A DNA stretch of 64,000 nucleotides from Felis catus (taxonomy: Eukaryota): NCBI RefSeq assembly GCF_018350175.1, contig NC_058381.1, forward strand, positions 39,866,001 through 39,930,000, read 5' to 3'. The translations under genes were made by a program, and so were the position numbers. The notes beneath the pieces are model-generated. The model searched no databases. It worked only from the letters and a program-made list of their open reading frames with translations, and had not been told where the DNA came from. Positions within the stretch are counted from its first letter, which is position 1, and each line of letters opens with the position of its first letter. Shown here one piece after another: positions 1 through 64,000 of the stretch.

Positions 1-47
1 GAGTGATGTCGAGCATCTTTCCTTGTGTCTGTTAGCCATCGGGTGTG
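1..47 (-). mobile_element. End of an L1 ORF2 fragment running off the window edge
   Basis: gagtgatgtcgagcatctttccttgtgtctgttagccatc matches the L1 sequence at 4509-4548; absent from the homologous positions in copies 2 and 3. Confidence 0.75.
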
Positions 48-2044
48 AAGGACAACGGCAAGTGCATATCATAGAATTTCTCTAATCCTTGCCTGAGGAA
101 TCTACAGCCATTGTCTCAGAGCACGCTGAAATACTCATATGTTTGCAGACTGTTGGACATGGGATCTGAGTTGAACTCCTTGCTGGATACCCACAATCCT
201 TCATGGCCGTTTTTGAATATACTGATTAGATGTGAGAGTTAAAGGAGACGTTTCCCCACTACCTTCATCCCAGTGATCCCTTGGGGGAATTTGTGCCTCC
301 TTCTACCAGAATTGTAGGCTGTGTTCAACTAGAGATCTCGGTTCTCAGGCAGGAAAACTAACTGGAAGGGACATGGTAAAGTTCTGATTGGAATTAAACC
401 CCTGGCTGCCACCTTATTCCATGGACTTCTAGTGCCACGAGGGCAGCAGTCAACGTTAGGAGCTACAGGGGCCACAGGGAATATTTTTAGGATTCAGGAT
501 ATCTACAGGGACATTTGTGGTGTTCCTATTCCTGGAATTAACTGCAGATGGGCAAGTAGTGTAGCCTGAAGAGGACACAGGAACCAGGGGTTCAGGACTC
601 TCAGGAATGGGGAACTTGTACTGAACCAGGCAAGTCAGCTAGGGGAGCGCTGAAGCTGCCCATTAACTCTCATCTTCTAGGTTTTTATAGAAACTGTGGC
701 AAACGACCTGGAGCAAGGTTACTGAGAGAAATGCATAGATATGGGCAGAACCAGGAGTAGGTTCTGATATCCCATTCTGATTCTCTTTGCCATACATGCC
801 GTAGTGCGAGTGTGGGCTACGCGTGGTTCACACTGATCACGCACTATCTGCAGGTAACTGTCTCAGACTCTGGGGTGGGGGACACCTGGAGTTCTTGCTC
901 TCCATCCTTTCCACTCACCAAAGGATGTTGACAAGTAGCGATAGGTGACGTAGGAGCACAAAGGCCCAGCGGCTTTTTCCACTAAGATGAGCAAGTCTGT
1001 GGCCCAGTACACACCCCTCATGTGTGGGTCAGAATATGAGGGCGGAGTTGAACCGAAAGCACCCTTTGTCTTAGCTTCTTTTACCACCCTGTGCTGACTC
1101 CGCTTTGCACTGGGTCTCCTGAGAGCACCTCCTTCCTTATGCAGTACTTATGCAGGAATACCCGTTGTAGGCTCTGGTATTTTGAATGCAACGTGAGAAT
1201 CACATTTTGGTGTGGTCCGTCTCAAGCATAGCCTCCTTGAGAGAGACACTTCCTAACATGGTGAGCTGTTTTATTGGTGGGAGTGTCGGCAGTCCTTTGG
1301 GATATATGATCTTCCAAGAATTGGACACAGGAAGTCTAAAACCAAGTGTGCACAAACTGTGAGAAGAAACAACATCCTATGAAAAGATTCAGTGGTTCAG
1401 CGGAGAATGAGGTCGAGAGCCCACAGTGTCACCCAGTGACCGTTCATATCATAGGGAAATGTTTGAAGGCACTGTTACTGAGACTAGGAACCCTGGTGTC
1501 AGGTCGACCTCAGGGTCGGAGCTCAAAACAGAGGCTTGAGACCAAGTAGATTGTCCGGGAGGTGGTCCCAAGTAGTGCTCTAGGGATACTGTGAAGTGAT
1601 CCAGGGAAGGGTGGAAACCAATCCAGGTTGATTTCAAGAGCAGGTGAGTCCTGTGGGCATCGGGGGTTCGTTCAGTGCTACTGAGGCCCTCTGGTCTCAC
1701 ACGCCCACTCAAGGGGAAAGAGGCTAGAGCACTTATCCACCAACTACTGGCCACCTTTCAAACGCTTCTCCCAGGCACTTGCCTTCCCTGCTCTGTCCTG
1801 TGATAAACGTTCCTTCACGTAGACCGAGCCCTCCACAGAGAGTTCCAGGTGCTTGCTGCAAGGCACCGTCCTAAACTGTTAGCGTGGGAAGCGCCGAGGT
1901 GATAGAAGTGAAAGTCCTGAAATCGCCTGCTATGACCTGCTCGTTGTGCAGAGAATAGTAGAAGACCTGACAGCTAAGGGTGACCATTGAAGAAGGAAAA
2001 AGAATGAGACACGATTTCTTATATTTATGCCTGGAAAATCAAGA

Positions 2045-2050
2045 TTTATT
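2045..2050 (-). terminator. Polyadenylation signal AATAAA, type A gene (also 25389-25394, 48761-48766)
   Basis: tttatt on + strand ~340 bp past the stop; followed on the minus strand by a T/GT-rich tract; conserved in type B. Confidence 0.8.
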
Positions 2051-2388
2051 TGACGTACAGAAACATCTCCATATCAGAAAATCTGGCAGTAGCTGATACA
2101 TCAATCAGAGTGGCACGTTAACCTATATCAGATAATACAATCTTTGTAGTGATTTGCGGTGGAGTTAGTAACAAGGAGGTGAGGAGGGAGTGGGCGGTAG
2201 GGAGGTATATTCCAAGGCCAACCAGTTGAAAAATCACTGGGAACTGAGGTTTTACAGTTGGCCTCATGATTCAGCTCCCAGTTGGACGACATGAAGGAGG
2301 TTGGCTGACGAAAACAGCAGGGTGCAGGTCAGGGCACTCAGCAGCAGCAAGAGCCACTAGAGCAGGTTGGTGGGTGGTGGCAGGGGGT

Positions 2389-2985
2389 CTAGCAACAGCT
2401 GGGGCGGCAGCAGCTGGACACACAGCAGGTGGGGCGGCAGCAGGTGGTCCGGCAGCAGGTGGTCTGGCAGCAGGTGGGGCGGCAGCAAGGCTGGCAGCAG
2501 CTGGAGCCACAGCAATTCGAGCCACAGCCGCTGGAACCCCCACAGCAGGGGCGGCAGCAACTGGACACACAGCAGGTGGGGCGGCAGCAGGTGGTCCGGC
2601 AGCAGGTGGTCTGGCAGCAGGTGGGGCGGCAGCAGGGCTGGCAGCAGCTGGAGCCACAGCAGCTGGAACCCCCACAGCAGGGCCGGCAGCAGCTAGAGAT
2701 GCAGCAGCTGGGCCTGCAGCAGCTGGAACCACAGCAGCTGGGGCGGCAGCAAGTGGTCCTGCAGCAGGTGGTCTGGCAGCAGGTGGGGCGGCAGCAAGGC
2801 TGGCAGCAGCTGGAGCCACAGCAGCTGGAACCCCCACAGCAGGGGCGGCAGCAGCTGGAGCCACAGCAGCTGGGGCGACAGCAGGTGGTCCTGCAGCAGG
2901 TGGTCTGGCAGCAGCTGGGGCGGCAACAAGTCTCCTGGCCACAGCCCTGGTCAGAGCAGACGGAGCCACAACACGAGTTGACCAT
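2389..2985 (-). CDS. KRTAP4: Keratin-associated protein 4 family (ultra-high-sulfur), type A, copy 1; 198 aa, intronless
   Basis: Starts [31 protein letters not shown], the KRTAP4 N-terminal signature. Built of CCxxx pentapeptides; ~39% Cys by hand count. ATG in ACCATGG context at 2985, TATA ~80 bp upstream, AATAAA downstream. The exact paralog number cannot be assigned. Confidence 0.93.
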
Positions 2986-3065
2986 GGTGTCAGAGGGTGG
3001 AGGTTCTGGGATGGTTTCCAGGAGAGTAGGGGCTTGAGTCTGATGTCTCCTCGTGCCATGGCCTC

Positions 3066-3072
3066 TTATATA
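3066..3072 (-). promoter_or_regulatory. TATA box of type A gene (also 26411-26417, 49783-49789)
   Basis: TATATAA(GAGGC) on the minus strand ~80 bp upstream of the ATG; conserved in type B. Confidence 0.85.
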
Positions 3073-3090
3073 CTGCCCGTCCATGGTGAG

Positions 3091-3129
3091 TTGTCAACAC
3101 ATCTTCCTTGTGTTTGTTTACCTAATATT
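3091..3129 (-). promoter_or_regulatory. Conserved proximal promoter block (forkhead-like GTAAACAAACA, Ets-like AGGAAG)
   Basis: 39 bp identical between type A (3091-3129) and type B (15661-15699) amid diverged flanks. Confidence 0.55.
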
Positions 3130-5296
3130 AACTAATTATCAGATTACACAATAATGTTTGTGCATGTAATGGTTTAAACTTGTGGGGAACAAAATTTCTT
3201 TTCTCGATGTGATGAATTCTCTCTGGTCTGTGTTTCCTCCTGATTCACACCCACTGGCATCTTCCTGACCACTTTCTCCTCATCTTCCTCCACCGTGGGC
3301 TGTCACGTGATAGGTGGCATTTGCAATTACATTCCGTACTCTCCCTCCTGTATCCCCTAGCAGGTAGGATAAGGGCCGTCCTATTTTTGGTGGTGCATTT
3401 CTTCCAATGGTCAGTGGCATGAGTAATGATCTGCATGTGACAAGAAGAAAAGGCCCTCTTTATGGCGGCAGTTTGGAGCAAAGGGGACAGCTGTATATTT
3501 GTATGACGTTGCCGATTTCTAGCCACTGGACTGGGTTTTTTTGGATGTTTCTACCTTGGATCACGTCCTCTAGCCTACAACCGTGGCAGACAATTATCTG
3601 TATGGTTCCCATCACTGCCATGCTTCATGGTTCATGAAGTGTTAACCTTGGTGTCATGTATGTTTGGTTTTATTTCTCCAGATGCTCTTATCTTGTGGAA
3701 GACATTGCTTTACTTTTGTTTCTTACTCTTTTTTTAATATGAAATTTGTTGTCAAATTGGTTTCCATACAACACCCAGTGCTCATCCCAACAGGTGCCCT
3801 CCTTAATACCCATCACGAACCCACCCCTCCCTCCCATCCCCCACCCCCCCATCAACCCTCAGTTTGTTCTCAGTTTTTAAGAGTCTCTTATCTTTTGGCT
3901 CCCTCCCTCTCTAACCTTTCTTTTTCCCTTCCCCTCCCCCATGGTCTTCTGGTAAGTTTCTCAGGATCCACATAAGAGTGAAAACATATGGTATCTGTCT
4001 TTGTATGACTTATTTCACTTAGCATAACACTCTTTTCACTTCGCATAATACTCTCCAGTTCCATCCATGTTGCCACAAAAGGGCATATTTCATTCTTTCT
4101 CGTTGCCACGTAGTATTCCATTGTGTATATAAACCATAAATTCTTTATCCTTTCATCAGTTGGTGGACATTTAAAGAGTCTTTCCATAATTTGGCTATTG
4201 TTGAAAGTGCTGCTGTAAACATTGGGGTACAAGTGCCCCTGTGCATCAGCACTCCTGTATCCCTTGGGTAAATTCCTAGCAGTGCTATTGCTGGGTCATA
4301 GGTAGATCTATTTTTAATTTTCTGAGGAACCTCCACACTGTTTTCCAGAGAGGCTGCACCAGTTTGCGTTCCCACCAACAGTGCAAGAGGGTTCCTGTTT
4401 CTCCACATCCTCACCAGCATCTGTAGTTTCCCGATTTGTTCCTTTTTGCCACTCTGACTGGCGTGAGGTAGTATCTCAGTGCGGTTTGGATTGTGTTTCC
4501 CTCATGAGGAGCGACGTTGAGCATCTTTTCATGTGTCTGTTGGCCATCTGGGTGTCTTCTTTAGAGAAGTGTCTATTCATGTTTTCTGCCCATTTCTTCA
4601 CTGGATTATTTGCTTTTCGGGTGTGGAGTTTGGTGAGCTCTTTATAGATTTTGGATACTAGCCGTTTGTCCGACATGTCATTTGCAAATATCTTTTCCCA
4701 TTCCGTTGGTTGCCTTTTAGTTTTGTTGATTGTTTCCTTTGCAGTGCAGAAGCTTTTTATCTTCATGAGGTCCCAATAGTTCATTTTTGCTTTTAATTCC
4801 CTTGCCTTTGGAGATGTGTCAAGTAAGAAATTTCTGCGGCTGAGGTCAGAGAGGTGTTCTCCCGCTTCCTCCTCTAGGGTTTTGATGGTTTCCTGTCTCA
4901 CATTCTGGTCCTTTATCCATTTTGAGTTTATTTTTGTGAATGGTGTAAGAAAGTGGTCTAGTTTCATCCTTCTGCATGTTGCTGTTGAGTTCTCCCAGCA
5001 CCATTTGTTAAAGAGACCATCTTTTTTCCGTTGGATGTTCTTTCCTGCTTTGTCAAAGGTTAGTTGGCCATACTTTTGTGGGTCTAATTCTGGGGTTTCT
5101 ATTCTATTCCATTGGTCTATGTGTCTGTTTTTGTGCCCATACCGTGCTGTCTTGATGATTATAGCTTTGTAGTAGAGGCTAAAGTCTGGGATTGTGATGG
5201 CTCCCGCTTTGGTCTTCTTCTTCAAAATTACTTTGGCTATTCGGGGTCTTTTGTGGTTCCATACACATTTTAGGATTGCTTGTTCTAGCTTCGGGA

Positions 5297-6181
5297 NNNN
5301 NNNNNNNNNNNNNNNNNNNNNNNNNNNNNNNNNNNNNNNNNNNNNNNNNNNNNNNNNNNNNNNNNNNNNNNNNNNNNNNNNNNNNNNNNNNNNNNNNNNN
5401 NNNNNNNNNNNNNNNNNNNNNNNNTTCTTCAATTTCCTTCGTAAGCTTTCTATAGTTTTCAGCAGACAGATCTTTTACATCTTTGTGTAGGTTTATTCCT
5501 AGGTATTTTATGCTTCTTGGTGCAATTGTGAATGGAATCAGTTTGTTTATTTGTCTTTCTGTTGCTTCATTATTAGTGTATAAGAATGCAACTGATTTCT
5601 CTACATTGAGTTTGTATCCTGCGACTTTGCTGAATTCATGTATCACTTCTAGCAGACTTTTGGTGGAGTCTTTCGTGTTTTCCATGTATAATATCGTGTC
5701 ATCTGCAAAAAGTGAAGGCTTGACTTCATCGTTGCCAATTTTGATGTTTGATGTTTCCTTTTGTTGTCTGATTGCTGATGCTAGCACTTCCAACACTATG
5801 TTAAACAACAGCGGTGAGAGTGGACATCCCTGTCGTGTTCCTGATCACAGGGGGAAAGCTCTCAGTGTTTCCCCATTGAGGATGATATTAGCTGTGGGCT
5901 TTTCATAGATGGCTTTTATGATGTTTAGGTATGTTCCTTCTATCCCGACTTTCTCGAGGGTTTTTAATTAAGAAAGGATGCTGAATTTTGTCAAATCCTT
6001 TTTCTGCATCGATGCACAGGATCATATGGTTCTTNNNNNNNNNNNNNNNNNNNNNNNNNNNNNNNNNNNNNNNNNNNNNNNNNNNNNNNNNNNNNNNNNN
6101 NNNNNNNNNNNNNNNNNNNNNNNNNNNNNNNNNNNNNNNNNNNNNNNNNNNNNNNNNNNNNNNNNNNNNNNNNNNNNNNNN
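5297..6181. other. N runs: 5297-5424, 6035-6181, 17955-18179, 28643-28774, 29379-29603, 41321-41551, 52015-52146, 52751-52975
   Basis: They fall at homologous positions in each copy and essentially preserve the offsets. Confidence 0.9.
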
Positions 6182-7694
6182 TTGCATCCTTATTCATCAG
6201 GGATATTGGCCTGTAGTTTTCTTTTTTTTTTTTTTGCTGGGTCTCTGTCTGGTTTAGGAATCAGAGTAATGCTGGAAGTTTCCCTTCCCTTTCTATTTTT
6301 TGGAATAGGTTGAGAAGGACAGGTATTATCTCTGCTTTGAATGTCTGGTAGAATTCCCCTGGGTAGGCATCTGGTCCTGGACTCTTATTTGTTGGGAGAT
6401 TTTTGATAGCTGATTCAATTTCTTTGCTGGTTATGGGTCTGTTCAAGTTTTCTATTTCTTCCTGTTTGAGTTTGGGAAGTGTGTGGGTGCTTAGGAATTT
6501 GTCCATTTCCTCCAGGTTGTCCAGTGTGTTGGCAGGACATAGTATTTTTCATAGTATTCCCTGATAATTGCTTGTATTTCTGAGGGATTGGTTGTAATAA
6601 TTCCATTTTCATTCACGATTTTGTCTATTTGGATGATCTCCCTTTTCTTTTTGAGAAGCCTGGCTGGAGGTTTATCAATTTTGTTTATTTTTTCAAGAAA
6701 CCAACACTTGGTTTCATTGATCTGCTGTACAGTCTTTTTAGATTCTATATTGTTTATTTCTGCTGTGCTCTTTATTATTTCTCTTCTTCTGCTGGGTTTG
6801 GGGTGTCTTTGCTGTTCTGCTTCTGTTTCCTTTAGGTGTGCTGTTAGATTTTGTATTTGGGATTTTTCTTGTTTCTTGAGATAGGCCTGGATTGTGATGT
6901 ATTTTCCTCTCAGGACTGCCTTCGCTGTGTCCCAAAGCGTTTGTATTGTTATATTTTCATTTTCGTTTGTTTCCGTATAGTTTTTAATTTCTTCTCTGAT
7001 TGCCTGGTTGACCCATTCATTCTTTAGTAAGGTGTTCTTTAACCCCTATGCTTTTGGAGGTTTTCCAGACTTTTTCCTGTGGTTGATTTCAAGATTCATA
7101 GCATTGTGGTCTGAAAGTGTGCACGGTATGATCTCAAGTCTTTTATACTTATGAAGGGCTGTTTTGTGAGCCAGTATGTGATCTATCTTGGAGAATGTTC
7201 CACGTGCATTCGAGAAGAAAGTATATTCTGTTGCTTTGGGATGCAGAGTTCTAAATATATCTGTTAAGTCCGTCTGATCCAATGTATCATTCAGGGCCCT
7301 TGTTTCTTTTCTGGTCCTGTGTCTAGATGATCTATCCGTTACTGTAAGTGGAGTGTTAAAGTCCCCTGCAATGACCACATTCTTATCAATAAAGTTGCTT
7401 ATGTTTGTGATTAATTGTTTTATATATTTGGGGGCTCCCATATTCAGTGCATAGACATTTATAATTGTTGGCTCTTCCTGATGGATAGACCCTGAAATTA
7501 TTACATAATGCCCTTCTTCATCTCTTGTTACGGCCTTTAATTTAAAGTCTAGTTTGTCTGATGTAAGTATGGCTACTCCAGCTTTCTTTTGACTTCCAGT
7601 AGCATGATAGATAGTTCTCCATCCCCTCACTTTCAATCTGAAGATCTTCTCAGGTTTAAAATGAGTCTCTTCTAGACAGCAAATAGATGGGTCT

Positions 7695-7742
7695 TGTTTT
7701 GTTTTGTTTTGTTTTGTTTTGTTTTGTTTTGTTTTGTTTTGT
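7695..7742. repeat. (GTTTT)n microsatellite inside the L1 ORF2 endonuclease region
   Basis: Directly visible; same length in all three copies. Confidence 0.95.
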
Positions 7743-10195
7743 TGTTTTTATCCATTCTGATACCCTATGTCTTCTGGTTGGAGCATTTAGTCCATTGACA
7801 TTTAGTGTTATTATAGAAAGACATGGGTTTAGGGTCATCATGATGTCTGTAGGTTTCATGCTTGTAGTGATATCTCTGGTACTTTGTGGTCCTTGAACAT
7901 TTCACTCACAGAATCCCCTTTAGGATCTCTTGTAGGGCTGGTTTAGTGGTGATGAATTCCTTCAGTTTTTGTTTGTTTGGGAAGACGTTTATTTCTCCTT
8001 CTATTCCAAAGGACAGACTTGCCGGATAAAGGATTCTCGGCTGCATATTTTTTCCGTTCATCACATTGAAGATTTCCTGCCATTCCTTTCTGGCCTGCCA
8101 AGTTTCAGTAGACAGGTCTGTCACTAGTCTTATCGGTCTCCCTTTATATGTTAGAGCGTGTTTATCCCTAGCTGCTTTCAGAATTTTCTCTTTCTCCTTG
8201 TGTTTTGCCAGTTTCACTATGATACGTCGTGCAGAAGATCGATTCAAGTTACGTCTGAAGTGAGTTCTCTGTGCCTCTTGGATTTCAGTGCCTTTTTCCT
8301 TCCCCAGATCAGGGAAGTTCTCAGCTATGATTTCTTCAATTACACCTTCAGCCCCTTTCTCTCTGTCTTCCTCTTCTGGAATTCCTAGTATACGGATATT
8401 GTTGCGTTTTATTGCATCACTTAGTTCTCTAATTCTCCCCTCATACTCCTGGACTTTTTTATCTCTTTTTCTCAGCTTCCTCTTTTTCCATAATTTTATC
8501 TTCTAATTCACCTGTTCTCTCCTCTGCCTATTCAATCCGAGCTGTGGTCGCCTCCCTTTTATTTTGCACCTCATTTATAGCATTATTTAGCTCCTCCTGA
8601 CTATTTCTTAGTCCCTTGATCTCTGTAGCAATAGATTCTCTGCTGTCCTCTACACTTTTTTCAAGCCCAGCGATGAGTTTTAGGACTATTATTCTAAATT
8701 CTCTTTCCGCTATATTGCTTAAATCGTTTTTGATCAATTCGTTAGCTGTTGCTACTTCCTGGAGTTTCTTTTGAGGAGAATTCTTCCGTTTCGTCATTTT
8801 GGATAGTCCCTGGGGTGGTGCGGAACTGCAGGGCACTTCCCCTGTGCTGTCTGGAGTAACTTGTGTTGGTGGGCGGGGCCGCAGTCAGACCAGATGTCTG
8901 TCCCCAGCCCACCGCTGGGGCCACAGTCAGACTGGTGTGTACCTTATCTTCCCCTCGCCCAGGGGCAGGACTCACTGTGGAGTGGAGTGGCCCCTGTGTG
9001 GGCTACTTGCACACTGCCAGGCTTGTGGTGCTGCTTTCATGGGATCTGGCGTATTAACCGGGGTGGATCCGCAAGGTGCACAGGGGCGGGAGGGGCGGGC
9101 TCAGCTCGCTTTGCTGTCGGTGGTCCCCTGAGGGAGGGGCCCTGAAGCACCAGGGAGGGAGGGTGACCCGTCCGAGGGATGGATCCACAGAAGCACAGCG
9201 CTGGGTGTTTGTGCGGTGCAAGCAAGTTCGGTGAACTGGTTCCCTTTGGGGTTTTGGCTGGGGGATGGGAGAGGGAGATGGCGCTGGCCAGCGCCTTGGT
9301 TCACCGCGGAGCTGAGCTCTTGTCTTCCAGGGCTCAACACCTCTCCCTCCCGGTGTCCTCTCGCCCTCCCTCTCTCCGAGCAGAGCTGTTGACTTATAAC
9401 ATGCCGGATGTTCAGTCCCGCTGGCTGTCAGAACTCATGCAGTCCGGCCCCTCCGCTTTTGCAAGCCAGACTCGGGGGCTCTGCCTTGCCGGGCGGGCTT
9501 CCCCTCCACCACCCCGGCTACCTCTCGCCAGTCCGTGCAGCCCGTCCCGCCTCTCCGCCCTTCCTACCCTCTTCCGTGGGCCTCTTGTCTATGCTTGGCT
9601 CCAGAGAGTCCATTCTGCTAGTCTTCTGGTGGTTTGCTGGGTTATTTAGGCAGGTGTGGGTGGAATCTAAGTGATCAGCCGGACGAGGTGAGCCCAGCGT
9701 ACTCCTACGCCTCCATCTTCTCCCTGTTTCTTATCTTATTCTTAATAAAATTATTCTGCATCAATTCTGGAAAAAAACAGACAAGTTTGAATATTCAGCA
9801 AGTTCCTCTCCTGAGGATTTACCTTTTGCTGGCAAATCTACAGCAAACAGTTTTTGGATCTATTTCAAATGTGAATGGAATGTAGTCAATTCGGGTTCTT
9901 TTAGTTACTATTTCTGCTTATTCTCCATTTTGTGATAGTCCAACATAGCACACAGCAAGTCTTTTGAAAGACTTATTACATATGGTTGAGACACATCCGG
10001 GAAGACCACACATAGAGACCTACTACTTTGTTCTGTTCATTTTAGCATTGGGGAAGTGCCTCTCTCAAATTACTGCCAGGTTTTAAAGCATGTATGTTGA
10101 GTGGATTTGTTGAGATAGACACATTGACAGTTACTGGCATTACAGATGTGATGTGGAGTCTCCTACCCAGGTATTTACAGTTAACTGAAAAGATT

Positions 10196-10197
<2 letters not shown>

Positions 10198-10240
<43 letters not shown>
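10198..10240. repeat. (CA)n microsatellite, longer in copies 2 and 3
   Basis: Directly visible. Confidence 0.95.
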
Positions 10241-10241
<1 letters not shown>

Positions 10242-10399
10242 CTTTAATAAAATTTGAAACAGTTACATCAAAGGTGGGAATAGTAGTGTAATTTAAGTAA
10301 AGAGTTGTGTTTTAGGCAAATTAGCCAAGATGACAGTTTAGTAAAGACAGAGATTTTATTCATAAATAATTGTAGTCACCATTTCTCACTTACTTTTAC

Positions 10400-11205
10400 G
10401 ATTTAGTATAAATTTTAGATGAAATTTACACACATTGGAATGCACAAATCCTAACTGTATTCATCCAGTGTATTACGTTTTCAAAAACTGATGCACATCC
10501 ATGTAATCCCCACATTTATCAAGAAGAAGAACATGCCCTTAGACCAAAAGGTCCCCACTTGTCATTTAGTAAACTCCCTGATGCCAGAGGCAATTGCCGT
10601 CTCAATACATTTCTCACCGTCACATTGTTTTGATCTAGAACTCCAAACAAATGATAATATAGTATAATTTCTGTTCTGTCCTCCACTTAGCTTGGCACAT
10701 GCTAATGTTGATGCAGGTGTCACTAGATCAGACCTGTCCTAACAAAGTACCAAGGTTTGTGATAGCTATTACCAATTACTTTCATGGTAGGGTAACCAAC
10801 TTTCATTTAAGCTCATCATTTTTAATAACATAAACAGAGTAAGAAATTGAGTTCCTCCTGGTTTTCAAAAAAATTTCATATTGTGGAAAACATACATATA
10901 CTAAAACGTGTAAAACATATAAATACAAAAATCATTATGGAGCAAATCGTCTCTATACACAACACTTGAGTCGAGAAATAGAACACTGCTCTCAAGATGG
11001 CTCTTCCTATGTCTTTTCTTGGTCATAATTCTCCTTCTATCTTATAGATGGCTACTATGCTGATTCCTCAAGTAACTATTTCATCTATTTTCTTTACAGT
11101 TTTATAACCTAGGTATGACCCCGAAACAATAGAGTTTGCTTTTAAATGTTTTCACATTTTATATAAGGAAATCTTAGTATATATGTGTTTGGATTCTTTC
11201 ACTCA
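10400..11205 (-). mobile_element. Old L1M(E)-type 3' end remnants (paralogous 17040-17430 and 21915-22185)
   Basis: Motifs aatgcacaaatcctaactgta, atccatgtaatc, cagaggcaa, tctagaact, agaaatagaaca are typical of antisense L1ME 3' ends. Confidence 0.5.
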
Positions 11206-11209
11206 ATTA

Positions 11210-11729
11210 TGGTGGCCCAATAATTTCAGCCTCTTGGTGTTCAGAGTCTCATGTAATTTCCTCCCCTTGAGTAACTTGCTTCTACCCACAGGATAGGACA
11301 ACATCGAGTGACTGAGTTACAAATGATTGTGATTTTCATTTTAATGCCAACTCTTTCTCCCTCTCTCACTGGCTTTGATGAAGCCAGGCGCTATGTGGGA
11401 GAGATCCTTGCAGCAGAGACCTGAGCGCAGTCTCATTCGACGACCAGCAAGGAAGTGAGGTCCTCCCTCCTGTGGACTGCGAGGAATTGAATCCTGCCAA
11501 TGACCACATAAGTGACCTTGGAAGTGGATTCTTCCCCAGACCATACCTAGATGAAACCCTGGTGCCAGCCAGCACTTTGAGTGCAGACTTGTGAAACCCT
11601 ACGAAATGGAGAGTCTGGGTGGGCCGTACCTGGATTTTGGATCCACAGAAAGAGAGAAAATAAATTTGAGTGTCACTCTGAGCTACTAAATTTTTAGGTA
11701 ATGTTACATAACAGTAGGTAACTGGTATA
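11210..11729 (+). mobile_element. MLT1-type ERVL-MaLR LTR (also 34558-35077, 57930-58449)
   Basis: Recognisable MLT1 motifs: ctggctttgatgaagc, aatcctgccaatgaccac, ttggaagtggattcttcccc, aataaa, terminal gttacataacagtaggtaactggtata. Subfamily not determined. Confidence 0.75.
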
Positions 11730-12274
11730 GATTTATCTAGGGCCACGGCCCACACAGGTGAGAAGGGAGGGATCAGAAGGTGCAGAGAGAAATAGAAATG
11801 CTAAAATGGGTATAGTCATAAGGTCACAAAGCCCACGTAGCCATTCCCTAGGAGGGTCTGGGGCACTCTCTTTATCACGCTATTAGGGACTCATGAAGTA
11901 CCGGTGTCAGCAGCATCTTGGGAGAGGAGTGCCTATTGTCTAAAGTTGGAGGTTGTGGTAGGGAATACTGTGACCAAACTGTGCTCCCTGGGAAGAATGG
12001 GGATGGTCATAGCTCTGAATGACTGAGTCATGTGCAGGACTTAATTGTAGGAAGTAATGTGGGTATCATTATGTGATTGCCAACACGGTTGGAATGACAA
12101 AGGGGGCAGAATGATATGTGACCCTCAGGGATCTATCAATATGGATAATAGAGCATGGTTTCCCTCATAATAGGATATAGGCAACGAACTCAGTTTCACC
12201 CTCATGTACCCAAAAGCCTACACGCACGTGCGCACGTGCGCACACACACACACACATACAAACACACACAGACA

Positions 12275-13371
12275 TGTACACCTACCCCTGGTTCTGCCCA
12301 TGTCTGTGCATTTCTGTCATTAACCTTGCTCCAGGTGGTTTGTCACAGTTTCTATAAAAACCTACAAGTAGAGAGTTAATGGTCAGCTTCTCTGCTCCTT
12401 AGCTGACTTGCCTGGCACAGTGACCAAGGTCTTCATTCCTTATATTTCTTATATTCCTTATTCCTTATATAGGGGTGTGTGTGTGTGTGTGTGTGTGTGG
12501 AATTAAAAGAAGATAAGAATAAAGAACAAAGGCTGAGGTCATTGATCCAATGGAAAGTCATGTTCCCTGACACAGTTGGCAGAGTCAGGCTATTAGCAGA
12601 CCTAGAAGCCATTAACCTACAAATGGAGAGGCCAGTCCTCTGGGTTGAAGGGCTGCACGAGTACATATCGTAGAAATTCTTTCATCCTTCTTCCAGAAGT
12701 CTATGGCCATTGGTTCAGCGGAAGCTAGAATGCTCATGGGTTTGCAGGCTGTTGGACATGGGATCTCAGTTGAACTCACTGCTGGATACCCACGATCCTT
12801 TATGTCCCCTATTTAAATACCTTGATCTAGGTGTGAGAGTTAAAGGAGAACTTTCCCCATTACCTTCATCTGAATGGTCCACTAGGGGGAATTTGTGCCT
12901 CCTCCTACGATAATTGTAGGCTGTGTGCCTCTAGAGGTCTCAGGTCTGAGACAGGAAAGCTCATTGGAAGGCACGTGGGTAGTTCTGATTGGAAGTAAAA
13001 TTCTGGCTGCCACCTCATCCCTTTGGGTTTCTAGTGCCAGGAAGGCAGCGGTCAACGTTAGGAGCTACAGGGGCCACAGGGAATATTTTTAGCATTCAGG
13101 TGATCTGCAGGGACATTTGTGGCGTTCCTATTCCCGGCATTCACTGCAGATGGGCCAGTAGTGTAGCCTGAAGAGGACATAGGACCCATGGGTTCAGAAC
13201 TCTCAGGGATGGGGACCTTGGTCACAACACCAGGCAAGGAAGCTAAAGGAAGAGAGGACCTGCCCTCTAACCCTCATGTTGTAGGTTTTTACAGAAACTG
13301 GGACAAACCACATGGCGCAAGGTTAATGAGAGAAATCCACAGACATGAGCAGAACCAGGGGTAGGTATACA
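12275..13371. repeat. ~157 bp inverted duplication (arms 12275-12431 and 13214-13371)
   Basis: The arms translate to near-identical peptides on opposite strands (TPGSAHVCAFLSLTL / TPGSAHVCGFLSLTL). Confidence 0.9.
12475..12499. repeat. (TG)n microsatellite, 18 bp longer in copies 2 and 3
   Basis: The offset changes from 23,348 to 23,366 across it. Confidence 0.95.
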
Positions 13372-14657
13372 ATATCCCATCCTGATGCTCTTTGCCATAT
13401 GTGCCCTCATCCACAAGGTAGTGTGAGTATGGACTATGAGTGGCTCACACTGATCACACACTGTAGGTAAGGGTCTCAGCCTCTGGGGTGGGGGACACCT
13501 GGAGTTCTTCCTCTCCATCCTTTCCACCCATCAGAGGATGTCAAAACGTAGTGAAAGTGATGTAGGAGTACCATGGCCTAACCCCTTAGCCCCTGTGACG
13601 AGCAAGTCCATGGCCCAGTACACACCCCTCATCTGTGGGTCAGAATACGGGGGTGGAGTTGAAACGAAAGCACCCTTTGTCTTAGCTTCTTTTACTACCC
13701 TGTGCTGACTCCGCTTTGCACTGGGTCTCCTGAGAGCACCTCCTTCCTTATGCAGTACTTATGCAGGAATACCCGTTGTAGGCTCTGGTGTTTTGAATGC
13801 AACGTGAGAATCGCAGTTTGGTGCGGTCCACCTCAAGCATAGCCTCCTTGAGAGAGACACTTCCTAACATGGTGAGCTGTTTTATTCGTGGGAGTGTCTC
13901 CTGTCCCTCGGGATACATGATCTTTCAGGAATTGGACACAGGAAGTCTAAAACCAAGTGTGTACAAGCTGTGAGAAGCAACAGCATCCTATGAAAAGATT
14001 CAGTGGTTCAGCGGAGAATAAGGTCGAGAGCCCACGGTGTCACCCAGTGACCGTTCATATCATAGGGAAATGTTTGAAGGCACTGTTACTGAGACTTGGA
14101 ACACTGGTGTCAGGTCGACCTCAGGGTCGGAGCTCAAAACAGGCTTGAGACCAAGTAGATTGTCTGGGAGGTGGTCCCAAGTAGTGCTCTAGGGATACTG
14201 TGAAGTGATCCAGGGAAGGGTGGAAACCAATCCAGGTTGATTTCAAGAGCAGGTGAGTCTTGTGGGCATCAGGGGTTCGTTCAGTGCTACTGAGGCCCTC
14301 TGGTCTCACATGTCCCACTAGAGGGGATAGAGGCTAGAGCACTTATCCACCAACTACTGGCTACCTTTCGAACGCTCCTCCCAGGCACGTGCCTTCCATA
14401 TTGCGTCCTTCGCGATCTGCTCCTTCATGTAGACCGAGCCCTCCGCAGAGAGTTCCAGGTGCTTGCTGCAAGCCACCGTCCTACACTGTTAGCATGGGAA
14501 GGACTGAGGTGATAGAAGTGAAAATCCTGAAATCGCCTGCTATGATCTCCTCGTTGTGCAGGTCTTCTATTGAAGACCTGGCAGCTAAGGGTGACCACTC
14601 ACGAAGGAAAAAAGAATGAGACACGATTCTTTACATTTAATGCCTGGAAAGTTAAGA

Positions 14658-14663
14658 TTTATT
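14658..14663 (-). terminator. Polyadenylation signal AATAAA, type B gene (also 38024-38029, 61396-61401)
   Basis: tttatt at the homologous position. Confidence 0.8.
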
Positions 14664-15001
14664 TGGTATATAGAAACATCTCCATATAGAACATTTGGCA
14701 GTAACAGATACATCAGGTAGGATGATATGTTATTGTATATCAGGGAAAATACAACCTTTGTACTGAATTGGGATGGACATCATAAGAAAGAGGTGGGAGG
14801 GAATTGGGCGGTGGGGTGGTATATTCCAAGGCCAACCAGTTGAAAAATCATTGGGAACTGAGGATTTACAGTTGGCCTCACATGATTCAGCTGCCAGTTG
14901 GACGACATGAAGGAGATTGGCTGATGAAAACAGCAGGGTGCAGGTGAGGGCACTCAGCAGCAGCAAGAGCCACTAGAGCAGGTTGGGTGGTGGCAGGGGG
15001 T

Positions 15002-15553
15002 CTAGCAACAGCTGGGGCGGCAGCAGCTGGACACACAGCAGGTGGGGCGGCAGCAGGTGGTCCGGCAGCAGGTGGTCTGGCAGCAGGTGGGGCGGCAGCA
15101 AGGCTGGCAGCAGCTGGAGCCACAGCAATTAGAGCCACAGCAGCTGGAGCCCCCACAGCAGGGGCGGCAGCAGCTGGACACACAGCAGGTGGGGCGGCAG
15201 CAGGTGGTCCTGCAGCAGGTGGTCTGGCAGCAAGGCTGGCAGCAGCTGGAGCCACAGCAGCTGGAACCCCCACAGCAGGGGCGGCAGCAGGTGGTCCTGC
15301 AGCAGGTGGTCTGGCAGCAGGTGGGGCGGCAGCAGCTAGAGATGCAGCAGCTGGGCCTGCAGCAGCTGGAGCCACAGCAATTAGAGCCACAACAGCTGGA
15401 GCCACAGCAGGAGGGGCGGCAGCAGCTGGACACACAGCAGGTGGGCCGGCAGCAGGTGGTCCTGCAGCACGTTGTCTGGCAGCAGGTGGGGCGGCAGCAA
15501 GGCTGGCAGCAGCTGGAGCCACAGCAGCTGGAGCCACAACAGGAGTTGACCAT
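15002..15553 (-). CDS. KRTAP4: KRTAP4-like protein, type B, copy 1; 183 aa
   Basis: [28 protein letters not shown]... with the same 5'UTR, TATA and 3'UTR as type A; lacks the [11 protein letters not shown] segment. Confidence 0.9.
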
Positions 15554-15635
15554 GGTATCAGAGGGTGGAGGTTCTGGGCTGGTTTCCAGGAGAGTGAGGG
15601 GCTGGACTTTGGAAGTCTCCTTGTGCCCTGGCCTC

Positions 15636-15642
15636 TTATATA
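15636..15642 (-). promoter_or_regulatory. TATA box of type B gene (also 39002-39008, 62374-62380)
   Basis: TATATAA(GAGGC) on the minus strand ~83 bp upstream of the ATG. Confidence 0.85.
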
Positions 15643-16584
15643 CTGCTCGTACCGGGTGATTTGTCAACACATCTTCCTTGTGTTTGTTTACCTAATATTT
15701 AAGTAATTGTCAGATTACAGAATAATGTGTGTCTATGTACTGGTTGAAACTGATGGCAAAGAGGTTTTCTTGTTGGATGTGAGAAACTCTGCGTGGTCTG
15801 CTTTTCCTCCTGACCTACACCCACTGGCATCCTCTGGACCACTCTCCTCTTCTTCCTCCACAGCAGGCTGTCATGTGGTAGGTGGCATTTGCAATTACAT
15901 TTCTTGTTTTCCTCTCCTACACCCCTAGCAGCAAGGGGTTAAGGCAAACCTGTTTTGGATTGTGCATTTCTTCCAATGGTCAGTGGGAGGGAACCCCATC
16001 TGCATAGTGTGGAGGTGGCATGGGACAAGAGGAAAAGGTCCTATTTTATGGGTCAGTTTTAATGAGGAAGGGAGTCAGTGTCTATGAACACGTGATGTTG
16101 GTAACCTCTGCCACTGGAATGGGTTTTCTTGTTTCTAACTTTAATGTTTCTGCCTTTGGATCACGTTCTCTACCCCAAAGCCACGGCAGACAATTGGGTG
16201 CATGGTTCCCATCACTGCCACGATTTGTAGTTCATTGAGTGTTATCATTGCCGTCATGTATCTTTGCATTACATTTCTCTGGAAGGTCTTTAGACTGTGG
16301 AAGACACCGCCTTTACAAATTCTTATCTCATTCTTAATAAAGCATATTCTTCAATGGAGGAGAAAAAAAAAGTTGAATAATCAGAATGCACTCTCCTCTG
16401 ATCTTATCTCCATAGCTGGGAATTCTAGAGTGCACATTTGTTTGGATCCATTTAAAATGTGAATGGATTTTAGTGTAGTCAGGTTACATAGTTGGTCTTT
16501 ATACTTATTCCCCATTTACTAATAGTCCAACTTGAGGATGCAGCAAGTATCTGAAGGGCTCATAAGATATGGTGCGACAAATCT

Positions 16585-16681
16585 CAGAAGTTCTGAATAT
16601 GGCGCTAGGGGTGTGGGCTGAAATTTGGCATTTCTGCCAAGTACCCAGATGATGCTGAAGGCCCCAGGATGACACTTAGAG
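16585..16681 (+). mobile_element. MER5-like hAT DNA transposon fragment (also ~39951-40047, ~63323-63419)
   Basis: ggggtgtgggctgaaatttggcatttctgccaagtacccagatgatgctga resembles the MER5A core; mostly deleted in the other monomer (~9995-10020). Confidence 0.6.
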
Positions 16682-17599
16682 GCCTGTTCCTTTGTCCTGA
16701 TCCTTTAAGCTCTGAGAGGTGCCTCTGTGTAGTTCCTGTGTGCTTTTAAAGCCGACTTGTTGAATGGCTTTAAAGAGATACACACATTGCCAGTTGTTGA
16801 TGTTCTATGTACCGTTTAGGGTCTCCTCCCCGGAAATGCACAGGCTACTGAGAAGCCCCACCATGAACACACTTACAGATAACTGCAATGTAGTATTGAA
16901 AGAACCGTCAAAGGAGTTCGTAGTAGTATGATTTAACTAGAAGAATTGTGTTTGAGGCAAATCAGCCAAGAAGACAGTTTGGTAAAACCATAGAGTTACT
17001 CATAAATAAACTACTTAGTGTTTCTTGTTTACATTTTGTGATTTATTTCGCAACGTAGAAGGGATTTACACACAGTTGAATCTATTTATCCTAAGTGTAC
17101 TCATCCATAGTGATGAGTTATGATACACAGAAGCAGGTCCATGTAATCCCCCCATCTCTCAGTAGAACATTTCCATTATGGCAGAAAGTCCCCACTTGTC
17201 CCTTACTAAAGTCTGAACTACCATAGAGGCAATCACTGTTTTCATGTATTTTTCACTGTAGAATAGTTTTGATCTAGACCTTTGAATAGATGATATGTAG
17301 TATATATCTCTAGCATATATACTGTTTCTAGAGAATATGTTATTTCTCCTCTGTTTTGCACCATTAACATGCCTATGCCTATGCGAATCACTAACACTGG
17401 TGCATATATTAGTGGTTCATTTTGTGCTATATGAGAGAAGTATCAAGACTTATCCTAACTGTTTCCAATGTATGTTATGGTAGGGTAACCAGGCATTCCT
17501 TAAGCCCATCTTTCATTTTTAATCTTAAATAGAGATGCATTTCAGTTCACCCTAAATTTTTTGAAAAAGTCTTTCATATTATTTAAAATGCACATATGC

Positions 17600-17954
17600 A
17601 GTGTGTGCAGCATGGTCTTGGCTTTGGGAGTTGATTCCCTTGGTTTGTCACTTGCATGCAGCACTTGGTGCTTGTCCCATTGGGTGCCTCCTCTGTGCCC
17701 ATCACCCATTTTCCCCACCCCACTGACCCTCAGTTTGTTCTCTGTATTTAGGACTCTGTTGGGCTTTGCCTCCCTCTCTAGAGACAGAGGCTGTTAAGTG
17801 CAGAGAACTAACTAAGGTCCCTGGAGGGGCTTGAGTGGGGGGATGGGCTAAGTGGGTGATGGCATTGGGGAGGGCACTTGTTTGGAAGGGCACTGGGTGT
17901 TGTATGTAAGTGAGGAATAACTAAATTCTATTGCTGAAACCATTACTACCCTGT
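17600..17954. mobile_element. Two L1 3'UTR fragments in inverted (fold-back) arrangement (also ~40966-41320)
   Basis: 17600-17780 resembles the minus-strand L1 3' end at 3765-3912; 17785-17954 resembles the plus-strand L1 3' end at 21170-21295. Confidence 0.8.
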
Positions 17955-18683
17955 NNNNNNNNNNNNNNNNNNNNNNNNNNNNNNNNNNNNNNNNNNNNNN
18001 NNNNNNNNNNNNNNNNNNNNNNNNNNNNNNNNNNNNNNNNNNNNNNNNNNNNNNNNNNNNNNNNNNNNNNNNNNNNNNNNNNNNNNNNNNNNNNNNNNNN
18101 NNNNNNNNNNNNNNNNNNNNNNNNNNNNNNNNNNNNNNNNNNNNNNNNNNNNNNNNNNNNNNNNNNNNNNNNNNNNNNNTGAGTGGGTGGCCCCTCGCTG
18201 TTTCCATTGCAGATCCTAGATCTATAGAAACTATACAATTCATCTACAGAGGGAAAAGAAACAAAAAACCAGTATGATCCCTGATGTCACAATATAGGTC
18301 TACATGTCACTAGTTTGTAGACAACCAGCCTTGATTTCCATTTCTGGCTGCACTCTGAAAGCTGGGTTCCTGGCCATGTAAGAGGAAGTGCTTAAGGAGG
18401 CCAAGACATGGCCAAGTAAGTACTGGGAATTCATCTGCGCATGGCAAACAGAATAAACCCATTATAAAAGGCATTATTTTAGCTTAAGAGCAATATATTC
18501 CCATGTGTTTAAGTAAGAGTAGGTGGTATTTTTACTTTACATTTTGGCAGATTTGTTGTGAAAAAATTCAGGCCATACCACATCATCTGAAGAGCAGAGA
18601 ATACGTCCGATAGTTGGGCGAGGATCTGTCCCTTGGTACTGAGCTAGAGTTAGAAGGAAAGCATAGACATTGAAGAGCCCATC

Positions 18684-20891
18684 AAGAAATAGAAAATTTG
18701 AACAGACCCATAACCAGTAAAGAAATCGAATTAGTAGTCAAAAATGTCCCAAAACACAAGAGTCCAGAGCCAGATGGCTTTCCAGGGGACTTCTACCAAA
18801 CATTTAAGGAAGAGTTCATACCTATTCTCTTGAAGCTGTTCCAAAAAATAGAAATGAAAGGAAAACTTTCATACCCTTTCTATGAAGCCAGCATTACCTT
18901 GATTCCAAAACCAACCCCATTAAAAAGGGGAACTATAGACCAATTTCCCTGATGAACATGGATGCAAAAATCCTCAAGATATTAGCCAACTGGATCCAAC
19001 AATACTTAAAAAAAAAAAATTATTCACCTCGCCCAAGTGGGATTTATACCTGGGATGCAGGGCTGGTTCAATATCTGCAAAACAATTGACGTGATTCATC
19101 ACATCAATGGAAGAAAGTTCAAGAACCCTATGATCCTCTCAATAGATGCAGAGAAAGCATTTGACAAGATACAGCGTCCTTTCTTGATAAAAACCCTCAA
19201 GAAAGTAGGGGCAGAAGGATCATACCTCGAGGTCATAAAAGCCATATATGAACAACCCAACACTAATATCATCCTTAATGGGGAAACACTGAGAGCTGTC
19301 CCCCTCCGGTCAGGAACACGACAGGGATGTCCACTCTCACTACTGTTATTCAACATGGTATTGGAAGTCTTAGCCTCAGCAGTCAGACAACACAAAGAAA
19401 TAAAGGGCATCCAAATGGGCCAGGAGGGAGTCAAACTTTCACTCTTTGCAGATGACTGATACTCTATATGGAAAACCCAAAAGATTCCACTAAAAAACTG
19501 CTAGAACTGATTCATGAATTCAGCAAGGTTGCAGTATATAAAATCAATGCACAGAAATCGGTTGCATTCCTACACACCGACAATGAAGCAACAGAAAGAG
19601 AAGTCAATGAATCGATCCTGTTTACAACTGCACGCAAAACCATAAGATACCCAGGAATAAATCTAACCAAAGAAGTGAAAAATCTATACACTGAAAACTA
19701 TAGAAAGCTTATGAAAGAAATTGGAGAAGACAAACCCCAAAAAGGAAAAATATTCCATGCTCCTGGATAGGAAGAACAAATATTGTTAAAAGGTCAATAC
19801 TACCGAAAGCAACCTACATATTCAATGCAATCCCTATCAAAATAACACCAGCGTTCTTCACAGAGGTAGAACAAACAATCCTAAAATTTGTGTAGAACCA
19901 GAAAAGACCCCGAATAGCCAAAGCATTCTTGAAGAAGAAACCCAATGCAGGAGACATCACAATTCTGGACATCAAGCTGTATTACATAGCTGTAATCATC
20001 AAGACAGTATGGCACAAAAACAGACACTCAGGTCAGTGAAGCACAATAGAGAACCCAGAAAGGGATCCACAAACTTATGACCAACTAATCTTTGACAAAG
20101 CAGGAAAGAATATCCAATGGAATAAAGACAGTCTCTTCAGCAAGTGGTGCTGAGAAAACTGGGCAGCGACATGCAGAAAAACGAACCTGGACCACTTTCT
20201 TACACCATCCACAACAATAAACTCAAAATGGATGAAAGGCCTGAATGTAAGACAGGAAGCCATCAAAATCCCCAAAGAGAAAGCAGGCAAAAACCTCTTT
20301 GACCTTGGCCACAGCAGCTTCTTACTCAGCATGTCTCTGGAGGCAAGGGAGACAAAAGCAAAAATGAACTACTGGGACCTCATCAAAATAAAAGTTTCTG
20401 CACAGCAAAGAAAACAATCAGCAAAACTAACAGGCAACGCACGGAATGGGAGAAGATATTTGCAAATGACATATCAGATAAAGGGTTAGTATCCAAAATC
20501 TCTAAAGAAGTTATCAAACTCAACACCCCCAAAACAAATAATCCAGTGAAGACATGGGCAAAAGGCATGAACAGACACTTCTCCAAAGGAGACATCTGGG
20601 AAATACAAATCAAAGCCACCATGAGATACCACCTCACACCTATCAGAACGGCTAACATTAACGACTCAGCTATAAACAGATGTTGGCGAGGATGTGGAGA
20701 AAGAGGATCTCTTTTGCACTGCTGGTGGGAATGCAAACTGGTGCAGCCACTCTGGAAACCAGTATGGAGGTTCCTCAACAAATTAAAAGTAGAACTACCC
20801 CACGACCCAGCAATTGCACTACTAGGTATTTACCCAAGGGATACAGGTGGGCTGTTTCGAAGGGACGTATGCACCCTAACGTTTGTATATA

Positions 20892-20934
<43 letters not shown>

Positions 20935-21352
20935 ATATATATACACACACACACATCCACAATGGAGTATTACTCGGCAATCAAAAAGAATGGAATCTTG
21001 CCATTTGCAACTATGTGGATGGAACTAGAGGATATTATGCTAAGCAGAACTAGCAAGTCAGAGAAAGACAAATATTACATGACTTCACTCATATGAGGAC
21101 TTTAAGATACAAACCAGATGAACATAAGGGAAGGGAAGAAAAATATAAAAACAGGGAGGGGGACAAAAACATAAGAGACTCATAAATATGGAGAACACAG
21201 AGAGGGTTACTGGAGGGGTTGAGGGAGGGGGGATGGGCTAAATGGGTAAGGGACATTAAGGAATCTACTCCTGAAATCACTGTTACACTATCTGCTAACT
21301 AACTTGGATGTAAATAAAAAAAAATAAATTAAATAAAAATTGTTTTTTAAAA
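18684..21352 (+). mobile_element. 5'-truncated carnivore LINE-1 (~2.7 kb)
   Basis: ORF2 RT fragments ([37 protein letters not shown]), 3'UTR and A-rich tail; TSD AAGAGCCCATC at 18673-18683 and 21353-21363. Confidence 0.96.
20885..20956. repeat. (TA)/(TG)n/(TA)/(CA)n compound microsatellite within L1
   Basis: Directly visible. Confidence 0.9.
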
Positions 21353-21693
21353 AAGAGCCCATCTGTGACCCACTGGCAAATGCAATCTCTTTCTAAGCCT
21401 TTCTAAATCTCTTACCCACTGGTAAATGTCAGTGGATCTTACCATGAAAAATGAGAAATAGAAGAAAGCTTACCACTTCTCAAATCCTATTAGAAAAAAC
21501 AACTGTTGTATATTGTATTTTTCCACGGAGGAGCCAGCTCACATATTAACATATGAATTCTTTTTCTTGCGAAGACGCCATGGAAGCATTCATTTGACTA
21601 ACAACACCCTAATATTGCATTTTTACAATGAAAAAAAATGCACATACGGTGTAAAGCATACAAAGTACATGTACGTGATAAAAAATAGTTATA

Positions 21694-21898
21694 GGGGCGC
21701 CTGGGTGGCTCAGTTGGTTGAGCGTCCAGCTTCAGCTCAGGTCATGATCTCGCTTTCTGTGGGTTCGAGCCCCATGTCGGCCTCTGTGCTGACAGCTCAG
21801 AGCCTGGAGCCTGCATCCGATTCTGTGTCTCCCTCTCCGGCCCCTCCCCCGCTCGTGCCCTGTCTCTCTCTCGCTCCCTCAAAAATAAGTAAACATTA
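21694..21898 (+). mobile_element. tRNA-derived CanSINE, feliform type (SINEC_Fc-like)
   Basis: GGGGCGCCTGGGTGGCTCAG head, GGTTCGAGCCC B box, TGCTGACAGCTCAGAGCCTGGAGCCTG body, CT tract and A tail; 15-bp TSD aaaaaatagttatag at 21680-21694 and 21899-21913. Confidence 0.96.
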
Positions 21899-22192
21899 AA
21901 AAAATAGTTATAGAGCAAACATCCACGTATCAAAACCTGGAGTCAAGAAATAGAACCTTGTTACTACTAAGAAGGCTCTTCTATGCCCTTTCTTGACCAC
22001 GAACACTTTTCCACCCTCCAGATGATTATTATGCTGATTTTTCAAGTAATCTTTTCATTTATTTTTCTTGCAGTTTCATTACCTATGTAGGCATCCCTAT
22101 ATGATACAGTTTTATTTCGCATCTTTCTGAATTTTTATAGGAATGAAATCTCACTGTAAGTGTAACTTTTTTACTCAATGTTATGGAAGAGT

Positions 22193-22712
22193 TTGGGTAG
22201 GTAGCTTCCAAGAAGGTCCAATGTTTTCCACCTCTTGGAGTTCATGGTCTCATGTAATTCCCACCCCTCAAGTAAACTGCCTATCAACAGGATATGACAA
22301 CATCAAGTGATTGAGTTACAAAGGATTGTGACTTTCATCTTAATGCCGACTCTTTCTGTCTCTCACTGGCTTTGATGAAGCCAGGTCCTATGTGAGAGAT
22401 CCTTGCAGCAAAGAACTGAGCATAGTCTCCATTCAACAACCAGCAAGGAAGCGAGGGCCTCCCACCTGTGGCCCTAAAGGATCTGAACCCTGCCGCATAA
22501 ATGTAGTTGGAAGTAGAGTCTTCCCCAGGCGAGACCTCAGATGAGACCCCAGTGCTAGCCAGCACCTTGAGTGCAGCCATGTGAAACCCTATGAAATGGA
22601 GAGTCTGGGTGGGCCATACCTGGATTTGGATCCACAGAAGTAGAGAAAATAAATGTCACTATAAGCTGCTAAATTTGGGGGTAATGTTACATAACAGTAG
22701 GTAACCAGTATA
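22193..22712 (+). mobile_element. MLT1-type LTR, paralogous copy in the other monomer (also 45565-46084)
   Basis: Homologous to 11210-11729. Confidence 0.75.
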
Positions 22713-22744
22713 GATTTATCTAGGACCACGGCACACACAGGTGA

Positions 22745-23183
22745 GAAGGGAGGCATCGAAAGGTGCCAAGAAATAGAAATGCTAAAATGGATATAGCCAT
22801 AAGGTCACAAAGCCCACGTAGCCATTCCCTGGGAGGGTCTGGGGCACTCTCTTTACCACACTATTAGGGACTCATCAAGTACCGGTGTCAGCAGCATCTT
22901 GGGAGAGGAGTGCCTATTGTCTAAAGTTGGAGGTTGTGGTAGGGAATACTGTGACCAAACTGTGCTCCCTAGGAAGAATGGGGATGGTCATAGCTCTGAA
23001 TGACTGAGTCATGTGCAGGACTTAATTGTAGGAAGTAGTGTGGGTATCATTATGTGATTGCCAACAAGGTTGGAATGACAAAGGGGGCAGAATGATATGT
23101 GACCCTCAGGGATCTATCAATATGGATAATAAAGCATGATGTCCCTCATATAGGATATAGGCAGCCAACTCAGATACACCTTA

Positions 23184-23239
<56 letters not shown>

Positions 23240-24545
23240 AGGTGTGTGCGTGCATTTAAAGGAACAAGAATAAAAGAACAAAGGCTGAGACCATGAACCA
23301 ATGGAAAGTCATGATCCCTGGCAGAGTTTGCAGAGTCAGGCTATTAAGTAGACCTAGAAACCATTAACCTAGAAATGAAGAGGCCAGTCGTCTAGGATGA
23401 AGGGCTGCACAAGTATATATCATAGAATTTCTTTCATCCTTACTCAAGGAATCTATGGCCATTGGTTCAGCAGAAACAGGAATACTCATGTGTTTGCAGG
23501 CTGTCGGATGAGATCTGAGCTGAACTCACTACTGGATACGTACAATCGTTCATGGTTCCTATTTAAACACCTTGATCTAATGTCAGAGTTGAAGGAGAAG
23601 GTTCCTCACTACCTTCACCCCAGTGATCCACTGGGGAGAATTTATGCCACCTTCTACCATAATCGTAGCCTGTGAACATCTAGAGGTCTCGGCTCTAAGA
23701 CAGGAAAGCTACCTGGAAGGGACATGGTAAAGTTCTGTGTGGCATTAACCTCCGGCTGCCACCTTATCCTTTTGGACTTCTAGTGCCTACACATAGGAGC
23801 TATGGGAGCCACAAGGAATATGTTTAGCATATTACATGTTTAGGTGATCTACAGGGACATTCGTGGTATTCCTATTCCTGACATTCACTGCAGATGGACA
23901 AGTAGTTGTAGTCTGAAGAGGACACAGGAACCATGGGTTCAGAACTCTCAGGAAGGGAGACCATGGTCACTATACCAGGCAAGTCAGCTAAAGGAGCGCA
24001 GAAGCTGCCCATTAACTCTCATCTTCTAGGTTTTTATAGAAACTGTGGCAAACGACCTGGAGCAAGGTTACTGAGAGAAATGCATAGATATGGGCAGAAC
24101 CAGGAGTAGGTATACGATATCCCATTCTGATTCTCTTTGCCATACATGCCCTCACCCACAAGGTAGTTGAGTGTGGGCTACGCGTGGTTCACACTGATCA
24201 CGCACTATCTGCAGGTAACTGTCTCAGGCTCTGGGGTGGGGGACACCTGGAGTTCTTGCTCTCCATCCTTTCCACTCACCAAAGGATGTTGACGTAGGAG
24301 CACAAAGGCCCAGGCGCTTTTTCCACTAAGATGAGCAAGCCTGTGGCCCAGTACACACCCCTCATGTGTGGGTCAGAATACGGGGGCGGAGTTGAACCGA
24401 AAGCACCCTTTGTCTTAGCTTCTTTTACTACCCTGTGCTGACTCCGCTTTGCACTGGGTCTCCTGAGAGCACCTCCTTCCTCATGCAGTACTTATGCAGG
24501 AATACCCGTTGTAGGCTCTGGTATTTTGAATGCAACGTGAGAATC
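22745..24545 (+). mobile_element. Ancient ERVL internal remnant, paralogous copy (also 48-1200 and ~46117-47917)
   Basis: Colinear homology with 11760-13810. Confidence 0.55.
23189..23236. repeat. (AG)n microsatellite (also 46561-46608)
   Basis: Directly visible. Confidence 0.95.
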
Positions 24546-25733
24546 ACATTTTGGTGTGGTCCGTCTCAAGCATAGCCTCCTTGAGAGAGACACTTCCTAA
24601 CATGGTGAGCTGTTTTATTGGTGGGAGTGTCGGCAGTCCTTTGGGATATATGATCTTCCAAGAATTGGACACAGGAAGTCTAAAACCAAGTGTGCACAAA
24701 CTGTGAGAAGAAACAACATCCTATGAAAAGATTCAGTGGTTCAGCGGAGAATGAGGTCGAGAGCCCACAGTGTCACCCAGTGACCGTTCATATCATAGGG
24801 AAATGTTTGAAGGCACTGTTACTGAGACTAGGAACCCTGGTGTCAGGTCGACCTCAGGGTCGGAGCTCAAAACAGAGGCTTGAGACCAAGTAGATTGTCC
24901 GGGAGGTGGTCCCAAGTAGTGCTCTAGGGATACTGTGAAGTGATCCAGGGAAGGGTGGAAACCAATCCAGGTTGATTTCAAGAGCAGGTGAGTCCTGTGG
25001 GCATCGGGGGTTCGTTCAGTGCTACTGAGGCCCTCTGGTCTCACACGCCCACTCAAGGGGAAAGAGGCTAGAGCACTTATCCACCAACTACTGGCCACCT
25101 TTCAAACGCTTCTCCCAGGCACTTGCCTTCCCTGCTCTGTCCTGTGATAAACGTTCCTTCACGTAGACCGAGCCCTCCACAGAGAGTTCCAGGTGCTTGC
25201 TGCAAGGCACCGTCCTAAACTGTTAGCGTGGGAAGCGCCGAGGTGATAGAAGTGAAAGTCCTGAAATCGCCTGCTATGACCTGCTCGTTGTGCAGAGAAT
25301 AGTAGAAGACCTGACAGCTAAGGGTGACCATTGAAGAAGGAAAAAGAATGAGACACGATTTCTTATATTTATGCCTGGAAAATCAAGATTTATTTGACGT
25401 ACAGAAACATCTCCATATCAGAAAATCTGGCAGTAGCTGATACATCAATCAGAGTGGCACGTTAACCTATATCAGATAATACAATCTTTGTAGTGATTTG
25501 CGGTGGAGTTAGTAACAAGGAGGTGAGGAGGGAGTGGGCGGTAGGGAGGTATATTCCAAGGCCAACCATTGAAAAATCACTGGGAACTGAGGTTTTACAG
25601 TTGGCCTCACATGATTCAGCTCCCAGTTGGACGACATGAAGGAGGTTGGCTGACGAAAACAGCAGGGTGCAGGTCAGGGCACTCAGCAGCAGCAAGAGCC
25701 ACTAGAGCAGGTTGGTGGGTGGTGGCAGGGGGT

Positions 25734-26330
25734 CTAGCAACAGCTGGGGCGGCAGCAGCTGGACACACAGCAGGTGGGGCGGCAGCAGGTGGTCCGGCAG
25801 CAGGTGGTCTGGCAGCAGGTGGGGCGGCAGCAAGGCTGGCAGCAGCTGGAGCCACAGCAATTCGAGCCACAGCCGCTGGAACCCCCACAGCAGGGGCGGC
25901 AGCAGCTGGACACACAGCAGGTGGGGCGGCAGCAGGTGGTCCGGCAGCAGGTGGTCTGGCAGCAGGTGGGGCGGCAGCAGGGCTGGCAGCAGCTGGAGCC
26001 ACAGCAGCTGGAACCCCCACAGCAGGGCCGGCAGCAGCTAGAGATGCAGCAGCTGGGCCTGCAGCAGCTGGAACCACAGCAGCTGGGGCGGCAGCAAGTG
26101 GTCCTGCAGCAGGTGGTCTGGCAGCAGGTGGGGCGGCAGCAAGGCTGGCAGCAGCTGGAGCCACAGCAGCTGGAACCCCCACAGCAGGGGCGGCAGCAGC
26201 TGGAGCCACAGCAGCTGGGGCGACAGCAGGTGGTCCTGCAGCAGGTGGTCTGGCAGCAGCTGGGGCGGCAACAAGTCTCCTGGCCACAGCCCTGGTCAGA
26301 GCAGACGGAGCCACAACACGAGTTGACCAT
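25734..26330 (-). CDS. KRTAP4: KRTAP4-like type A, copy 2
   Basis: Protein identical to 2389-2985. Confidence 0.93.
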
Positions 26331-27075
26331 GGTGTCAGAGGGTGGAGGTTCTGGGATGGTTTCCAGGAGAGTAGGGGCTTGAGTCTGATGTCTCCTCGTG
26401 CCATGGCCTCTTATATACTGCCCGTCCATGGTGAGTTGTCAACACATCTTCCTTGTGTTTGTTTACCTAATATTAACTAATTATCAGATTACACAATAAT
26501 GTTTGTGCATGTAATGGTTTAAACTTGTGGGGAACAAAATTTCTTTTCTCGATGTGATGAATTCTCTCTGGTCTGTGTTTCCTCCTGATTCACACCCACT
26601 GGCATCTTCCTGACCACTTTCTCCTCATCTTCCTCCACCGTGGGCTGTCACGTGATAGGTGGCATTTGCAATTACATTCCGTACTCTCCCTCCTGTATCC
26701 CCTAGCAGGTAGGATAAGGGCCGTCCTATTTTTGGTGGTGCATTTCTTCCAATGGTCAGTGGCATGAGTAATGATCTGCATGTGACAAGAAGAAAAGGCC
26801 CTCTTTATGGCGGCAGTTTGGAGCAAAGGGGACAGCTGTATATTTGTATGACGTTGCCGATTTCTAGCCACTGGACTGGGTTTTTTTGGATGTTTCTACC
26901 TTGGATCACGTCCTCTAGCCTACAACCGTGGCAGACAATTATCTGTATGGTTCCCATCACTGCCATGCTTCATGGTTCATGAAGTGTTAACCTTGGTGTC
27001 ATGTATGTTTGGTTTTATTTCTCCAGATGCTCTTATCTTGTGGAAGACATTGCTTTACTTTTGTTTCTTACTCTT

Positions 27076-30000
27076 TTTTTAATATGAAATTTGTTGTCAA
27101 ATTGGTTTCCATACAACACCCAGTGCTCATCCCAACAGGTGCCCTCCTTAATACCCATCACGAACCCACCCCTCCCTCCCATCCCCCACCCCCCCATCAA
27201 CCCTCAGTTTGTTCTCAGTTTTTAAGAGTCTCTTATCTTTTGGCTCCCTCCCTCTCTAACCTTTCTTTTTCCCTTCCCCTCCCCCATGGTCTTCTGGTAA
27301 GTTTCTCAGGATCCACATAAGAGTGAAAACATATGGTATCTGTCTTTGTATGACTTATTTCACTTAGCATAACACTCTTTTCACTTCGCATAATACTCTC
27401 CAGTTCCATCCATGTTGCCACAAAAGGGCATATTTCATTCTTTCTCATTGCCACGTAGTATTCCGTTGTGTATATAAACCATAAATTCTTTATCCTTTCA
27501 TCAGTTGGTGGACATTTAAAGGCTCTTTCCATAATTTGGCTATTGTTGAAAGTGCTGCTATAAACATTGGGGTACAAGTGCCCCTGTGCATCAGCACTCC
27601 TGTATCCCTTGGGTAAATTCCTAGCAGTGCTATTGCTGGGTCATAGGGTAGATCTATTTTTAATTTTCTGAGGAACCTCCACACTGTTTTCCAGAGAGGC
27701 TGCACCAGTTTGCGTTCCCACCAACAGTGCAAGAGGGTTCCCGTTTCTCCACATCCTCGCCAGCATCTATAGTTTCCCGATTTGTTCCTTTTTGCCACTC
27801 TGACTGGCGTAAGGTAGTATCTCAGTGCGGTTTTGATTGTGTTTCCCTCATGAGGAGCGACGTTGAGCATCTTTTCATGTGTCTGTTGGCCATCTGGGTG
27901 TCTTCTTTAGAGAAGTGTCTATTCATGTTTTCTGCCCATTTCTTCACTGGATTATTTGCTTTTCGGGTGTGGAGTTTGGTGAGCTCTTTATAGATTTTGG
28001 ATACTAGCCGTTTGTCCGACATGTCATTTGCAAATATCTTTTCCCATTCCGTTGGTTGCCTTTTAGTTTTGTTGATTGTTTCCTTTGCAGTGCAGAAGCT
28101 TTTTATCTTCATGAGGTCCCAATAGTTCATTTTTGCTTTTAATTCCTTTGCCTTTGGGGATGTGTCAAGTAAGAAATTTCTGCGGCTGAGGTCAGAGGGG
28201 TGTTCTCCCGCTTTCTCCTCTAGGGTTTTGATGGTTTCCTGTCTCACATTCTGGTCCTTTATCCATTTTGAGTTTATTTTTGTGAATGGTGTAAGAAAGT
28301 GGTCTAGTTTCATCCTTCTGCATGTTGCTGTTGAGTTCTCCCAGCACCATTTGTTAAAGAGACTGTCTTTTTTCCGTTGGATGTTCTTTCCTGCTTTGTC
28401 AAAGGTTAGTTGGCCATACTTTTGTGGGTCTAATTCTGGGGTTTCTATTCTATTCCATTGGTCTATGTGTCTGTTTTTGTGCCCATACCGTGCTGTCTTG
28501 ATGATTATAGCTTTGTAGTAGAGGCTAAAGTCTGGGATTGTGATGGCTCCCGCTTTGGTCTTCTTCTTCAAAATTACTTTGGCTATTCGGGGCCTTTTGT
28601 GGTTCCATACACATTTTAGGATTGCTTGTTCTAGCTTCGGGANNNNNNNNNNNNNNNNNNNNNNNNNNNNNNNNNNNNNNNNNNNNNNNNNNNNNNNNNN
28701 NNNNNNNNNNNNNNNNNNNNNNNNNNNNNNNNNNNNNNNNNNNNNNNNNNNNNNNNNNNNNNNNNNNNNNNNNNCAATTTTCTTCATAAGCTTTCTATAG
28801 TTTTCAGCAGACAGATCTTTTACATCTTTGTGTAGGTTTATTCCTAGGTATTTTATGCTTCTTGGTGCAGTTGTGAATGGGATCAGTTTGTTTATTTGTC
28901 TTTCTGTTGCTTCATTATTAGTGTATAAGAATGCAACTGATTTCTGTACATTGAGTTTGTATCCTGCGACTTTGCTGAATTCATGTATCAGTTCTAGCAG
29001 ACTTTTGGTGGAGTCTTTCGTGTTTTCCATGTATAATATCGTGTCATTGCAAAAAGTGAAGGCTTGACTTCATCGTTGCCAGTTTTGATGTTTGATGTTT
29101 CCTTTTGTTGTCTGATTGCTGATGCTAGCACTTCCAACACTATGTTAAACAACAGCGGTGAGAGTGGACATCCCTGTCGTGTTCCTGATCACAGGGGGAA
29201 AGCTCTCAGTGTTTCCCCATTGAGGATGATATTAGCTGTGGGCTTTTCATAGATGGCTTTTATGATGTTTAGGTATGTTCCTTCTATCCCGACTTTCTCG
29301 AGGGTTTTTAATTAAGAAAGGATGCTGAATTTTGTCAAATCCCTTTTCTGCATCGATGCACAGGATCATATGGTTCTTNNNNNNNNNNNNNNNNNNNNNN
29401 NNNNNNNNNNNNNNNNNNNNNNNNNNNNNNNNNNNNNNNNNNNNNNNNNNNNNNNNNNNNNNNNNNNNNNNNNNNNNNNNNNNNNNNNNNNNNNNNNNNN
29501 NNNNNNNNNNNNNNNNNNNNNNNNNNNNNNNNNNNNNNNNNNNNNNNNNNNNNNNNNNNNNNNNNNNNNNNNNNNNNNNNNNNNNNNNNNNNNNNNNNNN
29601 NNNATCAGAGTAATGCTGGAAGTTTCCCTTCCCTTTCTATTTTTTGGAATAGGTTGAGAAGGACAGGTATTATCTCTGCTTTGAATGTCTGGTAGAATTC
29701 CCCTGGGTAGGCATCTGGTCCTGGACTCTTATTTGTTGGGAGATTTTTGATAGCTGATTCAATTTCTTTGCTGGTTATGGGTCTGTTCAAGTTTTCTATT
29801 TCTTCCTGTTTGAGTTTGGGAAGTGTGTGGGTGCTTAGGAATTTGTCCATTTCCTCCAGGTTGTCCAGTGTGTTGGCAGGACATAGTATTTTTCATAGTA
29901 TTCCCTGATAATTGCTTGTATTTCTGAGGGATTGGTTGTAATAATTCCATTTTCATTCACGATTTTGTCTATTTGGATGATCTCCCTTTTCTTTTTGAGA

Positions 30001-33000
30001 AGCCTGGCTGGAGGTTTATCAATTTTGTTTATTTTTTCAAGAAACCAACACTTGGTTTCATTGATCTGCTGTACAGTCTTTTTAGATTCTATATTGTTTA
30101 TTTCTGCTGTGCTCTTTATTATTTCTCTTCTTCTGCTGGGTTTGGGGTGTCTTTGCTGTTCTGCTTCTGTTTCCTTTAGGTGTGCTGTTAGATTTTGTAT
30201 TTGGGATTTTTCTTGTTTCTTGAGATAGGCCTGGATTGTGATGTATTTTCCTCTCAGGACTGCCTTCGCTGTGTCCCAAAGCGTTTGTATTGTTATATTT
30301 TCATTTTCGTTTGTTTCCGTATAGTTTTTAATTTCTTCTCTGATTGCCTGGTTGACCCATTCATTCTTTAGTAAGGTGTTCTTTAACCCCTATGCTTTTG
30401 GAGGTTTTCCAGACTTTTTCCTGTGGTTGATTTCAAGATTCATAGCATTGTGGTCTGAAAGTGTGCACGGTATGATCTCAAGTCTTTTATACTTATGAAG
30501 GGCTGTTTTGTGAGCCAGTATGTGATCTATCTTGGAGAATGTTCCACGTGCATTCGAGAAGAAAGTATATTCTGTTGCTTTGGGATGCAGAGTTCTAAAT
30601 ATATCTGTTAAGTCCGTCTGATCCAATGTATCATTCAGGGCCCTTGTTTCTTTTCTGGTCCTGTGTCTAGATGATCTATCCGTTACTGTAAGTGGAGTGT
30701 TAAAGTCCCCTGCAATGACCACATTCTTATCAATAAAGTTGCTTATGTTTGTGATTAATTGTTTTATATATTTGGGGGCTCCCATATTCAGTGCATAGAC
30801 ATTTATAATTGTTGGCTCTTCCTGATGGATAGACCCTGAAATTATTACATAATGCCCTTCTTCATCTCTTGTTACGGCCTTTAATTTAAAGTCTAGTTTG
30901 TCTGATGTAAGTATGGCTACTCCAGCTTTCTTTTGACTTCCAGTAGCATGATAGATAGTTCTCCATCCCCTCACTTTCAATCTGAAGATCTTCTCAGGTT
31001 TAAAATGAGTCTCTTCTAGACAGCAAATAGATGGGTCTTGTTTTGTTTTGTTTTGTTTTGTTTTGTTTTGTTTTGTTTTGTTTTGTTGTTTTTATCCATT
31101 CTGATACCCTATGTCTTCTGGTTGGAGCATTTAGTCCATTGACATTTAGTGTTATTATAGAAAGACATGGGTTTAGGGTCATCATGATGTCTGTAGGTTT
31201 CATGCTTGTAGTGATATCTCTGGTACTTTGTGGTCCTTGAACATTTCACTCACAGAATCCCCTTTAGGATCTCTTGTAGGGCTGGTTTAGTGGTGATGAA
31301 TTCCTTCAGTTTTTGTTTGTTTGGGAAGACGTTTATTTCTCCTTCTATTCCAAAGGACAGACTTGCCGGATAAAGGATTCTCGGCTGCATATTTTTTCCG
31401 TTCATCACATTGAAGATTTCCTGCCATTCCTTTCTGGCCTGCCAAGTTTCAGTAGACAGGTCTGTCACTAGTCTTATCGGTCTCCCTTTATATGTTAGAG
31501 CGTGTTTATCCCTAGCTGCTTTCAGAATTTTCTCTTTCTCCTTGTGTTTTGCCAGTTTCACTATGATACGTCGTGCAGAAGATCGATTCAAGTTACGTCT
31601 GAAGTGAGTTCTCTGTGCCTCTTGGATTTCAGTGCCTTTTTCCTTCCCCAGATCAGGGAAGTTCTCAGCTATGATTTCTTCAATTACACCTTCAGCCCCT
31701 TTCTCTCTGTCTTCCTCTTCTGGAATTCCTAGTATACGGATATTGTTGCGTTTTATTGCATCACTTAGTTCTCTAATTCTCCCCTCATACTCCTGGACTT
31801 TTTTATCTCTTTTTCTCAGCTTCCTCTTTTTCCATAATTTTATCTTCTAATTCACCTGTTCTCTCCTCTGCCTATTCAATCCGAGCTGTGGTCGCCTCCC
31901 TTTTATTTTGCACCTCATTTATAGCATTATTTAGCTCCTCCTGACTATTTCTTAGTCCCTTGATCTCTGTAGCAATAGATTCTCTGCTGTCCTCTACACT
32001 TTTTTCAAGCCCAGCGATGAGTTTTAGGACTATTATTCTAAATTCTCTTTCCGCTATATTGCTTAAATCGTTTTTGATCAATTCGTTAGCTGTTGCTACT
32101 TCCTGGAGTTTCTTTTGAGGAGAATTCTTCCGTTTCGTCATTTTGGATAGTCCCTGGGGTGGTGCGGAACTGCAGGGCACTTCCCCTGTGCTGTCTGGAG
32201 TAACTTGTGTTGGTGGGCGGGGCCGCAGTCAGACCAGATGTCTGTCCCCAGCCCACCGCTGGGGCCACAGTCAGACTGGTGTGTACCTTATCTTCCCCTC
32301 GCCCAGGGGCAGGACTCACTGTGGAGTGGAGTGGCCCCTGTGTGGGCTACTTGCACACTGCCAGGCTTGTGGTGCTGCTTTCATGGGATCTGGCGTATTA
32401 ACCGGGGTGGATCCGCAAGGTGCACAGGGGCGGGAGGGGCGGGCTCAGCTCGCTTTGCTGTCGGTGGTCCCCTGAGGGAGGGGCCCTGAAGCACCAGGGA
32501 GGGAGGGTGACCCGTCCGAGGGATGGATCCACAGAAGCACAGCGCTGGGTGTTTGTGCGGTGCAAGCAAGTTCGGTGAACTGGTTCCCTTTGGGGTTTTG
32601 GCTGGGGGATGGGAGAGGGAGATGGCGCTGGCCAGCGCCTTGGTTCACCGCGGAGCTGAGCTCTTGTCTTCCAGGGCTCAACACCTCTCCCTCCCGGTGT
32701 CCTCTCGCCCTCCCTCTCTCCGAGCAGAGCTGTTGACTTATAACATGCCGGATGTTCAGTCCCGCTGGCTGTCAGAACTCATGCAGTCCGGCCCCTCCGC
32801 TTTTGCAAGCCAGACTCGGGGGCTCTGCCTTGCCGGGCGGGCTTCCCCTCCACCACCCCGGCTACCTCTCGCCAGTCCGTGCAGCCCGTCCCGCCTCTCC
32901 GCCCTTCCTACCCTCTTCCGTGGGCCTCTTGTCTATGCTTGGCTCCAGAGAGTCCATTCTGCTAGTCTTCTGGTGGTTTGCTGGGTTATTTAGGCAGGTG

Positions 33001-33068
33001 TGGGTGGAATCTAAGTGATCAGCCGGACGAGGTGAGCCCAGCGTACTCCTACGCCTCCATCTTCTCCC
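27076..33068 (-). mobile_element. Full-length LINE-1, copy 2
   Basis: Duplicate of 3731-9724 with the same TSD. Confidence 0.97.
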
Positions 33069-33539
33069 TGTTTCTTATCTTATTCTTAATAAAATTATTC
33101 TGCATCAATTCTGGAAAAAAACAGACAAGTTTGAATATTCAGCAAGTTCCTCTCCTGAGGATTTACCTTTTGCTGGCAAATCTACAGCAAACAGTTTTTG
33201 GATCTATTTCAAATGTGAATGGAATGTAGTCAATTCGGGTTCTTTTAGTTACTATTTCTGCTTATTCTCCATTTTGTGATAGTCCAACATAGCACACAGC
33301 AAGTCTTTTGAAAGACTTATTACATATGGTTGAGACACATCCGGGAAGACCACACATAGAGACCTACTACTTTGTTCTGTTCATTTTAGCATTGGGGAAG
33401 TGCCTCTCTCAAATTACTGCCAGGTTTTAAAGCATGTATGTTGAGTGGATTTGTTGAGATAGACACATTGACAGTTACTGGCATTACAGATGTGATGTGG
33501 AGTCTCCTACCCAGGTATTTACAGTTAACTGAAAAGATT

Positions 33540-33589
<50 letters not shown>

Positions 33590-35820
33590 CTTTAATAAAA
33601 TTTGAAACAGTTACATCAAAGGTGGGAATAGTAGTGTAATTTAAGTAAAGAGTTGTGTTTTAGGCAAATTAGCCAAGATGACAGTTTAGTAAAGACAGAG
33701 ATTTTATTCATAAATAATTGTAGTCACCATTTCTCACTTACTTTTACGATTTAGTATAAATTTTAGATGAAATTTACACACATTGGAATGCACAAATCCT
33801 AACTGTATTCATCCAGTGTATTACGTTTTCAAAAACTGATGCACATCCATGTAATCCCCACATTTATCAAGAAGAAGAACATGCCCTTAGACCAAAAGGT
33901 CCCCACTTGTCATTTAGTAAACTCCCTGATGCCAGAGGCAATTGCCGTCTCAATACATTTCTCACCGTCACATTGTTTTGATCTAGAACTCCAAACAAAT
34001 GATAATATAGTATAATTTCTGTTCTGTCCTCCACTTAGCTTGGCACATGCTAATGTTGATGCAGGTGTCACTAGATCAGACCTGTCCTAACAAAGTACCA
34101 AGGTTTGTGATAGCTATTACCAATTACTTTCATGGTAGGGTAACCAACTTTCATTTAAGCTCATCATTTTTAATAACATAAACAGAGTAAGAAATTGAGT
34201 TCCTCCTGGTTTTCAAAAAAATTTCATATTGTGGAAAACATACATATACTAAAACGTGTAAAACATATAAATACAAAAATCATTATGGAGCAAATCGTCT
34301 CTATACACAACACTTGAGTCGAGAAATAGAACACTGCTCTCAAGATGGCTCTTCCTATGTCTTTTCTTGGTCATAATTCTCCTTCTATCTTATAGATGGC
34401 TACTATGCTGATTCCTCAAGTAACTATTTCATCTATTTTCTTTACAGTTTTATAACCTAGGTATGACCCCGAAACAATAGAGTTTGCTTTTAAATGTTTT
34501 CACATTTTATATAAGGAAATCTTAGTATATATGTGTTTGGATTCTTTCACTCAATTATGGTGGCCCAATAATTTCAGCCTCTTGGTGTTCAGAGTCTCAT
34601 GTAATTTCCTCCCCTTGAGTAACTTGCTTCTACCCACAGGATAGGACAACATCGAGTGACTGAGTTACAAATGATTGTGATTTTCATTTTAATGCCAACT
34701 CTTTCTCCCTCTCTCACTGGCTTTGATGAAGCCAGGCGCTATGTGGGAGAGATCCTTGCAGCAGAGACCTGAGCGCAGTCTCATTCGACGACCAGCAAGG
34801 AAGTGAGGTCCTCCCTCCTGTGGACTGCGAGGAATTGAATCCTGCCAATGACCACATAAGTGACCTTGGAAGTGGATTCTTCCCCAGACCATACCTAGAT
34901 GAAACCCTGGTGCCAGCCAGCACTTTGAGTGCAGACTTGTGAAACCCTACGAAATGGAGAGTCTGGGTGGGCCGTACCTGGATTTTGGATCCACAGAAAG
35001 AGAGAAAATAAATTTGAGTGTCACTCTGAGCTACTAAATTTTTAGGTAATGTTACATAACAGTAGGTAACTGGTATAGATTTATCTAGGGCCACGGCCCA
35101 CACAGGTGAGAAGGGAGGGATCAGAAGGTGCAGAGAGAAATAGAAATGCTAAAATGGGTATAGTCATAAGGTCACAAAGCCCACGTAGCCATTCCCTAGG
35201 AGGGTCTGGGGCACTCTCTTTATCACGCTATTAGGGACTCATGAAGTACCGGTGTCAGCAGCATCTTGGGAGAGGAGTGCCTATTGTCTAAAGTTGGAGG
35301 TTGTGGTAGGGAATACTGTGACCAAACTGTGCTCCCTGGGAAGAATGGGGATGGTCATAGCTCTGAATGACTGAGTCATGTGCAGGACTTAATTGTAGGA
35401 AGTAATGTGGGTATCATTATGTGATTGCCAACACGGTTGGAATGACAAAGGGGGCAGAATGATATGTGACCCTCAGGGATCTATCAATATGGATAATAGA
35501 GCATGGTTTCCCTCATAATAGGATATAGGCAACGAACTCAGTTTCACCCTCATGTACCCAAAAGCCTACACGCACGTGCGCACGTGCGCACACACACACA
35601 CACATACAAACACACACAGACATGTACACCTACCCCTGGTTCTGCCCATGTCTGTGCATTTCTGTCATTAACCTTGCTCCAGGTGGTTTGTCACAGTTTC
35701 TATAAAAACCTACAAGTAGAGAGTTAATGGTCAGCTTCTCTGCTCCTTAGCTGACTTGCCTGGCACAGTGACCAAGGTCTTCATTCCTTATATTTCTTAT
35801 ATTCCTTATTCCTTATATAG

Positions 35821-35866
<46 letters not shown>

Positions 35867-38367
35867 AATTAAAAGAAGATAAGAATAAAGAACAAAGGCT
35901 GAGGTCATTGATCCAATGGAAAGTCATGTTCCCTGACACAGTTGGCAGAGTCAGGCTATTAGCAGACCTAGAAGCCATTAACCTACAAATGGAGAGGCCA
36001 GTCCTCTGGGTTGAAGGGCTGCACGAGTACATATCGTAGAAATTCTTTCATCCTTCTTCCAGAAGTCTATGGCCATTGGTTCAGCGGAAGCTAGAATGCT
36101 CATGGGTTTGCAGGCTGTTGGACATGGGATCTCAGTTGAACTCACTGCTGGATACCCACGATCCTTTATGTCCCCTATTTAAATACCTTGATCTAGGTGT
36201 GAGAGTTAAAGGAGAACTTTCCCCATTACCTTCATCTGAATGGTCCACTAGGGGGAATTTGTGCCTCCTCCTACGATAATTGTAGGCTGTGTGCCTCTAG
36301 AGGTCTCAGGTCTGAGACAGGAAAGCTCATTGGAAGGCACGTGGGTAGTTCTGATTGGAAGTAAAATTCTGGCTGCCACCTCATCCCTTTGGGTTTCTAG
36401 TGCCAGGAAGGCAGCGGTCAACGTTAGGAGCTACAGGGGCCACAGGGAATATTTTTAGCATTCAGGTGATCTGCAGGGACATTTGTGGCGTTCCTATTCC
36501 CGGCATTCACTGCAGATGGGCCAGTAGTGTAGCCTGAAGAGGACATAGGACCCATGGGTTCAGAACTCTCAGGGATGGGGACCTTGGTCACAACACCAGG
36601 CAAGGAAGCTAAAGGAAGAGAGGACCTGCCCTCTAACCCTCATGTTGTAGGTTTTTACAGAAACTGGGACAAACCACATGGCGCAAGGTTAATGAGAGAA
36701 ATCCACAGACATGAGCAGAACCAGGGGTAGGTATACAATATCCCATCCTGATGCTCTTTGCCATATGTGCCCTCATCCACAAGGTAGTGTGAGTATGGAC
36801 TATGAGTGGCTCACACTGATCACACACTGTAGGTAAGGGTCTCAGCCTCTGGGGTGGGGGACACCTGGAGTTCTTCCTCTCCATCCTTTCCACCCATCAG
36901 AGGATGTCAAAACGTAGTGAAAGTGATGTAGGAGTACCATGGCCTAACCCCTTAGCCCCTGTGACGAGCAAGTCCATGGCCCAGTACACACCCCTCATCT
37001 GTGGGTCAGAATACGGGGGTGGAGTTGAAACGAAAGCACCCTTTGTCTTAGCTTCTTTTACTACCCTGTGCTGACTCCGCTTTGCACTGGGTCTCCTGAG
37101 AGCACCTCCTTCCTTATGCAGTACTTATGCAGGAATACCCGTTGTAGGCTCTGGTGTTTTGAATGCAACGTGAGAATCGCAGTTTGGTGCGGTCCACCTC
37201 AAGCATAGCCTCCTTGAGAGAGACACTTCCTAACATGGTGAGCTGTTTTATTCGTGGGAGTGTCTCCTGTCCCTCGGGATACATGATCTTTCAGGAATTG
37301 GACACAGGAAGTCTAAAACCAAGTGTGTACAAGCTGTGAGAAGCAACAGCATCCTATGAAAAGATTCAGTGGTTCAGCGGAGAATAAGGTCGAGAGCCCA
37401 CGGTGTCACCCAGTGACCGTTCATATCATAGGGAAATGTTTGAAGGCACTGTTACTGAGACTTGGAACACTGGTGTCAGGTCGACCTCAGGGTCGGAGCT
37501 CAAAACAGGCTTGAGACCAAGTAGATTGTCTGGGAGGTGGTCCCAAGTAGTGCTCTAGGGATACTGTGAAGTGATCCAGGGAAGGGTGGAAACCAATCCA
37601 GGTTGATTTCAAGAGCAGGTGAGTCTTGTGGGCATCAGGGGTTCGTTCAGTGCTACTGAGGCCCTCTGGTCTCACATGTCCCACTAGAGGGGATAGAGGC
37701 TAGAGCACTTATCCACCAACTACTGGCTACCTTTCGAACGCTCCTCCCAGGCACGTGCCTTCCATATTGCGTCCTTCGCGATCTGCTCCTTCATGTAGAC
37801 CGAGCCCTCCGCAGAGAGTTCCAGGTGCTTGCTGCAAGCCACCGTCCTACACTGTTAGCATGGGAAGGACTGAGGTGATAGAAGTGAAAATCCTGAAATC
37901 GCCTGCTATGATCTCCTCGTTGTGCAGGTCTTCTATTGAAGACCTGGCAGCTAAGGGTGACCACTCACGAAGGAAAAAAGAATGAGACACGATTCTTTAC
38001 ATTTAATGCCTGGAAAGTTAAGATTTATTTGGTATATAGAAACATCTCCATATAGAACATTTGGCAGTAACAGATACATCAGGTAGGATGATATGTTATT
38101 GTATATCAGGGAAAATACAACCTTTGTACTGAATTGGGATGGACATCATAAGAAAGAGGTGGGAGGGAATTGGGCGGTGGGGTGGTATATTCCAAGGCCA
38201 ACCAGTTGAAAAATCATTGGGAACTGAGGATTTACAGTTGGCCTCACATGATTCAGCTGCCAGTTGGACGACATGAAGGAGATTGGCTGATGAAAACAGC
38301 AGGGTGCAGGTGAGGGCACTCAGCAGCAGCAAGAGCCACTAGAGCAGGTTGGGTGGTGGCAGGGGGT

Positions 38368-38919
38368 CTAGCAACAGCTGGGGCGGCAGCAGCTGGACAC
38401 ACAGCAGGTGGGGCGGCAGCAGGTGGTCCGGCAGCAGGTGGTCTGGCAGCAGGTGGGGCGGCAGCAAGGCTGGCAGCAGCTGGAGCCACAGCAATTAGAG
38501 CCACAGCAGCTGGAGCCCCCACAGCAGGGGCGGCAGCAGCTGGACACACAGCAGGTGGGGCGGCAGCAGGTGGTCCTGCAGCAGGTGGTCTGGCAGCAAG
38601 GCTGGCAGCAGCTGGAGCCACAGCAGCTGGAACCCCCACAGCAGGGGCGGCAGCAGGTGGTCCTGCAGCAGGTGGTCTGGCAGCAGGTGGGGCGGCAGCA
38701 GCTAGAGATGCAGCAGCTGGGCCTGCAGCAGCTGGAGCCACAGCAATTAGAGCCACAACAGCTGGAGCCACAGCAGGAGGGGCGGCAGCAGCTGGACACA
38801 CAGCAGGTGGGCCGGCAGCAGGTGGTCCTGCAGCACGTTGTCTGGCAGCAGGTGGGGCGGCAGCAAGGCTGGCAGCAGCTGGAGCCACAGCAGCTGGAGC
38901 CACAACAGGAGTTGACCAT
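38368..38919 (-). CDS. KRTAP4: KRTAP4-like type B, copy 2
   Basis: Protein identical to 15002-15553. Confidence 0.9.
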
Positions 38920-41900
38920 GGTATCAGAGGGTGGAGGTTCTGGGCTGGTTTCCAGGAGAGTGAGGGGCTGGACTTTGGAAGTCTCCTTGTGCCCTGGCCT
39001 CTTATATACTGCTCGTACCGGGTGATTTGTCAACACATCTTCCTTGTGTTTGTTTACCTAATATTTAAGTAATTGTCAGATTACAGAATAATGTGTGTCT
39101 ATGTACTGGTTGAAACTGATGGCAAAGAGGTTTTCTTGTTGGATGTGAGAAACTCTGCGTGGTCTGCTTTTCCTCCTGACCTACACCCACTGGCATCCTC
39201 TGGACCACTCTCCTCTTCTTCCTCCACAGCAGGCTGTCATGTGGTAGGTGGCATTTGCAATTACATTTCTTGTTTTCCTCTCCTACACCCCTAGCAGCAA
39301 GGGGTTAAGGCAAACCTGTTTTGGATTGTGCATTTCTTCCAATGGTCAGTGGGAGGGAACCCCATCTGCATAGTGTGGAGGTGGCATGGGACAAGAGGAA
39401 AAGGTCCTATTTTATGGGTCAGTTTTAATGAGGAAGGGAGTCAGTGTCTATGAACACGTGATGTTGGTAACCTCTGCCACTGGAATGGGTTTTCTTGTTT
39501 CTAACTTTAATGTTTCTGCCTTTGGATCACGTTCTCTACCCCAAAGCCACGGCAGACAATTGGGTGCATGGTTCCCATCACTGCCACGATTTGTAGTTCA
39601 TTGAGTGTTATCATTGCCGTCATGTATCTTTGCATTACATTTCTCTGGAAGGTCTTTAGACTGTGGAAGACACCGCCTTTACAAATTCTTATCTCATTCT
39701 TAATAAAGCATATTCTTCAATGGAGGAGAAAAAAAAAGTTGAATAATCAGAATGCACTCTCCTCTGATCTTATCTCCATAGCTGGGAATTCTAGAGTGCA
39801 CATTTGTTTGGATCCATTTAAAATGTGAATGGATTTTAGTGTAGTCAGGTTACATAGTTGGTCTTTATACTTATTCCCCATTTACTAATAGTCCAACTTG
39901 AGGATGCAGCAAGTATCTGAAGGGCTCATAAGATATGGTGCGACAAATCTCAGAAGTTCTGAATATGGCGCTAGGGGTGTGGGCTGAAATTTGGCATTTC
40001 TGCCAAGTACCCAGATGATGCTGAAGGCCCCAGGATGACACTTAGAGGCCTGTTCCTTTGTCCTGATCCTTTAAGCTCTGAGAGGTGCCTCTGTGTAGTT
40101 CCTGTGTGCTTTTAAAGCCGACTTGTTGAATGGCTTTAAAGAGATACACACATTGCCAGTTGTTGATGTTCTATGTACCGTTTAGGGTCTCCTCCCCGGA
40201 AATGCACAGGCTACTGAGAAGCCCCACCATGAACACACTTACAGATAACTGCAATGTAGTATTGAAAGAACCGTCAAAGGAGTTCGTAGTAGTATGATTT
40301 AACTAGAAGAATTGTGTTTGAGGCAAATCAGCCAAGAAGACAGTTTGGTAAAACCATAGAGTTACTCATAAATAAACTACTTAGTGTTTCTTGTTTACAT
40401 TTTGTGATTTATTTCGCAACGTAGAAGGGATTTACACACAGTTGAATCTATTTATCCTAAGTGTACTCATCCATAGTGATGAGTTATGATACACAGAAGC
40501 AGGTCCATGTAATCCCCCCATCTCTCAGTAGAACATTTCCATTATGGCAGAAAGTCCCCACTTGTCCCTTACTAAAGTCTGAACTACCATAGAGGCAATC
40601 ACTGTTTTCATGTATTTTTCACTGTAGAATAGTTTTGATCTAGACCTTTGAATAGATGATATGTAGTATATATCTCTAGCATATATACTGTTTCTAGAGA
40701 ATATGTTATTTCTCCTCTGTTTTGCACCATTAACATGCCTATGCCTATGCGAATCACTAACACTGGTGCATATATTAGTGGTTCATTTTGTGCTATATGA
40801 GAGAAGTATCAAGACTTATCCTAACTGTTTCCAATGTATGTTATGGTAGGGTAACCAGGCATTCCTTAAGCCCATCTTTCATTTTTAATCTTAAATAGAG
40901 ATGCATTTCAGTTCACCCTAAATTTTTTGAAAAAGTCTTTCATATTATTTAAAATGCACATATGCAGTGTGTGCAGCATGGTCTTGGCTTTGGGAGTTGA
41001 TTCCCTTGGTTTGTCACTTGCATGCAGCACTTGGTGCTTGTCCCATTGGGTGCCTCCTCTGTGCCCATCACCCATTTTCCCCACCCCACTGACCCTCAGT
41101 TTGTTCTCTGTATTTAGGACTCTGTTGGGCTTTGCCTCCCTCTCTAGAGACAGAGGCTGTTAAGTGCAGAGAACTAACTAAGGTCCCTGGAGGGGCTTGA
41201 GTGGGGGGATGGGCTAAGTGGGTGATGGCATTGGGGAGGGCACTTGTTTGGAAGGGCACTGGGTGTTGTATGTAAGTGAGGAATAACTAAATTCTATTGC
41301 TGAAACCATTACTACCCTGTNNNNNNNNNNNNNNNNNNNNNNNNNNNNNNNNNNNNNNNNNNNNNNNNNNNNNNNNNNNNNNNNNNNNNNNNNNNNNNNN
41401 NNNNNNNNNNNNNNNNNNNNNNNNNNNNNNNNNNNNNNNNNNNNNNNNNNNNNNNNNNNNNNNNNNNNNNNNNNNNNNNNNNNNNNNNNNNNNNNNNNNN
41501 NNNNNNNNNNNNNNNNNNNNNNNNNNNNNNNNNNNNNNNNNNNNNNNNNNNTGAGTGGGTGGCCCCTCGCTGTTTCCATTGCAGATCCTAGATCTATAGA
41601 AACTATACAATTCATCTACAGAGGGAAAAGAAACAAAAAACCAGTATGATCCCTGATGTCACAATATAGGTCTACATGTCACTAGTTTGTAGACAACCAG
41701 CCTTGATTTCCATTTCTGGCTGCACTCTGAAAGCTGGGTTCCTGGCCATGTAAGAGGAAGTGCTTAAGGAGGCCAAGACATGGCCAAGTAAGTACTGGGA
41801 ATTCATCTGCGCATGGCAAACAGAATAAACCCATTATAAAAGGCATTATTTTAGCTTAAGAGCAATATATTCCCATGTGTTTAAGTAAGAGTAGGTGGTA

Positions 41901-42055
41901 TTTTTACTTTACATTTTGGCAGATTTGTTGTGAAAAAATTCAGGCCATACCACATCATCTGAAGAGCAGAGAATACGTCCGATAGTTGGGCGAGGATCTG
42001 TCCCTTGGTACTGAGCTAGAGTTAGAAGGAAAGCATAGACATTGAAGAGCCCATC

Positions 42056-44263
42056 AAGAAATAGAAAATTTGAACAGACCCATAACCAGTAAAGAAATCG
42101 AATTAGTAGTCAAAAATGTCCCAAAACACAAGAGTCCAGAGCCAGATGGCTTTCCAGGGGACTTCTACCAAACATTTAAGGAAGAGTTCATACCTATTCT
42201 CTTGAAGCTGTTCCAAAAAATAGAAATGAAAGGAAAACTTTCATACCCTTTCTATGAAGCCAGCATTACCTTGATTCCAAAACCAACCCCATTAAAAAGG
42301 GGAACTATAGACCAATTTCCCTGATGAACATGGATGCAAAAATCCTCAAGATATTAGCCAACTGGATCCAACAATACTTAAAAAAAAAAAATTATTCACC
42401 TCGCCCAAGTGGGATTTATACCTGGGATGCAGGGCTGGTTCAATATCTGCAAAACAATTGACGTGATTCATCACATCAATGGAAGAAAGTTCAAGAACCC
42501 TATGATCCTCTCAATAGATGCAGAGAAAGCATTTGACAAGATACAGCGTCCTTTCTTGATAAAAACCCTCAAGAAAGTAGGGGCAGAAGGATCATACCTC
42601 GAGGTCATAAAAGCCATATATGAACAACCCAACACTAATATCATCCTTAATGGGGAAACACTGAGAGCTGTCCCCCTCCGGTCAGGAACACGACAGGGAT
42701 GTCCACTCTCACTACTGTTATTCAACATGGTATTGGAAGTCTTAGCCTCAGCAGTCAGACAACACAAAGAAATAAAGGGCATCCAAATGGGCCAGGAGGG
42801 AGTCAAACTTTCACTCTTTGCAGATGACTGATACTCTATATGGAAAACCCAAAAGATTCCACTAAAAAACTGCTAGAACTGATTCATGAATTCAGCAAGG
42901 TTGCAGTATATAAAATCAATGCACAGAAATCGGTTGCATTCCTACACACCGACAATGAAGCAACAGAAAGAGAAGTCAATGAATCGATCCTGTTTACAAC
43001 TGCACGCAAAACCATAAGATACCCAGGAATAAATCTAACCAAAGAAGTGAAAAATCTATACACTGAAAACTATAGAAAGCTTATGAAAGAAATTGGAGAA
43101 GACAAACCCCAAAAAGGAAAAATATTCCATGCTCCTGGATAGGAAGAACAAATATTGTTAAAAGGTCAATACTACCGAAAGCAACCTACATATTCAATGC
43201 AATCCCTATCAAAATAACACCAGCGTTCTTCACAGAGGTAGAACAAACAATCCTAAAATTTGTGTAGAACCAGAAAAGACCCCGAATAGCCAAAGCATTC
43301 TTGAAGAAGAAACCCAATGCAGGAGACATCACAATTCTGGACATCAAGCTGTATTACATAGCTGTAATCATCAAGACAGTATGGCACAAAAACAGACACT
43401 CAGGTCAGTGAAGCACAATAGAGAACCCAGAAAGGGATCCACAAACTTATGACCAACTAATCTTTGACAAAGCAGGAAAGAATATCCAATGGAATAAAGA
43501 CAGTCTCTTCAGCAAGTGGTGCTGAGAAAACTGGGCAGCGACATGCAGAAAAACGAACCTGGACCACTTTCTTACACCATCCACAACAATAAACTCAAAA
43601 TGGATGAAAGGCCTGAATGTAAGACAGGAAGCCATCAAAATCCCCAAAGAGAAAGCAGGCAAAAACCTCTTTGACCTTGGCCACAGCAGCTTCTTACTCA
43701 GCATGTCTCTGGAGGCAAGGGAGACAAAAGCAAAAATGAACTACTGGGACCTCATCAAAATAAAAGTTTCTGCACAGCAAAGAAAACAATCAGCAAAACT
43801 AACAGGCAACGCACGGAATGGGAGAAGATATTTGCAAATGACATATCAGATAAAGGGTTAGTATCCAAAATCTCTAAAGAAGTTATCAAACTCAACACCC
43901 CCAAAACAAATAATCCAGTGAAGACATGGGCAAAAGGCATGAACAGACACTTCTCCAAAGGAGACATCTGGGAAATACAAATCAAAGCCACCATGAGATA
44001 CCACCTCACACCTATCAGAACGGCTAACATTAACGACTCAGCTATAAACAGATGTTGGCGAGGATGTGGAGAAAGAGGATCTCTTTTGCACTGCTGGTGG
44101 GAATGCAAACTGGTGCAGCCACTCTGGAAACCAGTATGGAGGTTCCTCAACAAATTAAAAGTAGAACTACCCCACGACCCAGCAATTGCACTACTAGGTA
44201 TTTACCCAAGGGATACAGGTGGGCTGTTTCGAAGGGACGTATGCACCCTAACGTTTGTATATA

Positions 44264-44306
<43 letters not shown>

Positions 44307-44724
44307 ATATATATACACACACACACATCCACAATGGAGTATTACTCGGCAATCAAAAAGAATGGAATCTTGCCATTTGCAACTATGTGGATGGAACTAG
44401 AGGATATTATGCTAAGCAGAACTAGCAAGTCAGAGAAAGACAAATATTACATGACTTCACTCATATGAGGACTTTAAGATACAAACCAGATGAACATAAG
44501 GGAAGGGAAGAAAAATATAAAAACAGGGAGGGGGACAAAAACATAAGAGACTCATAAATATGGAGAACACAGAGAGGGTTACTGGAGGGGTTGAGGGAGG
44601 GGGGATGGGCTAAATGGGTAAGGGACATTAAGGAATCTACTCCTGAAATCACTGTTACACTATCTGCTAACTAACTTGGATGTAAATAAAAAAAAATAAA
44701 TTAAATAAAAATTGTTTTTTAAAA
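42056..44724 (+). mobile_element. 5'-truncated LINE-1, copy 2
   Basis: Duplicate of 18684-21352. Confidence 0.96.
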
Positions 44725-45065
44725 AAGAGCCCATCTGTGACCCACTGGCAAATGCAATCTCTTTCTAAGCCTTTCTAAATCTCTTACCCACTGGTAAATG
44801 TCAGTGGATCTTACCATGAAAAATGAGAAATAGAAGAAAGCTTACCACTTCTCAAATCCTATTAGAAAAAACAACTGTTGTATATTGTATTTTTCCACGG
44901 AGGAGCCAGCTCACATATTAACATATGAATTCTTTTTCTTGCGAAGACGCCATGGAAGCATTCATTTGACTAACAACACCCTAATATTGCATTTTTACAA
45001 TGAAAAAAAATGCACATACGGTGTAAAGCATACAAAGTACATGTACGTGATAAAAAATAGTTATA

Positions 45066-45270
45066 GGGGCGCCTGGGTGGCTCAGTTGGTTGAGCGTCCA
45101 GCTTCAGCTCAGGTCATGATCTCGCTTTCTGTGGGTTCGAGCCCCATGTCGGCCTCTGTGCTGACAGCTCAGAGCCTGGAGCCTGCATCCGATTCTGTGT
45201 CTCCCTCTCCGGCCCCTCCCCCGCTCGTGCCCTGTCTCTCTCTCGCTCCCTCAAAAATAAGTAAACATTA
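45066..45270 (+). mobile_element. CanSINE, copy 2
   Basis: Duplicate of 21694-21898. Confidence 0.96.
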
Positions 45271-46555
45271 AAAAAATAGTTATAGAGCAAACATCCACGT
45301 ATCAAAACCTGGAGTCAAGAAATAGAACCTTGTTACTACTAAGAAGGCTCTTCTATGCCCTTTCTTGACCACGAACACTTTTCCACCCTCCAGATGATTA
45401 TTATGCTGATTTTTCAAGTAATCTTTTCATTTATTTTTCTTGCAGTTTCATTACCTATGTAGGCATCCCTATATGATACAGTTTTATTTCGCATCTTTCT
45501 GAATTTTTATAGGAATGAAATCTCACTGTAAGTGTAACTTTTTTACTCAATGTTATGGAAGAGTTTGGGTAGGTAGCTTCCAAGAAGGTCCAATGTTTTC
45601 CACCTCTTGGAGTTCATGGTCTCATGTAATTCCCACCCCTCAAGTAAACTGCCTATCAACAGGATATGACAACATCAAGTGATTGAGTTACAAAGGATTG
45701 TGACTTTCATCTTAATGCCGACTCTTTCTGTCTCTCACTGGCTTTGATGAAGCCAGGTCCTATGTGAGAGATCCTTGCAGCAAAGAACTGAGCATAGTCT
45801 CCATTCAACAACCAGCAAGGAAGCGAGGGCCTCCCACCTGTGGCCCTAAAGGATCTGAACCCTGCCGCATAAATGTAGTTGGAAGTAGAGTCTTCCCCAG
45901 GCGAGACCTCAGATGAGACCCCAGTGCTAGCCAGCACCTTGAGTGCAGCCATGTGAAACCCTATGAAATGGAGAGTCTGGGTGGGCCATACCTGGATTTG
46001 GATCCACAGAAGTAGAGAAAATAAATGTCACTATAAGCTGCTAAATTTGGGGGTAATGTTACATAACAGTAGGTAACCAGTATAGATTTATCTAGGACCA
46101 CGGCACACACAGGTGAGAAGGGAGGCATCGAAAGGTGCCAAGAAATAGAAATGCTAAAATGGATATAGCCATAAGGTCACAAAGCCCACGTAGCCATTCC
46201 CTGGGAGGGTCTGGGGCACTCTCTTTACCACACTATTAGGGACTCATCAAGTACCGGTGTCAGCAGCATCTTGGGAGAGGAGTGCCTATTGTCTAAAGTT
46301 GGAGGTTGTGGTAGGGAATACTGTGACCAAACTGTGCTCCCTAGGAAGAATGGGGATGGTCATAGCTCTGAATGACTGAGTCATGTGCAGGACTTAATTG
46401 TAGGAAGTAGTGTGGGTATCATTATGTGATTGCCAACAAGGTTGGAATGACAAAGGGGGCAGAATGATATGTGACCCTCAGGGATCTATCAATATGGATA
46501 ATAAAGCATGATGTCCCTCATATAGGATATAGGCAGCCAACTCAGATACACCTTA

Positions 46556-46611
<56 letters not shown>

Positions 46612-49105
46612 AGGTGTGTGCGTGCATTTAAAGGAACAAGAATAAAAGAACAAAGGCTGAGACCATGAACCAATGGAAAGTCATGATCCCTGGCAGAGTT
46701 TGCAGAGTCAGGCTATTAAGTAGACCTAGAAACCATTAACCTAGAAATGAAGAGGCCAGTCGTCTAGGATGAAGGGCTGCACAAGTATATATCATAGAAT
46801 TTCTTTCATCCTTACTCAAGGAATCTATGGCCATTGGTTCAGCAGAAACAGGAATACTCATGTGTTTGCAGGCTGTCGGATGAGATCTGAGCTGAACTCA
46901 CTACTGGATACGTACAATCGTTCATGGTTCCTATTTAAACACCTTGATCTAATGTCAGAGTTGAAGGAGAAGGTTCCTCACTACCTTCACCCCAGTGATC
47001 CACTGGGGAGAATTTATGCCACCTTCTACCATAATCGTAGCCTGTGAACATCTAGAGGTCTCGGCTCTAAGACAGGAAAGCTACCTGGAAGGGACATGGT
47101 AAAGTTCTGTGTGGCATTAACCTCCGGCTGCCACCTTATCCTTTTGGACTTCTAGTGCCTACACATAGGAGCTATGGGAGCCACAAGGAATATGTTTAGC
47201 ATATTACATGTTTAGGTGATCTACAGGGACATTCGTGGTATTCCTATTCCTGACATTCACTGCAGATGGACAAGTAGTTGTAGTCTGAAGAGGACACAGG
47301 AACCATGGGTTCAGAACTCTCAGGAAGGGAGACCATGGTCACTATACCAGGCAAGTCAGCTAAAGGAGCGCAGAAGCTGCCCATTAACTCTCATCTTCTA
47401 GGTTTTTATAGAAACTGTGGCAAACGACCTGGAGCAAGGTTACTGAGAGAAATGCATAGATATGGGCAGAACCAGGAGTAGGTATACGATATCCCATTCT
47501 GTTTCTCTTTGCCATACATGCCCTCACCCACAAGGTAGTTGAGTGTGGGCTACGCGTGGTTCACACTGATCACGCACTATCTGCAGGTAACTGTCTCAGG
47601 CTCTGGGGTGGGGGACACCTGGAGTTCTTGCTCTCCATCCTTTCCACTCACCAAAGGATGTTGACGTAGGAGCACAAAGGCCCAGGCGCTTTTTCCACTA
47701 AGATGAGCAAGCCTGTGGCCCAGTACACACCCCTCATGTGTGGGTCAGAATACGGGGGCGGAGTTGAACCGAAAGCACCCTTTGTCTTAGCTTCTTTTAC
47801 TACCCTGTGCTGACTCCGCTTTGCACTGGGTCTCCTGAGAGCACCTCCTTCCTCATGCAGTACTTATGCAGGAATACCCGTTGTAGGCTCTGGTATTTTG
47901 AATGCAACGTGAGAATCACATTTTGGTGTGGTCCGTCTCAAGCATAGCCTCCTTGAGAGAGACACTTCCTAACATGGTGAGCTGTTTTATTGGTGGGAGT
48001 GTCGGCAGTCCTTTGGGATATATGATCTTCCAAGAATTGGACACAGGAAGTCTAAAACCAAGTGTGCACAAACTGTGAGAAGAAACAACATCCTATGAAA
48101 AGATTCAGTGGTTCAGCGGAGAATGAGGTCGAGAGCCCACAGTGTCACCCAGTGACCGTTCATATCATAGGGAAATGTTTGAAGGCACTGTTACTGAGAC
48201 TAGGAACCCTGGTGTCAGGTCGACCTCAGGGTCGGAGCTCAAAACAGAGGCTTGAGACCAAGTAGATTGTCCGGGAGGTGGTCCCAAGTAGTGCTCTAGG
48301 GATACTGTGAAGTGATCCAGGGAAGGGTGGAAACCAATCCAGGTTGATTTCAAGAGCAGGTGAGTCCTGTGGGCATCGGGGGTTCGTTCAGTGCTACTGA
48401 GGCCCTCTGGTCTCACACGCCCACTCAAGGGGAAAGAGGCTAGAGCACTTATCCACCAACTACTGGCCACCTTTCAAACGCTTCTCCCAGGCACTTGCCT
48501 TCCCTGCTCTGTCCTGTGATAAACGTTCCTTCACGTAGACCGAGCCCTCCACAGAGAGTTCCAGGTGCTTGCTGCAAGGCACCGTCCTAAACTGTTAGCG
48601 TGGGAAGCGCCGAGGTGATAGAAGTGAAAGTCCTGAAATCGCCTGCTATGACCTGCTCGTTGTGCAGAGAATAGTAGAAGACCTGACAGCTAAGGGTGAC
48701 CATTGAAGAAGGAAAAAGAATGAGACACGATTTCTTATATTTATGCCTGGAAAATCAAGATTTATTTGACGTACAGAAACATCTCCATATCAGAAAATCT
48801 GGCAGTAGCTGATACATCAATCAGAGTGGCACGTTAACCTATATCAGATAATACAATCTTTGTAGTGATTTGCGGTGGAGTTAGTAACAAGGAGGTGAGG
48901 AGGGAGTGGGCGGTAGGGAGGTATATTCCAAGGCCAACCATTGAAAAATCACTGGGAACTGAGGTTTTACAGTTGGCCTCACATGATTCAGCTCCCAGTT
49001 GGACGACATGAAGGAGGTTGGCTGACGAAAACAGCAGGGTGCAGGTCAGGGCACTCAGCAGCAGCAAGAGCCACTAGAGCAGGTTGGTGGGTGGTGGCAG
49101 GGGGT

Positions 49106-49702
49106 CTAGCAACAGCTGGGGCGGCAGCAGCTGGACACACAGCAGGTGGGGCGGCAGCAGGTGGTCCGGCAGCAGGTGGTCTGGCAGCAGGTGGGGCGGC
49201 AGCAAGGCTGGCAGCAGCTGGAGCCACAGCAATTCGAGCCACAGCCGCTGGAACCCCCACAGCAGGGGCGGCAGCAGCTGGACACACAGCAGGTGGGGCG
49301 GCAGCAGGTGGTCCGGCAGCAGGTGGTCTGGCAGCAGGTGGGGCGGCAGCAGGGCTGGCAGCAGCTGGAGCCACAGCAGCTGGAACCCCCACAGCAGGGC
49401 CGGCAGCAGCTAGAGATGCAGCAGCTGGGCCTGCAGCAGCTGGAACCACAGCAGCTGGGGCGGCAGCAAGTGGTCCTGCAGCAGGTGGTCTGGCAGCAGG
49501 TGGGGCGGCAGCAAGGCTGGCAGCAGCTGGAGCCACAGCAGCTGGAACCCCCACAGCAGGGGCGGCAGCAGCTGGAGCCACAGCAGCTGGGGCGACAGCA
49601 GGTGGTCCTGCAGCAGGTGGTCTGGCAGCAGCTGGGGCGGCAACAAGTCTCCTGGCCACAGCCCTGGTCAGAGCAGACGGAGCCACAACACGAGTTGACC
49701 AT
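49106..49702 (-). CDS. KRTAP4: KRTAP4-like type A, copy 3
   Basis: Protein identical to 2389-2985. Confidence 0.93.
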
Positions 49703-50447
49703 GGTGTCAGAGGGTGGAGGTTCTGGGATGGTTTCCAGGAGAGTAGGGGCTTGAGTCTGATGTCTCCTCGTGCCATGGCCTCTTATATACTGCCCGTCCA
49801 TGGTGAGTTGTCAACACATCTTCCTTGTGTTTGTTTACCTAATATTAACTAATTATCAGATTACACAATAATGTTTGTGCATGTAATGGTTTAAACTTGT
49901 GGGGAACAAAATTTCTTTTCTCGATGTGATGAATTCTCTCTGGTCTGTGTTTCCTCCTGATTCACACCCACTGGCATCTTCCTGACCACTTTCTCCTCAT
50001 CTTCCTCCACCGTGGGCTGTCACGTGATAGGTGGCATTTGCAATTACATTCCGTACTCTCCCTCCTGTATCCCCTAGCAGGTAGGATAAGGGCCGTCCTA
50101 TTTTTGGTGGTGCATTTCTTCCAATGGTCAGTGGCATGAGTAATGATCTGCATGTGACAAGAAGAAAAGGCCCTCTTTATGGCGGCAGTTTGGAGCAAAG
50201 GGGACAGCTGTATATTTGTATGACGTTGCCGATTTCTAGCCACTGGACTGGGTTTTTTTGGATGTTTCTACCTTGGATCACGTCCTCTAGCCTACAACCG
50301 TGGCAGACAATTATCTGTATGGTTCCCATCACTGCCATGCTTCATGGTTCATGAAGTGTTAACCTTGGTGTCATGTATGTTTGGTTTTATTTCTCCAGAT
50401 GCTCTTATCTTGTGGAAGACATTGCTTTACTTTTGTTTCTTACTCTT

Positions 50448-53400
50448 TTTTTAATATGAAATTTGTTGTCAAATTGGTTTCCATACAACACCCAGTGCTC
50501 ATCCCAACAGGTGCCCTCCTTAATACCCATCACGAACCCACCCCTCCCTCCCATCCCCCACCCCCCCATCAACCCTCAGTTTGTTCTCAGTTTTTAAGAG
50601 TCTCTTATCTTTTGGCTCCCTCCCTCTCTAACCTTTCTTTTTCCCTTCCCCTCCCCCATGGTCTTCTGGTAAGTTTCTCAGGATCCACATAAGAGTGAAA
50701 ACATATGGTATCTGTCTTTGTATGACTTATTTCACTTAGCATAACACTCTTTTCACTTCGCATAATACTCTCCAGTTCCATCCATGTTGCCACAAAAGGG
50801 CATATTTCATTTTTTCTCATTGCCACGTAGTATTCCGTTGTGTATATAAACCATAATTTCTTTATCCTTTCATCAGTTGGTGGACATTTAAAGGCTCTTT
50901 CCATAATTTGGCTATTGTTGAAAGTGCTGCTATAAACATTGGGGTACAAGTGCCCCTGTGCATCAGCACTCCTGTATCCCTTGGGTAAATTCCTAGCAGT
51001 GCTATTGCTGGGTCATAGGGTAGATCTATTTTTAATTTTCTGAGGAACCTCCACACTGTTTTCCAGAGAGGCTGCACCAGTTTGCGTTCCCACCAACAGT
51101 GCAAGAGGGTTCCCGTTTCTCCACATCCTCGCCAGCATCTATAGTTTCCCGATTTGTTCCTTTTTGCCACTCTGACTGGCGTAAGGTAGTATCTCAGTGC
51201 GGTTTTGATTGTGTTTCCCTCATGAGGAGCGACGTTGAGCATCTTTTCATGTGTCTGTTGGCCATCTGGGTGTCTTCTTTAGAGAAGTGTCTATTCATGT
51301 TTTCTGCCCATTTCTTCACTGGATTATTTGCTTTTCGGGTGTGGAGTTTGGTGAGCTCTTTATAGATTTTGGATACTAGCCGTTTGTCCGACATGTCATT
51401 TGCAAATATCTTTTCCCATTCCGTTGGTTGCCTTTTAGTTTTGTTGATTGTTTCCTTTGCAGTGCAGAAGCTTTTTATCTTCATGAGGTCCCAATAGTTC
51501 ATTTTTGCTTTTAATTCCTTTGCCTTTGGGGATGTGTCAAGTAAGAAATTTCTGCGGCTGAGGTCAGAGGGGTGTTCTCCCGCTTTCTCCTCTAGGGTTT
51601 TGATGGTTTCCTGTCTCACATTCTGGTCCTTTATCCATTTTGAGTTTATTTTTGTGAATGGTGTAAGAAAGTGGTCTAGTTTCATCCTTCTGCATGTTGC
51701 TGTTGAGTTCTCCCAGCACCATTTGTTAAAGAGACTGTCTTTTTTCCGTTGGATGTTCTTTCCTGCTTTGTCAAAGGTTAGTTGGCCATACTTTTGTGGG
51801 TCTAATTCTGGGGTTTCTATTCTATTCCATTGGTCTATGTGTCTGTTTTTGTGCCCATACCGTGCTGTCTTGATGATTATAGCTTTGTAGTAGAGGCTAA
51901 AGTCTGGGATTGTGATGGCTCCCGCTTTGGTCTTCTTCTTCAAAATTACTTTGGCTATTCGGGGCCTTTTGTGGTTCCATACACATTTTAGGATTGCTTG
52001 TTCTAGCTTCGGGANNNNNNNNNNNNNNNNNNNNNNNNNNNNNNNNNNNNNNNNNNNNNNNNNNNNNNNNNNNNNNNNNNNNNNNNNNNNNNNNNNNNNN
52101 NNNNNNNNNNNNNNNNNNNNNNNNNNNNNNNNNNNNNNNNNNNNNNCAATTTTCTTCATAAGCTTTCTATAGTTTTCAGCAGACAGATCTTTTACATCTT
52201 TGTGTAGGTTTATTCCTAGGTATTTTATGCTTCTTGGTGCAGTTGTGAATGGGATCAGTTTGTTTATTTGTCTTTCTGTTGCTTCATTATTAGTGTATAA
52301 GAATGCAACTGATTTCTGTACATTGAGTTTGTATCCTGCGACTTTGCTGAATTCATGTATCAGTTCTAGCAGACTTTTGGTGGAGTCTTTCGTGTTTTCC
52401 ATGTATAATATCGTGTCATTGCAAAAAGTGAAGGCTTGACTTCATCGTTGCCAGTTTTGATGTTTGATGTTTCCTTTTGTTGTCTGATTGCTGATGCTAG
52501 CACTTCCAACACTATGTTAAACAACAGCGGTGAGAGTGGACATCCCTGTCGTGTTCCTGATCACAGGGGGAAAGCTCTCAGTGTTTCCCCATTGAGGATG
52601 ATATTAGCTGTGGGCTTTTCATAGATGGCTTTTATGATGTTTAGGTATGTTCCTTCTATCCCGACTTTCTCGAGGGTTTTTAATTAAGAAAGGATGCTGA
52701 ATTTTGTCAAATCCCTTTTCTGCATCGATGCACAGGATCATATGGTTCTTNNNNNNNNNNNNNNNNNNNNNNNNNNNNNNNNNNNNNNNNNNNNNNNNNN
52801 NNNNNNNNNNNNNNNNNNNNNNNNNNNNNNNNNNNNNNNNNNNNNNNNNNNNNNNNNNNNNNNNNNNNNNNNNNNNNNNNNNNNNNNNNNNNNNNNNNNN
52901 NNNNNNNNNNNNNNNNNNNNNNNNNNNNNNNNNNNNNNNNNNNNNNNNNNNNNNNNNNNNNNNNNNNNNNNNNNNATCAGAGTAATGCTGGAAGTTTCCC
53001 TTCCCTTTCTATTTTTTGGAATAGGTTGAGAAGGACAGGTATTATCTCTGCTTTGAATGTCTGGTAGAATTCCCCTGGGTAGGCATCTGGTCCTGGACTC
53101 TTATTTGTTGGGAGATTTTTGATAGCTGATTCAATTTCTTTGCTGGTTATGGGTCTGTTCAAGTTTTCTATTTCTTCCTGTTTGAGTTTGGGAAGTGTGT
53201 GGGTGCTTAGGAATTTGTCCATTTCCTCCAGGTTGTCCAGTGTGTTGGCAGGACATAGTATTTTTCATAGTATTCCCTGATAATTGCTTGTATTTCTGAG
53301 GGATTGGTTGTAATAATTCCATTTTCATTCACGATTTTGTCTATTTGGATGATCTCCCTTTTCTTTTTGAGAAGCCTGGCTGGAGGTTTATCAATTTTGT

Positions 53401-56400
53401 TTATTTTTTCAAGAAACCAACACTTGGTTTCATTGATCTGCTGTACAGTCTTTTTAGATTCTATATTGTTTATTTCTGCTGTGCTCTTTATTATTTCTCT
53501 TCTTCTGCTGGGTTTGGGGTGTCTTTGCTGTTCTGCTTCTGTTTCCTTTAGGTGTGCTGTTAGATTTTGTATTTGGGATTTTTCTTGTTTCTTGAGATAG
53601 GCCTGGATTGTGATGTATTTTCCTCTCAGGACTGCCTTCGCTGTGTCCCAAAGCGTTTGTATTGTTATATTTTCATTTTCGTTTGTTTCCGTATAGTTTT
53701 TAATTTCTTCTCTGATTGCCTGGTTGACCCATTCATTCTTTAGTAAGGTGTTCTTTAACCCCTATGCTTTTGGAGGTTTTCCAGACTTTTTCCTGTGGTT
53801 GATTTCAAGATTCATAGCATTGTGGTCTGAAAGTGTGCACGGTATGATCTCAAGTCTTTTATACTTATGAAGGGCTGTTTTGTGAGCCAGTATGTGATCT
53901 ATCTTGGAGAATGTTCCACGTGCATTCGAGAAGAAAGTATATTCTGTTGCTTTGGGATGCAGAGTTCTAAATATATCTGTTAAGTCCGTCTGATCCAATG
54001 TATCATTCAGGGCCCTTGTTTCTTTTCTGGTCCTGTGTCTAGATGATCTATCCGTTACTGTAAGTGGAGTGTTAAAGTCCCCTGCAATGACCACATTCTT
54101 ATCAATAAAGTTGCTTATGTTTGTGATTAATTGTTTTATATATTTGGGGGCTCCCATATTCAGTGCATAGACATTTATAATTGTTGGCTCTTCCTGATGG
54201 ATAGACCCTGAAATTATTACATAATGCCCTTCTTCATCTCTTGTTACGGCCTTTAATTTAAAGTCTAGTTTGTCTGATGTAAGTATGGCTACTCCAGCTT
54301 TCTTTTGACTTCCAGTAGCATGATAGATAGTTCTCCATCCCCTCACTTTCAATCTGAAGATCTTCTCAGGTTTAAAATGAGTCTCTTCTAGACAGCAAAT
54401 AGATGGGTCTTGTTTTGTTTTGTTTTGTTTTGTTTTGTTTTGTTTTGTTTTGTTTTGTTGTTTTTATCCATTCTGATACCCTATGTCTTCTGGTTGGAGC
54501 ATTTAGTCCATTGACATTTAGTGTTATTATAGAAAGACATGGGTTTAGGGTCATCATGATGTCTGTAGGTTTCATGCTTGTAGTGATATCTCTGGTACTT
54601 TGTGGTCCTTGAACATTTCACTCACAGAATCCCCTTTAGGATCTCTTGTAGGGCTGGTTTAGTGGTGATGAATTCCTTCAGTTTTTGTTTGTTTGGGAAG
54701 ACGTTTATTTCTCCTTCTATTCCAAAGGACAGACTTGCCGGATAAAGGATTCTCGGCTGCATATTTTTTCCGTTCATCACATTGAAGATTTCCTGCCATT
54801 CCTTTCTGGCCTGCCAAGTTTCAGTAGACAGGTCTGTCACTAGTCTTATCGGTCTCCCTTTATATGTTAGAGCGTGTTTATCCCTAGCTGCTTTCAGAAT
54901 TTTCTCTTTCTCCTTGTGTTTTGCCAGTTTCACTATGATACGTCGTGCAGAAGATCGATTCAAGTTACGTCTGAAGTGAGTTCTCTGTGCCTCTTGGATT
55001 TCAGTGCCTTTTTCCTTCCCCAGATCAGGGAAGTTCTCAGCTATGATTTCTTCAATTACACCTTCAGCCCCTTTCTCTCTGTCTTCCTCTTCTGGAATTC
55101 CTAGTATACGGATATTGTTGCGTTTTATTGCATCACTTAGTTCTCTAATTCTCCCCTCATACTCCTGGACTTTTTTATCTCTTTTTCTCAGCTTCCTCTT
55201 TTTCCATAATTTTATCTTCTAATTCACCTGTTCTCTCCTCTGCCTATTCAATCCGAGCTGTGGTCGCCTCCCTTTTATTTTGCACCTCATTTATAGCATT
55301 ATTTAGCTCCTCCTGACTATTTCTTAGTCCCTTGATCTCTGTAGCAATAGATTCTCTGCTGTCCTCTACACTTTTTTCAAGCCCAGCGATGAGTTTTAGG
55401 ACTATTATTCTAAATTCTCTTTCCGCTATATTGCTTAAATCGTTTTTGATCAATTCGTTAGCTGTTGCTACTTCCTGGAGTTTCTTTTGAGGAGAATTCT
55501 TCCGTTTCGTCATTTTGGATAGTCCCTGGGGTGGTGCGGAACTGCAGGGCACTTCCCCTGTGCTGTCTGGAGTAACTTGTGTTGGTGGGCGGGGCCGCAG
55601 TCAGACCAGATGTCTGTCCCCAGCCCACCGCTGGGGCCACAGTCAGACTGGTGTGTACCTTATCTTCCCCTCGCCCAGGGGCAGGACTCACTGTGGAGTG
55701 GAGTGGCCCCTGTGTGGGCTACTTGCACACTGCCAGGCTTGTGGTGCTGCTTTCATGGGATCTGGCGTATTAACCGGGGTGGATCCGCAAGGTGCACAGG
55801 GGCGGGAGGGGCGGGCTCAGCTCGCTTTGCTGTCGGTGGTCCCCTGAGGGAGGGGCCCTGAAGCACCAGGGAGGGAGGGTGACCCGTCCGAGGGATGGAT
55901 CCACAGAAGCACAGCGCTGGGTGTTTGTGCGGTGCAAGCAAGTTCGGTGAACTGGTTCCCTTTGGGGTTTTGGCTGGGGGATGGGAGAGGGAGATGGCGC
56001 TGGCCAGCGCCTTGGTTCACCGCGGAGCTGAGCTCTTGTCTTCCAGGGCTCAACACCTCTCCCTCCCGGTGTCCTCTCGCCCTCCCTCTCTCCGAGCAGA
56101 GCTGTTGACTTATAACATGCCGGATGTTCAGTCCCGCTGGCTGTCAGAACTCATGCAGTCCGGCCCCTCCGCTTTTGCAAGCCAGACTCGGGGGCTCTGC
56201 CTTGCCGGGCGGGCTTCCCCTCCACCACCCCGGCTACCTCTCGCCAGTCCGTGCAGCCCGTCCCGCCTCTCCGCCCTTCCTACCCTCTTCCGTGGGCCTC
56301 TTGTCTATGCTTGGCTCCAGAGAGTCCATTCTGCTAGTCTTCTGGTGGTTTGCTGGGTTATTTAGGCAGGTGTGGGTGGAATCTAAGTGATCAGCCGGAC

Positions 56401-56440
56401 GAGGTGAGCCCAGCGTACTCCTACGCCTCCATCTTCTCCC
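50448..56440 (-). mobile_element. Full-length LINE-1, copy 3
   Basis: Duplicate of 27076-33068. Confidence 0.97.
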
Positions 56441-56911
56441 TGTTTCTTATCTTATTCTTAATAAAATTATTCTGCATCAATTCTGGAAAAAAACAGACAA
56501 GTTTGAATATTCAGCAAGTTCCTCTCCTGAGGATTTACCTTTTGCTGGCAAATCTACAGCAAACAGTTTTTGGATCTATTTCAAATGTGAATGGAATGTA
56601 GTCAATTCGGGTTCTTTTAGTTACTATTTCTGCTTATTCTCCATTTTGTGATAGTCCAACATAGCACACAGCAAGTCTTTTGAAAGACTTATTACATATG
56701 GTTGAGACACATCCGGGAAGACCACACATAGAGACCTACTACTTTGTTCTGTTCATTTTAGCATTGGGGAAGTGCCTCTCTCAAATTACTGCCAGGTTTT
56801 AAAGCATGTATGTTGAGTGGATTTGTTGAGATAGACACATTGACAGTTACTGGCATTACAGATGTGATGTGGAGTCTCCTACCCAGGTATTTACAGTTAA
56901 CTGAAAAGATT

Positions 56912-56961
<50 letters not shown>

Positions 56962-59192
56962 CTTTAATAAAATTTGAAACAGTTACATCAAAGGTGGGAA
57001 TAGTAGTGTAATTTAAGTAAAGAGTTGTGTTTTAGGCAAATTAGCCAAGATGACAGTTTAGTAAAGACAGAGATTTTATTCATAAATAATTGTAGTCACC
57101 ATTTCTCACTTACTTTTACGATTTAGTATAAATTTTAGATGAAATTTACACACATTGGAATGCACAAATCCTAACTGTATTCATCCAGTGTATTACGTTT
57201 TCAAAAACTGATGCACATCCATGTAATCCCCACATTTATCAAGAAGAAGAACATGCCCTTAGACCAAAAGGTCCCCACTTGTCATTTAGTAAACTCCCTG
57301 ATGCCAGAGGCAATTGCCGTCTCAATACATTTCTCACCGTCACATTGTTTTGATCTAGAACTCCAAACAAATGATAATATAGTATAATTTCTGTTCTGTC
57401 CTCCACTTAGCTTGGCACATGCTAATGTTGATGCAGGTGTCACTAGATCAGACCTGTCCTAACAAAGTACCAAGGTTTGTGATAGCTATTACCAATTACT
57501 TTCATGGTAGGGTAACCAACTTTCATTTAAGCTCATCATTTTTAATAACATAAACAGAGTAAGAAATTGAGTTCCTCCTGGTTTTCAAAAAAATTTCATA
57601 TTGTGGAAAACATACATATACTAAAACGTGTAAAACATATAAATACAAAAATCATTATGGAGCAAATCGTCTCTATACACAACACTTGAGTCGAGAAATA
57701 GAACACTGCTCTCAAGATGGCTCTTCCTATGTCTTTTCTTGGTCATAATTCTCCTTCTATCTTATAGATGGCTACTATGCTGATTCCTCAAGTAACTATT
57801 TCATCTATTTTCTTTACAGTTTTATAACCTAGGTATGACCCCGAAACAATAGAGTTTGCTTTTAAATGTTTTCACATTTTATATAAGGAAATCTTAGTAT
57901 ATATGTGTTTGGATTCTTTCACTCAATTATGGTGGCCCAATAATTTCAGCCTCTTGGTGTTCAGAGTCTCATGTAATTTCCTCCCCTTGAGTAACTTGCT
58001 TCTACCCACAGGATAGGACAACATCGAGTGACTGAGTTACAAATGATTGTGATTTTCATTTTAATGCCAACTCTTTCTCCCTCTCTCACTGGCTTTGATG
58101 AAGCCAGGCGCTATGTGGGAGAGATCCTTGCAGCAGAGACCTGAGCGCAGTCTCATTCGACGACCAGCAAGGAAGTGAGGTCCTCCCTCCTGTGGACTGC
58201 GAGGAATTGAATCCTGCCAATGACCACATAAGTGACCTTGGAAGTGGATTCTTCCCCAGACCATACCTAGATGAAACCCTGGTGCCAGCCAGCACTTTGA
58301 GTGCAGACTTGTGAAACCCTACGAAATGGAGAGTCTGGGTGGGCCGTACCTGGATTTTGGATCCACAGAAAGAGAGAAAATAAATTTGAGTGTCACTCTG
58401 AGCTACTAAATTTTTAGGTAATGTTACATAACAGTAGGTAACTGGTATAGATTTATCTAGGGCCACGGCCCACACAGGTGAGAAGGGAGGGATCAGAAGG
58501 TGCAGAGAGAAATAGAAATGCTAAAATGGGTATAGTCATAAGGTCACAAAGCCCACGTAGCCATTCCCTAGGAGGGTCTGGGGCACTCTCTTTATCACGC
58601 TATTAGGGACTCATGAAGTACCGGTGTCAGCAGCATCTTGGGAGAGGAGTGCCTATTGTCTAAAGTTGGAGGTTGTGGTAGGGAATACTGTGACCAAACT
58701 GTGCTCCCTGGGAAGAATGGGGATGGTCATAGCTCTGAATGACTGAGTCATGTGCAGGACTTAATTGTAGGAAGTAATGTGGGTATCATTATGTGATTGC
58801 CAACACGGTTGGAATGACAAAGGGGGCAGAATGATATGTGACCCTCAGGGATCTATCAATATGGATAATAGAGCATGGTTTCCCTCATAATAGGATATAG
58901 GCAACGAACTCAGTTTCACCCTCATGTACCCAAAAGCCTACACGCACGTGCGCACGTGCGCACACACACACACACATACAAACACACACAGACATGTACA
59001 CCTACCCCTGGTTCTGCCCATGTCTGTGCATTTCTGTCATTAACCTTGCTCCAGGTGGTTTGTCACAGTTTCTATAAAAACCTACAAGTAGAGAGTTAAT
59101 GGTCAGCTTCTCTGCTCCTTAGCTGACTTGCCTGGCACAGTGACCAAGGTCTTCATTCCTTATATTTCTTATATTCCTTATTCCTTATATAG

Positions 59193-59238
<46 letters not shown>

Positions 59239-61739
59239 AATTAAAAGAAGATAAGAATAAAGAACAAAGGCTGAGGTCATTGATCCAATGGAAAGTCATG
59301 TTCCCTGACACAGTTGGCAGAGTCAGGCTATTAGCAGACCTAGAAGCCATTAACCTACAAATGGAGAGGCCAGTCCTCTGGGTTGAAGGGCTGCACGAGT
59401 ACATATCGTAGAAATTCTTTCATCCTTCTTCCAGAAGTCTATGGCCATTGGTTCAGCGGAAGCTAGAATGCTCATGGGTTTGCAGGCTGTTGGACATGGG
59501 ATCTCAGTTGAACTCACTGCTGGATACCCACGATCCTTTATGTCCCCTATTTAAATACCTTGATCTAGGTGTGAGAGTTAAAGGAGAACTTTCCCCATTA
59601 CCTTCATCTGAATGGTCCACTAGGGGGAATTTGTGCCTCCTCCTACGATAATTGTAGGCTGTGTGCCTCTAGAGGTCTCAGGTCTGAGACAGGAAAGCTC
59701 ATTGGAAGGCACGTGGGTAGTTCTGATTGGAAGTAAAATTCTGGCTGCCACCTCATCCCTTTGGGTTTCTAGTGCCAGGAAGGCAGCGGTCAACGTTAGG
59801 AGCTACAGGGGCCACAGGGAATATTTTTAGCATTCAGGTGATCTGCAGGGACATTTGTGGCGTTCCTATTCCCGGCATTCACTGCAGATGGGCCAGTAGT
59901 GTAGCCTGAAGAGGACATAGGACCCATGGGTTCAGAACTCTCAGGGATGGGGACCTTGGTCACAACACCAGGCAAGGAAGCTAAAGGAAGAGAGGACCTG
60001 CCCTCTAACCCTCATGTTGTAGGTTTTTACAGAAACTGGGACAAACCACATGGCGCAAGGTTAATGAGAGAAATCCACAGACATGAGCAGAACCAGGGGT
60101 AGGTATACAATATCCCATCCTGATGCTCTTTGCCATATGTGCCCTCATCCACAAGGTAGTGTGAGTATGGACTATGAGTGGCTCACACTGATCACACACT
60201 GTAGGTAAGGGTCTCAGCCTCTGGGGTGGGGGACACCTGGAGTTCTTCCTCTCCATCCTTTCCACCCATCAGAGGATGTCAAAACGTAGTGAAAGTGATG
60301 TAGGAGTACCATGGCCTAACCCCTTAGCCCCTGTGACGAGCAAGTCCATGGCCCAGTACACACCCCTCATCTGTGGGTCAGAATACGGGGGTGGAGTTGA
60401 AACGAAAGCACCCTTTGTCTTAGCTTCTTTTACTACCCTGTGCTGACTCCGCTTTGCACTGGGTCTCCTGAGAGCACCTCCTTCCTTATGCAGTACTTAT
60501 GCAGGAATACCCGTTGTAGGCTCTGGTGTTTTGAATGCAACGTGAGAATCGCAGTTTGGTGCGGTCCACCTCAAGCATAGCCTCCTTGAGAGAGACACTT
60601 CCTAACATGGTGAGCTGTTTTATTCGTGGGAGTGTCTCCTGTCCCTCGGGATACATGATCTTTCAGGAATTGGACACAGGAAGTCTAAAACCAAGTGTGT
60701 ACAAGCTGTGAGAAGCAACAGCATCCTATGAAAAGATTCAGTGGTTCAGCGGAGAATAAGGTCGAGAGCCCACGGTGTCACCCAGTGACCGTTCATATCA
60801 TAGGGAAATGTTTGAAGGCACTGTTACTGAGACTTGGAACACTGGTGTCAGGTCGACCTCAGGGTCGGAGCTCAAAACAGGCTTGAGACCAAGTAGATTG
60901 TCTGGGAGGTGGTCCCAAGTAGTGCTCTAGGGATACTGTGAAGTGATCCAGGGAAGGGTGGAAACCAATCCAGGTTGATTTCAAGAGCAGGTGAGTCTTG
61001 TGGGCATCAGGGGTTCGTTCAGTGCTACTGAGGCCCTCTGGTCTCACATGTCCCACTAGAGGGGATAGAGGCTAGAGCACTTATCCACCAACTACTGGCT
61101 ACCTTTCGAACGCTCCTCCCAGGCACGTGCCTTCCATATTGCGTCCTTCGCGATCTGCTCCTTCATGTAGACCGAGCCCTCCGCAGAGAGTTCCAGGTGC
61201 TTGCTGCAAGCCACCGTCCTACACTGTTAGCATGGGAAGGACTGAGGTGATAGAAGTGAAAATCCTGAAATCGCCTGCTATGATCTCCTCGTTGTGCAGG
61301 TCTTCTATTGAAGACCTGGCAGCTAAGGGTGACCACTCACGAAGGAAAAAAGAATGAGACACGATTCTTTACATTTAATGCCTGGAAAGTTAAGATTTAT
61401 TTGGTATATAGAAACATCTCCATATAGAACATTTGGCAGTAACAGATACATCAGGTAGGATGATATGTTATTGTATATCAGGGAAAATACAACCTTTGTA
61501 CTGAATTGGGATGGACATCATAAGAAAGAGGTGGGAGGGAATTGGGCGGTGGGGTGGTATATTCCAAGGCCAACCAGTTGAAAAATCATTGGGAACTGAG
61601 GATTTACAGTTGGCCTCACATGATTCAGCTGCCAGTTGGACGACATGAAGGAGATTGGCTGATGAAAACAGCAGGGTGCAGGTGAGGGCACTCAGCAGCA
61701 GCAAGAGCCACTAGAGCAGGTTGGGTGGTGGCAGGGGGT

Positions 61740-62291
61740 CTAGCAACAGCTGGGGCGGCAGCAGCTGGACACACAGCAGGTGGGGCGGCAGCAGGTGGTC
61801 CGGCAGCAGGTGGTCTGGCAGCAGGTGGGGCGGCAGCAAGGCTGGCAGCAGCTGGAGCCACAGCAATTAGAGCCACAGCAGCTGGAGCCCCCACAGCAGG
61901 GGCGGCAGCAGCTGGACACACAGCAGGTGGGGCGGCAGCAGGTGGTCCTGCAGCAGGTGGTCTGGCAGCAAGGCTGGCAGCAGCTGGAGCCACAGCAGCT
62001 GGAACCCCCACAGCAGGGGCGGCAGCAGGTGGTCCTGCAGCAGGTGGTCTGGCAGCAGGTGGGGCGGCAGCAGCTAGAGATGCAGCAGCTGGGCCTGCAG
62101 CAGCTGGAGCCACAGCAATTAGAGCCACAACAGCTGGAGCCACAGCAGGAGGGGCGGCAGCAGCTGGACACACAGCAGGTGGGCCGGCAGCAGGTGGTCC
62201 TGCAGCACGTTGTCTGGCAGCAGGTGGGGCGGCAGCAAGGCTGGCAGCAGCTGGAGCCACAGCAGCTGGAGCCACAACAGGAGTTGACCAT
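61740..62291 (-). CDS. KRTAP4: KRTAP4-like type B, copy 3
   Basis: Protein identical to 15002-15553. Confidence 0.9.
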
Positions 62292-64000
62292 GGTATCAGA
62301 GGGTGGAGGTTCTGGGCTGGTTTCCAGGAGAGTGAGGGGCTGGACTTTGGAAGTCTCCTTGTGCCCTGGCCTCTTATATACTGCTCGTACCGGGTGATTT
62401 GTCAACACATCTTCCTTGTGTTTGTTTACCTAATATTTAAGTAATTGTCAGATTACAGAATAATGTGTGTCTATGTACTGGTTGAAACTGATGGCAAAGA
62501 GGTTTTCTTGTTGGATGTGAGAAACTCTGCGTGGTCTGCTTTTCCTCCTGACCTACACCCACTGGCATCCTCTGGACCACTCTCCTCTTCTTCCTCCACA
62601 GCAGGCTGTCATGTGGTAGGTGGCATTTGCAATTACATTTCTTGTTTTCCTCTCCTACACCCCTAGCAGCAAGGGGTTAAGGCAAACCTGTTTTGGATTG
62701 TGCATTTCTTCCAATGGTCAGTGGGAGGGAACCCCATCTGCATAGTGTGGAGGTGGCATGGGACAAGAGGAAAAGGTCCTATTTTATGGGTCAGTTTTAA
62801 TGAGGAAGGGAGTCAGTGTCTATGAACACGTGATGTTGGTAACCTCTGCCACTGGAATGGGTTTTCTTGTTTCTAACTTTAATGTTTCTGCCTTTGGATC
62901 ACGTTCTCTACCCCAAAGCCACGGCAGACAATTGGGTGCATGGTTCCCATCACTGCCACGATTTGTAGTTCATTGAGTGTTATCATTGCCGTCATGTATC
63001 TTTGCATTACATTTCTCTGGAAGGTCTTTAGACTGTGGAAGACACCGCCTTTACAAATTCTTATCTCATTCTTAATAAAGCATATTCTTCAATGGAGGAG
63101 AAAAAAAAAGTTGAATAATCAGAATGCACTCTCCTCTGATCTTATCTCCATAGCTGGGAATTCTAGAGTGCACATTTGTTTGGATCCATTTAAAATGTGA
63201 ATGGATTTTAGTGTAGTCAGGTTACATAGTTGGTCTTTATACTTATTCCCCATTTACTAATAGTCCAACTTGAGGATGCAGCAAGTATCTGAAGGGCTCA
63301 TAAGATATGGTGCGACAAATCTCAGAAGTTCTGAATATGGCGCTAGGGGTGTGGGCTGAAATTTGGCATTTCTGCCAAGTACCCAGATGATGCTGAAGGC
63401 CCCAGGATGACACTTAGAGGCCTGTTCCTTTGTCCTGATCCTTTAAGCTCTGAGAGGTGCCTCTGTGTAGTTCCTGTGTGCTTTTAAAGCCGACTTGTTG
63501 AATGGCTTTAAAGAGATACACACATTGCCAGTTGTTGATGTTCTATGTACCGTTTAGGGTCTCCTCCCCGGAAATGCACAGGCTACTGAGAAGCCCCACC
63601 ATGAACACACTTACAGATAACTGCAATGTAGTATTGAAAGAACCGTCAAAGGAGTTCGTAGTAGTATGATTTAACTAGAAGAATTGTGTTTGAGGCAAAT
63701 CAGCCAAGAAGACAGTTTGGTAAAACCATAGAGTTACTCATAAATAAACTACTTAGTGTTTCTTGTTTACATTTTGTGATTTATTTCGCAACGTAGAAGG
63801 GATTTACACACAGTTGAATCTATTTATCCTAAGTGTACTCATCCATAGTGATGAGTTATGATACACAGAAGCAGGTCCATGTAATCCCCCCATCTCTCAG
63901 TAGAACATTTCCATTATGGCAGAAAGTCCCCACTTGTCCCTTACTAAAGTCTGAACTACCATAGAGGCAATCACTGTTTTCATGTATTTTTCACTGTAGA

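Follow-up and report, generated by a model that had tools for sequence, protein, structure and literature searches.

Retrocopies that L1 makes in trans from cellular RNA, as in processed pseudogenes, show a target-site duplication (TSD), an endonuclease-type target, an A-rich 3' end, 5' truncation and an unlinked parent. A-to-I editing of RNA is usually regarded as non-heritable. Clustered, one-way and strand-biased germline changes of retroelements, polarised by consensus, have been described as APOBEC "DNA editing" (PMC4866542, PMC2873906, PMC12548423); ADAR is not mentioned in the main text of PMC4866542, and in the part of PMC12548423 dealing with Mtv61 it was weighed and no motif found. 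Hyper-editing of transcript inverted repeats by ADAR produces dense A>G on both arms with a trend towards T/A as 5' neighbour, according to PMC4365171 and PMC526178, and A-to-G hyperediting by ADAR is recorded for the avian retroviruses RAV-1 and ALV (Felder 1994; Hajjar and Linial 1995, cited in PMC8586724). ADAR1 binds the L1 RNP, and its restriction of L1 was described as editing-independent, no editing being seen in >2.5 kb of L1 RNA (PMC5224506). A route from RNA editing via reverse transcription to A>G change in DNA has been proposed (PMC10209271, PMC12941027). Our searches of open-access main texts brought up no germline retrocopy described as stemming from an RNA edited by ADAR.

The window, i.e. 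the whole 64-kb stretch of DNA analysed, contains, within a hair-keratin (KRTAP) gene cluster, an insert that very probably stems from an intergenic transcript which ADAR had hyper-edited and L1 then retroposed in trans, about 27 one-strand A>G changes having been fixed in the germline. It shares with L1 trans retrocopies all the hallmarks listed above, and differs from the usual ones in that its parent is non-coding and offers no introns to test, and in having a one-strand A>G cluster that the parent lacks. As in APOBEC DNA editing, the changes are clustered, unidirectional, strand-biased and germline-fixed at insertion; unlike the G>A changes which those reports attribute to cytidine deamination of the cDNA of LTR elements, they are A>G, confined to an RNA duplex and located in a non-LTR passenger RNA. 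Like ADAR-edited transcripts, the insert has A>G on both arms of a fold-back of inverted retroelements with a T/A 5' neighbour trend, whereas the edits in those accounts are RNA-only and not inherited and the changes here sit in genomic DNA. As with RAV-1 and ALV, inosine-bearing RNA would have been copied to DNA as G; those cases, as cited, concern exogenous retroviruses with their own RT in cultured or infected cells, in contrast to a host non-coding RNA, the L1 RT and the mammalian germline. The reported presence of ADAR1 on the L1 RNP suggests that ADAR meets RNAs on the L1 route; unlike in that study, where no edited L1 RNA was described, a passenger RNA would here have been edited and still integrated.

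Four exact matches of AAAATGCACATA occur in the window (17585–17596, 21635–21646, 40951–40962 and 45007–45018), TTT preceding the left copy and a short A run the right one, which agrees with the 12-bp direct repeat that the first-pass annotation had placed around the insert. Without the nested L1 and one copy of its TSD, the insert amounts to 1087 + 271 = 1358 bp, as had been estimated (~1.36 kb). Homology to the source starts 2–3 nt from the left AAAATGCACATA and stops 3–4 nt short of the right one; since its limits thus abut both repeats, the repeat is not due to chance.

Table: Features of the insert and of its second copy (window coordinates)
Feature	Position	Strand	Remarks
5' target-site duplication AAAATGCACATA	17585..17596	+	adjoins TTT/AAAA L1-endonuclease-type site; single in two paralogous monomers
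Arm 1 of hairpin: short L1 3'-end fragment in antisense orientation, probably hyper-edited (A>G on + strand)	17597..17780	-	
Arm 2 of hairpin: L1 3'-end fragment in sense orientation, from a different subfamily, probably edited (A>G on + strand)	17781..17954	+	extends into masked stretch
Masked stretch (N) within insert	17955..18179	.	
Unique non-coding part 1 of retrocopy	18180..18683	+	neutral substitution spectrum; final 18673-18683 = nested-L1 TSD
Nested 5'-truncated L1	18684..21352	+	3' part of ORF2 with RT remnant, 3' UTR, A-rich tail
Unique non-coding part 2 of retrocopy, opening with second nested-L1 TSD	21353..21630	+	reaches 3' limit of homology to source
Remnant A tail, 3-4 A's unexplained by source or TSD	21631..21634	+	junction sequences
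3' target-site duplication AAAATGCACATA	21635..21646	+	
Second copy of whole element	40951..45018	+	tandem duplication of 23.37-kb KRTAP unit

The paralogous monomer A had been named as running through this point uninterrupted; it is indeed continuous without the insert, but it has diverged beyond keeping the 12-mer and reads GGAAAACATACATATA. Two closer paralogs outside the window show the empty target, one (G000:C37:39863511) with AAAATGCACATA once and the other (G000:C37:39988315) with the 12-mer once as AAAATGAACATA. The TSD with an empty site expected of an L1 retrocopy is thus present, and the endonuclease-type site reads TTT/AAAA in the copy and TAT/AAAA and TGT/AAAA in the two paralogs. 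At the 5' junction the paralog reads TATGCTG, the source TATACAG and the copy TATGCAG; a possible microhomology TATGC would hinge on one edit and cannot be assigned.

A search with the two unique parts of the insert, for which an unlinked source had been postulated, returned a single one, a co-linear, 85–87% identical, 1.43-kb non-coding stretch on another chromosome (G000:C21:52.492 Mb). Unique part 1 is 87% identical to G000:C21:52492869–52493360, and unique part 2 85–95% to G000:C21:52493373–52493689. Among the 40 of 3521 candidates scored in the edited-hairpin search, both hairpin arms together occurred only in five array copies and the source; the others were single-arm L1s, the closest at 84–86%. 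The source has an inverted pair, formed by a sense L1 3' UTR with a short antisense L1 3' end inside it; the predicted fold-back is an RNA duplex of ~145 bp (–204 kcal/mol, 5 G-U pairs), as compared to –175 kcal/mol and 28 G-U pairs predicted for the copy. In the 50 kb around it (25 kb on either side), inspection by eye of the frames of 70+ aa between stops revealed nothing recognisable as a coding exon. Searches confined to Ten_N and Peptidase_S28 located one gene 0.90 Mb downstream of the source and one 2.8 Mb upstream. Because of these distances and the lack of a recognised exon, intergenic RNA is the likelier origin, and the 3'UTR/intronic fragment first suggested was not borne out. Alignment of copy and source revealed no intron-sized GT-AG gap; a source segment of ~60 nt is represented by 22 nt in the copy, and its junctions do not fit a clean splice. 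With regard to transcription, the raw-read runs X24 and X21 (1–2% of each sampled) gave one read each on the unique part of the source. Among the contigs of runs X1–X4 that matched the hairpin, other L1 copies drowned out the source, and a 154-nt contig over the arm junction has four differing letters, one of them listed as A>G (L006:1181, source coordinates) from the contig alone.

Comparison of copy and source revealed A>G at 31/100 A's in the hairpin versus 13/271 outside it (Fisher p=1.3e-10). Hairpin T>C was much rarer (7/113; p=1.9e-6 against hairpin A>G), G>A was found at 3/73, i.e. without an APOBEC-type sense-strand excess, and neither T>C nor G>A differed between the hairpin and the unique parts (p=0.60 and 0.55). 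Within the unique parts A>G equals T>C (p=1.0), with 9/167 for A>G in part 1, and the KRTAP flank compared with its paralog likewise has no A>G excess (A>G 8/123, T>C 15/130). When polarised with 12 L1 copies from elsewhere per arm, 27 A>G changes were copy-only and none source-only. At these 27 sites 9–12 of the 12 L1 copies have A; the raw A/G differences number 33, and the remaining six reflect G>A on the side of the source or an ancestral CpG. Copy-only A>G affected 15/38 ancestral A's in arm 1 and 12/52 in arm 2. A BLAST-based test against 62 L1 3'-end alignments, picked for similarity and with some loci duplicated, gave 17/40 for arm 1 versus a maximum of 10.6%, and 8/49 for arm 2 versus 13.3%, barely above background; a hyper-edited look was seen in none of the 62. 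The arms represent opposite L1 orientations, yet A>G lies on the same + strand in both, the strand which the polarity of TSD and A tail identifies as that of the RNA. The copy hairpin thus probably acquired its ~27 one-strand changes because ADAR hyper-edited the folded RNA, which the L1 RT then copied.

The 5' neighbours of edited A's (U 10/23, A 8/21, G 4/17, C 5/25) put U, A and G in the order expected from the ADAR preference, without significance (G versus rest, p=0.56), and a 3'-G was not enriched at edited A's (7/19). Predicted pairing did not favour editing, 22/75 paired versus 5/11 unpaired A's being changed; distal arm 2 has 2/20 edited, its pairing partner 9/18. Of 25 CA sites in the source, six read TG and none CG in the copy. 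One of the six (L006:919) is an ancestral CpG and was excluded; at the remaining five, 10–12 of 12 L1 copies have CA. C>T thus accompanied editing at 5/5 CA sites as compared to 2/69 at other sites (p about 1e-6, calculated by hand), the pattern to be expected had editing created CpGs which later decayed.

The inverted L1 pair at the source provides the fold-back with which our proposed sequence of events begins. A Pol II transcript of the + strand would have had its end close to L006:2323 in the source and formed the ~145-bp duplex, and ADAR would have turned about one third of the duplex A's into inosine. Judging from the insertion hallmarks, L1 ORF2p probably nicked TTT/AAAA beside a KRTAP gene and primed at the A-rich RNA end, reading I as G; reverse transcription may have stopped after traversing the hairpin, and the insertion left the 12-bp TSD. 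The edited CA sites would subsequently have passed through CpG to TG. Later the copy was interrupted by a younger L1, and tandem amplification brought the unit to five copies. By a rough estimate, retroposition dates back ~30 Myr. The insert is a molecular fossil, for which no function is claimed.

A smaller yet appreciable share of probability falls to a retrocopy with the same editing that was primed at a genomic A-rich end (AAAATAA) of unprocessed nuclear RNA, without a true poly(A) tail. The very short A tail noted in the first-pass annotation was confirmed, just 3–4 A's being non-templated; the source reads TTTTTAAAATAACAC at its end point, lacks AATAAA and ATTAAA within 80 nt upstream, and is spanned there without a break by a contig of run X2 (presumed RNA). 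On the other hand, the missing canonical signal, which had been listed as a weak point, is partly compensated by a variant AATACA in the source, 23 nt upstream of the end point, whose decayed counterpart in the copy is AACACC; in the source a TGTG/GT-rich stretch follows directly downstream of the end point. Poly(A) tails of insertions shorten over tens of Myr, which could explain the few A's, and a contig of run X1 (presumed RNA) stops at L006:2311, where depth drops from 9.5 to 3–6, a weak hint only. It is improbable that the insert is a DNA-level copy (by double-strand-break repair or duplication) or an orphan L1 3' transduction instead of a cellular RNA mobilised in trans: the short tail and the start of the insert inside L1-derived sequence would fit, but the 12-bp TSD lies at an endonuclease-type site, the one-strand A>G requires an RNA stage, and within 25 kb upstream of the source there is no long + strand L1, just a short L1 3'-UTR fragment, so that the transduction first considered finds no support.

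Change of the DNA after insertion, without RNA editing, has a very low probability in our estimation, even in a recombination-prone tandem array and with an ADAR motif short of significance. GC-biased gene conversion is strand-symmetric, but hairpin T>C stays at background; conversion between the arms should increase complementarity, and instead A-U pairs became G-U; and neither these nor a transcription-linked A>G asymmetry would account for an excess that ends at the hairpin. It is hardly credible that the source changed instead of the copy, by APOBEC G>A or CpG decay, or that the arms stem from G-rich L1 subfamilies. The six source-side or ancestral-CpG sites among the 33 raw differences fit the former, which polarisation refutes with A in genomic L1 copies at the other 27; G-rich subfamilies cannot explain why one L1 shows T>C and the other A>G on a single physical strand, and no L1 among the candidates scored in the edited-hairpin search exceeded 84–86% per arm.

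If ADAR editing before retroposition is accepted, the insert provides a concrete example of edited RNA that likely became inherited mammalian DNA, its parent, its empty site and the strand all being known. This would imply that inosine-rich nuclear RNA can enter the germline L1 pathway and that the L1 RT reads I as G. With regard to the editing-to-DNA route as outlined in PMC10209271 and PMC12941027, a new locus arose here and the parent was not replaced. On balance, we lean towards the view that mammalian L1 regularly writes ADAR-hyperedited transcripts into the germline, which would constitute an undescribed class of dated single-molecule editing records. Its signature would be one-strand A>G on both inverted-repeat arms together with CA>TG from the decay of editing-made CpGs. 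This signature is searchable; the age of such copies will be overestimated, and when reads are mapped they can be mistaken for RNA editing.

The nested L1, in which RVT_1 (PF00078) matches at 19055–19459 (E=2e-17), has its own 11-bp TSD, AAGAGCCCATC, at 18673–18683 and 21353–21363. AAGAGCCCATC is present twice in the copy and once in the source, where the nested-L1 site is thus empty; the nested L1 arrived after retroposition. Together with the unlinked source and the empty paralogs, this upholds the initial proposal of an L1-mediated insertion of a + strand non-coding RNA that a later L1 interrupted. The 23.37-kb KRTAP unit occurs in five tandem copies in G000, and the repetition of the element at 40951–45018, likewise noticed initially, proved correct, the second window copy matching the first at every unmasked letter compared (370 and 3467 bp).

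The 12-bp direct repeat AAAATGCACATA occurs four times in the KRTAP array of the window, at 17585, 21635, 40951 and 45007, and both flanks the insert in monomer B as a target site duplication (TSD) and recurs downstream, as stated in the first-pass annotation. Removal of the nested L1 leaves 1358 bp, in agreement with the ~1.36 kb estimated before. Amplification of the 23.37-kb repeating unit followed the insertion; five copies (window 6260-64000; G000:C37:39.87-39.98 Mb, the array contig) are 99.8-100% identical, which points either to very recent amplification or to expansion in the assembly. Similarity between the first unit (window 59-5296) and the remaining ones is only 96%. The target site (window 17500-17596, 21647-22170) presumably lies within an old antisense L1M-type 3'-end fragment common to all monomers. 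A SINE with its own duplication AAAAAATAGTTATAG is located 45 bp right of the insert (window 21690-21905) and is missing from three paralogous monomers.

Features of the KRTAP array and of the insert in monomer B (window positions)
Feature	Position	Strand	Remark
Keratin_B2 ORF	15002-15553	-	in KRTAP array
Keratin_B2 ORF	25734-26429	-	in KRTAP array
Hairpin arm 1 of copy	17597-17780
Hairpin arm 2 of copy	17781-17954
Unique parts of copy	18180-18683, 21353-21630
Nested L1	18684-21352		own TSD AAGAGCCCATC; RT remnant

With the two unique parts as queries, the cat genome yielded the five array copies at 100% identity and, at 87% and 85-95%, a single unlinked locus, C21:52492869-52493689, so that the unlinked source anticipated from the sequence does exist. 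This source (extract L006) is co-linear with the entire insert, from the hairpin through the 3' end, and since it contains AAGAGCCCATC once, the nested L1 is younger than the copying event. Homology begins at most 2-3 nt from the left TSD and stops at the source TTTTTAAAATAA, after which 3-4 A's precede the right TSD. These A's may be the remnant of a poly(A) tail. AATACA, a minor poly(A) signal, is located in the source 23 nt upstream of the homology end; neither AATAAA nor ATTAAA is present in the last 80 nt of the source before the end point. At the 5' junction, TATGC (window 17597-17601) is a possible microhomology, the target match of which requires an edited base. About 60 nt of the source (L006:2042-2104) are exchanged in the copy for 22 nt (window 21400-21428) resembling window 21361-21382 (86%), suggesting a templated deletion or an RT template jump.

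The paralogous monomer A is alignable across the site, as had been noted, and lacks both the insert and the exact 12-mer. Two closer paralogs beyond the window each contain the 12-mer once (C37:39863511, exact; C37:39988315, one change) and, once the flanks of the insert in monomer B are joined, align with them unbroken. Because there are three insert-free monomers and a parent at another locus, insertion into B is far simpler than deletion elsewhere. The unique parts differ at 90 of 791 sites (Jukes-Cantor 0.12, slightly inflated by end columns); with a substitution rate of about 2e-9 per site per year, this would suggest an age of roughly 30 Myr, and the insert is thus predicted in all cats.

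Within the hairpin, copy and source differ by A>G at 31/100 sites, T>C at 7/113, G>A at 3/73 and C>T at 8/80, the corresponding values for the unique parts being 13/271, 10/220, 10/146 and 11/154 (a small number of terminal columns that overlap with the TSDs are counted). The A>G excess is confined to the fold-back (Fisher p=1.3e-10, inside versus outside) and to one strand (p=1.9e-6, A>G versus T>C within the hairpin), and the remaining classes show no difference between hairpin and unique parts. A>G in the BLAST alignment reached 42.5% in arm 1 and 16% in arm 2, as compared to maxima of 13.3% A>G and 10.6% T>C among 62 alignments of background L1 3' ends. Both arms show A>G on the + strand despite their opposite L1 orientations, and the TSD and the A tail point to the same strand as that of the RNA. 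For each arm, 24 L1 loci were fetched, and the 12 that reached at least 85% similarity to the source arm served to set the polarity: copy-only G occurred at 15/38 and 12/52 A sites in the two arms, source-only G at none. Of the 33 raw A/G differences in this alignment, the L1 copies carry A at 27, and the other six are source-side changes or an ancestral CpG.

Of 25 CA dinucleotides in the source, 16 are unchanged, six are now TG, none is CG and three are otherwise changed. One CA>TG site was excluded as ancestral CpG; the five retained are CA in 10-12 of 12 L1 copies, and C>T elsewhere amounts to 2/69 (5/5 versus 2/69, p about 1e-6, hand calculation). This pattern fits the prediction of A>G first and methyl-CpG deamination in DNA afterwards.

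The insert is very probably an ADAR-edited RNA retroposed by L1. The + strand of the source would have been transcribed and the transcript folded into a duplex, on which ADAR would have acted; L1 target-primed reverse transcription would then have read inosine as G. GC-biased conversion conflicts with the strand asymmetry, and conversion of one arm by the other with the lost complementarity, predicted G-U pairs rising from 5 in the source to 28 in the copy. The base class speaks against APOBEC, and the polarity against change on the source side. Had editing acted on the cDNA of an RNA:DNA hybrid, T>C would be expected on the + strand, where A>G is seen.

Other data speak against editing or give no proof of it. 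ADAR is described in PMC4365171 as disfavouring a 5' G and favouring a 3' G. The 5' neighbours of edited A's (U 10/23, A 8/21, G 4/17, C 5/25) show a trend only (p=0.56), and 7/19 A's with a 3' G are edited. CpG decay at CA implies that some edits reverted unseen, which would account for the low 5'-C rate. Predicted paired A's are not preferred (22/75 paired versus 5/11 unpaired edited), and distal arm 2 is sparsely edited (2/20). Raw RNA runs gave one read each on the source. One presumed-RNA contig ends at L006:2311, close to the end of the copy, and another continues through; a contig across the arm junction, without matched DNA, shows A>G at a fossil site.

By its TSD, site and parent the insert is an L1-type retrocopy, and its poly(A) end is equivocal. 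A similar mechanism is described for LTR elements, in which DNA editing by APOBEC has become fixed (PMC4866542, PMC2873906, PMC12548423), but the insert points to the other deaminase, acting at the RNA stage. PMC8586724 reports ADAR hyperediting reaching DNA in avian retroviruses; PMC5224506 reports ADAR1 binding to the L1 RNP, with no editing found in L1 RNA. No report of a germline retrocopy of edited RNA was found in the openly accessible main texts searched.

No exons were recognised within 25 kb on either side of the source. The first coding exon of a teneurin is located 0.90 Mb downstream, on the same strand as the source, and 2.8 Mb upstream there is a Peptidase_S28 gene. Orphan transduction from a full-length L1, considered in the first-pass annotation, is unsupported, since the only + strand L1 sequence within 25 kb upstream is the L1 3'-UTR fragment of the hairpin itself. 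The source hairpin consists of the 3' end of an antisense L1, short and marked by a duplication of its own, AGAAACAGAGAC(T/C)CTT, inserted into a sense L1 3' UTR of a different subfamily; the + strand RNA is predicted to fold with 145 base pairs at -204 kcal/mol. Source and copy share ~10 differences from the L1 majorities, and the hairpin therefore predates copying by some time. The insertion point of the antisense L1 3' end nearly coincides with the site that corresponds by homology to the 5' truncation of the inserted fragment (L006:834-849, 1092-1107), which left the hairpin with a very short loop; homology-assisted 5' joining may have been involved.

What the first reader, a model, noticed from the sequence alone, without database searches (positions are those of the whole stretch)
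17600..17954. L1 fold-back hairpin with same-strand A>G excess on both arms: candidate genomic fossil of ADAR A-to-I hyper-editing
Seen: two ~170 bp L1 3'UTR pieces lie back to back in opposite orientation with almost no spacer and are complementary along their length. Against the in-window L1 at ~3765-3912, the left arm shows repeated A>G on the + strand: catacaacacccagtgctcatccc becomes catgcagcacttggtgcttgtccc; aatacc becomes tgtgcc; tttaag becomes tttagg. Several changes are CA>TG, as expected from A>G followed by CpG decay. Against the L1 at ~21170-21262, the right arm also shows A>G on +: gagact>gaggct, aaata>aagtg, ctaaat>ctaagt, attaagg>attgggg. One arm is L1-antisense and the other L1-sense, yet the bias follows the + strand. 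Known: ADAR edits both arms of long dsRNA hairpins and reverse transcription fixes I as G; APOBEC3 would give G>A instead. Inference: an edited + strand transcript was reverse-transcribed into the germline and later amplified with the KRTAP unit (copy at ~40966-41320). Caveat: the in-window L1s are different subfamilies, so some differences may be subfamily-diagnostic.
Basis: partly seen in the sequence, partly recalled or inferred. Interest (0 to 1): 0.85.

Follow-up and report, generated by a model that had tools for sequence, protein, structure and literature searches.

The report
L1 fold-back hairpin with one-strand A-to-G bias
Two old L1 tail pieces lie head to head at the start of a retroposed insertion in a keratin-associated-protein gene cluster, and their differences are skewed towards A-to-G on one strand, which fits an RNA-edited hairpin copied back into DNA but cannot be proved from this window.

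Summary
17600-17780 is L1 3'UTR antisense and 17786-17954 is the same L1 region in sense. They pair as a ~170-bp imperfect hairpin with a ~25-nt loop. The copy at 40926-41320 is 100% identical, so it is not independent evidence.

The strand bias is real but rests on few sites. In the well-aligned core, arm-to-arm mismatches are 19 G·U-type against 3 A·C-type on the + strand (p=0.0009; 0.004 with CpG-like doublets collapsed). With the in-window L1s as outgroups, A>G is 13/78 against T>C 2/78 (p=0.005). The left arm carries most of it (8/33 against 1/45). The right arm alone is not significant. The rest of the insertion shows no bias.

The hairpin abuts the 5' target-site duplication of a ~4-kb L1-mediated insertion that monomer A lacks, so an RNA intermediate is plausible.

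- **Best reading (~0.4):** a + strand transcript with both arms was ADAR hyper-edited and then retroposed.
- **Main rival (~0.3):** the fold-back formed during insertion, by twin priming or snap-back.

No L1 consensus, source locus or reads could be obtained. The scan has not reported this on other DNA.

The parts
17585..17598 (+). Left copy of the target-site duplication AAAATGCACATA(T)G. It is preceded by TATTT, giving an L1 endonuclease-type site TTT|AAAA.
   Evidence: Exact 12-mer found at 17585 and 21635 only, plus the duplicated unit. Monomer A has the empty site at about 10899-10924.
17600..17757 (+). Left arm: L1 3'UTR in antisense orientation. It is the paired part of the fold-back and carries most of the + strand A>G changes. 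It has no poly-T end; its outer end lies about 35 nt short of the L1 tail.
   Evidence: Alignments. Polarised changes are A>G 8, C>T 5, T>C 1, G>A 0. Composition is A 12.7% and G 22.8%, against 21-23% and 9-14% in L1 antisense references.
17758..17785 (+). Loop or junction. About 22 nt of extra L1 antisense sequence continue the left arm (to 17780), followed by GAGAC. AGAGAC (17780-17785) sits beside AGAGGC (17786-17791). The centre TCTCTAGAGA is itself a palindrome.
17786..17954 (+). Right arm: the same L1 3'UTR region in sense orientation. It runs into the N run, so its 3' end is not visible.
   Evidence: Polarised changes are A>G 5, G>A 3, T>C 1, C>T 1-2.
17955..18179 (.). N run of 225 bases.
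18180..18683 (+). Non-L1 sequence of the outer insertion. It is continuous with 21364-21634 once the nested L1 is removed.
   Evidence: No match to the full-length L1 in monomer A. The nested-L1 TSD defines the join.
18684..21352 (+). Nested 5'-truncated L1 in sense orientation (ORF2 remnant, 3'UTR = ref2, A-rich tail). It has its own 11-bp TSD AAGAGCCCATC at 18673-18683 and 21353-21363.
   Evidence: ORF2 frame, RVT_1, TSD, and 73-81% identity to the L1 in monomer A.
21364..21634 (+). 3' part of the outer insertion. It ends in a short A run (21631-21634) in front of the right TSD.
21635..21648 (+). Right copy of the target-site duplication AAAATGCACATA(C)G.
40966..41320 (+). Second copy of the hairpin, in the next 23.37-kb unit. 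It is 100% identical and therefore not independent evidence.

Best explanation
At a source locus elsewhere, two 5'-truncated L1 3'UTR pieces lay head to head. A + strand transcript through them folded into a double-stranded RNA stem of about 170 bp.

Nuclear ADAR then deaminated a large share of the stem adenosines. This turned A-U pairs into I.U pairs, and A.C mismatches into I-C pairs.

The L1 machinery reverse-transcribed that RNA into monomer B of the KRTAP repeat, reading each I as G. Later, new CpGs decayed and ordinary substitutions and indels accumulated. A second L1 nested inside, and the 23-kb unit was amplified very recently.

Shown here: the fold-back, the hairpin-limited + strand bias, the TSD and empty site, and the nested L1.

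Inferred: that both arms were present in the RNA, that ADAR was the agent, and the order of events.
For: 1. Arm-to-arm transitions are G.U-type 19 against A.C-type 3 in the core. Local ts/tv of 0.9-1.4 with 12 transversions predicts about 7 of each.
2. Polarised A>G is 13/78 against T>C 2/78 (p=0.005). A>G makes up 10-13 of 19-25 transitions (p=0.003-0.009).
3. In L1-sense terms the two arms are biased in opposite directions. A mis-rooted outgroup therefore cannot explain the bias; it follows the + strand.
4. In 17648-17700, 7 of 14 ancestral A became G, near the ~50% seen in ADAR hyper-editing. Every A after T or A was changed, and all A that were kept follow C.
5. A.C and A.A mismatches are almost absent (3 and 0), while U.U (7) and C.C (4) remain. 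This is expected if A opposite C or A was edited.
6. No bias is seen in the adjoining 2.2 kb of the same insertion.
7. The insertion has a 14-bp TSD at a TTT|AAAA site and an empty paralogous site, so it went through RNA.
8. Precedent exists. Inverted repeats in avian retroviruses were fixed in proviral DNA with nearly 50% of A replaced by G (PMC12925331, its references 169 and 170).
Against: - The right arm alone is not significant (5/45 against 1/33).
- The 5'-G depletion is not significant (p=0.5).
- The left arm also has 5 C>T, which ADAR does not make. Three of them are CA>TG doublets that an ancestral CpG explains equally well.
- There is an A>T excess of 7 against 1, though about half of these calls lie in the poorly aligned tail.
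- The total count of informative sites is only about 40.
- Outgroups are just two in-window L1s, one of them with a deletion.
- The hairpin starts exactly at the 5' TSD, which is what a fold-back made during insertion predicts. A pre-existing hairpin needs the retrocopy's 5' end to fall by chance in the outer ~35 nt of the left arm.
- The A tail is only 4 A.
- The locus was picked because of its pattern, so the p-values are somewhat flattering.
Confidence: 0.4

Rival explanations
1. The fold-back was made during this insertion event. It would be a 5'-truncated L1 RNA carrying a 3' transduced flank, inserted with a 5' inversion. The mechanism is either twin priming from the top-strand end at the TSD or snap-back of the cDNA end. 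The arms were then born alike, and no RNA ever held both. The + strand bias would come from something else: deamination of an exposed cDNA strand, ADAR acting on the DNA strand of an RNA:DNA hybrid, error-prone fill-in, or chance.
For: - The inverted arm abuts the 5' TSD and has no poly-T end, which is the standard anatomy of 5'-inverted L1 insertions.
- The right arm is an L1 3' end followed by non-L1 sequence and a second A run, as in a 3' transduction.
- 5' inversions are frequent for L1 in cis and show microhomology at the 5' junction (PMC2912911).
- Snap-back inverted duplications at L1 insertion ends are seen experimentally (10.1101/2024.12.14.628481).
- The bias is mainly in the left arm, which in twin priming is the second cDNA.
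- ADARs can edit dA in RNA:DNA hybrids (PMC12925331, its reference 166).
- The centre is a short palindrome, TCTCTAGAGA.
Against: - In twin priming the inverted and direct parts are normally adjacent stretches of the RNA. Here they overlap by about 170 nt.
- Arms born identical now differ by about 30%. That is about 15% per arm, at or above the per-lineage divergence of monomers A and B (6-13%), even though the insertion is younger than the A/B split.
- No established DNA-level process gives A>G on one strand only inside a fold-back.
- Hybrid editing should also give T>C in the right arm, and only 1 is seen.
Confidence: 0.3
2. This is an ordinary pair of old L1 3'UTR fragments. The differences reflect age, indels, CpG decay and subfamily-diagnostic positions. 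The strand skew is a small-sample fluctuation that was noticed because the reader was looking for patterns.
For: - Both arms have zero CpG, 12-19 transversions and several indels, so they are old.
- Total ts/tv of about 1.8 is not raised.
- Three doublets fit ancestral CpG decay.
- The right arm is not significant, and the ADAR motif test is not significant.
- Only two outgroups are available.
Against: - After collapsing or removing the doublets the skew remains (16 against 3, p=0.004; 13 against 3, p=0.02).
- + strand A is changed at 21/78 sites against T at 2/78 (p=2e-5).
- The bias follows the + strand rather than L1 sense, so mis-rooting cannot make it.
- There is no skew in neighbouring sequence.
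- Two independent L1 insertions truncated within 22 nt of each other, head to head, would be a coincidence.
Confidence: 0.2
3. The + strand hairpin is a selected RNA structure, for example a precursor of small RNAs. Transitions that keep G.U pairing would be tolerated, and those that make A.C would be purged.
For: - The + strand RNA fold has a run of 26 consecutive pairs and is 42 kcal/mol more stable than the - strand fold.
- A.C-type mismatches are fewer than the neutral expectation.
Against: - Transversions and indels that break pairing are present at about the neutral level (12 in the core). Selection for pairing should remove them too.
- There is no Rfam match anywhere in the window.
- The site is a retro-insertion in a recently amplified repeat.
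Confidence: 0.05

Closest known systems
[quoted passage not shown] 1994, as summarised in PMC12925331)
   Same: An inverted repeat in an RNA that is later reverse-transcribed. About half of the adenosines in the paired region are replaced by G, and the change is fixed in DNA.
   Different: Here the carrier would be a cellular transcript moved by L1 proteins into the germline of a mammal, not a retrovirus. The event is old and overlaid by later mutation. The unedited parent is not in hand.
5'-inverted L1 insertions (twin priming) and snap-back inverted duplications at L1 insertion ends (PMC2912911; 10.1101/2024.12.14.628481)
   Same: The inverted segment lies directly against the 5' TSD. The target is an L1 endonuclease site. 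There is possible microhomology at the junctions and a short palindrome at the centre.
   Different: The inverted and direct parts cover the same ~170 nt of L1 rather than adjacent stretches. The arms are about 30% diverged, with a one-strand transition bias.
APOBEC3 G-to-A editing clusters in retrotransposon copies (PMC2873906)
   Same: A cluster of one mismatch type in a retroelement copy, read as a fossil of enzymatic deamination during retrotransposition.
   Different: The direction and base differ: the main change here is A>G on the transcript strand, not G>A. On the transcript strand G>A is 3 and C>T is 7. Only the left arm's five + strand C>T (G>A in that arm's L1 sense) could be APOBEC-like, and three of them sit in CpG-type doublets.

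Membership tests
Genomic fossil of ADAR hyper-editing (edited dsRNA written back by reverse transcription) | A long intramolecular duplex can form on the transcript strand. | tested here: met
   The stem is about 170 bp. The + strand RNA folds at -174.5 kcal/mol, z -6.8.
Genomic fossil of ADAR hyper-editing (edited dsRNA written back by reverse transcription) | A>G clusters lie on the same (transcript) strand in both arms, in excess of T>C. | tested here: inconclusive
   Combined, 13/78 against 2/78 (p=0.005). Left arm 8/33 against 1/45 (p=0.004). Right arm 5/45 against 1/33, not significant.
Genomic fossil of ADAR hyper-editing (edited dsRNA written back by reverse transcription) | ADAR neighbour preference: 5' G depleted, 5' U or A favoured. 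| tested here: inconclusive
   Ancestral 5' G is 2/15 at edited sites against 16/62 at unedited A (p=0.5). 5' T or A is 10/15 against 26/62 (p=0.15).
Genomic fossil of ADAR hyper-editing (edited dsRNA written back by reverse transcription) | The bias is confined to the double-stranded part. | tested here: met
   The nested L1 beside the hairpin, compared with the L1 in monomer A, gives G/A 71 against A/G 76 and T/C 60 against C/T 51. That comparison is not polarised.
Genomic fossil of ADAR hyper-editing (edited dsRNA written back by reverse transcription) | The sequence passed through an RNA that held both arms (retrocopy hallmarks). | tested here: inconclusive
   The TSD, the TTT|AAAA site and the empty site in monomer A are met. 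The A tail is only 4 A. Whether the left arm was in the RNA or was made at insertion cannot be told.
Genomic fossil of ADAR hyper-editing (edited dsRNA written back by reverse transcription) | An unedited parent (source locus or subfamily consensus) has A at the G sites. | not testable with these tools
Scans for carnivore L1 3'UTR found nothing in the metagenome, genome or viral collections. Only two in-window L1s served as outgroups.
5'-inverted L1 insertion by twin priming | The insertion is flanked by a TSD at an L1 endonuclease site, with the inverted part against the 5' TSD. | tested here: met
5'-inverted L1 insertion by twin priming | The inverted and direct parts are neighbouring stretches of one RNA, with only a small gap or overlap at the junction. 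| tested here: not met
   The two parts cover the same ~170 nt of the L1 3'UTR.
5'-inverted L1 insertion by twin priming | The direct part ends in the L1 tail, or in a transduced flank with a poly-A. | tested here: inconclusive
   The end of the right arm is hidden in the N run. A non-L1 stretch and a short A run follow.

The most novel reading that the evidence does not exclude
A cellular hairpin RNA made of two L1 tails was hyper-edited by ADAR. It was then written back into a carnivore germline by the L1 machinery. This locus would be a direct DNA record that A-to-I RNA editing can become heritable sequence change in a mammal.
Probability: 0.35. Interest if true: 0.65.

Novelty: new variant of a known kind. 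Interest (0 to 1): 0.45.

Why it matters
If the ADAR reading is right, this is a concrete germline case of RNA editing becoming DNA. That route of mutation is known from a few retroviruses, but I found no documented case in a mammalian host genome in the literature searches run here.

It also gives a simple recipe for finding more. Look for inverted repeats inside TSD-flanked retro-insertions whose arm mismatches are G.U-type on the transcript strand.

If instead the fold-back was made at insertion, the locus is an unusual 5' inversion with a 170-nt overlap and an unexplained one-strand mutation bias. That would bear on how L1 insertion intermediates are processed.

Either way the practical weight is modest. 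It is one old locus with about 40 informative sites, and nothing suggests it has a function.

Tried and rejected
- **Sequencing runs.** I sent no patterns or letters from that stretch to collection, paper or findings searches. The only library comparison that included it was the whole-window Rfam scan by reference, which found nothing.
- **External L1 outgroups.** Patterns taken only from ref1 and ref2 found 0 matches in metagenome contigs, genome contigs and viral contigs.
- **My first reading of the left arm.** I thought it ran to a poly-T at about 17560. This is rejected: 17560-17598 is homologous to the empty site in monomer A.
- **My first reading of 18684-21237.** I took it for an inverted KRTAP paralogue of A 3824-6460. 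This is rejected: both are L1 ORF2 sequence.
- **APOBEC3 on this insertion's own cDNA.** This predicts + strand G>A. Only 3 are seen, against 7 C>T.
- **GC-biased gene conversion and transcription-coupled asymmetry.** The first is strand-symmetric. The second is far too weak, and it would not be confined to the hairpin.
- **N runs** were not filled or inferred from paralogues.

Full report
**Setting**

The window is a tandem array of 23.37-kb units that are 99.8-100% identical. Each unit holds two diverged monomers, A and B, at about 83-85% identity. Each monomer has one high-sulfur keratin-associated protein gene, at 2389-3084 (-) and 15002-15670 (-), both matching Keratin_B2_2. The finding lies in monomer B. 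Its second copy at 40926-41320 is 100% identical and adds no independent evidence. A SINE with the feliform-type sequence sits just downstream, so by my own reading the genome is probably a feliform carnivore.

**What the hairpin is**

- 17600-17780 is L1 3'UTR in antisense orientation.
- 17786-17954 is the same L1 region in sense orientation, and it runs into an N run (17955-18179).
- The arms align to each other over about 150 columns, with 102-109 matches and 4-5 indels.
- Both arms align to the two other L1 3' ends in the window: ref1 at 3735-4128 (-) and ref2 at 20955-21330 (+).
- The left arm runs about 22 nt further into L1 than the right arm. This gives a loop of about 25 nt around the small palindrome TCTCTAGAGA.
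- Left arm, right arm and ref2 share one type of L1 tail, and ref1 has a different one.

**Where it sits**

Comparing monomer B with monomer A shows that B 17599-21634 is an insertion into an empty site at A 10899-10924.

- The insertion is flanked by AAAATGCACATA(T/C)G at 17585 and 21635.
- The target reads TATTT|AAAA, which is an L1 endonuclease-type site.
- Only four A's lie before the right repeat.

Inside the insertion is a nested, 5'-truncated L1 at 18684-21352. It has an ORF2 remnant, an RVT_1 match and its own 11-bp repeat AAGAGCCCATC. Without the nested L1, the outer insertion is about 1.36 kb: the hairpin, the N run and 775 bp of non-L1 sequence. The hairpin therefore lies exactly at the 5' end of a retro-insertion.

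The apparent 'inverted homology' of B 18684-21237 to A 6460-3824 is only L1 matching L1. Monomer A carries a full-length L1 of about 6 kb at 3735-9728, with an endonuclease domain match.

**The strand bias between the arms**

In the well-aligned core, the arm-to-arm differences read on the + strand are:

| Type | Count |
|---|---|
| G.U-type | 19 |
| A.C-type | 3 |
| Transversions | 12 |

- The binomial p is 0.0009.
- With three CpG-like doublets collapsed it is 0.004, and with them removed 0.02.
- Stricter or looser alignments give 19:0, 25:4 and 29:8.
- Local ts/tv between monomers A and B is 0.9-1.4. Twelve transversions therefore predict about 7 of each transition type. G.U-type changes are in excess and A.C-type changes are, if anything, short.
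- As RNA the + strand folds at -174.5 kcal/mol, with a run of 26 consecutive pairs. The - strand folds at -132.6.

**The strand bias polarised with outgroups**

Using ref1 and ref2 as outgroups (lenient rule):

| Arm | A>G | C>T | T>C | G>A |
|---|---|---|---|---|
| Left (+ strand) | 8 | 5 | 1 | 0 |
| Right (+ strand) | 5 | 2 | 1 | 3 |

- Together, A>G is 13/78 against T>C 2/78 (p=0.005).
- The left arm alone gives p=0.004. The right arm alone is not significant.
- In L1-sense terms the two arms are biased in opposite directions. An outgroup artefact cannot make this pattern, because it follows the + strand.
- In 17648-17700, 7 of 14 ancestral A became G. Every A after T or A was changed, and all five A that were kept follow C.
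- The formal 5'-G test is not significant.
- The left arm has about half the A and twice the G of L1 antisense references.
- The rest of the insertion shows no skew.

**Points that do not fit a simple ADAR story**

- The left arm has five C>T. Three of them are CA>TG doublets.
- A>T is 7 against T>A 1, although about half of those calls lie in the poorly aligned outer tail.
- The right arm's evidence is weak.
- The sample is about 40 sites, and the locus was chosen because of its pattern.

**How it most likely arose**

*ADAR reading.* This reading explains five things at once: the hairpin-limited bias, its direction on the transcript strand in both arms, the near 50% conversion in one stretch, the near absence of A.C and A.A mismatches while U.U and C.C remain, and the position inside a retro-insertion. 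It has a precedent in avian retroviruses, where inverted repeats were fixed with nearly half of their A's replaced by G (PMC12925331).

*Main rival.* The fold-back was made at insertion.
- 5' inversions are common for L1 and show microhomology at the 5' junction (PMC2912911).
- Snap-back inverted duplications occur at L1 insertion ends (10.1101/2024.12.14.628481).
- The inverted arm sits just where such a process would put it, with no poly-T end.
- Against it: the two parts overlap by about 170 nt instead of being adjacent. The arms are more diverged (about 15% each) than most estimates of the older A/B split allow. No established DNA-level process gives this bias.
- ADAR editing of the DNA strand of RNA:DNA hybrids (PMC12925331, its reference 166) is a speculative bridge between the two readings.

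I weigh the readings as follows:

| Reading | Weight |
|---|---|
| Edited RNA hairpin, then retroposed | about 0.4 |
| Fold-back made at insertion | about 0.3 |
| Ordinary divergence plus chance | about 0.2 |
| Selected RNA structure | about 0.05 |

**Limits**

- No carnivore L1 sequences could be fetched from any collection.
- The two tests that would settle the matter could therefore not be run: a curated subfamily consensus and the source locus.
- Rfam has no match in the window.

Noticed in passing
window 59-64000: The window is a tandem array of 23.37-kb units at 99.8-100% identity. Some stretches of 11 kb have no difference at all. Each unit has two older monomers at about 83-85% identity. 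This is either a very recent amplification or an assembly duplication of a KRTAP repeat.
   Followed up: partly
window 3735-9728 (-): A full-length L1 of about 6 kb is inserted in monomer A only, with ORF1 and ORF2 remnants and an endonuclease domain. B 16316/16320 is the empty site. Two N runs lie inside its ORF2.
   Followed up: partly
window 18684-21352 (+): A 5'-truncated L1 is nested in the outer insertion, with a perfect 11-bp TSD AAGAGCCCATC. A (TG)n microsatellite at 20881-20933 interrupts its ORF2.
   Followed up: yes
window 21695-21898 (+): A carnivore tRNA-derived SINE of the feliform type is flanked by a perfect 14-15-bp TSD, AAAAATAGTTATAG at 21681-21694 and 21900-21913, with one more A before each copy. 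It lies just downstream of the outer insertion and is absent from monomer A.
   Followed up: partly
window 2389-3084 (-) and 15002-15670 (-): There are two intact high-sulfur KRTAP ORFs (231 and 222 aa, Keratin_B2_2) with internal cysteine-rich pentapeptide repeats. The repeat number differs between monomers A and B.
   Followed up: partly
window 16320-17599 vs 9700-10905: The stretch of monomer B just upstream of the insertion is much more diverged from monomer A (about 27%, ts/tv 0.9) than the stretches on either side (about 13%). This hints at patchy gene conversion between monomers, or at a different history for this piece.
   Followed up: no
window 17780-17791: At the hairpin centre, AGAGAC is followed directly by AGAGGC. 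The first hexamer looks like an extra copy of the start of the right arm that kept the A which the right arm has as G.
   Followed up: no
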